Source: Promethearchaeota archaeon (GTDB lineage Archaea > Asgardarchaeota > Lokiarchaeia > Sigyniarchaeales > SOKP01). From it: a stretch of 32,425 bases of DNA. This document shows positions 1 through 32,425 of the stretch, one piece after another; within the stretch, counting starts at the first letter, position 1, and every line of letters begins with the position of its first letter. A program made the translations under genes and the position numbers. The notes under the pieces were generated by a model, which worked only from the letters and a program-made list of their open reading frames with translations, had not been told where the DNA came from and did not search any database. The stretch lies in contig SDNY01000033.1 of NCBI GenBank assembly GCA_004524535.1, positions 1-32,425 on the forward strand, given 5' to 3'.

Positions 1-185
1 TTATAATGTTAATTCTAACTTTCGTTTTGATTACCGATCAATCCCTTTATTATCCGGGATTAAAATAAAGAGTTACAGAAACTTTAGAGAAAAAAAACCT
101 TGCGTTTTAATAATTTAAAACATTGTTTTAATAGTAAGACATAAACAAAAAAAAAAGATTTAAAAAGCAATTCAGTTGAAAAATT

Positions 186-1139
186 GTGCCTTTTTGCGAA
201 TATTGTGGAGAGGAAATTGGTTATTTACCTTTTAAGTGTAAATATTGTAGTGGAACTTTTTGTAAGAAACATCGTTTGCCTGAAAACCACGATTGTACCT
301 TTGAACTAAAACACTCTCCACTTGTACCTGATACTTCGAGAGAGGCACGTCCCCTTTATCAAGATGCTATTACATTAAAGCCAGCTTCTCAAGATTACGA
401 TGCTAAATGGGAAAAAGAAGGGAGAAAATACATAAAGCAACAAGAACGGCAAAAAAGGCAGTCAATGAGGAGTTTTGAGAGAGGCTTGACTGGAACGGGA
501 GAAAATAAGGGCACAAATTTCCTAATAATCATGATAGTTATTTTTTCTATTACAGCAACTATTTTTGATTTGGTTGGAATTCCGCAATATATTGCTTTTA
601 GTCTTTTTGGTATTTTAAACTTATATTTATGGACGATATTTACAGCAATTTTTGTAAGTTACTCTTCAGATCTATTTAGTCTGTTTTTCCTATTAATTTT
701 AATATTGTTTCTATATAACATTGCAAAAAATATTGAAATGAGATTTGGAACAAATTTTTTAATTAAATTGTATGTATTTTGTGCTTCCATAACGGCTGGA
801 TTTTATATTTTAATTAGGTTAGCGATAAGTTTTATTTACCCTCTTAATAATATTTTATTTATTATACCCATAGGATTAGCTTTTGGAGGAATATTTGGAT
901 TAATTTCATTTATCATCTATTTCAATCCAAATAGTGAAATGATGTTATTCTGTTTTTTTATTCCCGTAAAAATGAAAGGAAGAACATTATTACTTGTTTT
1001 AATACTTTTCAGAGTAATTCCAGGGGTACTTTTCAGTTTATTTTATGGACCTGCTTTTCTTGCTATTTATCTTCCTGATTTAGGAGGGATTTTAGCATCG
1101 TATCTTATATTTAAGGTAAAATATAAACCTCGTTATTAA
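186..1139 (+). CDS. AN1-type zinc finger fused to a rhomboid-superfamily membrane domain, probably a pseudoprotease
   Basis: N-terminal CEYC..LPFKCKYCSGTFCKKHRLPENHDC is an AN1 finger. About 6 hydrophobic segments follow, with rhomboid-like LWTIFTAIF and F-IPVK motifs. The catalytic GxSG and HxxG positions read LAFG and DLGG. Confidence 0.75.
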   Translation: MPFCEYCGEEIGYLPFKCKYCSGTFCKKHRLPENHDCTFELKHSPLVPDTSREARPLYQDAITLKPASQDYDAKWEKEGRKYIKQQERQKRQSMRSFERGLTGTGENKGTNFLIIMIVIFSITATIFDLVGIPQYIAFSLFGILNLYLWTIFTAIFVSYSSDLFSLFFLLILILFLYNIAKNIEMRFGTNFLIKLYVFCASITAGFYILIRLAISFIYPLNNILFIIPIGLAFGGIFGLISFIIYFNPNSEMMLFCFFIPVKMKGRTLLLVLILFRVIPGVLFSLFYGPAFLAIYLPDLGGILASYLIFKVKYKPRY

Positions 1140-1142
1140 ATA

Positions 1143-1808
1143 ATGCCAGAAAAAGAAAAAGTCTCTAAAATTATAGAATTGAATGAGGATTTAATAGAGA
1201 ATAACGAGAGATTAGCCAATGAAAATAATCAAACTCTAAAAAAATACAATATTAAATCTTTCGATATCGTAGGAGCGATAGGTGCTGGTAAAACAGCAAT
1301 TTTAGAAATTTTATCTGAAAAATTATCAAAAAAATATAAAATTTTAGTCATAAATGGAGATGTTGCGACTAGAATAGATGCAGATAGAATTGAGCAACAT
1401 GGTGTAAAAACAATACAGGTTAATACTGGACGGGAATGTGCCCTAAATTCTTATCATATTTCTCAGGTCATAAAAAATATTGATCTAAAAGATTATGAGA
1501 ATGGTATTCTTTTCATTGAGAATGTAGGTAATTTGATATGTCCCTCTGATTTTATTTTAGGTGCTGAAAGTAGAATTGTCATAGTTTCAATCACGGAGGG
1601 CCCATGGGTTGTTCGTAAACATCCATTATTATTTAAAATGTCTGATATTGCTGTTATAAATAAAATTGATTTATTGGACATAATAGATGTTAATTTAGAA
1701 GAGATGATTAATGATGCTAAAGAAATAAATCCCAATCTTAAAATAATAGCCACCGGTGCTAAAACGGGAGAAAATATTTCCAAGCTCATAGAAGCTTTAG
1801 AACTTTAA
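1143..1808 (+). CDS. hypB: Hydrogenase nickel-incorporation GTPase HypB
   Basis: Motifs GAIGAGKT, GDVATRIDA, NTGRECAL, ENVGNLICP, SITEG and NKIDL. Confidence 0.92.
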   Translation: MPEKEKVSKIIELNEDLIENNERLANENNQTLKKYNIKSFDIVGAIGAGKTAILEILSEKLSKKYKILVINGDVATRIDADRIEQHGVKTIQVNTGRECALNSYHISQVIKNIDLKDYENGILFIENVGNLICPSDFILGAESRIVIVSITEGPWVVRKHPLLFKMSDIAVINKIDLLDIIDVNLEEMINDAKEINPNLKIIATGAKTGENISKLIEALEL

Positions 1809-1884
1809 ATTTTACAACCTAAATAATAATAAAAAGCAAAGAACATAATATTATTATAATTAAAAAATAAAATGTAAATTTACT

Positions 1885-2298
1885 ATGTCGATAAGACTAT
1901 ACAATACTGAATTACAAACTCTAATTGATAAAATAGTAAAAGTATATTGTGATGACGATAAATATTTTGTTGGTCAATTAAAAGGAGTTTCAGAGGATTC
2001 AAACCTTATTTTGGTAAATGTTAAAAATGAAAAGAGCAAGGAATTTCCAAAAATACTCTTAAAAAGCTCATTTTATAATTATGTAAGTGTGGAAGAAGAA
2101 CCATTTCCAATGCAAGCGTTGGCGGAAAGGATTTCAAAAATATTTTCCAAAGGACATGTGAACTATATTCCAGAACAAAATGTTATTTCAATTTTAAACG
2201 GAAAAATTATTGTAGACGAAAATGGAGTTAGGGGGTCTGGACCATCTGCAGATAGGGTCAAGAAAATATTTGAACAATTCAAAATGGACCTTGAATAA
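1885..2298 (+). CDS. Lsm/Sm-like RNA-binding protein with C-terminal domain (SmAP3-like)
   Basis: Sm1-like LIDKIVKVYCDDDKYFVGQLKGVSEDSNLILVNV, plus a C-terminal extension ending GVRGSGPSADRVKKIFE as in augmented archaeal Sm proteins. Confidence 0.75.
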   Translation: MSIRLYNTELQTLIDKIVKVYCDDDKYFVGQLKGVSEDSNLILVNVKNEKSKEFPKILLKSSFYNYVSVEEEPFPMQALAERISKIFSKGHVNYIPEQNVISILNGKIIVDENGVRGSGPSADRVKKIFEQFKMDLE

Positions 2299-2330
2299 AA
2301 ATTTTTAATTTTTAATTTTTTACTTTTTAC

Positions 2331-2840
2331 TTATAACTTTCTATCCTTGAAAATCTCAAGTAAATTTTTTAATTGAATATTTTGAATAATATTTTTGAGT
2401 GCAGCTTTCCCTAAGGGAGTAATTTTTACAAGTTCAAGGTCGTCTATGCTAATTTTCCTTAGATAATCGTTTTCAATTAAAAATTTAACGTCAGAACTCC
2501 ATACTTCAGAGAAAATCTCTTTTAAATCATCAACCTTGATATTTTCATCAACTTCTTTGCTTAGAGCTACAATTAAAGCAAGAGTTCCATATTGACTAGG
2601 TGTAATATTATCGTCTTTTCCTTCAGAGGTTAAAACAAAATATTTTTGGTCTAAAAATTTAGTGGTTATGAGTTCAAAACCTACCTTTCTTAAATTAAGG
2701 TAAACCTCATTAATGATTTGATCAAAATTTGAGCCTTCGCATAAATTCTTGAGGTCTTCTTCCCTTATCATTTTTTGCTGATTTGTTAAAATTAGTTTCG
2801 TGATCTTTGTCACAATTTGATTAAAATTCTCTTTTTCCAT
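2331..2840 (-). CDS. Tandem winged-helix protein, KITE-like (ScpB/MukE/Nse1/Nse3-like)
   Basis: 169 aa with two apparent WH units (ending LRKVGFELITTKFLDQKYFVL and FLIENDYLRKISIDDLELVKITPLGK) separated by ITPSQYGTLALIVAL. Lies 7 nt downstream of the SMC-like gene. Confidence 0.5.
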   Translation of the reverse strand: MEKENFNQIVTKITKLILTNQQKMIREEDLKNLCEGSNFDQIINEVYLNLRKVGFELITTKFLDQKYFVLTSEGKDDNITPSQYGTLALIVALSKEVDENIKVDDLKEIFSEVWSSDVKFLIENDYLRKISIDDLELVKITPLGKAALKNIIQNIQLKNLLEIFKDRKL

Positions 2841-2847
2841 GATTTAT

Positions 2848-4458
2848 TCAACTGGTTTCAATTTTTACGGTTTTTATATTTTCAATTGGATTCTTCATTT
2901 CTAAATTCGATATTATAAAAATTAAATTAAATTCCTTAAGATTATTCTCTTTTTCGAAGACTGGTAATATTTTTTGAATTGTTCGAAAAACAGAACCTCT
3001 TTTATTGTAAATTTTGGGTAAAAATAAATTTGAAAAGATAATACTCTTAAAACCTAAATGAATTTGAATTGAGATATAAAACATAATTACAAAAAAAACC
3101 TTTTCAGGTGTAGTTAACTCTTCAAATCCTAAACTCTCTTTACTAGATCGAATAAATTCCAAATTAACAGAAAAATCTTTATAATCACTACTGATTTTTA
3201 TTTGAAAATGGATGGTTAAATTTATTTCAATTATGAATCTATTCAATAGTTCTTCAAAATTATTAATAAAAATTTCAATTTTTCTAAAATTTTTGACTGA
3301 ATCCTCGATCTCATTATTTTCAATAGAAATCAAGACATCATTTTCATTATTTTTAAAAATTTTATTGATTTCTGTCAATTTATTTTGAATTTTTATTAAA
3401 TTTTCAGGATTCTTATTGTCTAAATATTTATTAGATTCAGAAATCTCATTTAAATCGCTATCTATTCTTTGAATTTCATTTTCAATTTCCTGTGGAGGCT
3501 TTAAAAAATCCAATTCCTTATAGTCCATTTCTTCTATAAGATCCTCCTTATTATCCAAAACTTTTTTTTTTAATTCGATTTGTATGTTTTTTAAGCTTAG
3601 TTCATCATTTTTTATTTTATTAAGTAGTGTATTATAATCCTTCTCTAATATCTCATATTTAGGATTGATCTCATCAAATTTCAGTTCTGATTTATTTAAT
3701 TTTAATTTAGTCTGGTTTATTTGATATTGGAAATCTTTAGCTTGTTTTTGTAAATCTTTAATTATTTCGGATTTAGATTTAGATGAGGTATTTTCATCTT
3801 CCAATTTGAGATCTAAATTATTTTTTTGAGTATTTTCACTCATTTGTCTAGTGATTCTATTAATTTGGCTAAAAGCTTCTTTTTTCTTAATATTTAACTC
3901 TTTAATTTCTGAATTAAACTTGTTTAATGTATTTTGTATTTGATCTCTCTGATTTTTAAGAAATAAGAAATCCTTTTCTCGGTATTTTAATTTTTTATTA
4001 TTTTCTTTTATACTTTCATTCAATTTGTTTAATAAGTCCGTTTTGGCAGCGATATCACTCGATTCTATTTTAATTTTTGATAATTCTAGTTCTTTCAATA
4101 ATTTTTTTTTTCTTTTTACAAGTATATTATAGTTTAATGCTAAGATTAATGATTGAACGATATTTCTATATTGAACAATTAGTTTTGAATTATAATTAGC
4201 AATTTTTCGATATTCACTAAAGTGTCGAAGCAATTTTAGAGATTTATTCAAATCTCTATACTCTTCAGATTGATTTTCAAAAATTTTAATCAAATTTTCA
4301 ATAGGAATTGTGTTAAAATCCTTTAAAATTTCTAATATATTGCTTTTTTGAAGTATTTTTAATCCTTCTTTATTGAATTTCCCTAGTATTAGTGTAAACC
4401 TATCTTTTATTTGTATCTCACGTTCTCCTATTGAAATCTTAGATAATATCGATGTTAT
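2848..4458 (-). CDS. Short SMC/Rad50-like coiled-coil protein with degenerate ABC-ATPase head; start extended to an ATA codon at 4458
   Basis: The frame stays open 55 codons upstream of the listed TTG (4293) and encodes ITSILSKISIGEREIQIKDRFTLILGKFNKEGLKILQKSNILEIL, like an SMC N-terminal strand/P-loop region. A long coiled coil follows. C-terminal EELTTPEKVFFVIMFYISIQ..IIFSNL sits where LSGGE and Walker B would be. Confidence 0.6.
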   Translation of the reverse strand: MTSILSKISIGEREIQIKDRFTLILGKFNKEGLKILQKSNILEILKDFNTIPIENLIKIFENQSEEYRDLNKSLKLLRHFSEYRKIANYNSKLIVQYRNIVQSLILALNYNILVKRKKKLLKELELSKIKIESSDIAAKTDLLNKLNESIKENNKKLKYREKDFLFLKNQRDQIQNTLNKFNSEIKELNIKKKEAFSQINRITRQMSENTQKNNLDLKLEDENTSSKSKSEIIKDLQKQAKDFQYQINQTKLKLNKSELKFDEINPKYEILEKDYNTLLNKIKNDELSLKNIQIELKKKVLDNKEDLIEEMDYKELDFLKPPQEIENEIQRIDSDLNEISESNKYLDNKNPENLIKIQNKLTEINKIFKNNENDVLISIENNEIEDSVKNFRKIEIFINNFEELLNRFIIEINLTIHFQIKISSDYKDFSVNLEFIRSSKESLGFEELTTPEKVFFVIMFYISIQIHLGFKSIIFSNLFLPKIYNKRGSVFRTIQKILPVFEKENNLKEFNLIFIISNLEMKNPIENIKTVKIETS

Positions 4459-4471
4459 TTAAAATCACGTC

Positions 4472-5512
4472 TTAATTTTCTTTATCTTCAAATTTTTTAA
4501 CAAATTCTTTATATTCTTTATCTTTCATTTCCTTTCTTTTTCTTATTAAATCTAAAGGATCTATTTCATCGTCTTTTTTAATTAAGAATTTCTCTTCAAA
4601 ATTATTTTCAAATTTAGATTTAAATTTTTCAATTTTCTCAGATACTTCTTCAGATATCTCAATTTTTTTATTTTTATTAGGGTTTTCTACGATATTGGAT
4701 AATTTTTCCCTTTTCTTCTTTCGCATTCTTCTTTTAAATTCTTTATCGGAGAATTTAAAATAATCTTCAAAGGATTGAAGTTGTCTTTCTTGTTTTTCTT
4801 TTAATATAGTTAAACTCGCATCTTCTTTGGTTTTTTCAATAAATCTTCTTTTAGTTTCTAGTTCTTTTTGCGTTGATTTGCTTTCAATATTTTGAATAAA
4901 TTCTTTAAAAGTGATAGGATTGCTATGAAAACTCTTCTCAAAATCCTTTATTAAATTAGGATCACTATTATTTGGGATTTTACTTAATTCTTGCTTAAGT
5001 CTTTTTTTAAGAAGTTCACTGTAATATTTTTCAACTTTTTTTAGAGTTGCCAAATATAAAGAATTTTGTTTTAGCGAATCTAATAAATCTAACCATTCAT
5101 CAAGCGTTAATGAAAATAAGAAAGAAGATTGGTAAATAATTTTACTAATTTTTTTATTTTCAATTAAATTAAGACCAATTTGTTTAATGTTATTACGATT
5201 TAAATTGGATTTTTTTAACTTATCAACAAAATCATCCTTATATTTTTTGATTAATTCGTCTTGAAAAAATATAAATTTACCAATATTCTCTTTCGAAACC
5301 TTAATTAGAGTATCATTAATATTTTTTAAAAGTTGATTTAATTCTTGAATTTGATTAATGAAATCTTGATCACTGAAATTTTTAATAGCATCATCTTTAT
5401 TTTCAATATATTCTTTGTAAATGCTTTCTAATCTGAACAAATTTCCTTGGAGAATTTCTACTGGAGTTGTAATTTCCTTTATTTTTTTAAAATTAAATAA
5501 TTGATTTTCCAT
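4472..5512 (-). CDS. Hypothetical helical/coiled-coil protein with highly charged C-terminus
   Basis: 346-aa ORF within a tightly spaced same-strand run; no recognisable catalytic motif. Confidence 0.8.
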   Translation of the reverse strand: MENQLFNFKKIKEITTPVEILQGNLFRLESIYKEYIENKDDAIKNFSDQDFINQIQELNQLLKNINDTLIKVSKENIGKFIFFQDELIKKYKDDFVDKLKKSNLNRNNIKQIGLNLIENKKISKIIYQSSFLFSLTLDEWLDLLDSLKQNSLYLATLKKVEKYYSELLKKRLKQELSKIPNNSDPNLIKDFEKSFHSNPITFKEFIQNIESKSTQKELETKRRFIEKTKEDASLTILKEKQERQLQSFEDYFKFSDKEFKRRMRKKKREKLSNIVENPNKNKKIEISEEVSEKIEKFKSKFENNFEEKFLIKKDDEIDPLDLIRKRKEMKDKEYKEFVKKFEDKEN

Positions 5513-5558
5513 AATACTTTACTTCAATAGATTTTCAAAAGTATTAATTTATAAAATT

Positions 5559-6650
5559 TTATATTTCTGGAGGGCCTTGTCCTTGCTTTTTATTTGAACC
5601 TTGTCTTGAACTACTTAATATATCTTGTGTTTCAACGTGGGATGCCGTTCCCCCTACAAGTTTTAATGACACATATAAAATTTCATATGTTAAAATTTCT
5701 GTATGCATTATTTTAAATAAAGCAACTTCAATACCTCTTTGAATATCTGAGCCTGTATAGCCATGCGTTATTTTCAATAATCCATCAATCTTATCATTTT
5801 TCTCTACTTCCTTCCAAAAAAGATCACCATCAAACTCTGATATTCTATGTCCCAATTTTTTTTCTAAATCATTTTCTATGGCTTCTATTTTTTTAAATTC
5901 ATCGTTTAATTTGAGTTGTATGGACTCATCTACTCCTATTTTAGTTTTTTTCACTTTTTGAATAAATAATTCAATGATTACTTTTCTTATACGATAATCT
6001 GGAAATTCAAAAGAAAGATGAAACGTAAATCTCCGCCAAATAGCAGAATCTAATAGATGTTGATGATTCGTAGCTCCTATTATAGCTAATGGATATCCTT
6101 CATAATTTATTCTATCTATAACTTGCAAAAATGAAATAACTGCTCTTTTTATTTCTCCCACTTCGTGTATGTTAGATCTTTCCGAACCAACCGCATCTAT
6201 TTCATCAAAAAACAAAATAAAAGCTCCTCTTTCACTTGCTATGTCTGCAGCTAACTCAACAACTCTCGTAATACTTTTAATAGTATCTCCTAGTAATGGA
6301 GATATAAGCCGATTTGATTCCACTATACAAACGGGAATTTTATATTCCTTAGCAAAGGCTCTAGTAAGTGTAGTTTTACCTGTACCAGGAGGGCCATAGA
6401 GTAAAATGGTTAAATTTGGAATTAAATTCGCTTTTTTTAACTGCTCTTTAATATCATCATATTTTTTTAAACCTTTAAAAAAATCCTCTAATAATTCTTT
6501 TTGCACTTCATTTCCAATAATATCTTCTATAGAATCTTTCACATCTGAAGGAAAATATACTGCTCCAAATCTTCCTAGAAGTTCTTTTATATTATCATCT
6601 GTATATTTAAGGCGTTCCTCAGCCTCTTCCTCATTAGTCGAATTCCTCAT
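5559..6650 (-). CDS. Single-domain classical AAA+ ATPase
   Basis: Walker A GPPGTGKT, Walker B LFFDEID, sensor-1 GATN, second region of homology LDSAIWRRF, GYTGSDI. GGTGA ribosome-binding site upstream. Confidence 0.92.
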   Translation of the reverse strand: MRNSTNEEEAEERLKYTDDNIKELLGRFGAVYFPSDVKDSIEDIIGNEVQKELLEDFFKGLKKYDDIKEQLKKANLIPNLTILLYGPPGTGKTTLTRAFAKEYKIPVCIVESNRLISPLLGDTIKSITRVVELAADIASERGAFILFFDEIDAVGSERSNIHEVGEIKRAVISFLQVIDRINYEGYPLAIIGATNHQHLLDSAIWRRFTFHLSFEFPDYRIRKVIIELFIQKVKKTKIGVDESIQLKLNDEFKKIEAIENDLEKKLGHRISEFDGDLFWKEVEKNDKIDGLLKITHGYTGSDIQRGIEVALFKIMHTEILTYEILYVSLKLVGGTASHVETQDILSSSRQGSNKKQGQGPPEI

Positions 6651-6673
6651 TTTTAATCACCATAGCTTTTTAA

Positions 6674-7939
6674 TTATTTATTTTTTCTTTCTTTTTCAAT
6701 TTTTTTACAATAAATTGCGATTTCATTAATAAAATCTTTGAGATTATCAATTTGAGAACCGATAAAATTAAAAATTTCCTTCCTATATTGAGGAGAATCT
6801 CTAATTTTCATTTTATCTAATCCTAGATAATTAGGGAAGCAAGCAAGCTTCATTAAATAAGGTAAAACTTTTTCATTTGTTTGTAAGTCTTTGAAAATAG
6901 AATAAAAAATATTTTCGTCTGTTAATTTCCACTTTAAAATCCCCATATAAATTAAAAACGCAAAATTCATGGAGATCCAATTAATTAATTCTTTTGATAA
7001 AAATCCACGCCTCATTGATGCGAAAGCTAAATAGTATAAAATTAACGTTTCATTACTAAATTGAGGGATTAATCTAATTGTTCCATCCGATTGTTTACTC
7101 TCACGAAAAAAATTATTTTTGAGAAAAATATCGACTGTTTCTTGTTGGGGAGATAAAAAAATTCCATCCAAAATACGGAGACCTATTCGTTCAGCAAGGC
7201 TCTCAATAGCTTCTTCTTCTGGATTAGCAATCGAATCTATATAAGCTGAAAAAATCTCATTTTTTAAAACCATAGGAATTTCATAATTTTCTTTTTCTGG
7301 GAATTCTCCAAAATTAGGATCCAAATTATATAAAGAAGTAATATTATTGATAATTTGATATACTTTAGGAGACAATCCAGGTATAACAAAAAAATCAGGA
7401 TTTTCTAATTTTTCTCGATAATAAGTATGGGGCATTAATAAATGTCTCTGACATTCATAATAGTTTGCGGAATTTTTGAGTAGGTTCTCATAAATAATTT
7501 GTATACTACTACCTCTTGAAAAAATAGTTTGTTCGATAAATTTAACCAACTGGAATAAATATGTATTCTCGATATTTCTTTGATCAGGATTCGTAATATT
7601 TTGCAAAACTTTTAACGCATCAATTGATTCATATAGGAATTCTACAATATAATCCTTGATATCAATGATTGGAATATCCTCTCTATATTTAACAATGAAA
7701 TCTTTGATAATTTCGTAAACATTAGTTCTATACATCGCTGAAAATTCCGATAGTGCCCTAACTTTTCTAATATTTCTCTTTTCTTCTTCTTGACGGATTT
7801 TATCGAGGACTTCTATATCTAATAAAAGGTCTGGATCTAAGTTTAAAATGATTCTTCTCGTTTCTCTTAGTATCGGCCTCATATGACTGATAAATGTCAT
7901 ATATCTCGGTAATATGTCAGTCCACTTCTCCCGAACCAA
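6674..7939 (-). CDS. Hypothetical protein
   Basis: 421-aa ORF with TTG start preceded by AGGAG; operon context. Confidence 0.82.
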   Translation of the reverse strand: MVREKWTDILPRYMTFISHMRPILRETRRIILNLDPDLLLDIEVLDKIRQEEEKRNIRKVRALSEFSAMYRTNVYEIIKDFIVKYREDIPIIDIKDYIVEFLYESIDALKVLQNITNPDQRNIENTYLFQLVKFIEQTIFSRGSSIQIIYENLLKNSANYYECQRHLLMPHTYYREKLENPDFFVIPGLSPKVYQIINNITSLYNLDPNFGEFPEKENYEIPMVLKNEIFSAYIDSIANPEEEAIESLAERIGLRILDGIFLSPQQETVDIFLKNNFFRESKQSDGTIRLIPQFSNETLILYYLAFASMRRGFLSKELINWISMNFAFLIYMGILKWKLTDENIFYSIFKDLQTNEKVLPYLMKLACFPNYLGLDKMKIRDSPQYRKEIFNFIGSQIDNLKDFINEIAIYCKKIEKERKNK

Positions 7940-7955
7940 ATCTTTTCTCCTCTTT

Positions 7956-9107
7956 TTATTCTGTATCGGTACCTACAGTAATTTCAGTAAATATATTAGC
8001 AATTTCAACGAAAATGGGAATCTCAACACGACAAAGGTTCCCAAGGATCCACTTATTCACGTCACGAAGAAGAAAACGTATTTGTGTATGAATTTTCTTA
8101 TTAATTTCTGACCCTATTATTTTCGATAACCATAACCCCCCACCTATCCTGTACGCTATTATTTTAATAAGCGGTTCAAAAAGTGGCTCCAAAACTTGTT
8201 TCAACATCCATGATTTAGGAATTACACTCATATTTTGATTATCAAATGAAGGATCTCTCAATATTGGATTAGTTTCATCAATAGATAACTTAGGCATGAA
8301 CCCTAAAATTAGAATTAAAGCAAAAATAGCAGATATTCCATTAATTGTGTATGATCCTCCGATTTTTTCAAGATCATCACGATTAATAGCTACATTTGCT
8401 AAAAACATACAAATAAAAATGTTTCTATCAAAAGCTTCAGAGACATAAGCATATCCTAATTCATCATCAATTATTAAATACTTTTCTTCTAAAATTTTTA
8501 AAATAGCAGGAGGAAAAGTGTAAAAAGTATAAACTTTTTTTTCACTTCTTCTTTTATCCTTTTCAATTACCAGTTCTTTCGAAATCAAACCAAATAGATT
8601 CACTAATTCTTCCAATTGTTTTTGAATATAATGTCGTGGCTTATTCGGGTCTCCAAACATAGCAAAAAATTGATGGTCAACAATATGAAAATCGTTCCTC
8701 TTACTAAAAGCTTCAACCATCCTGTCGATGATAGGTCCTTGTGTACCCATAGCAATAGCTTTTGCTTTAGACGTAACAAATCCATTTAATAATTCGTTTA
8801 TAATAAAATCTTGCTCGTGAGTCCTTGATTTTAAGATTTTTTGAAAAGCCTCAGTAAAATCTTTAGTGTTAGGAAAGAAAGCATTTTGTATCTTATCATC
8901 AATAGATTTAAGAAAGATTGCGCCATTATTATTAGGAAAGTGGATTCGCATATTATTTAATCGCTGTAATAACGCTTCTCTCGCACCAGGAATGTTTTCA
9001 ACATCTCGTTCATTCACTTGCTCAATCGCTTTTTCAACACCTTTAATAAATTCTTGCTGCAATTCTTTCCAAGTAGGATCTTGTTGTTCACTCATTTTAA
9101 AAAGCAA
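7956..9107 (-). CDS. Hypothetical protein (alternative ATG start at 9095)
   Basis: 383-aa ORF in operon context; no recognised motif. Confidence 0.8.
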   Translation of the reverse strand: MLFKMSEQQDPTWKELQQEFIKGVEKAIEQVNERDVENIPGAREALLQRLNNMRIHFPNNNGAIFLKSIDDKIQNAFFPNTKDFTEAFQKILKSRTHEQDFIINELLNGFVTSKAKAIAMGTQGPIIDRMVEAFSKRNDFHIVDHQFFAMFGDPNKPRHYIQKQLEELVNLFGLISKELVIEKDKRRSEKKVYTFYTFPPAILKILEEKYLIIDDELGYAYVSEAFDRNIFICMFLANVAINRDDLEKIGGSYTINGISAIFALILILGFMPKLSIDETNPILRDPSFDNQNMSVIPKSWMLKQVLEPLFEPLIKIIAYRIGGGLWLSKIIGSEINKKIHTQIRFLLRDVNKWILGNLCRVEIPIFVEIANIFTEITVGTDTE

Positions 9108-9122
9108 ATTTTTTTTAATATT

Positions 9123-10094
9123 TTAATTAATATCCCAATTCAATTCATTTGCTACTTTTTTTAAAGCAGCAATTAATGATTTTAATAATTTCTTATCGTA
9201 AAAATTAGGAGATGCAACTCCTTTTTGAGCTTTCCAACCCATTTGTGCCCCTTCTCCCATTTCTCTTTGACCATATTTAACAATATTTTGCAAATCTCTT
9301 GACCACCAATAGAATCTAAGCCACTTCTTATTGGGATTATCTTTAGAATAAATTACTACTAAAGCTTTCCACTCTCCCATTAACCACTTCACGGTTATTC
9401 CAGCAATAGGCATATAGAAATTTATAGGAAAATCTCCTTGAAAATTAAGATCTAAATCTGAAGGGGCGATATTAAATATAGGCTGGTTATATCCTTCAAG
9501 AATAACAATTTCTCCACAATGCTGACATTCATAATGCGATTTCATTTTATCCATCTTTTTTTGACATTTAGGGCATGTCCTATTTTCAATAATTCGATAT
9601 TTTATGATATCTAATTTTTTTTCTTTTTCCTTTTGATCTTCAGTTTTAGAAGCTTTTTTTCTAAATTGCCCTTTAAAAGTCCAAAGATCATCGAAATCGC
9701 TATCTATTTTTTCTAAGGCTTTAATCATATTTTTAAGAACTTCTTTTTCATAAATTTTGAACATTCCCGCATGTTGATAAAACGATTTTTTCCACCAAGA
9801 TAATCTAACATACTTTTCACTTGTTAAATAAGGACTATGGCAAATTAACACACCAAACCACCTATTTGGTGTTTTATTAATAGTAATTCCTTTTTCACAT
9901 ACCTCGTATTGCTTATTTAAACTCACATTATTATGATAATATTCTCCATCTTGGAATTCGCCTTCTTCAATTTTTTTTTTTTCTTCAGCTTCAGATTCTT
10001 TATCTACTTCCTTCAATATTTTTTTACATTGAGGACATTGAAATATTCCCGAAACTAGCTGTTCCATCTTAATATTACACGAAGGACAATTCAA
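9123..10094 (-). CDS. Protein with two tandem repeats of a C4 zinc ribbon plus a beta-rich, Trp-containing domain
   Basis: CPSC..CPQC and CPKC..CQHC, each followed by a similar unit (GITI..W..YVRLSWWKK..LKNMIKALEKI versus GITV..W..WLRFYWWSR..LKSLIAALKKV). Confidence 0.8.
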   Translation of the reverse strand: MNCPSCNIKMEQLVSGIFQCPQCKKILKEVDKESEAEEKKKIEEGEFQDGEYYHNNVSLNKQYEVCEKGITINKTPNRWFGVLICHSPYLTSEKYVRLSWWKKSFYQHAGMFKIYEKEVLKNMIKALEKIDSDFDDLWTFKGQFRKKASKTEDQKEKEKKLDIIKYRIIENRTCPKCQKKMDKMKSHYECQHCGEIVILEGYNQPIFNIAPSDLDLNFQGDFPINFYMPIAGITVKWLMGEWKALVVIYSKDNPNKKWLRFYWWSRDLQNIVKYGQREMGEGAQMGWKAQKGVASPNFYDKKLLKSLIAALKKVANELNWDIN

Positions 10095-10096
10095 TT

Positions 10097-11197
10097 TTAT
10101 TCATCACCGCTTGTTATAATAAATCTTTCATAGTCTAAATTTAAAAGTTTCATATCTTTTTCAGTAAAATTTGAAAGCGTATTATTAATTTCAATAATTT
10201 CTCTTCTTAAAGCAATCAAATCATCTTGTATCTCATCAACGATATTATTTTCGTTGAATGAAACGTTCTCGATAAAATTCATATAGTTATATTTTTTATT
10301 TTTTCCAGAGTAATATGATTTAATTTTTATTAATTTATCATTAATTGTTTCCATTTTATACCTAAAATTTAATAATTGCATGAGTTTAGAATTCCAATCT
10401 TTGCAAATTGGAGCTTCATTTTTAATATTGTCAATATCAAATTTATCTGGTAATTTTATATTCTCGTCTTTAAGATAATTTATAATATCTTTATTTTCTT
10501 CAATGGCTTTATTTATTATTTTAATGAAGTTTTTGGTATTTAATAAAGGGTCAAATATTTTGATAAATTTTTCAATTTCATCTTTAATTTCTTTAAATCG
10601 TTCATAAAATCCTTCAATAGTAATTTCCATTTTAATAGCTTGATAGATATTCCCAAATTGATCTATTATATAATATAGATCGTTTGAAAGACAATAGTCA
10701 TTGGCTCCAATTTCAAAAATAAAAGGATGTATCGCAGTACTTATTTCACATCGTACCCCCTTTAACCTAGTTAATGCTAGATTAAAATTCCTTTTAGTTA
10801 GAAATTTAAATTTCTTTTTAATCATTGCAAAAAGTAATTCTTCAGGGACAATAATAGTATTTTGCTTTATTTCTATTGTCTCATCTCCTAGTTTTACGAT
10901 AAAATCATCCTCTTTTGCCTCAAACTCCCTCATGCTTCTTATATTTCTAAGTAATCCTAAATCAACGGCAATCTCAAGGAAAGAACGTTTCCAAAAGGTT
11001 AACAAATTCCCTTTAAAAACATCATCTAATATTAAAACTCTTTCATACGAATCAATAATTTCTTGATCATTTAAATCCTTAAAAAGGTCATTTCTAACCA
11101 CGTATAGAAATAGAACAATATATCTCATCTCAATATCGTCAAGAATCTTATTGATTAAGTTCTTATCATATTCCAATGATAATGTTTTATGTTCCAA
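10097..11197 (-). CDS. Hypothetical protein with possible winged-helix region and C-terminal helical bundle
   Basis: 366 aa; first gene of the minus-strand operon. LTKRNFNLALTRLKG..FIFEIGANDYCLS resembles a WH recognition helix and wing; heptad-rich C-terminus. Confidence 0.75.
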   Translation of the reverse strand: MEHKTLSLEYDKNLINKILDDIEMRYIVLFLYVVRNDLFKDLNDQEIIDSYERVLILDDVFKGNLLTFWKRSFLEIAVDLGLLRNIRSMREFEAKEDDFIVKLGDETIEIKQNTIIVPEELLFAMIKKKFKFLTKRNFNLALTRLKGVRCEISTAIHPFIFEIGANDYCLSNDLYYIIDQFGNIYQAIKMEITIEGFYERFKEIKDEIEKFIKIFDPLLNTKNFIKIINKAIEENKDIINYLKDENIKLPDKFDIDNIKNEAPICKDWNSKLMQLLNFRYKMETINDKLIKIKSYYSGKNKKYNYMNFIENVSFNENNIVDEIQDDLIALRREIIEINNTLSNFTEKDMKLLNLDYERFIITSGDE

Positions 11198-11416
11198 ACC
11201 TAAAATCCACTCAATTTTTTTAAAGTTCGTTTGACTAAAAAGAGTAAGTGGTAAAATAAAGCATTCCTAAAAAATTTTACGATTTTTCTTTAACCTATTA
11301 CTTAAAAAAAAGCAAAAATTTTTTACATCTAATTCTTAATTATATTATAGTTAAGAACATTACTTTTTATCAATTTTTAATATCATTATAAAAATTAAAA
11401 ATATTAGGAGATTTGT

Positions 11417-12001
11417 TTGGGAAGAAGAAAAAGAAAACAACCAGGTTATAAGCGAGTTAAGAGGGTACCAAAGATATTCAATTGCCCTTCTTGTGGTGAA
11501 AAGAGCGTAAAGGTTGAGAATATTAGAAAATCTGCGATCGCAACGGTAAAATGCGGATTTTGCGGGCTGAACAAGGACGTATTAGTTAACTCCATTTCGG
11601 AACCTGTTGATGCATTTGGAGATTTTATTGATATTTTTTACGCAGATCAAGAATTACAGAGATTAGAAAAACGTATTGAAAAATTAATAAAAGATAAAGA
11701 ATATGGAGAATTAGCCTTGTGCTATAGTATCCTATCAGATATTTGTAAAGCAAAGGCAGCAGAAGCCTTAGAAGACGAGGATAATATTGACATGGATGTA
11801 GTTAATAATTGGAAAATCAGAGGCGAAGAATACAAAAGGAAAGAGAAAGATGCATTACTAAAATTAGACACAGATGAATTAGAGAGAGGTATTAAAACTG
11901 ACGAGGAATCTCTTTTTGCTGAGCATAAAGAAGGCGGGGGAATAAAGAAAGAGAAAAAGATCGAGGATATCTTTGAAGATCCTGGATTTTTAGAGTTTTA
12001 A
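11417..12001 (+). CDS. elf1: Transcription elongation factor Elf1 with long C-terminal extension
   Basis: MGRRKRK basic N-terminus, FNCPSC..CGFCG zinc ribbon and EPVDAFGDFID. AGGAG precedes the TTG start. Confidence 0.88.
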   Translation: MGRRKRKQPGYKRVKRVPKIFNCPSCGEKSVKVENIRKSAIATVKCGFCGLNKDVLVNSISEPVDAFGDFIDIFYADQELQRLEKRIEKLIKDKEYGELALCYSILSDICKAKAAEALEDEDNIDMDVVNNWKIRGEEYKRKEKDALLKLDTDELERGIKTDEESLFAEHKEGGGIKKEKKIEDIFEDPGFLEF

Positions 12002-12009
12002 GTTTTCTC

Positions 12010-13725
12010 CTAAGATTTAAGAATAATTTCCTTTATCATTGAAGGAATGTTTTTCCAAATTGGTAATTTTAAGGCAAAATTAAAAAATTCCTTGTAATTT
12101 AGTTTCTTTTTTTTAATGAGAAAGCTCCAGTTATAAAATGCTAATTTATTAAATAGGTTTATAAAATTAACTCCAATTGGATTATATTTCCAAGCTAAAA
12201 ATTTGGCTAAATATGCTCCAAATTGTTTAGTTTGCCCTTTTGATTCGGGATAAACAGATTCAGCTAAAGATCGATTAAAAAGTTCATAGATTGAAAATAT
12301 AGGAAGAAGTTTTTCTAAGATTTCATTGATTTTAACTTTGTAATTTGCATCATCTAAAGAAAACGAACTCATTTCGTTTAACTTTTTAACTGCATAACGG
12401 AACTGTCTTTCTTTAAAATAAAGCCACATTTTTCCCATTTGATCTCTGAGGTCTTTTAAAGCATTATTTACTTCCTTATCATCAAAGATAAATCTTTGTT
12501 CTTTTTCATATAGTCTTATAATAGTTAAAAAGATTGAATTTGTTGACTCTTCGTCAAAATCTCCGTAACCTACACGTTTACTTAAAAATCTGAGTTTTAA
12601 TTCTTTAGAAGTTGGACTATGTATTGTATGAGTATAAAGACAGGTGGTCCATAATAAATCTTTAATTTTCTCCAATAAATTTCTATGGAGGATGCAGATT
12701 CTTATTATAGAAAATTGTCGAGATAACTTACGTTTTGGAATTAGCAATTCAATGTAAAGCCTAATTTTATCAAAAAAACTGTAGCTTTTTATTAAGTTTT
12801 GCTTCCTTTTTTTATAGAACGCTATTTTTTTGGTTAATAATCTATTAAGAATCATCAGATTTTTTATATAAGAATAGAAATCAATATTATATTTTTGAAC
12901 GATGGATTCATAAGAAATTAAAGGAATTTTTAAAGTATTGACTGAACTAGGTTTTTCAATGCTCATGGCGTGATCTCCAATAGTATAAGAGAAATTTACA
13001 TTCTGTAAGGTTTCTCCTAAAGACGAGAATTTACCTAAATAATTTTGTTCACCAGTAAAATATCCGTGTAATAGCGTATTAACTCCCCTAAAAACATTAT
13101 TTTCATACTCAGATATCATAACTGATTCGAATTCACCCGGATGATGTCTTTTAGATTTGAGTTTCTGATTTACGAGAAAAATTGCTTGATTTGCTTTATG
13201 GCATACGGTATAAACCCATTTCATTAAAGGATCTAATATTTTTGCTAATCTAAACCAATAATTGTAGAATTCTGGACCAAAATATATTGGAAATCCAAAT
13301 CCACGAGAAAACGAATATATAAATTGAAATATATTTCTAGTTTTCTCCCCTTTTAAAAATCCCGGAAATTTAAAATGCAACACGACTCGTGGAAATAAGG
13401 CATCTAAACCTAAATTCATCCACGCCTCAAAAAGGATTATACCATCAGGAAATCTAAAAGAATCTTTTTTACTTATGAAATCATCGCTTAAGGTATTTAA
13501 AGCAGTTGGAATCGTAAAAAGCCAATCCATATTCTTTCTTACAGTTTTTAATCCTTCCTTAAACTTCTTAAAAATTAAAGGTTGAATCTGTTTTTGAATC
13601 TCTGTCTTTTTATAATAATACTTATTCAAAACTCGAAACAACGAGAAAATTTCCAATATTCTTCTTTGTAGATCGTAAACAACTTTTACAGTTAAGCCCT
13701 CTTGAGCTTTATAAGTGGATTGCAA
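12010..13725 (-). CDS. Hypothetical protein, basic and aromatic-rich
   Basis: 571-aa ORF with AAGGTA upstream of TTG; no recognised motif. Confidence 0.78.
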   Translation of the reverse strand: MQSTYKAQEGLTVKVVYDLQRRILEIFSLFRVLNKYYYKKTEIQKQIQPLIFKKFKEGLKTVRKNMDWLFTIPTALNTLSDDFISKKDSFRFPDGIILFEAWMNLGLDALFPRVVLHFKFPGFLKGEKTRNIFQFIYSFSRGFGFPIYFGPEFYNYWFRLAKILDPLMKWVYTVCHKANQAIFLVNQKLKSKRHHPGEFESVMISEYENNVFRGVNTLLHGYFTGEQNYLGKFSSLGETLQNVNFSYTIGDHAMSIEKPSSVNTLKIPLISYESIVQKYNIDFYSYIKNLMILNRLLTKKIAFYKKRKQNLIKSYSFFDKIRLYIELLIPKRKLSRQFSIIRICILHRNLLEKIKDLLWTTCLYTHTIHSPTSKELKLRFLSKRVGYGDFDEESTNSIFLTIIRLYEKEQRFIFDDKEVNNALKDLRDQMGKMWLYFKERQFRYAVKKLNEMSSFSLDDANYKVKINEILEKLLPIFSIYELFNRSLAESVYPESKGQTKQFGAYLAKFLAWKYNPIGVNFINLFNKLAFYNWSFLIKKKKLNYKEFFNFALKLPIWKNIPSMIKEIILKS

Positions 13726-13871
13726 TAGATTTAACTACCTTACCTTGAAAATGATTATATTATGTAGTATTGTTTTTAATTTTTTAATGTTAGTTAAAAT
13801 CTCTATTAAGTAGTGAGTATTTTTTCACAATTTTTGATAAATTAAAAAGTAATAATAAAAAATGTTTATTA

Positions 13872-14321
13872 TTATTGTGAGGACCGCCTCTTGCTAAAAA
13901 GTTCTTTGAGCTCCCCCATTATTGCGCCTCTTAAACTTTGTGGACTTGACGGACCCCTAGGTCCTGGTGGTGGACCTCCAGGCGGACCTCCAGGCGGAGG
14001 TGGTGGACCTCCAGGTGGACCTCCAGGTGGACCTCCAGGTGGAGGTGGTGGACCTCCAGGCGCCCCTCCAGGCGGAGGTGGTGCCCCTCCAGGTGCCCCT
14101 CCGGGGGCTGGTGCAGCCACACCTCTAGCTTTTATCGTATTAATATCATTGCTCAAACTATTAATTTTTGTTTGCAATGCTCCAATTCGATCATCAACCA
14201 GATCTGGAATTCGAAGAATAATCGTCATTATTTTTTCAACTATATCCCCGAACGCATTTACTTTTTCTTCAATTGGAGATTTTTTTGCGTCTGCAATGAA
14301 GCTCGCAAACTCATCGGCCAT
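13872..14321 (-). CDS. Coiled-coil + polyproline + C-terminal WH2-like helix protein (candidate actin regulator)
   Basis: N-terminal heptads, a Pro/Gly tract with two GPPPPP motifs, and C-terminal SLRGAIMGELKELFSKRR. GGTGA ribosome-binding site upstream of ATG. Confidence 0.75.
   Translation of the reverse strand: MADEFASFIADAKKSPIEEKVNAFGDIVEKIMTIILRIPDLVDDRIGALQTKINSLSNDINTIKARGVAAPAPGGAPGGAPPPPGGAPGGPPPPPGGPPGGPPGGPPPPPGGPPGGPPPGPRGPSSPQSLRGAIMGELKELFSKRRSSQ
13961..14107. repeat. GC-rich low-complexity coding repeat (GGACCTCCAGG(T/C) units) encoding the Pro/Gly tract
   Basis: Multiple tandem copies of ggacctccaggt/ggacctccaggc and gcccctccagg in an otherwise very AT-rich window. Confidence 0.9.
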
Positions 14322-14582
14322 TTAATTATTCACCACTACTATTTATCGTTCACTATAATTGATAATAAATAATACTAATTAGAAAGTAAAAATTTTCTAA
14401 TTAATATATATTAGTTTTGTTTAATAAAAATTTGTTTTGTGATAAAAATACCAATTTGTTCTAAATAAATATTAAAAAAATGATAATATTCCTTTGATTA
14501 ACAGGCATTCAATATTTCATGAAATCTAGTATTAATTAATTCAAAAGCATAAAAAAATATAAAAAAACAAAGATATTTTAAT

Positions 14583-15206
14583 CTAACTCATTTTAGAAAT
14601 AGAATCTTTTAATTTCAGCCATAACTCATTAAGTTCAGCTCTAACTTGTAAAAATTGATCAATTTCTTTACGTAGAATATTTTTGGACCGATCAAATTCT
14701 CTTTGTGAATCGTCTAATCGATTTTCAAGTTCAGTTAACTTAGCTCCTTCAATTAATTTATTTTTGGTCTTTTCTATGTTTAAAGCTTTTTTTATGACGT
14801 TTGATCTTTTACCAGCAAGCTCAATTAACGCATTCGCAAATAAATCCTTTCGTGTGGCTAAGTCATCTTTTCTAATTGCGAGATTTTTTATTGCATTGAT
14901 ATATAAAGTATTTGCTTCTAAATATTCATCATTTGCATTAATTAAATTTTCAAAAGTGTTTACCTCCTCTTCATCAACATTGGATCTATGTTCTCTCGCT
15001 AAAGTCTGCATCTGTTTTAAAACATCCCTAAAAATTCGATTTAAAGTCTGTCTAGCAATATTCATTTTGGCAAGATCAGTAGCAAGTTTAATTTGAGATT
15101 TGCCAACAGCTCTCTGCCATTTAGCAAGCTTTTTAAGCTGGGTTGCTAGTTCTTTTTCATTTTTTGCTAATTCCAGTTCATCTTGATGGGTGATTATTGG
15201 ACTCAT
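14583..15206 (-). CDS. All-helical coiled-coil protein, BAR-domain-like
   Basis: 207 aa, only one Pro, long amphipathic helices. C-terminal KLTELENRLDDSQREFDRSKNILRKEIDQF resembles helix 3 of SNX/Vps5-type BAR domains. GAGGA upstream. Confidence 0.55.
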   Translation of the reverse strand: MSPIITHQDELELAKNEKELATQLKKLAKWQRAVGKSQIKLATDLAKMNIARQTLNRIFRDVLKQMQTLAREHRSNVDEEEVNTFENLINANDEYLEANTLYINAIKNLAIRKDDLATRKDLFANALIELAGKRSNVIKKALNIEKTKNKLIEGAKLTELENRLDDSQREFDRSKNILRKEIDQFLQVRAELNELWLKLKDSISKMS

Positions 15207-15287
15207 TTTATTCCTCTTCTTTTTAAATTCTTTTTATTTTTTATTTCTTAATCTTATTATATTTTTTTTTATTTTTTAAATTCTGAT

Positions 15288-16319
15288 TTAAAATGGATAA
15301 ATTGCAGTTAATATATTATCTTTATAATTTGCCTTAATTACTTTTGCTTTAAGATACTTTCCAATTAATTCATCTGAGATTAATGGCTTTTTAAGAATTA
15401 CTTTAATACCAATATTTTCATTAATTTTACCTATGCACTCTCTTTTCCATCGCCCTTTCGAAAGAATTTCTAATTTAATTAAATCATTCTTCTTTAAACT
15501 TAAAGTATCTACGCTTTTTCTTTTATGAATACCAAAGTCTCTCGGTCCAAGTTTCAATTTAATGTTGTATTTCTTTTCTAATTCAGATAGGCGTTTATAA
15601 AAATAACCCCACGTTTTTGGTCGAATTCTTCCTAATTTTCTCCCAGTTTTATAAATTAAATATTTTTGAATTCCAATTTGAATTTTTTTTTCAGAATATC
15701 CTTTATCCCTTAAATCCATTATAAATTCAATAATATCTTCAAGATCTTTATCATTTTTTCCTGGAAACCAAACTGGAGCAATTAAAAGGTCAATATTTGA
15801 TTCTAATATAAACTGTATATTTTCTAAAAGTTTTCTCATGTTATATTCTTTAGTATTACATAAATAATTAGCAAATTCTTCACTTAATGTATTTAAGCTA
15901 AGATTTATTCGTGTAAGATTGACATCTTCTAGTTTCTTAATTATCTCTCTTGTAAGTAATAATCCATTTGTCTGCATTGAAATGATATTGATTCCTTCTA
16001 TTTTCCAAAGCAATTTTATTAATTCAACCAATTCAGAATATAACAAAATTTCTCCGTACGATGCCAAATGAATTTCAATATCGTATTTTCCCTTAATTTC
16101 AATAATTTCCTCAAGTTTTTCAACTATATAATTAGGATCTACAATAAAATTGGTCTCATAATCTCCCGCACTTACAAAACAATATCTACATTTCAAATTA
16201 CACAAAGTTAAAGGTTTTAGCTCAATAATATTAGTTCCACGGTCTATAATTCCAATGAAATCTACTCCAAACAATGGAATTCCCGATTTTTTATTTACAT
16301 ATATTACTTCTTTTACCAT
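15288..16319 (-). CDS. Radical SAM Fe-S protein (archaeal COG2100-like) with C-terminal TRAM-like beta domain
   Basis: IPLFGVDFIGIIDRGTNIIELKPLTLCNLKCRYC (CX3CX2C), MQTNG, DFGIHKR. ATG at 16319 is preferred over TTG at 16328. Confidence 0.85.
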   Translation of the reverse strand: MVKEVIYVNKKSGIPLFGVDFIGIIDRGTNIIELKPLTLCNLKCRYCFVSAGDYETNFIVDPNYIVEKLEEIIEIKGKYDIEIHLASYGEILLYSELVELIKLLWKIEGINIISMQTNGLLLTREIIKKLEDVNLTRINLSLNTLSEEFANYLCNTKEYNMRKLLENIQFILESNIDLLIAPVWFPGKNDKDLEDIIEFIMDLRDKGYSEKKIQIGIQKYLIYKTGRKLGRIRPKTWGYFYKRLSELEKKYNIKLKLGPRDFGIHKRKSVDTLSLKKNDLIKLEILSKGRWKRECIGKINENIGIKVILKKPLISDELIGKYLKAKVIKANYKDNILTAIYPF

Positions 16320-16324
16320 TTTTT

Positions 16325-17398
16325 TCAAAGTTTATATCTTAAAATCGCTATCAATGATCCCAAATCGACTATTTGTTGACCTGTGGAATGCTCCGAACTT
16401 AAAATATTTACACTGCCACCCGCTTTTTCCACATTAGTAATAATTTCTTCAATTTTAAGCTTATCTTCTTTTGATGATCCTCTAATTATAACATCTGCTA
16501 AAAAAAGTTCTTTTACAGCGCCTCGTTCAGAGGCATTTAATATTTCTTCAAAACCTATAGCAATAAGATCGGCATTCGTGTTGAAAAGAGCTAAAATTTC
16601 TTCTATTTTATTAGATTCTTGTAAAATTTTAATATTCTTTTTTAATTGAGCTAATTCTTTGGACTTTAATGTTTCCAAAATAGCACTTTCTGTACCAGAA
16701 CTTGCATGAATGCTTTTAATTTTAGATATATAGTCTGGGCTTGATACTTCTTTTATATATTTGATAAATTGAGTTCTTGTATTGCCTGGACCACATACGA
16801 TTATTAGATTTACTTCTGTATTCTTAAGATTCTCTTCCAGTATTTTTCGAATATCCTCGAAAAATTCTTTTAGAGCTTTGTTTCGGTGAGATTGCTCGTA
16901 TCTTTTACCTGGTATGGTTCTTTTGACGCTCGCAATTCTGGCTTGACTATAATTTGTTATAAGCGATAAAGTTGCAAGCCCCGTCTCCATTGCTATAAAG
17001 AACATTACAAAATTATCCTCGAATTTTGAGGTTTCTTTTAACCGTTTCAATTCATTTTTTAGCCATTTTTCTTTAGAAATGGTTATTTTTTGCCCAGGTT
17101 CTATATTAAATGTGTGATACGTTCCATAACTTACAAAATCTTCAGGCCCTTCAATAATTGTCCCTTTTACTCTTAATCTATTTGAGAATTCGTGAAAAGC
17201 AATGTCTTTAACTTCTAACTTTAAAAACATTGGTTTTCTTTCGCCTTTCGATCCCTCTTTAAGGACCACTCTTCTCTGTGTTCGAGCAGCAGCTTTATCC
17301 CCTTCTGAAAGTACATTGTACAACGTCCATAAATCATTAAGATTTTCTACTTTTACTTTGATTTCTCCTAGTTTTTGATTTTCAGCTAAAATCTTCAC
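16325..17398 (-). CDS. pelA: mRNA surveillance/ribosome rescue factor Pelota (Dom34)
   Basis: ENLNDLWTLYN, FHEFSNRLRVKGTI, GTYHTFNI, IPGK, GPG, SSEHSTGQQ..LGSLIAILRY. Confidence 0.95.
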   Translation of the reverse strand: MKILAENQKLGEIKVKVENLNDLWTLYNVLSEGDKAAARTQRRVVLKEGSKGERKPMFLKLEVKDIAFHEFSNRLRVKGTIIEGPEDFVSYGTYHTFNIEPGQKITISKEKWLKNELKRLKETSKFEDNFVMFFIAMETGLATLSLITNYSQARIASVKRTIPGKRYEQSHRNKALKEFFEDIRKILEENLKNTEVNLIIVCGPGNTRTQFIKYIKEVSSPDYISKIKSIHASSGTESAILETLKSKELAQLKKNIKILQESNKIEEILALFNTNADLIAIGFEEILNASERGAVKELFLADVIIRGSSKEDKLKIEEIITNVEKAGGSVNILSSEHSTGQQIVDLGSLIAILRYKL

Positions 17399-17529
17399 GT
17401 ATCTTTACTAACTCCAAAAAAAAAATATAATTATATTATAAGAGTATTAGATAGTAGAAAAATTCACACTCTACAGATCAAAGGAAAAAATAAATAAAAA
17501 AAAGATAAAGAAAATAAACCTATTTATTA

Positions 17530-17682
17530 TTATTTGTCGCCTAACGCTTCTTTTACCTTCGCAAGTTCTTCCATACGTTTCTTTTTCTCTTCCTCTCTCC
17601 TCTTCATCTCAGCTTCGTCAGGCGATGCAAGACTAACGCCTTTCTTTATAGCGTCTTTAAGTTCATCATCTAGTTGTGGCAT
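17530..17682 (-). CDS. Unannotated 50-aa small protein with WH2-like N-terminus
   Basis: Hand translation: MPQLDDELKDAIKKGVSLASPDEAEMKRREEEKKKRMEELAKVKEALGDK*. ATG start with AAAGGTG upstream; GC content visibly above the flanking spacers; fills the gap between the GNAT gene and pelota. Confidence 0.8.
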   Translation of the reverse strand: MPQLDDELKDAIKKGVSLASPDEAEMKRREEEKKKRMEELAKVKEALGDK

Positions 17683-17768
17683 TTTTTCTCAACACCTTTT
17701 TGTCTAATAATTTAACTAGAAAATTAAATTTTTTATATACTCATTATAATAGAATTCATTTATAAGTT

Positions 17769-18236
17769 TTAGTTATTATTATCTTCGATTTCTTTTTCCA
17801 TTAAATAAGCGCTTTCTTTTGATTTATAATAGTTTTCTATTCTTTTGATTTTTCTGAAATTGAACTTCTCGTATAATTTAATGGCGTCGGAATTGTTAGT
17901 TTTAACATTTAGAATAATTTTTTTTATATTTTCTTCTGTTTTTTTAATTCTTTTTATCGTATATTTTAATAATAAGGAACCATAGCCTTTATTTTGATAT
18001 TTGGGATTAATCACGAAATTAATGATATTTAAATCTCCATCTTTTAGATCTTTTACAACAATTACAAATCCAACCAAAATTTTTTTAATTCCTGTTTTTT
18101 CAAGTTTATAAAACATTGTATTCTGGTGAATTAATTTTTCAAGTACTTCTTTTGAAAACGCGTCCTCCGTAAATACTTCATGTTCTAAATTACTGATTGC
18201 TGTTAAATCTTTTGGAGATACTTTCTTAATTTTCAT
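17769..18236 (-). CDS. GNAT N-acetyltransferase (RimI/Ard1-like)
   Basis: INPKYQNKGYGSLLL acetyl-CoA motif, LNVKTNNSDAIKLYEKFNF, NYY..ESAYLM. Likely start is MKIKK at 18236, overlapping the upstream stop. Confidence 0.88.
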   Translation of the reverse strand: MKIKKVSPKDLTAISNLEHEVFTEDAFSKEVLEKLIHQNTMFYKLEKTGIKKILVGFVIVVKDLKDGDLNIINFVINPKYQNKGYGSLLLKYTIKRIKKTEENIKKIILNVKTNNSDAIKLYEKFNFRKIKRIENYYKSKESAYLMEKEIEDNNN

Positions 18237-19371
18237 AACCGACTTCTTCTCTAAAAATTTTAACAGGTGTTTTTTCCGTAATTTCTCTATATTTATTTTG
18301 CCTAAATGGCAGAACTTCAAGAATATAACCATGTAAATTATATTCATCTAAAAATCTTATTATTTCATCCTCTATTGCGATATAATAAGGTAATTTAATT
18401 ATCCTCCCTTCGAGAGAGATTAATTTTTTAGGCACTTTTAGAACATTGATGAGAAATTCATATAATTTATCTAAGAATTGTTGTTTTCCCTCGATTTGAC
18501 CGTATAATAAGAGACCGTCATCATTAATTTCTTCATAGGGTAATCTAATATTTTTAGCTCTTCGAACATATCGATTTTTTAACTGATGATAGTCCTTAGC
18601 TCTTATTGTACAAAAATGAATTTTAATAGAGACTTTATTAGCTAATTTATTGATTAAATCAAGTGCCATTTCTTTACTGTCTTTAACTACAGCCAATGTT
18701 CCTTCTTTTAATTGAAATCCGTGTTCTTTTAATGATTGACTATTCGGAAAACAAAATTCAAACTCGTTCAAATTAATAAATTCTGCACCTATCGTATCTA
18801 GATAAATGATAAATTTTTCAAGATTCTTCACATATTCATTGTTTGGAATAATAGGGACCTCTGCTCCAACTGACATGCCTTTATTGAGTGCTTTTTTAAT
18901 AATTTCCCAATTATTCTTGGAAGGATGAAACCTTATTTCATTTAATCCATATTTGGCGAGTTTATTAGCTATAACTTCATTAAAATTAATACCATTTGTA
19001 TAGAGATGTATATGGAACCTATTACCTTTTATCTCCCTAATATATTTAATGTAATCATAAGTTTTATCAAGATTAGACTTTATTAAGGGCTCTCCTCCAG
19101 TGATACTGATCCCCTTCGCATTAATCTTATCAATTTCTTCTAGTAATTCTTTTTTTGATGTTATTTCTATTTCATCAACAAAAGTTATATCTTTACCTCT
19201 TTTTTCTACAGAAATCGGACAGTACCAAGAGCAGTGGTCTGGTTTTTGACAGATACCATTTAGAAATAAAACGGCTTTAGCTCCTTGCAAGCAATATTTA
19301 CAGCCTTTAGGAATGCCTCTTCTCTTGATATAATAAGTATCTCCTTTTGATATGACTATTTTTGATTTCAT
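18226..19371 (-). CDS. Radical SAM protein (archaeal COG2108-like)
   Basis: PKGCKYCLQGAKAVLF, CQKPDHCSWYCP, ITGGEPL, HIHLYTNG, EIRFHP, FINLNEFE. Confidence 0.87.
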   Translation of the reverse strand: MKSKIVISKGDTYYIKRRGIPKGCKYCLQGAKAVLFLNGICQKPDHCSWYCPISVEKRGKDITFVDEIEITSKKELLEEIDKINAKGISITGGEPLIKSNLDKTYDYIKYIREIKGNRFHIHLYTNGINFNEVIANKLAKYGLNEIRFHPSKNNWEIIKKALNKGMSVGAEVPIIPNNEYVKNLEKFIIYLDTIGAEFINLNEFEFCFPNSQSLKEHGFQLKEGTLAVVKDSKEMALDLINKLANKVSIKIHFCTIRAKDYHQLKNRYVRRAKNIRLPYEEINDDGLLLYGQIEGKQQFLDKLYEFLINVLKVPKKLISLEGRIIKLPYYIAIEDEIIRFLDEYNLHGYILEVLPFRQNKYREITEKTPVKIFREEVGYEN

Positions 19372-20078
19372 TATCTCTTATATAACTTTTTTCTCACAAT
19401 TGATTTTTTATTTGCTAACTTTTTTAAAACATCTTCAGTAGATTCGCCCATTTCGATTGATCTTTTTAGAAATACGCCTGTTCTACCATATTTTTCTCGT
19501 CTTAAAAGGACTTTAATTCTTTCATTTATAATATTAAGACTTATTCCAACTTCCTTCGCCACAGTAGATTCATTCCCTATTATTGATACTTCTTCATGAC
19601 CTTTTATATTAGGTCTAATAAGTACCAATCGTTTATCGATTCCTGGTACTCTAATCTCAGATTTTAATTGACTTAAGTTGATTTTTCCTCCAAAATCATA
19701 AAATTCAACAGTTTTTTTTTCCAACTTGGATAAGGGTACGGTAATACATTCTAATTCACTTAAATAAATGTAAAGTTTTAACGAATCTAGTGGTGTTGCC
19801 ATTAAAATTTCTCTAAAATAGTTTTTAAAGCCATTTTTCCCTAATATAAATTCAATTTGATAGGAAGGAATTTGATCAGTAAATACAATATCAATATCAC
19901 TATCTTGATGTACATTTCCCCGAGCAATGCTTCCATATATATAGGGATTTAAACCTTCCTTAGCGAACATTTCTAATAAATTTATTGCTCTGTCTCTCTT
20001 AGAGTTTAGAATTTGCCAATCTCTCTCAGAATATACAACAGATATCTCGTGGTCTCTTAGGATTTTTTCTTTTGACAT
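19371..20078 (-). CDS. Pol-beta-superfamily nucleotidyltransferase (archaeal COG2413-like)
   Basis: YGSIARGNVHQDSDIDI, EFYDFGG, RVPGIDKRL, RREKYGRTGVFL. Confidence 0.87.
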   Translation of the reverse strand: MSKEKILRDHEISVVYSERDWQILNSKRDRAINLLEMFAKEGLNPYIYGSIARGNVHQDSDIDIVFTDQIPSYQIEFILGKNGFKNYFREILMATPLDSLKLYIYLSELECITVPLSKLEKKTVEFYDFGGKINLSQLKSEIRVPGIDKRLVLIRPNIKGHEEVSIIGNESTVAKEVGISLNIINERIKVLLRREKYGRTGVFLKRSIEMGESTEDVLKKLANKKSIVRKKLYKR

Positions 20079-20081
20079 ATA

Positions 20082-20924
20082 TTAAGGTAAAATTTGGGAT
20101 TTCAATGATATTTTTTCAATTAGATTAACAATTATTCCTAAAAGGATTGTCTCATAATGTTTAAACGATTTTCTTGCTTTTTCTAAGGTAAGAAATCTTA
20201 AATGATTATTATTTTCTAAAGGAACAATCTTTAGAAATCTTTTTAAATTCTTATTTTTCATAATCAAAATCGATTTTTTGCTGAAAATTACGCAAATGGA
20301 TGATTCTAAATTAGTTTGGTTTAATTTATCATAAATACTCGCAATATTGATGTTATTAATTTTCGGATTAATTAAAATCATTCCAAAATTTTTAGTATCA
20401 GATAATATGGAGTTAAAAAAAATTTCAGATTCTAAATAATTTATTAAAATATAATTTGAATTCAATATTGACTTGTTTTGTTTAAAAAGATTTAAAAATG
20501 TAGAGATAATTGATCTAATCTCTTCTTGGATTGAATTTTCTAAACTATTATATTTCTGATATGCCTTAATTTTAAGATTTAAAATAATTACATTAAATCC
20601 ATAACTACTTAAGCCCTCAGTTAAAGTATATAATAATTTCTTCTTTTTGTTTGTTCTAATAATAATAATTATAGGTTTTGATGCTTCAATACCTTTAAAC
20701 GATATATTTCTAATAAAACTCCAATTTCTAACAGTAATATGTTTACTTTTAAGATTAACATCTAATTTATTAGGAGTAAAGATCTCTAATGACTCGTTTG
20801 AAAGAGAGGATCTCCATCTAGATCTTTCTTTAAAGATTTTAACACATATTAAAGCTAATAGTAATATAATAATTATAATTGAGTCTATGAATATCCAGTC
20901 TAGATGAAAAATATCAGTAGTCAT
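20082..20924 (-). CDS. Membrane-anchored protein with degenerate alpha/beta-hydrolase-like pattern
   Basis: N-terminal TM helix; KPIIIII..LTEGLSSYGFNVIILNL..GMILINP pattern; no GxSxG motif. Confidence 0.55.
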   Translation of the reverse strand: MTTDIFHLDWIFIDSIIIIILLLALICVKIFKERSRWRSSLSNESLEIFTPNKLDVNLKSKHITVRNWSFIRNISFKGIEASKPIIIIIRTNKKKKLLYTLTEGLSSYGFNVIILNLKIKAYQKYNSLENSIQEEIRSIISTFLNLFKQNKSILNSNYILINYLESEIFFNSILSDTKNFGMILINPKINNINIASIYDKLNQTNLESSICVIFSKKSILIMKNKNLKRFLKIVPLENNNHLRFLTLEKARKSFKHYETILLGIIVNLIEKISLKSQILP

Positions 20925-20942
20925 TATTGAAAAAAAAAATAT

Positions 20943-21260
20943 TTAATTATTTACTACATCATCAATCCAGTTTAAGTAATTTTTGGAGCCTTTTTCAATC
21001 TTAAAAGCAATTATTTCTGGAGTCTCATAACTATGAATTTCTTGAATCTTTTGAATTAAAGCATCACTTTTTTCTTCTGTCGTCTTTATTAATAAAATAT
21101 ATTCATTATCTTCCTCTATTTTACCTTTCCATTCGTAAATAGATATGACATTTTGAATTATATTTACGCATGCAGCAAGTTTATTTTCAATTAGAATTTT
21201 GGCAATTTTCTTCCCATCTTCTAATTTATTAACGGTTACTATAAATATATAATACATCAT
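20943..21260 (-). CDS. cutA: Divalent-cation tolerance protein CutA
   Basis: LAACVNI, SIYEWKGKIEEDNE, LIKT, HSYETPEI, YLNW. Confidence 0.95.
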   Translation of the reverse strand: MMYYIFIVTVNKLEDGKKIAKILIENKLAACVNIIQNVISIYEWKGKIEEDNEYILLIKTTEEKSDALIQKIQEIHSYETPEIIAFKIEKGSKNYLNWIDDVVNN

Positions 21261-21489
21261 GTTGTCTCAATTTCTTATTTTTCTTTTTTAAAATAATATT
21301 TAACATAATTTCAATTTTTTTCAGCTTTAAATAATATTTAATTCAGATGACAAATTCACTATATAAAATAAAATTTGATTAGTATTATTATTTAAAAAAG
21401 AAATTAATAAATAATAATTTCAATATTAATAATAAAATTGAATTTGAAATAATTTGAAAAAATTTATTTAATTAGGAGGCTGATGAAAA

Positions 21490-22245
21490 ACGCTTCATAA
21501 TGTTTATCTTATCCACCAGTTGACCGGAATCTGTCTTTTACACCGTAAGTATGGAAGTATTGAGTTTAATCAAGACTTAGTTTCCGGATTTTTGACGGCA
21601 TTAAAAGATTTCAGTGTTGAGTTTTCTAAAGGTAGTGGAGAACTCAAAGTTATAGGTTATAGATAAGTTCTATCTATAAGTAAAGATATGCAAATCTTTT
21701 ATTTAATGCTCGTCTTTAAGGAAGGTGTTCTAATAACTGCGGCTGCGGATAAAAACGACGATAGTAAAATAACTCATAGAGCTTTAAGCGATATCATCGA
21801 TAAGTTTGTTGGATTATATGGAGATCAGATTCAAACTTGGTCTGGCGACGTTCGCATCTTTAAAGATTTCGCTGATGTGATAGATAATGTCTTGGACAAG
21901 GGCAAAGTTGCAGAAATTCAATTGAAAATTCCAATTCTTAAAATATATAAAAAGGATTTTCTCAAATCTCAAGCAAAAATAGCGAAAAAAGGATTAATGC
22001 TATCGGAGGACGATTTAAGAAAAGCAGAAGATAAAAAGCCTGAATGGACAGAGAAAAGGCTTCCAAAGCAGGTTATAACTCAAGGATTTTTGGATAAAAA
22101 GCAATATGAAATTGCACATTTAGCAGATGGCTTTCACACTATAGCAGAAATTGCCGAAGAAGCTGGTACACCACAATCAGAAGTACAATCAATTATCGAT
22201 AGTTTAGATAAACTAGGTTTATTAAAATTTATTGAAATAGCTTAG
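21490..22245 (+). CDS. Longin-like domain + C-terminal winged-helix protein; split gene join(21490..21655,21686..22245), 241 aa
   Basis: The frame of listed ORF 21688 continues upstream as (ACG)LHNVYLIHQLTGICLLHRKYGSIEFNQDLVSGFLTALKDFSVEFSKGSGELKVI, a typical longin N-terminus. It is separated from DMQIFYL by 30 nt containing TAA. AGGAGG at 21474-21479. C-terminal DGFHTIAEIAEEAG..LDKLGLL winged helix. Confidence 0.8.
21656..21685 (+). other. Candidate 30-nt bulge-helix-bulge mRNA intron
   Basis: GTTATAGATAAGTTCTATCTATAAGTAAAG. Perfect 9-bp stem (21657-65/21671-79), 3-nt bulge AGG, 4-bp helix UUAU/GUAA, 3-nt bulge AGA. In-frame TAA at 21664-21666; removal restores V-I-D-M. Confidence 0.65.
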
Positions 22246-22345
22246 AAATATGTTAAATAAATTTTTTTAAGAAATTATCCCCTAATCTCTTTTTTTAATA
22301 TACAATTAAATTTTTGAAATTTAATTAATTAATTTAATCTATAAA

Positions 22346-23818
22346 ATGAATGTAAATAAAATTGAAGAAAACATCTACGAAATTACTCCTAAGGCCTTAA
22401 TGGTTCGATTGCAGGGTAAAATTGAAAGATTTCAAATGAACGTACCTGTACGTATTTATGCTAATGAGTATATTTTAGAAAGAATAAAGCAAGATAGGAC
22501 CTTAGATCAGATAAGTAATGTCGCATGCTTACCAGGAATAAGAAAACATGCGATAGCTCTCTCAGATGCCCATCAAGGTTATGGATTTTGTATTGGTGGA
22601 GTTGCTGGGACAGATGCTGAAACAGGTATGATTTCTCCGGGAGGAGTTGGTTACGATATAAATTGCGGAGTAAGACTTATTCGAACGTCATTAGAAGAAA
22701 AAGATGTTAAAAAAATCATGCCTAATTTATTAGACTCAATTTTTAGAAATATACCTTCTGGATTAGGTTCAAAGGGTAAACTAAATATAAGTTATTCCGA
22801 TTTGGATGATGTTTTAAATAATGGACTGAATTGGGCTTTAGATAAAGGATATGCACTCGAAAATGATCTTAAACATTGTGAAGAAAATGGTTTTTTAATG
22901 GATGCCAATGCTGATATAATATCACAGAAAGCAAAACAAAGGGCAATTAAACAACTTGGTTCTTTAGGTAGTGGAAATCATTTTATTGAAATACAACGAG
23001 TTGACGAGATTTACAACGAAAATATCGCAAAAAAACTTGGTATAATTAAAAAAAACCAAATTGCAGTTATGGTTCATACGGGTAGTAGAGCTTTGGGTCA
23101 TCAAGTTTGTACTGATTCTTTGAGAAACATTGAAAAAGCAATGAAAAATTATCAGATCAGAGTTCCTGATAGAGAACTCGCTTGTGTCCCTGCCAACACT
23201 CCTGAAGCTCAAAATTATTTGAGTCAAATGGCATCTGCTGCAAACTTTGGATTTTGTAACAGACAATTGATTACTCATTGGCTAAGAGAATCGTTTCAAA
23301 ATGTATTTAAAGAAGATCTTGACGCTCTAGATTTAAATTTAATTTATGGAGTTTGCCACAATATCTTAAAAATAGAAGAACATGAAGTTAATGGTGAAAA
23401 AATGATGTTGAATATTCATCGCAAAGGGGCGACTAGAGCGTTCCCTCCAGGTCATCCAGAATTACCTCAAGATTACAAAGAGATTGGACAACCTGCATTA
23501 ATACCTGGGACTATGGGTTCGGCTTCATATTTATGCGTTGGAAAACCAAAAGCAATGGAGCTTTCTTTTGGCTCTACAGCTCACGGTTCAGGCAGAGTGA
23601 TGTCTCGATCAAAAGCTAAGAGAAGTTATTGGGGAAACCAAATAAAAGAAGAATTGAGTAAAAAGGGAATCCTTGTAAAAGCAGCTTCAATTCAAGTTAT
23701 TGCCGAAGAGGCTCCAGGTGCTTATAAAGACATAGATCAAGTCGTTAATGTAAGTCATGAACTTGATATAGTTGAAAAAGTCGTTAGGTTTGTCCCAATT
23801 GGTGTAGTAAAGGGATAA
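22346..23818 (+). CDS. rtcB: RNA-splicing ligase RtcB
   Basis: DAHQGYGFCIGG, GYDINCGVR, GSGNHF, HTGSR, CHN, HRKGATRA, IPGTMG, STAHGSGR, EEAPGAYK. Confidence 0.97.
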   Translation: MNVNKIEENIYEITPKALMVRLQGKIERFQMNVPVRIYANEYILERIKQDRTLDQISNVACLPGIRKHAIALSDAHQGYGFCIGGVAGTDAETGMISPGGVGYDINCGVRLIRTSLEEKDVKKIMPNLLDSIFRNIPSGLGSKGKLNISYSDLDDVLNNGLNWALDKGYALENDLKHCEENGFLMDANADIISQKAKQRAIKQLGSLGSGNHFIEIQRVDEIYNENIAKKLGIIKKNQIAVMVHTGSRALGHQVCTDSLRNIEKAMKNYQIRVPDRELACVPANTPEAQNYLSQMASAANFGFCNRQLITHWLRESFQNVFKEDLDALDLNLIYGVCHNILKIEEHEVNGEKMMLNIHRKGATRAFPPGHPELPQDYKEIGQPALIPGTMGSASYLCVGKPKAMELSFGSTAHGSGRVMSRSKAKRSYWGNQIKEELSKKGILVKAASIQVIAEEAPGAYKDIDQVVNVSHELDIVEKVVRFVPIGVVKG

Positions 23819-23823
23819 CACAA

Positions 23824-24255
23824 TTATATGTCAAAAACAATTTTAATTTTTACTCCTTCTGTGCTCTCCTCTATATTAATAAAAGAATATGTAATTGCCT
23901 TAACTTCGGTCCCAACCTCATGCTTATTTTTATCAAACTCTTCGCCTCTTACAATTGCCTCTAATTCGTATTCGTTATTAATTTTATTAATACTTTCAAT
24001 ATTAATTTCGTTAAATACTAATCCTTCCACGTCAAAAATAAAAAGAAATTCTGAAAGAAAATCAAATAATAAAGCTTCTTTATCTTCAGCTTTAATTTTT
24101 AGACTTTTTTCAACTGTATGGGAAATTTTCTCCAAATTAGAAGTAATAACTGTCATTAAACTCAGAGCACATTGAGAAAACGCTTCTTCTAAGGTTCTAC
24201 CCCAGCTTAGGCTTTGAATGTCTGCGGTGTGATCAAGATATCTAAATCCTTTCAA
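23824..24255 (-). CDS. Archease (RtcB activating cofactor)
   Basis: FRYLDHTADI, LEEAF, LLFDFLSE, GTEVKAITY, C-terminal VFDI. Confidence 0.95.
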   Translation of the reverse strand: MKGFRYLDHTADIQSLSWGRTLEEAFSQCALSLMTVITSNLEKISHTVEKSLKIKAEDKEALLFDFLSEFLFIFDVEGLVFNEINIESINKINNEYELEAIVRGEEFDKNKHEVGTEVKAITYSFINIEESTEGVKIKIVFDI

Positions 24256-24345
24256 CTTGATTTATTTAAAAATAGCGTTCCTTTAAACGTTTGCATTTTA
24301 ACAAATTTTCTTAGGAGTTTATAACACTAACATATTAATTTTTGT

Positions 24346-24846
24346 TTGATTAAAGTGATAGACAATATTTTTCTTTCTCAGAAAATTAGGATTAAAAAGA
24401 AATATACTAATAAAGAACTTAAGCTATACCAATATTTTCACAAGAAGACAAAATTTTATCCTGAATATGTAATAATATTAAATCAATTTATCTTTCTTTT
24501 CGTTAATAACGATATTTACTTCGAAGCCAAGGTACACTTAAATTCTATACGAAAGCAATTAGAAAAGAAAGTCGTAATGATAAGAGCAGAGAATACATTA
24601 ATAAAATTACTGTTTAGTTTTTTTCCGGATCCTTATATTCACGATATAAAAATTGAAATTAACGAAGAAAATGGGAAAAAAATTAAGATTATCACAATTT
24701 ATTTTTTATCATTTGAAGAAAGAGGTATTGCCATCGGAAGGCAGGGAGCATATATTAAGGCTGTCAATGAAATTTTTGAAAAATATATAATCTACGAGAA
24801 AAAAGATCTACCTATAACACTAAAATGTAAATTATTAAATTTATAA
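24346..24846 (+). CDS. Archaeal NusA-like KH-domain protein
   Basis: KKVVMIRAENTLIKLLFSFFP and ERGIAIGRQGAYIK (KH GxxG loop). Confidence 0.7.
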   Translation: MIKVIDNIFLSQKIRIKKKYTNKELKLYQYFHKKTKFYPEYVIILNQFIFLFVNNDIYFEAKVHLNSIRKQLEKKVVMIRAENTLIKLLFSFFPDPYIHDIKIEINEENGKKIKIITIYFLSFEERGIAIGRQGAYIKAVNEIFEKYIIYEKKDLPITLKCKLLNL

Positions 24847-24853
24847 AAAATCT

Positions 24854-25624
24854 TTACCAAGGTACGTCCTTTAAACCGCCTATATATGCCACAGTATTAG
24901 CAATAATGCTTACAGAAGGTGTTAATATCAAAAGAAGGATTATCATATAGATGTCTGGAACCCAAAATAGATTTGGAAAAATAAATGCGGGGATAGATAC
25001 AAATAGAATAGCAAATACAGCAAAATCAAGTTGGTCTATTACCCAAAATGGCGCTCCACTTTCAACATCGAACCTTCTTTTCAAGAATGAACCTACAAGG
25101 TCCCCTAAAGCAGCACCATAAGAGCATAGGACAATTCTAATTATTATGGATAGAAATCCAAAAGGAAAAGAACCACCGATAAAATAGTACTGATAATAAA
25201 CAATATCGTTATAAATTTTATAATGGTTATTTTTAATACCTGTCATCGGAACATTTACAATATTAGGCCATAAAACAAGAAGAAGGCAAAACAGACCAAT
25301 TGAAATAGGAATTCCAATATATAATGGCCCTTTAATTAAACCTGACCATGTTTTATTATCACCAAGGATTCTTCTACCATCTCGAAAAGTTCGACCTCCG
25401 TCAATTGGTTTACCTCCTCCTACTATAACCATTGCAGCATTTGAAATATAACCGGGAACGATGAATAAAAGGCTAAATACAAAAACAGCAACCCAATCCC
25501 GCCATGAAAAAAAAATCGAAATTAAAAGAAAGTCAATTAAAATTAAACAAGCAAAAAATATTGCTAATCTCAACGCAATCTTAGTGTGCTTTTTCTCAGC
25601 TTCCGTTAATTCCCTTTTTGGCAA
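24854..25624 (-). CDS. carS: CDP-2,3-bis-O-geranylgeranyl-sn-glycerol (CDP-archaeol) synthase
   Basis: PGYISNA, GGGKPIDGGRTFRDGRRILGDNKTWSG, GDLVGSFLKRR, DQLDF, GLKDVPW; multiple TM segments. Confidence 0.93.
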   Translation of the reverse strand: MPKRELTEAEKKHTKIALRLAIFFACLILIDFLLISIFFSWRDWVAVFVFSLLFIVPGYISNAAMVIVGGGKPIDGGRTFRDGRRILGDNKTWSGLIKGPLYIGIPISIGLFCLLLVLWPNIVNVPMTGIKNNHYKIYNDIVYYQYYFIGGSFPFGFLSIIIRIVLCSYGAALGDLVGSFLKRRFDVESGAPFWVIDQLDFAVFAILFVSIPAFIFPNLFWVPDIYMIILLLILTPSVSIIANTVAYIGGLKDVPW

Positions 25625-25896
25625 CTCTTAAAGAACCCAAATTAAATGATATTTTTTATAAGAATTAGGTAATTAAATAATAATTTGTTTAATAAGATTA
25701 TTGATACCTTTAGGCTTAATATTTGAAAATTTTCAGTAAAATTTTGTAATAAGAATTTAATAATATTTCTCAATAAATAATTATCTTTTAAAGAGACGAC
25801 AATAATATTATCAATTACTGATAAGGTGTTTTAAAACATATTAAAATATTATTAAACTCCAATTAATTTGGCTGTTAATAATAGATTTAAATAGTT

Positions 25897-25937
25897 AAAG
25901 AGAATAATTATATTTGTGCAGTCGAAAGAGAATAATT
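25897..25937 (+). repeat. 13-bp direct repeat AAAGAGAATAATT upstream of cdc6
   Basis: Copies at 25897-25909 and 25925-25937. Confidence 0.6.
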
Positions 25938-25948
25938 TCGAGTGGAAA
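25936..25948 (+). promoter_or_regulatory. Mini-ORB-like Orc1/Cdc6 binding site
   Basis: TTTCGAGTGGAAA resembles the ORB core TTCCAGTGGAAA, ends 22 nt before the cdc6 start and follows about 300 bp of very AT-rich spacer. Confidence 0.55.
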
Positions 25949-25970
25949 AAAATACGCTTGGTGTCTTTAA

Positions 25971-27287
25971 GTGTTGAAGAATCCCAATGAAAAATATAAT
26001 TTTAATATAGATCAGTTTTATAAGGATTATAAAAAAGGTCCTAAAGTTTTTAAAAATAGAGATGCTTTAGAGCCATCGTTTGTTCCTGATGAATTACCCC
26101 ATCGGAATAAAGAAATTCAAAAGATTGCTGAATTAACCGCATGTGCATTAATGGGTGATGCTCCTCCAAGCTTTTTATGTTATGGTATGACTGGTACTGG
26201 GAAAACTGCTACTATTAGATATGTGAGTCAAAAGTTAGAATATCACACTAAAGAACACAAACCATGGTGGATTTATATCAATTGTAATGTAGTATCAACA
26301 CCTTACCGCATTTTAGCTCATATTTATAATACTATTTCTGGAAGTGAAAAAATACCTCCTACTGGGTTACCAAAGGATGTAATCTTCAAAAAATTGTTAG
26401 GATTATTGGACCAAAAGGTTGGAAATTCTATTTGTTTCCTTGTTTTAGATGAAATTGACAGATTAATTGAAAATAAGAAAGGTGGGAATGAAATTCTTTA
26501 TGATCTTACAAGATTGAATGAGAATTTAGATTATTGTAGAACGAGTTTGATTGGGATTTCTAACAAATTAAAATTCAGAGAAAATTTAGATCCAAGAGTG
26601 TTATCTAGTCTTGGAGAAGAACCCCCTATTGTTTTTAATCCTTATAACGCACCCCAACTTGGGGATATTCTAAAAGACAGAGCTGAAATTGCATTTTATG
26701 ATGGGGTTTTAGAAGAGGGAATTATTCGTTTGTGTGCTGGGTTAGCAGCAGAAGGGGATGGGGACGCAAGAAAAGCGTTACAATTACTACGAAAAGCAGG
26801 AGATTTAGCACAAAGAGCTCAGAAAGACGTAATCAAAAGAGAACACGTTTATGAAGCACAAGATGATCTAGAAAAAGACCATGTCATAGAATTTATACTT
26901 GGAATGCCTTTACAGGCACAATTAACATTAACAGCGATTTATTTATTATCAAAATTTCCTGAATCACCAGAGATCATCATCTCTGGGGATGTTTACGAAG
27001 TTTATGCTGAGCTTTGCGGCATTATTCCAGGAGTTAGAAAATTAACCGAAAGAAGAATTAGCGACTATATTAACGAATTAACCTTAGCCGGTATAATCTC
27101 AGCACCAATAAAATCAATGGGATATCACGGGAGAACAAAAATTATTAGATTAGACATCGATAAGGTGTTTTTAAAAGACATATTATCGAAGATTGACAAA
27201 ATTAAAAATATTTTAAATTATAAACCAATTTTACTTCAATCAAATAAAGTAAAATTAAAAAATAACGTTTTTAAAAGATTAATTTAG
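25971..27287 (+). CDS. cdc6: Orc1/Cdc6 replication initiator
   Basis: FVPDELPHR, GMTGTGKT, YINC, LVLDEID, LDPRVLSSL, GDARKALQLLR, C-terminal WH ending GYHGRTK. Confidence 0.96.
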   Translation: MLKNPNEKYNFNIDQFYKDYKKGPKVFKNRDALEPSFVPDELPHRNKEIQKIAELTACALMGDAPPSFLCYGMTGTGKTATIRYVSQKLEYHTKEHKPWWIYINCNVVSTPYRILAHIYNTISGSEKIPPTGLPKDVIFKKLLGLLDQKVGNSICFLVLDEIDRLIENKKGGNEILYDLTRLNENLDYCRTSLIGISNKLKFRENLDPRVLSSLGEEPPIVFNPYNAPQLGDILKDRAEIAFYDGVLEEGIIRLCAGLAAEGDGDARKALQLLRKAGDLAQRAQKDVIKREHVYEAQDDLEKDHVIEFILGMPLQAQLTLTAIYLLSKFPESPEIIISGDVYEVYAELCGIIPGVRKLTERRISDYINELTLAGIISAPIKSMGYHGRTKIIRLDIDKVFLKDILSKIDKIKNILNYKPILLQSNKVKLKNNVFKRLI

Positions 27288-27961
27288 CTGGAGAACTCCC
27301 ATTCATTAATATTCTCTGCTATATCATTAAGGAATTTAATACAATCCGATTCTTCTTTCAGTAGCAAGAAGATTCTTGCCAAATGTTTACAAAATTTTTT
27401 ATTTATAGCCCTTCTTGTTTCAAAATCGTGACAATTATGATGAATGATTTTATTTTTAGTATCGATTTCGATATTGTAAGATTTCTCCTTTGATCCGGCA
27501 ACGTGAGCCTTAATTAATCCTTTTTTAAAATCAAATATATCAATTTTGAAAGCATCGTTCGATATAGTTGCAGCTCTATTTATGGTTCCCTTATCTAAAA
27601 AAGATTTAAGTAGAGTATTAAAATTAGAGCTTTTCTCGGCTTCAAAATCATCTATTAAGGAATCAAATTTTCTGCTTGAATTTAATTTAGTTAAAATTAT
27701 TTCTTTCCTTTTTAATTGCCACGTTTTTAATTTCTTATATGAATTTTGAGGCAATTGAAGATTGCTATTATCATCCTTTTCCAAGGAATTGCTTTTAATC
27801 GAGCGTTGAAGGAATTCTAATGCTTCTTCGGGAGATAATAGAAAAAGTTCGAAAGAAATTTTATACACTAATTCATTCATAGAAATATTGGGAAGATCTA
27901 TTACTTTCCAAATATATAACAGTAATTCCGAATCATTATTATAAGGTATTTTGAAAATCAT
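27284..27961 (-). CDS. SWIM zinc-finger protein
   Basis: AHVAGSKEKSYNIEID..HNCHDF..KFCKHL. Confidence 0.8.
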   Translation of the reverse strand: MIFKIPYNNDSELLLYIWKVIDLPNISMNELVYKISFELFLLSPEEALEFLQRSIKSNSLEKDDNSNLQLPQNSYKKLKTWQLKRKEIILTKLNSSRKFDSLIDDFEAEKSSNFNTLLKSFLDKGTINRAATISNDAFKIDIFDFKKGLIKAHVAGSKEKSYNIEIDTKNKIIHHNCHDFETRRAINKKFCKHLARIFLLLKEESDCIKFLNDIAENINEWEFSS

Positions 27962-27991
27962 CTAAATATGTTTTTTTATTAATTATGTGTA

Positions 27992-29776
27992 TTATTTATT
28001 CACTTTTTTTAAGTCTAACGGCCCTTTAAATTTAAGCGTATCGAGTTCGAGAATTGATAAAATTCCAGGTGTTGGTTGGATACCGAAGCTTCGCATGAAG
28101 TCTGTTTGGGATTGGAAGCAGCCTGAGTTAACTAAAGCAATATTATTATAATATCCTATACCGTTGATGTGAACATGTCCTGTGTGAAAGATTTCTGGAA
28201 TCTGATCTATTACAAGCCAATCTTTATTAGTTGGGGCTATTTGGGTTTTTTTGCCATAAATTGGAGCTAAATGCCTACATTTTAAGAATTCTTCCATTAT
28301 TTTAACGGGTTTATTTTGTTCCAAATCCGAAATCGATAATGACATATCAAGAATACTATCTCCATGATAAATAAGTGTCTTTACATCATGGGTTTTTACT
28401 ATTGCAGGATTTCCTATACATTTTACACCTATATTAATCAATGCTTCAGCGTACTTTTTTGGTACAGCTGGTCGAGGAATAGCATTCCTTACTGGTTCAT
28501 GATTACCAGAACTGTAAAATATTTTTATGTAATCAGGAATTTCAGAAAGATATTCTGAGGCTTTTTCATATTGCAGATAAATGTCTGAAATAGTGAGATC
28601 TTGTTGTTGATTTGGATAAACACCGATTCCGTCCACTAAATCTCCATTTATAATTAAATATTTTACCCTTCCAGCAATTTCTCGCCAATTATTATTACCA
28701 ATTTTACCACTTAGAAAATTTATAAACCTTTTCCATAGTTTTTCTTCGAATTCTTTACTTCCTATATGAGTATCGGAAATAAAAGCAATTGACAATGGTT
28801 CTGAAGATTTAGTTGTTTCATAATTGACAGGGACGTCTATTCTTAAGACATTATCAGCAAAAAGGATACCTCTTTTACCTGGCTCTCCCGGATTGTAGGT
28901 TCCTTCAACAAGGATCATTTGATCCTTGACAATTTTCTCAGCTATTTTGCGATTTTCAGAATCTTTTCTCACAATAACATTAAGAAGACCTGTTTGATCT
29001 TCAATTGTTATAAAATAATTCCCTTTTTTCGTTTGACGTATTTCATTTACCAAACCGGTTGCTGAAAGATATTGATTTTGAGAATTCCTAAAGATATTGT
29101 TGATTTTAACCACTGACAGAGCTTCGGGCCTCTTTCGCATAAGTTTATAAAGGCGATTAAACTTATCCAACGTTAAATTGTAAAAATCATCATAACTTCC
29201 AGAAGTATATAATTTACCTGTAGGATCGCTTAATATTTTATAATCTGCGTTATATTTTTTTGCTATAGGGTTAAAAGTAAGGGTAGATTTAGCAGCCCCC
29301 GTTGGCCTAATTTCGATTCTATTTGTTTTATCGTCTTGTTTATACGAAAAAGTTTGAGATTCATGATCCTCAGCTTTAATGTAATTATTTTTTTTAATAT
29401 GACTATTGATTACTGAAGAATTTTGAGATAATATTTCTTTTTCATTGATATTTTTCTCAATATTAGCGTTGAAATTTAATTCTTCACCTGATTTTTTCTC
29501 TATCGGAAGAGTCTCTTCTCTAATTAAGATTCTTCTCAATGCTTTTTTAAATTTTTCGTTTGAGATTTTTTTTAAATCTTTTTCAGTTAAATGACTATTA
29601 AATGTGGGTAAAAAACTCATTTCTTTAATAATCAGAGATATTTTGTTTAGAGGATTATCTAGTTTAAGGATTATATCTAACGTTGAAGGTGTTATATTTA
29701 TTCCAGAATTAACCAATTTGTCAATTAAGATTCTTTTTTCTTCTGAATTTCCCGCATTCAATGTTTTTTCATTCAT
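27992..29776 (-). CDS. polB: DNA polymerase D small (proofreading exonuclease) subunit DP1
   Basis: OB fold (GLVNEIRQTKKG..IEDQTG) and phosphoesterase motifs SDTHIGS, GDLVDG, GNHE, HGD, GHVH, NSGCFQSQT. Confidence 0.95.
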   Translation of the reverse strand: MNEKTLNAGNSEEKRILIDKLVNSGINITPSTLDIILKLDNPLNKISLIIKEMSFLPTFNSHLTEKDLKKISNEKFKKALRRILIREETLPIEKKSGEELNFNANIEKNINEKEILSQNSSVINSHIKKNNYIKAEDHESQTFSYKQDDKTNRIEIRPTGAAKSTLTFNPIAKKYNADYKILSDPTGKLYTSGSYDDFYNLTLDKFNRLYKLMRKRPEALSVVKINNIFRNSQNQYLSATGLVNEIRQTKKGNYFITIEDQTGLLNVIVRKDSENRKIAEKIVKDQMILVEGTYNPGEPGKRGILFADNVLRIDVPVNYETTKSSEPLSIAFISDTHIGSKEFEEKLWKRFINFLSGKIGNNNWREIAGRVKYLIINGDLVDGIGVYPNQQQDLTISDIYLQYEKASEYLSEIPDYIKIFYSSGNHEPVRNAIPRPAVPKKYAEALINIGVKCIGNPAIVKTHDVKTLIYHGDSILDMSLSISDLEQNKPVKIMEEFLKCRHLAPIYGKKTQIAPTNKDWLVIDQIPEIFHTGHVHINGIGYYNNIALVNSGCFQSQTDFMRSFGIQPTPGILSILELDTLKFKGPLDLKKVNK

Positions 29777-30019
29777 TTTAGAATTTTATAAAAATTATTG
29801 TTGGATAATAATTATATTGTTTATTATTAAGGGAAAAACATTTTTTTCTTTTTAAGTAAAGAGAGACTGAGTAAAAAGAGAGAGACTCTTTAAATATTAA
29901 TATAAAAAATTTAAATAGTCTATTAATAAATGAATTTAATTTACATCGGATAAATACGAATATTAAACTTTAAATTCTTTTTTTACCCAAAATAGAATTA
30001 TTTTAGGAGTTTTTTATCT

Positions 30020-32425
30020 ATGGTTGTAATGAGCAAGGAGATGGATGAGTATTTTTCTTCACTTCAAAAGGAAGTGAATAAATATTATGAGATAGCAGAA
30101 GAGGCTCGGAAAAAAGGTTTTGATCCGGAAATATATGTAGAATCTCCACAAGCAAAAGATTTAGCTGGTAGAGTTGAAAAATTAATTGGTCCTGAAGGAG
30201 TTGCGAACTTAATAAGAAAATTAAAGAAACAAGGGAAATCTGAGGATGAAATAGTGTTTAAAGTCGTGTCAGAGATCTTGGATGAAAAATTAGGTGCTTT
30301 TGAATCCTTGGAGGATCGTGTTGAGAGAGCTATTAGAGTAGGATTAGCAATAAAGACAATGGGAGTCGTAAGTGCCCCACTTGAAGGGATTTCCAAAATA
30401 TTAATAAGGAAAGATCAACAAGGCAACGAATACTTATCATTATATTTTTCTGGTCCGATTAGAGCTGCTGGTGGAACTACTGCGGCATTAAGTGTTCTTA
30501 TTGCAGATTTTGTAAGAAAAAAGTCAAATATTCCAATATACAAGGCAACTGAAGGAGAAATTGGTAGATTCGTTGAAGAAGTTAAACTTTATGATAGATT
30601 AATACATTTGCAATATCCATCTTCAAACGATGAGATTAGATATGCTGTTAAACATTTACCCGTTGAAATAAATGGGGATTCTACTGAAAATGAAGAGATT
30701 TCAGCATTTAGAGATTTACCTCGAATCGAAACAAACAAAATTCGGGGAGGTGCATGCCTTGTTTTGAATGATGGGATCCTTCTTAAGGCAGCCAAACTTC
30801 ATAAAATCGCGAAAAATATGAGTTTAGAAGGATGGGATTGGTTAATAAAATTAAAGAAAATTGCAATCAAAGAAGAAAAACCGGAAAAAGAAGTAAAAAA
30901 GAGAGAAAACATAGAGGAGGAAAAAAAAATAGCTCCCAACTTTAAATACATTACCGATATTATAGCTGGGAGACCCGTATTTAGTCATCCTTCTAAAATA
31001 GGAGGGCACAGAATAAGATATGGTCGGTCACGAAATACTGGGTTAGCTGCTGCTGGCCTTCATCCAGCAACAATGGCAATTTTAGATGATTTTGTAGCAA
31101 TTGGAACTCAACTTAGAACGGAACGCCCTGGAAAAAGTACCAGTATTACTCCAGTTAATAATATTGAACCTCCAATAGTTAAATTAGACAATGGAGATGT
31201 AATTAAAGTAAAAAATTATAAAGAATCTAAGGAATTATTTTCACAAATTAAGAAAGTTTTATTTTTAGGGGATATTCTTTATGGATTTGGCGAATTTTCT
31301 GAAAATAATCATAGATTAATACCATCAGGGTATGTAGAAGAATGGTGGGCGTTAGATTTAGAAAAGGCAGCTAAGAAACAACAAAAACTAACTGAAAAAA
31401 TTAAAAGTTTTATAGAAAAACCTTTTGAAAACATCCCTTCTGCTAAAGAAGCTATAGAAATTTCTCAAACCTATGATATTCCTCTACATCCTGCTTATAC
31501 TGATTATTGGGGGAATATTTCTAGAGAGGATTTAGAGTTTTTAAGAATTTCATTTTTTAACGCTTATTTGGAATCAGAAAATAAAATAATCTTGGAATAC
31601 GATGATTGTGTTAAAGAAATCTTAGAAAAAGCTTTTATGCTTCATAGATTAAAAGATAACAAAATAATCTTTAGTAAATCAATGAATTATATCTATATCT
31701 CAATATTTAACTTAAAAAATAAAAATCCAGTTGAAATTAAAAAAGAAGAGAATATATTTACTTATTTTTTTAGAGTTTCTAACATAAAAATAAAGGATAA
31801 AGCACCTTATTTTATGGGCTCGCGTATGGGACGTCCCGAAAAATCTGAAAGGAAGAGCATGAAAGGCATTCATACATTGTTTCCTTTAAGCGATAAAGTT
31901 GGGAATTCAAGATTAGTTAAGAAAGCTATCGAAATTGGAAAAATAAATATAGATATCTGTAGGAAAAAATGTCCTAATTGTGGAGCAGTTTCTATATTTA
32001 ATATTTGTTCTAACTGCGGCCAACACACCGAAATTCAAAAGATATGTATAAAATGCAAAAAACTTTACCCTTCAAACAACGAAAATTGTCCCCAATGTGG
32101 TTCACCTTTAAAATTCTCCGACGAGGCCAAATTCAATATTAAGAATCACATTAGAAATATATTAAAATCGTTGAAATTACCTTTTCCAAAAAAATTTAAA
32201 GGAATTTTTGGCTTAACAAATAATTTTAAGGTATCTGAACCGATTGAAAAAGGCATACTTAGAGCGAAAAATAATGTTTTAGTTTATAAAACTGCTGAAA
32301 TAAGATATGACGCTACAGATATCCCTTTAACTCATTTTAAGCCTAGAGAAATTGGAATTTCCGTTAAAAAACTTAAAGAACTTGGATATAAACATGATTT
32401 CAAGGGAGAACCTTTGCAGGAAGAA
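30020..32425 (+). CDS. polC: DNA polymerase D large subunit DP2, 3'-truncated by the window end (absent from the ORF track)
   Basis: ATG at 30020 after AGGAG. MVVMSKEMDEYF..ARKKGFDP, GPIRAAGGT, RYGRSRNTG, GYVEEWW, RMGRPEK, CxxC clusters and RYDATD. Three of these motifs were checked and share the start-codon frame. Confidence 0.96.
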   Translation, partial: MVVMSKEMDEYFSSLQKEVNKYYEIAEEARKKGFDPEIYVESPQAKDLAGRVEKLIGPEGVANLIRKLKKQGKSEDEIVFKVVSEILDEKLGAFESLEDRVERAIRVGLAIKTMGVVSAPLEGISKILIRKDQQGNEYLSLYFSGPIRAAGGTTAALSVLIADFVRKKSNIPIYKATEGEIGRFVEEVKLYDRLIHLQYPSSNDEIRYAVKHLPVEINGDSTENEEISAFRDLPRIETNKIRGGACLVLNDGILLKAAKLHKIAKNMSLEGWDWLIKLKKIAIKEEKPEKEVKKRENIEEEKKIAPNFKYITDIIAGRPVFSHPSKIGGHRIRYGRSRNTGLAAAGLHPATMAILDDFVAIGTQLRTERPGKSTSITPVNNIEPPIVKLDNGDVIKVKNYKESKELFSQIKKVLFLGDILYGFGEFSENNHRLIPSGYVEEWWALDLEKAAKKQQKLTEKIKSFIEKPFENIPSAKEAIEISQTYDIPLHPAYTDYWGNISREDLEFLRISFFNAYLESENKIILEYDDCVKEILEKAFMLHRLKDNKIIFSKSMNYIYISIFNLKNKNPVEIKKEENIFTYFFRVSNIKIKDKAPYFMGSRMGRPEKSERKSMKGIHTLFPLSDKVGNSRLVKKAIEIGKINIDICRKKCPNCGAVSIFNICSNCGQHTEIQKICIKCKKLYPSNNENCPQCGSPLKFSDEAKFNIKNHIRNILKSLKLPFPKKFKGIFGLTNNFKVSEPIEKGILRAKNNVLVYKTAEIRYDATDIPLTHFKPREIGISVKKLKELGYKHDFKGEPLQEE

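Follow-up and report, generated by a model that had tools for sequence, protein, structure and literature searches.

A candidate BHB mini-intron interrupts a winged-helix gene beside rtcB in a Lokiarchaeia-type genome

Results

A 30-nt insert with a BHB geometry splits a winged-helix gene

Within the window, by which we mean the whole stretch of 32,425 nucleotides that was analyzed, a gene for a winged-helix protein that adjoins rtcB and archease is interrupted by 30 nt (Table 1) which are very probably removed from the mRNA by the tRNA-splicing enzymes, judging from the fold of the insert, its counterparts in orthologues, and the reading frame that its removal restores. We consider it highly probable that positions 21656-21685 are a BHB mini-intron, to be excised by EndA, with the exons joined by RtcB and archease. 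In the pre-mRNA, the exon strand UUAU would pair with the intron strand GUAA to form the central 4-bp helix, the remaining intron folding into a 9-bp hairpin; a heteromeric (alpha-beta)2 EndA would cut after nucleotide 2 of each bulge, and RtcB, with archease as its cofactor, would ligate the exons. The joining would drop the in-frame TAA, rebuild the Asp58 codon (G/AT), and yield a protein of about 240 aa. We infer all of cleavage, ligation, and a constitutive rather than regulated mode of splicing.

Table 1. Features of the interrupted gene, its insert, and the neighboring genes
Feature	Positions	Strand	Basis or remark
Intron, 30 nt, in-frame TAA 21664-66 (predicted)	21656..21685	+	Fold, orthologue alignment, frame restoration
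Helix H, 5' strand (exon), UUAU	21650..21653	+	Paired in 100% of cells, 18 sequences
5' bulge AGG, predicted cut 21655/21656	21654..21656	+	AGG or AGA in 18/18 aligned sequences
Intron hairpin h', 9-bp stem plus loop	21657..21679	+	6/9 stem pairs changed on both sides, 18 genomes
Helix H, 3' strand (intron), GUAA	21680..21683	+	Relatives have GUAA, AUAA, or GUAG, always pairing
3' bulge AGA, predicted cut 21685/21686	21684..21686	+	Cut rule as given in part of PMC2738675; 18-sequence alignment
Out-of-frame ATG at the start position of the closest homologues	21483..21485	+	Homologues P0002/P0003 begin MKILHNVY
Exon 1, ...LHNVYLIHQLTGICLL...GELKVI plus first base of the Asp codon	21487..21655	+	91-93% identity to uninterrupted orthologues
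Exon 2, last two Asp-codon bases, MQIFYL... to TAG 22243-45	21686..22245	+	C-terminal part winged helix-turn-helix
cutA, conserved upstream neighbor	20943..21260	-	Pfam CutA1, E = 4.9e-37; in 21/25 loci
rtcB, RNA-splicing ligase, uninterrupted	22346..23818	+	Pfam RtcB, E = 2.6e-168
archease, RtcB cofactor, convergent to rtcB	23824..24255	-	Pfam Archease, E = 5.2e-43

The frame ...LHNVYLIHQLTGICLL...SGELKVI enters the insert and resumes with DMQIFYL.... The original prediction had described here a helix, bulges AGG and AGA, a 9-bp stem, a 5-nt loop, and a TAA at 21664-66, and all of these were read from the sequence as claimed. In helix H, UUAU (21650-53) pairs with GUAA (21680-83) through U-A, U-A, A-U, and U-G, and each 3-nt bulge sits 3' of this 4-bp helix on its own strand; the h' stem joins 21657-65 to 21671-79 in nine perfect base pairs around the loop AGUUC (21666-70). 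A warning that the outer exon-exon helix h amounts to only one pair was confirmed, that pair being G21649:U21687. According to a portion of PMC4090602, a BHB motif is a 4-bp helix flanked by two 3-nt bulges, the 5' strand of the helix being exon in tRNA, and the insert has this central helix with its two bulges. Its h' is a perfect 9-bp stem, but it departs from the strict hBHBh' form in h, a single pair; because h is so reduced, we assign the insert to the relaxed HBh' form, and it would have to be recognized through H, the bulges, and the intron hairpin.

Cleavage of a BHB is predicted to fall between bulge residues 2 and 3 in the part of PMC2738675 that deals with it, in agreement with the EndA cut rule that the original prediction had used. 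The borders of the insert were set independently of the motif, by orthologue alignment. Cutting after nucleotide 2 of each bulge removes exactly 21656-21685 and rebuilds GTT ATA GAT ATG, as had been proposed, and uninterrupted orthologues (e.g., L007) have the same reading.

Thermodynamics alone were unremarkable: the minimum free energy (MFE) fold of 21630-21710 contained the 9-bp stem and lacked helix H, and its stability gave z = 0.23 relative to shuffles. This fold, together with a relaxed motif in which H consists entirely of A-U and G-U pairs and the outer helix of one pair, counts against the mini-intron reading. A looser motif, with 4/4 helix pairs and 8/9 or more stem pairs, had a chance rate of 1.35e-4 in this genome when position and length were fixed (21,740 raw matches). 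An Rfam search of 20500-24500 returned only a sub-threshold Histone3 match at 21949-21995.

Diverged inserts at the same site keep the geometry

We then searched for homologues with the read-through protein, the TAA being entered as X, and obtained 406 proteins with source names of the kind Lokiarchaeota/Promethearchaeota. The best 120 of the 406 were 226 to 245 aa long, and all nine of the close homologues that were fetched were uninterrupted and read KVIDM. Searching 134 genomes of the same family in six frames, we recovered the gene from 126, of which 19 (15%) had an interrupted copy. Counted by genus as interrupted over gene-carrying genomes, with the window's own genome excluded, the figures were 10/50 in g11, 6/42 in g2, 1/5 in g6, 1/1 in g13, 0/21 in eight other genera together, and 0/6 in the window's own genus (g1), the last being a point against our preferred explanation.

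All the interrupted copies were aligned to one intron-less copy. In 18 of the 19, belonging to five genera, the insert stood at the site seen in the window, with a length of 30 nt in 16 and of 29 nt in 2 (G020 and G142). The comparison came out as had been predicted, in that intron-less orthologues read KVIDM while the 18 inserts differed in sequence and kept the geometry. With the 18 aligned sequences forced into the BHB structure, 93.2% of cells were paired, compared with 86.0 +/- 1.0 for shuffles (0/500 as high) and 32-57% when the partners were slid by 1-3 columns. Seven pairs (22 cells) were changed on both sides, values that the shuffles reached in 1/500 and 0/500, respectively, while the slid controls had 0-2 such pairs; compensatory changes were thus found to keep the structure. 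Helix H was 100% paired, with UA/UG alternations, and the bulges stayed at 3 nt throughout. Even the lone outer pair, which links base 1 of a Val/Ile codon to base 3 of the Asp codon, covaried, being GC in 13 sequences, AU in 3, GU in 1, and unpaired in 1.

Excision at the bulge-defined sites gave a complete frame of 239 codons, counted from the His of LHNVY, in 18/18 sequences, the second intron being removed too where there was one. Since KVIDM and the frame were restored in every case, a cut after bulge nucleotide 2 would be expected to give a functional RNA in all 18. The two 29-nt inserts would shift the frame unless excised. The rebuilt Asp58 codon is invariant.

An assembly or sequencing artefact is hardly credible in view of this alignment, where the insert occupies the same site, with diverged sequence, in 18 separately assembled genomes, even though the probable source run yielded no contig of the window itself. 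The alignment also bears on models in which nothing is spliced and either translation restarts at ATG 21688 to give two polypeptides or ribosomes skip the insert in the manner of T4 gene 60. The position of the ATG, which encodes the invariant Met59 directly behind the insert and 21 nt downstream of the TAA, would suit a restart, but neither model predicts exon-intron pairing, fixed 3-nt bulges, or compensatory changes. Moreover, an insert in the gene for RNA polymerase A' (see below) is followed by IELARPV, without a start codon, and no matching take-off and landing codons for a bypass yield the orthologous sequence. We regard expression without splicing as very unlikely. Stop codons, the 29/31-nt variants, and size led us to reject translational bypass, and likewise an intein or a self-splicing intron as the nature of the insert.

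The gene has further candidate intron sites

Six g11 genomes carried a second insert between codons Q12 and T14 (site A), 30 nt long in four and 31 nt in two. Its plan comprises a 4-nt exon strand, a bulge UAA or UAU, a hairpin of 23-24 nt with an NNUUC loop, a 4-nt intron strand, and a bulge AAC. In the site A alignment, 88.9% of cells were paired, compared with 39-44% in slid controls, and nine pairs were changed on both sides (0/500). Two such pairs lie in the central helix, which shows AU/GC/GU and CG/UA alternations; the first pair of this helix is A.G in 5/6 sequences. At a third site (A'), 5-6 nt downstream of site A, four g2 genomes had inserts of 29, 33, 34, or 37 nt with the helices CGGG:CCCG, CAGG:CCUG, or CCGG:CCUG. 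A paralogue in genome G046 (40% identical) had a TAA-bearing insert of 30 nt at the same site as in the window, and there the motif was more degenerate.

In a maximum-likelihood tree of 41 copies, a sample biased toward interrupted genes in that it held all 19 of them and only 22 intron-less ones, intron-bearing copies were interspersed with intron-less copies, the window standing beside G002/G005 and G134/G135 beside G009. Such interspersion implies that the introns were precisely lost and/or transferred more than once, as PMC2738675 describes for cbf5.

The host gene is under constraint and has an odd start

The exon 1 frame opens behind TGA 21484-86, and its first start codon is TTG 21520, with no ATG, GTG, or TTG in frame earlier. 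The product of 241 aa given in the original prediction therefore needs a qualification: the full frame is restored, but that count begins with ACG 21490, and ACG is no start codon. ATG 21483 is displaced from the frame of the gene by one base (A-run 21486-90) and looks like the ancestral start because close homologues begin MKILHN...; in the RNA-library contig of a relative, one base fewer at 21492 puts this ATG in frame. The odd start of the window's copy is due either to misassembly of the A5 run or to early decay, and it leaves the 17 other intron-bearing genomes unaffected.

The contigs from RNA libraries that could be placed on the gene covered 21450-21611, 21891-22036, and 22088-22271, all outside the intron. 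Intron-less DNA contigs of relatives were placed as well (two RNA and two DNA runs; 24 runs share words with the stretch); no contig bridged 21640-21700 with the window's own sequence, an outcome that speaks neither for nor against splicing. The lack of intron coverage in these contigs and the out-of-frame ATG 21483, with no in-frame start before TTG 21520, would both fit a dead or dying gene, in which the insert and the start-proximal frameshift are marks of a pseudogene that makes no full-length protein; the start in particular tells against the mini-intron reading, as this copy could be dying or its assembly wrong. Such decay has a simple alternative, however, in a one-base metagenome assembly error within the A5 run, and the gene is otherwise intact over 239 codons. 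Its dN/dS, calculated for the spliced gene against the two closest relatives (intron-less, about 89-93% identical), was 0.030-0.035, at a dS of about 1.5-1.7 that is near saturation. Seventeen other genomes retain the insert and have complete frames once it is excised, and among the copies inspected, start codons stand in frame ahead of the gene in L006 (TTG) and L023 (ATG). Taken with these data, a pseudogene is distinctly unlikely.

The gene had been labeled longin/winged-helix, and the two halves of the label fared differently. The winged helix was the better supported: Pfam HTH_47, MarR_2, and TrmB matched residues 209-248, at E values of 1.6e-4 to 1.1e-3 that are below the cut-offs, and when the closest intron-less homologue was modeled by AlphaFold from 22 aligned sequences (mean pLDDT 61), the C-terminal 60 residues that form it reached a pLDDT of 84-90. 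The longin half was weak, as Pfam Longin gave E = 0.006 and 16.8 bits against a cut-off of 26.2, and the N-domain of the model had a pLDDT of <50. The order of elements modeled there, beta-beta-alpha-beta-beta-alpha, is possibly longin/roadblock-like; "longin-like" remains a guess.

The genome encodes a matching splicing machinery

Two EndA-domain genes were found in the genome, each encoding 201 aa. The alpha protein is closest to the catalytic subunit chains 3p1z_B/3ajv_B of A. pernix (E = 7.6e-37), keeps the catalytic His (Ala in 3ajv), and has KPR aligned with Lys44 of the Crenarchaea-specific loop, which, as stated in part of PMC3241643, confers a broad substrate specificity on EndA. The second protein has Ser at the position of the His, as expected of a structural beta subunit. 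In the portion of PMC5829648 concerned, Asgard archaea are assigned an (alpha-beta)2 EndA with an L1 loop, and relaxed motifs are reported to be cut only by EndA types of broad specificity. By sequence, the genome encodes both a broad-specificity (alpha-beta)2 EndA with a CSL/L1 loop and RtcB. ARAGORN detected only 22 tRNAs, 13 of them with introns, a count that fits a genome with heavily disrupted tRNA genes.

Other conserved genes contain similar inserts

In the 3.66-Mb assembly, we also screened for places where the motif occurs and its excision would restore a long frame. Loose BHB-plus-ORF scans gave 13,834 matches, then 1,119, and then 59, which was no enrichment over a mirror-geometry control with the same pair number (68 matches); stable hairpins with G-C in the central helix numbered 6, compared with 1 in the mirror control. 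The motif alone proves little in this AT-rich genome. As noise dominated the scans, only matches with homology-supported junctions were kept.

These were inserts of 30-32 nt with 7-10-bp hairpins, located inside conserved genes, with junctions that read through conserved motifs. Across most of the junctions, the Pfam profile coordinates continued: from 34-73 to 74-153 in RNA polymerase A' (Rpb1 domain 1), from 7-135 to 138-227 in CdhD, from 2-35 plus 9 residues to 49-187 in EF-2 (GTP_EFTU), from ELP3_N to Radical_SAM in ELP3, and from CdhC to ACS_CODH_B_C 25-64 in CdhC. In a DeoC-type aldolase the profile ends at the junction, and the intron of CdhA, which has no upstream Pfam match, is probable. 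Introns of this kind are, on such evidence, predicted in at least seven genes of one Lokiarchaeia-type genome. A match on contig C40 was dropped as probably representing two genes, the upstream one without a Pfam family and the downstream one a thioesterase. The cbf5 gene of this genome is uninterrupted. The rtcB genes of three relatives (G002, G005, and G020) contain a 29-nt intron of the same kind inside GGVGY/DINCG, one that the window's rtcB is without.

The gene keeps company with rtcB, but a splicing switch looks unlikely

The statement that the gene adjoins rtcB and archease was true of the window, and the neighborhood proved to be conserved. The gene lies at most 1.5 kb from rtcB in 20/25 loci (the window included) and beside archease only in 3 more, so that the linkage extends to 23/25 loci, in differing arrangements and in four families of the taxonomic order. 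Owing to this conservation, a functional tie of the winged-helix protein to RtcB is plausible.

The original prediction had gone further and proposed a splicing-dependent expression switch reminiscent of RtcB-ligated XBP1 splicing. On such a reading, conditional removal of the intron would couple the winged-helix protein to RtcB/archease activity in a feedback like that of XBP1/HAC1. In XBP1 splicing, IRE1 cuts and RtcB ligates in animals, while HAC1 in yeast uses Trl1; this type of splicing is regulated by stress and involves the IRE1 kinase/RNase and twin stem-loops with conserved 7-nt loops. The linkage to rtcB and/or archease, the introns at three sites of the gene, and a C-terminus resembling a DNA-binding winged helix are what such a switch might look like. 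It looks unlikely, however, because only 15% of the orthologues are interrupted, and at 19/126 an intron-based coupling, if there is one, lacks conservation. The RNA polymerase A', EF-2, and cdh genes harbor putative introns of this kind as well, and inserts of the same shape in housekeeping genes, together with the 15% presence, point to one of many mini-introns rather than to a dedicated sensor. The structure is a BHB, not a set of paired 7-nt-loop hairpins. The IRE1-type RNase domain PF06479 found no match in this genome (99% complete), although the search had no positive control, as no control genome matched either; the insert did not qualify as a case of IRE1-type regulated splicing. Operator-like repeats were sought in three intergenic regions, which held many AT-rich palindromes (e.g., 22304-13/22317-26), none of them shared or interpretable. 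A regulated switch on the lines of XBP1/HAC1 is the unlikely reading, and a constitutively spliced mini-intron the one that we prefer.

Discussion

By its motif and predicted mechanism, the insert belongs with the EndA-dependent cbf5 pre-mRNA intron of Crenarchaea. Since 2002, cbf5 has been the one archaeal protein gene named as a host of mRNA splicing by the tRNA machinery, the intron being reportedly treated by Watanabe (2002) and Yoshinari (2006). It is also the subject of Yokobori 2009 (PMC2738675), parts of which describe an intron of Desulfurococcales and Sulfolobales that, like the present one, lies within the coding sequence, has a relaxed BHB, is predicted to be cut between bulge nucleotides 2 and 3, is tied to a hetero-oligomeric, broad-specificity EndA, and has persisted in some lineages but undergone precise loss in others. 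The differences concern the phylum, which is Asgard here according to the source names of the homologues, and the host gene, as well as the uniform length of 29-31 nt with a 9-bp/5-nt hairpin and the presence of up to two introns per copy, three sites, and many host genes per genome. Splicing of cbf5 was proven by cDNA, whereas the intron described here is predicted from sequence.

Archaeal pre-tRNA introns (hBHBh' and relaxed HBh') share the geometry, with a 4-bp helix whose 5' strand is exon, as set out in sections of PMC4090602. The enzymes are the same, EndA for cutting and RtcB/archease for joining, as predicted for the present host. That host is an mRNA, however, and the exon-exon helix, which in tRNA is the anticodon stem, has shrunk to one pair. 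With XBP1/HAC1, as portrayed in part of PMC4090602, the insert has in common a short intron in the mRNA of a DNA-binding protein and the use of a protein endonuclease and a tRNA ligase; it differs in having a BHB with one hairpin and a 5-nt loop and in being absent from most orthologues.

Searches of article full texts returned no report of such introns in Asgard mRNAs, and for mRNA the reference list of a 2025 EndA paper gave only three papers on cbf5. In one gene family, we found three intron sites and gain or loss between close relatives. It is unlikely that the broadest picture holds in full, namely, that ~30-nt tRNA-type mRNA introns occur genome-wide with fast turnover in this family of Asgard archaea and that a ligase-linked winged-helix regulator or partner needs the ligase for its own synthesis. 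If it did, cytoplasmic mRNA splicing by cutting and ligation would be obligatory for growth, with RNA polymerase A', EF-2, and rtcB among the hosts, and the dependence of the winged-helix protein on the ligase would parallel, in a prokaryote, the XBP1/HAC1 loop.

Should RNA confirm the introns, gene callers would systematically break or mis-annotate genes in such genomes, and EndA and RtcB would be essential for the expression of mRNA, beyond tRNA. The closest archaeal relatives of eukaryotes would then offer a natural system for the spread of protein-dependent introns in coding sequences.

Other interrupted genes of the genome

We found inserts of 30 to 32 nt with the same BHB plan as in the window in several other genes of its genome (G000), namely, those for RNA polymerase A', EF-2, ELP3, a DeoC-type aldolase, CdhC, and CdhD; CdhA is probably interrupted in the same way. 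Most of the junctions are bridged by continuing Pfam profile coordinates. In CdhC, the reading frame is shut again only 48 codons past the junction, while the profile of the C-terminal domain covers 245 positions, so a second intron may follow the first. A stable 23-nt hairpin (dG -8.7) was also noted at C162:8800 (+) of G000, where removal of 30 nt fuses two open frames of 90 and 72 codons; this site is compatible solely with the mirror-image bulge arrangement that served as the control in the motif scan.

BHB introns and insert sites in the genome and its relatives
Feature	Position	Locus	Genome or genus
BHB-plan inserts	C17:344(-), C129:9466(-), C98:11152(-), C16:3511(+), C32:3634(+), C8:3092(-), C100:12039(-)	L053-L059	G000
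rtcB BHB intron, 29 nt	2751-2790	L004	G002
rtcB BHB intron, 29 nt	3019-3058	L005	G005
rtcB BHB intron, 29 nt	2649-2688	L023	G020
Orthologues with extra intron sites		L036, L038, L040-L047	g11 and g2
Site A	between Q12 and T14		
Site A'	in G15/I16		

Introns in rtcB of relatives

The rtcB introns of three related genomes lie within the conserved GGVGY|DINCG motif and share one architecture, UUGG aua ... CCAA aaa/aca with a 9-bp hairpin. Since the rtcB of the window has no intron, the window and its two closest relatives, G002 and G005, show opposite intron placement: in the relatives rtcB is interrupted and the neighboring gene is not, whereas in the window the neighboring gene is interrupted and rtcB is not. 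In locus L027 (G025), the RtcB tblastn match is broken between residues 362 and 438, which could be due to divergence, an intein, or some other interruption.

Start region, further sites, and intron similarity

An ATG at 21483, preceded by AGGAGG (21474-79), is off the frame of the window gene by one base and is likely its ancestral start; close homologues have the N terminus MKILHN. There seems to be one surplus base within or adjoining the A5 run at 21486-90, and the frame offset (21483-21495) could be an assembly error, a true frameshift, or a +1 recoding site.

Across orthologues in two genera, the gene has two extra intron sites, both in the first 16 codons. A paralogue in G046 (40% identical) has a 30-nt insert containing TAA (L050 860-914, minus strand) at KII|NM, homologous to the window's own site (site B), with a degraded motif, in which three of the four pairs of the helix are present, the hairpin is 5 bp long, and 4 bases stand unpaired ahead of the 3' helix strand. 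At sites A and B, an NNUUC loop and a 23-nt hairpin recur in most of the introns, features that may reflect common origin or shared constraint. The window intron differs from that of L006 (G013, a different genus) at about 5 of 30 positions, counted by eye on the alignment, and synonymous sites in the flanking exons of the two are saturated (dS 2.8). This similarity would point either to sequence constraint exceeding that of pairing or to recent movement of the intron between lineages.

Follow-up and report, generated by a model that had tools for sequence, protein, structure and literature searches.

A bulge-helix-bulge mini-intron in a predicted longin-winged-helix gene linked to rtcB and archease in a Lokiarchaeial genome

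A bulge-helix-bulge (BHB) intron within a coding sequence has been described in the cbf5 pre-mRNA of Crenarchaeota (Watanabe 2002; Yokobori 2009, PMC2738675), which is cited as the sole coding-sequence example of its kind (PMC7714728). As presented in those accounts, this tRNA-type intron is removed by splicing endonuclease and ligase and is patchily distributed among relatives, with gains and losses. Across the literature searched, cbf5 was the only archaeal coding sequence with an intron of this type, and the other mRNA example was a 46-nt BHB intron in the 5' UTR of Haloferax volcanii HVO_1309, a substrate of the splicing endonuclease (EndA) outside tRNA and rRNA whose removal is described as apparently needed for efficient expression (PMC7714728). 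Another comparable case is that of the XBP1/HAC1 mRNA, spliced by IRE1 and a tRNA ligase, which in mammals is RtcB with archease; as outlined in PMC4282640, a short intron is cut under the guidance of RNA structure with no spliceosome, and the active protein is made from the spliced message only. The pairing of rtcB with archease is itself a known operon theme, in the terms of PMC4604427. The literature search returned nothing on BHB introns in Asgard protein-coding genes, nor on a link between a longin-winged-helix (longin-WH) gene and rtcB. In bacteria, a dedicated regulator of rtcBA, RtcR, is encoded next to these genes; it is a sigma-54 activator bearing a CARF domain.

The locus described here lies in a window of 32,425 nt (the whole stretch of DNA that was analysed) from a Lokiarchaeial genome with 30% GC, available as a 198-contig metagenome assembly which is 99% complete. 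The gene for the 3'-phosphate/5'-OH RNA ligase, rtcB (22346..23818, plus strand), was identified by a full-length match to Pfam RtcB PF01139 (profile positions 1-426 of 426, 561 bits, E = 2.6e-168), with the NCBIfam RtcB families also matching, and has no interruption in this genome. Archease, the cofactor for RtcB activation, is encoded on the minus strand (23824..24255; Pfam Archease PF01951, profile positions 1-136 of 136, 147 bits, E = 5.2e-43), converging on rtcB across a gap of 5 nt (23819-23823). The longin-WH gene (21490-22245) is co-oriented with rtcB and located 100 nt upstream of it (22246-22345), so that the gene layout given in a preliminary description of this DNA was found to be accurate. 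The longin-WH gene appears as two ORFs in the same frame (21487-21666 and 21667-22245) divided only by a TAA at 21664-21666.

Alignment with 12 intact homologues (231-245 amino acids) showed the split gene to be longer by exactly 10 codons, placed where the conserved ...ELKVI and DMQ... of the product would otherwise meet and corresponding to a 30-nt insert at 21656..21685 (plus strand) which holds the in-frame TAA. The insert is missing in more than 100 intact homologues (406 were found, and the 120 listed are all continuous, at 226-245 amino acids). Joining position 21655 to 21686 yields GTT ATA GAT ATG, which encodes V-I-D-M and matches all 12 aligned homologues. Exon 1 (21490..21655, plus strand), delimited by the homologue alignment, the BHB cut site and a structure model, is predicted to encode strands 1-3 and helix 1 of a longin fold, with the remainder of that fold, a helical linker and a probable C-terminal winged helix-turn-helix assigned to exon 2 (21686..22245, plus strand, ending in TAG) on the basis of sub-threshold Pfam matches and the model. 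The two exons total 723 nt or 241 codons, which is the commonest homologue length among the matches listed. They are 95% identical to an intact homologue and carry no second lesion.

The insert and its flanks can be folded into a 9-bp hairpin (21657-21665 with 21671-21679, loop 21666-21670) next to a central 4-bp helix, in which TTAT on the exon side (21650..21653) pairs with GTAA at 21680-21683. These helices leave a 5' bulge at 21654-21656, with the cut after 21655, and a 3' bulge at 21684-21686, with the cut after 21685, in the same BHB register as in tRNA. The central helix and two 3-nt bulges of a BHB intron are therefore present. The outer exon-exon helix of the strict hBHBh' form is not, being reduced to a single pair, G-U or G-C (G-U in the window). 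With the outer helix nearly absent, the motif is of the relaxed kind and would need an EndA of broad specificity. The local fold showed no excess stability over shuffled sequences (z = 0.44). A mobile-element origin of the insert was also considered and rejected, as the sequence is unique in the genome, with no other copy found when up to 4 mismatches were allowed. Two metatranscriptome contig sets (5% of sampled words), compared with 21400-23900, matched segments of both exons and of rtcB with sequence from relatives; they showed no exon joint and left 21652-21735 uncovered.

An insert at the same site was identified in 18 of 135 related genomes, namely the source genome and 17 others, the latter belonging to 4 other genera and having differing sequences. 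It is 30 nt long in 16 genomes and 29 nt in two (G043 and G146), where it consequently shifts the reading frame. The central helix is paired in all 18 sequences (100% of cells), and over the whole BHB structure 93.1% of cells are paired, with double (compensatory) changes in 19 cells at 6 hairpin pairs. The covariation score was matched by none of 500 shuffles, and controls in which the pairing was slid gave 34-53%. The exon side reads (G/A)TTATAG in 18/18 intron alleles compared with 3/41 intron-less alleles. Two further intron sites were found in the longin-WH gene across 10 relatives; hand fitting of one type of insert at the second site (type B, in G142, G139, G140 and G127) to a BHB failed. 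A search of the genome for a strict BHB-hairpin pattern gave 5233 occurrences, and matches bridging two ORFs were not in excess (403 versus 456 in the control and, in a second scan, 59 versus 55-70 in displaced controls), which leaves the structure alone without statistical weight. What confirms a real intron is the restoration of the frame, the recurrence at one site in 18 of 135 genomes and the covariation, rather than the fold by itself. The tRNA-type intron proposed in the preliminary description is thus upheld by three lines of evidence, and so is its suggestion that a full-length product needs both endonuclease and ligase, since an in-frame TAA within the intron makes that product dependent on splicing. 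We infer that splicing of the longin-WH mRNA takes place. The closest relatives within the genus (G048 and G050) have no intron, and on a gene tree of 54 rows, which is a biased sample, the pattern of presence needs at least 10 changes; both observations indicate that the intron is dispensable.

Two readings without splicing were weighed against this evidence. Damage or artefact, whether a decaying pseudogene, a fold-back duplication or an assembly error, would mean that no full-length protein is made. It would be in keeping with a stop codon in the insert, a hairpin partly repeating the letters of the adjoining exon, an origin in a 198-contig metagenome assembly and closest relatives which lack the insert. 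However, such an accident would hardly fill the same site in 17 other genomes with compensatory changes, leave the exons 95% identical to intact homologues, match BHB cut sites to the base and be accompanied by nine other genes split alike, those for RNA polymerase and EF-2 among them, in a genome that is 99% complete, and we consider it very improbable. The ribosome might instead hop over or read through the 30 nt on unspliced RNA, as at phage T4 gene 60, a known translational bypass site. The position of the stop codon, in a hairpin just after the last exon 1 codons, does resemble known bypass sites, but matching take-off and landing codons that would yield the conserved I-D-M were not found in the sequence. 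The conserved 4-bp exon-intron helix and fixed 3-nt bulges serve EndA and have no role in bypass, and the same architecture recurs at unrelated sites with other sequences. Bypass is accordingly judged the least credible explanation of all.

Introns of the same kind are not limited to this locus. As the genome-wide scan had given no excess, candidates were judged by the continuity of Pfam domains across the junction and not by scan counts, and 9 of the 13 candidates tested in this way were supported, giving at least 9 other protein genes of the source genome split by BHB mini-introns. Profile coordinates adjoin across the junction in the genes for CdhD, Rpb1 domain 1 (RNA polymerase A'), EF-2, uS8, Elp3 and CdhC, and the family is truncated at the junction in those for uL11, DeoC aldolase and CdhA. 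The remaining four (on C40, C121, C190 and C138) were not supported by Pfam continuity, and a candidate in an S12 gene on C72 had been dropped by eye before the Pfam test, its supposed intron appearing to encode conserved residues. A second BHB census with a G+C filter yielded further candidates only. In five relatives rtcB itself has a 29-nt BHB intron at codon 103. The source genome encodes two EndA paralogues above the cut-off of PF01974 (G000:C100:31106-31336 and G000:C84:30615-30863), likely of the broad-specificity alpha-beta type. Only 12 tRNA genes were reported by ARAGORN in this 99%-complete genome, and its splicing load looks very high.

The longin-WH intron therefore resembles the cbf5 intron in type, and differs in its host gene and lineage (Asgard, Lokiarchaeia), in its minimal form of 29-30 nt with one hairpin and a central helix, and in belonging to a set of at least 10 introns within coding sequences of one genome, with a host gene that is a conserved neighbour of the ligase gene. 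Like the HVO_1309 intron it would make an mRNA a substrate of EndA; unlike that UTR intron, it breaks the reading frame with a stop, so that splicing decides whether the protein exists. XBP1/HAC1 splicing likewise concerns a short intron in an mRNA for a (putative) transcription factor; the resemblance lies in logic and parts list (short intron, RtcB, archease) and not in homology. The longin-WH system would use constitutive EndA instead of a stress sensor and involves no frame switch to a new C-terminus, and most longin-WH orthologues have no intron.

The linkage of the longin-WH gene to rtcB is widely kept. In 111 of the 135 genomes the two genes are at most 5 kb apart: rtcB is co-oriented and downstream within 1 kb in 91 and at 1-5 kb in 10, and lies head-to-head within 1 kb in another 10, the latter arrangement being seen in distant lineages. 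In distant lineages the longin-WH gene also adjoins archease, being placed directly before it on the same strand. The view that longin-WH gene, rtcB and archease form a module conserved in relatives is borne out by these counts. The synteny survey showed no dependence of this linkage on the intron, with 95 of 116 intron-less and 16 of 19 intron-bearing genomes linked, and a feedback circuit consequently does not explain the linkage. We think it probable, as part of the overall interpretation given below, that the longin-WH protein accompanies the RtcB-archease pair throughout Lokiarchaeia. In the case of RtcR, too, a regulator gene neighbours an adjacent ligase and cofactor; the longin-WH neighbour is unrelated to it and is a putative regulator.

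The product of the split gene had been described as a longin domain with a winged helix, and this assignment is supported by predicted structure and weak profile matches. The AlphaFold model of a 95%-identical homologue (P0002, mean pLDDT 79.9) has the strand-strand-helix-strand-strand-strand-helix order of a longin fold at residues 6-107. Foldseek matched it to AP sigma subunits and to the longin domains of Sec22b and VAMP7 (E = 1e-5 to 1e-4; longin-domain matches as a whole E = 1.7e-5 to 5e-4, TM 0.6-0.7 on target) as well as to Ragulator, full-length matches being NPRL2/3-like chains of SEA/GATOR1 complexes. Neither exon 1 nor the N-terminal half was matched by any Pfam family, longin and roadblock models included, and NCBIfam likewise gave none. 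The C-terminus of the model (residues 195-242) consists of three helices and a strand (helix-helix-helix-strand). Residues 149-188 of the exon 2 ORF gave sub-threshold Pfam matches to HTH_47 (22.3 bits, cut-off 27.1), MarR_2 (22.2, cut-off 27) and TrmB (20.0, cut-off 25.6), 5 of the 120 homologues listed come with a precomputed TrmB-family domain (PF01978), and a MarR chain in the PDB was a weak match (E = 0.12); an NCBIfam search for a helix-turn-helix in the protein gave no match. The N-terminal order of strands and helices is shared with Asgard and eukaryotic longin and roadblock proteins (PDB 9jue, Roadblock3 of Prometheoarchaeum; Sec22b, 1ifq; VAMP7, 2vx8; NPRL2/3, 8adl and 9o5a), and the family is widespread in the phylum (260 of 301 sampled genomes). 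The longin-WH protein differs from those proteins in its fusion to a predicted C-terminal winged helix-turn-helix and its fixed place next to rtcB and archease.

The spacer between the longin-WH gene and rtcB (22246..22345, plus strand) contains oligo-T runs and, by comparison with relatives, a conserved promoter-proximal element, ATTTTTGAAA (22310-22319). A palindromic-looking ATTTTTGAAAAYTGTTTTAY block about 20-40 nt before the rtcB ATG is conserved in many relatives. With 0 mismatches, the element was found solely upstream of rtcB, in 3 of the 5 genomes searched, and when used in a regulon search its two-mismatch matches barely exceeded the reversed control. It may merely be the rtcB core promoter.

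At the other end of the module, a Shine-Dalgarno-like AGGAGG (21474..21479, plus strand) precedes the split gene, and relatives have GGAGG or GAGGTG at the equivalent position. The start is probably the near-cognate codon ACG at 21490..21492 (plus strand), judging from the reading frame and a codon survey. An upstream TGA is separated from this ACG by a single in-frame codon, and the first canonical start is a TTG at 21520. Among 51 loci, the codon preceding the conserved L-H-N is TTG in 15, ATT in 13, ATG in 8, GTG in 5, ATC and ACG in 3 each, and ATA and GTT in 2 each. A frameshift caused by one surplus A in the A-run that follows the ATG at 21483 was considered and rejected, because the AAAACGCTNCAT context with ACG also occurs in a further two genera and near-cognate codons are frequent at that position. 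A scan for promoters and terminators gave 11 sites versus 13.6 expected, its bacterial models not being meaningful for an archaeon.

Taken as a whole, the data are best explained, with good confidence, by a longin-WH gene which carries a BHB mini-intron, is spliced by EndA and RtcB/archease and belongs to an RtcB-linked module, the intron being one of at least 10 in protein genes of the genome and no device peculiar to this gene. In the pre-mRNA, the TTAT ending exon 1 would pair with the GTAA near the end of the intron, and the 9-bp hairpin beside this helix would leave the two 3-nt bulges. EndA would then cut after the second base of each bulge, and RtcB with archease would join the exons, restoring ...V-I-D-M... 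in the protein. Its conserved location beside rtcB points to a role of the protein in the ligation system. Most likely, at what we put as slightly less than an even chance, it would regulate transcription at the conserved promoter region of rtcB; failing that, RtcB or archease could be its protein partner. In intron-bearing genomes, output of the protein would automatically hinge on ligase activity, a by-product that could act as feedback and does not account for the gene order.

The role of the protein and that of the intron can be questioned separately. If the intron is real and the protein is an adaptor, localiser or nucleotide-state sensor of RtcB-archease and not a DNA-binding regulator, its top structural matches make sense, being longin domains of protein complexes, and longin domains usually act through protein contacts. 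Every helix-turn-helix signal is sub-threshold, and the position directly before archease on the same strand in distant lineages is expected for one operon. Against such a partnership stand the head-to-head placement with rtcB in 10 genomes, an arrangement typical of a regulator and its target, the precomputed TrmB-family domain in five of the homologues listed, and the palindromic-looking element before rtcB. We regard it as rather unlikely. A more elaborate proposal is that the intron is kept so that the output of the regulator reports cutting and joining capacity, which would place rtcB under homeostatic or bistable control in a manner analogous to IRE1-XBP1/HAC1. Obligatory splicing, imposed by the TAA and by the frame-shifting versions in two relatives, would suit such a circuit, as would the tight linkage to rtcB and archease, the additional intron sites in the longin-WH gene and in rtcB, the heavy splicing load and the weak start codon in many genomes, weak start codons being common in autoregulated genes. 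Yet 116 of the 135 genomes, the nearest relatives included, do without the intron and are linked to rtcB in about the same proportion as the others, and regulation of rtcB by the longin-WH protein, like any feedback, is a matter of inference. Introns of the same kind also split unrelated housekeeping genes, so no special selection is needed for this one; it is not a dedicated sensor, and the circuit put forward in the preliminary description is not supported as it stands. We hold it unlikely that the intron was kept as such a reporter. Equally unlikely is the fuller version, in which the longin-WH protein would be a dedicated controller of RtcB-archease, introns would tie the output of the module to cutting-and-joining capacity, and the system would be an archaeal forerunner of IRE1-XBP1/HAC1-RtcB logic; if true, the controller would work in cells whose tRNAs and at least nine core protein genes need splicing capacity for their expression. 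On this version, translation of the unspliced message might also give half-proteins of 58 and 185 amino acids, the latter begun at an invariant Met that directly follows the intron and differing in activity.

To the tRNA-type introns described in archaeal mRNAs, a Loki-type Asgard genome thus adds examples in the conserved gene beside that of the ligase and in nine or more others, and close relatives add rtcB itself. Gene callers will split or truncate genes bearing such introns, and expression of core machinery in these cells would depend on EndA and RtcB. The archaea most closely related to eukaryotes routinely live with interruptions in their protein genes, which bears on the origin of intron-rich genomes. 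The conserved trio of longin-WH gene, rtcB and archease is a concrete candidate for the control of an archaeal RNA ligase and is testable in vitro.

The genome carrying the window was found to comprise 3.66 Mb in 198 contigs with a G+C content of ~30%, the window being one complete contig (C101). ORF and Pfam coordinates bore out the layout given in the preliminary description: the split longin-WH gene is co-oriented with rtcB (22346–23818, plus strand; Pfam RtcB, 561 bits), 100 nt upstream of it, and archease (23824–24255, minus strand; Pfam Archease, 147 bits) converges on rtcB with a 5-nt gap. The module is adjoined by a CutA1 gene (20943–21260, minus strand; Pfam, 126 bits) and by a small protein gene (24346–24846, plus strand) with sub-threshold KH-domain matches.

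The two halves of the longin-WH gene are plus-strand ORFs (21487–21666 and 21667–22245) in a common frame, with a TAA at 21664–21666 as the sole separator. The read-through translation returned 406 protein matches, of which the 120 listed were all continuous (226–245 aa, 72–91% identity over the full length) and named as hypothetical proteins of Lokiarchaeia/Promethearchaeota. Alignment with 12 homologues revealed exactly ten additional codons in the window, between the invariant ...ELKVI and DMQ..., outside of which the protein is 95% identical to its best homologue. No second copy of the 30-nt insert was found in the genome with up to 4 mismatches allowed.

The insert can be folded in the register of a tRNA intron. 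A 4-bp central helix pairs TTAT at the end of exon 1 (21650–21653) with GTAA (21680–21683), a perfect 9-bp hairpin with a 5-nt loop (21657–21665 with 21671–21679) lies between its strands, and two 3-nt bulges occupy 21654–21656 and 21684–21686, all on the plus strand. Cuts 3' of the second base in both bulges would remove 21656–21685 and join GTT ATA G to AT ATG (V-I-D-M), giving a predicted spliced gene of 241 codons. Because the strict motif's outer exon-exon helix is all but missing, this bulge-helix-bulge (BHB) is of the relaxed kind. The structure alone is no proof in this AT-rich DNA: local fold stability at the insert did not stand out from shuffles (z = 0.44), and the genome contains 5233 instances of the strict BHB-hairpin pattern.

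It is comparison between genomes that is decisive and, on that sequence evidence, identifies the insert as a BHB intron. The longin-WH gene was found in 135 of 160 genomes surveyed in the class. DNA was inspected wherever its match had stops or was split; for the other genomes, absence of the intron was read from an unbroken match of expected length, the site lying beyond the contig end in a few (e.g., G133). An insert at the exact window site is present in 18 genomes from five genera, with a length of 30 nt in 16 and 29 nt in two (G043 and G146). The 29-nt version puts the second exon out of frame with the first, so that the protein is obtainable only by removal at the RNA level. Across the 18 aligned inserts 93.1% of cells are paired, falling to 34–53% when the partner is slid by 1–3 columns; six hairpin pairs show compensatory double changes (19 cells), and none of 500 shuffles reached the covariation score. 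The exon end (G/A)TTATAG is found in all 18 intron-bearing alleles vs. 3 of 41 intron-less ones, a contrast to which kinship may add.

A gene tree of 54 rows, a biased sample made up of the 30 best matches, every interrupted gene and a few others, recovered the genera and requires at least 10 changes in intron presence or absence. In this tree the window clusters with the intron-less G048 and G050 (98% support). On these sequences, the patchy distribution would mean that the intron was either lost several times or gained several times at a single site. A paralogue with 39% identity (L079, G033:C83) is interrupted at this codon position as well, by a 30-nt insert containing a stop, which suggests that the intron is old or that insertion favours this site. 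A second intron site was observed near codon 13 in ten relatives. Six of these (L037, L038, L039, L041, L042, and L046) have a 30-nt type A insert, for which RNAalifold gave a 7-bp exon-exon helix and a 10–11-bp inner helix, consistent with the full hBHBh' motif. No BHB fit was obtained for the ~33-nt type B inserts of the other four (L040, L043, L044, and L045).

The mini-intron is not peculiar to the longin-WH gene. A genome scan for the same BHB architecture yielded no statistical excess of ORF-bridging matches (59 vs. 55–70 in displaced controls). Since several matches had G+C-rich helices, 13 were tested by Pfam scan of the two flanking ORFs. Four matched the same family at adjoining profile coordinates, namely CdhD (7–135 then 138–227), RNA polymerase A' (Rpb1 domain 1, 34–73 then 74–153), EF-2 (GTP_EFTU, 2–35 then 49–187), and uS8 (ribosomal S8, 2–41 then ...126). 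In two cases the ORFs matched successive domains of a single protein (Elp3, and CdhC (ACS beta) with its C-terminal domain), in three the family match ended where the junction lies (uL11, a DeoC-type aldolase, and CdhA), and four had no Pfam support. On this continuity, at least nine further genes have 29–32-nt BHB introns, a lower bound given the narrow scan; their central-helix strands start at C8:-3092, C17:-344, C129:-9466, C188:-33825, C188:+169, C98:-11152, C32:+3634, C16:+3511, and C100:-12039 (contig, strand, and position). Five relatives (L001:2762–2790 in G048, L002 in G050, L047 in G043, L074 in G119, and L075 in G144) have a frame-shifting 29-nt canonical BHB intron in rtcB itself, after GGVGY at codon 103; it combines a 4-bp helix with a 9-bp hairpin, the cuts falling behind the second bulge base. 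The window's own rtcB is intact.

Two EndA paralogues were detected above the Pfam cut-off, which fits the two-subunit, broad-specificity enzyme that a 2026 preprint on Asgard tRNA introns describes for most Asgard genomes (10.64898/2026.10.13.758758). RtcB and archease are encoded next door to the split gene, and the window's intron would be cut out by EndA and its exons joined by RtcB. In the RNA runs examined, 5% of sampled words were present and contigs fell outside 21652–21735. With ARAGORN, the 99%-complete genome yielded no more than 12 tRNA genes. Eight of these have introns, and one call is implausibly long; the result suggests that most of the tRNA genes are too interrupted for recognition.

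Among the 135 genomes with the longin-WH gene, rtcB is co-oriented and directly downstream within 1 kb in 91 (gap 88–833, median 160 nt), co-oriented and 1–5 kb downstream in 10, and head-to-head within 1 kb in 10; it is 99 kb off in one, on a different contig in 15, and not among the matches listed in eight (13 matches lay outside those listed). Eight loci have 2–4.6 kb instead of ~150 nt between the two genes (G142:C58, G140:C7, G092:C94, G133:C8, G114:C25, G116:C18, G144:C2, and G117:C24). The head-to-head arrangements belong to the most distant lineages (45–62% identity), where archease is either co-oriented with the longin-WH gene and 3' of it, or convergent with that gene. As even these lineages keep the three genes together, the trio is an old, conserved module. 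The synteny survey proposed earlier, on whether intron presence correlates with rtcB linkage, gave no correlation: rtcB lies within 5 kb in 16 of the 19 genomes whose longin-WH gene has one or more introns vs. 95 of the 116 where it has none, because linkage is near-universal.

The spacer before rtcB contains T-runs and the block ATTTTTGAAA (22310–22319), part of a conserved 20-nt element, ATTTTTGAAAAYTGTTTTAY, of which the window has a diverged copy. The element lies ~20–40 nt before the rtcB start codon in two genera and many relatives (spacers of L004–L046), is conserved far above the rest of the spacer and, at zero mismatches, was found upstream of rtcB only, in three of the five genomes searched. 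It may be a core promoter, an operator or both, and argues for rtcB having its own promoter.

The AlphaFold model of the intact 95%-identical homologue P0002 (25-row alignment, mean pLDDT 79.9) has a strand-strand-helix-strand-strand-strand-helix order at residues 6–107, further helices, and a C-terminal helix-helix-helix-strand; a helix-turn-helix at the C-terminus is weakly indicated. In the longin sheet, the intron position separates strand 3 from strand 4. Foldseek matched AP-complex sigma subunits and the longin domains of Sec22b and VAMP7 (E = 1.7e-5 to 5e-4), as well as Ragulator and roadblock proteins, one of them a Prometheoarchaeum protein; with NPRL2/3-like chains the match is full-length. 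Of 301 genomes sampled in the phylum, 260 have a match to the family profile; outside Lokiarchaeia the match is mostly to the first 140 residues, within ORFs of ~210 aa. The window's genome has eight matches.

Established here are a conserved, covarying BHB insert whose removal the protein requires, the presence of enzymes that would carry out this removal, a conserved three-gene module and many sister introns. We infer that splicing of the insert is by EndA and RtcB, and that the longin-WH protein serves the RNA-ligation system. Its action as a transcription regulator of rtcB is the reading we favour, tentatively, the main alternative being a protein partner of the ligation system. The preliminary description raised a possible feedback circuit in which the split gene reports splicing capacity. 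Such a circuit follows legitimately from the intron in genomes that have it, and the heavy splicing load adds to its appeal. Against this, the majority of orthologues are intron-less and the longin-WH gene is not the only split gene of the genome, so a selected sensor role is improbable. XBP1 splicing by RtcB and archease (PMC4282640) resembles this system in logic only. In the literature searched, subscription journals being outside its scope, no description was found of BHB introns in Asgard protein genes or of the longin-WH/rtcB link. Within that literature, the one gene reported with a BHB intron in its coding sequence is cbf5 of Crenarchaeota (PMC2738675), which a 2020 study names as the sole case besides its own UTR example (PMC7714728).

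The longin-WH gene appears to start at ACG (21490–21492), ten bases 3' of AGGAGG, with no canonical in-frame alternative upstream. In relatives the codon before L-H-N is TTG, ATT, ATG, GTG, ATC, ACG, ATA or GTT, and 23 of 51 loci have a non-canonical ATT, ATC, ATA, ACG or GTT at the start position. A weak start codon thus seems to be a family trait. Behind the Shine-Dalgarno site, the sole ATG belongs to a different frame and starts a mini-ORF of 5 codons (21483–21500).
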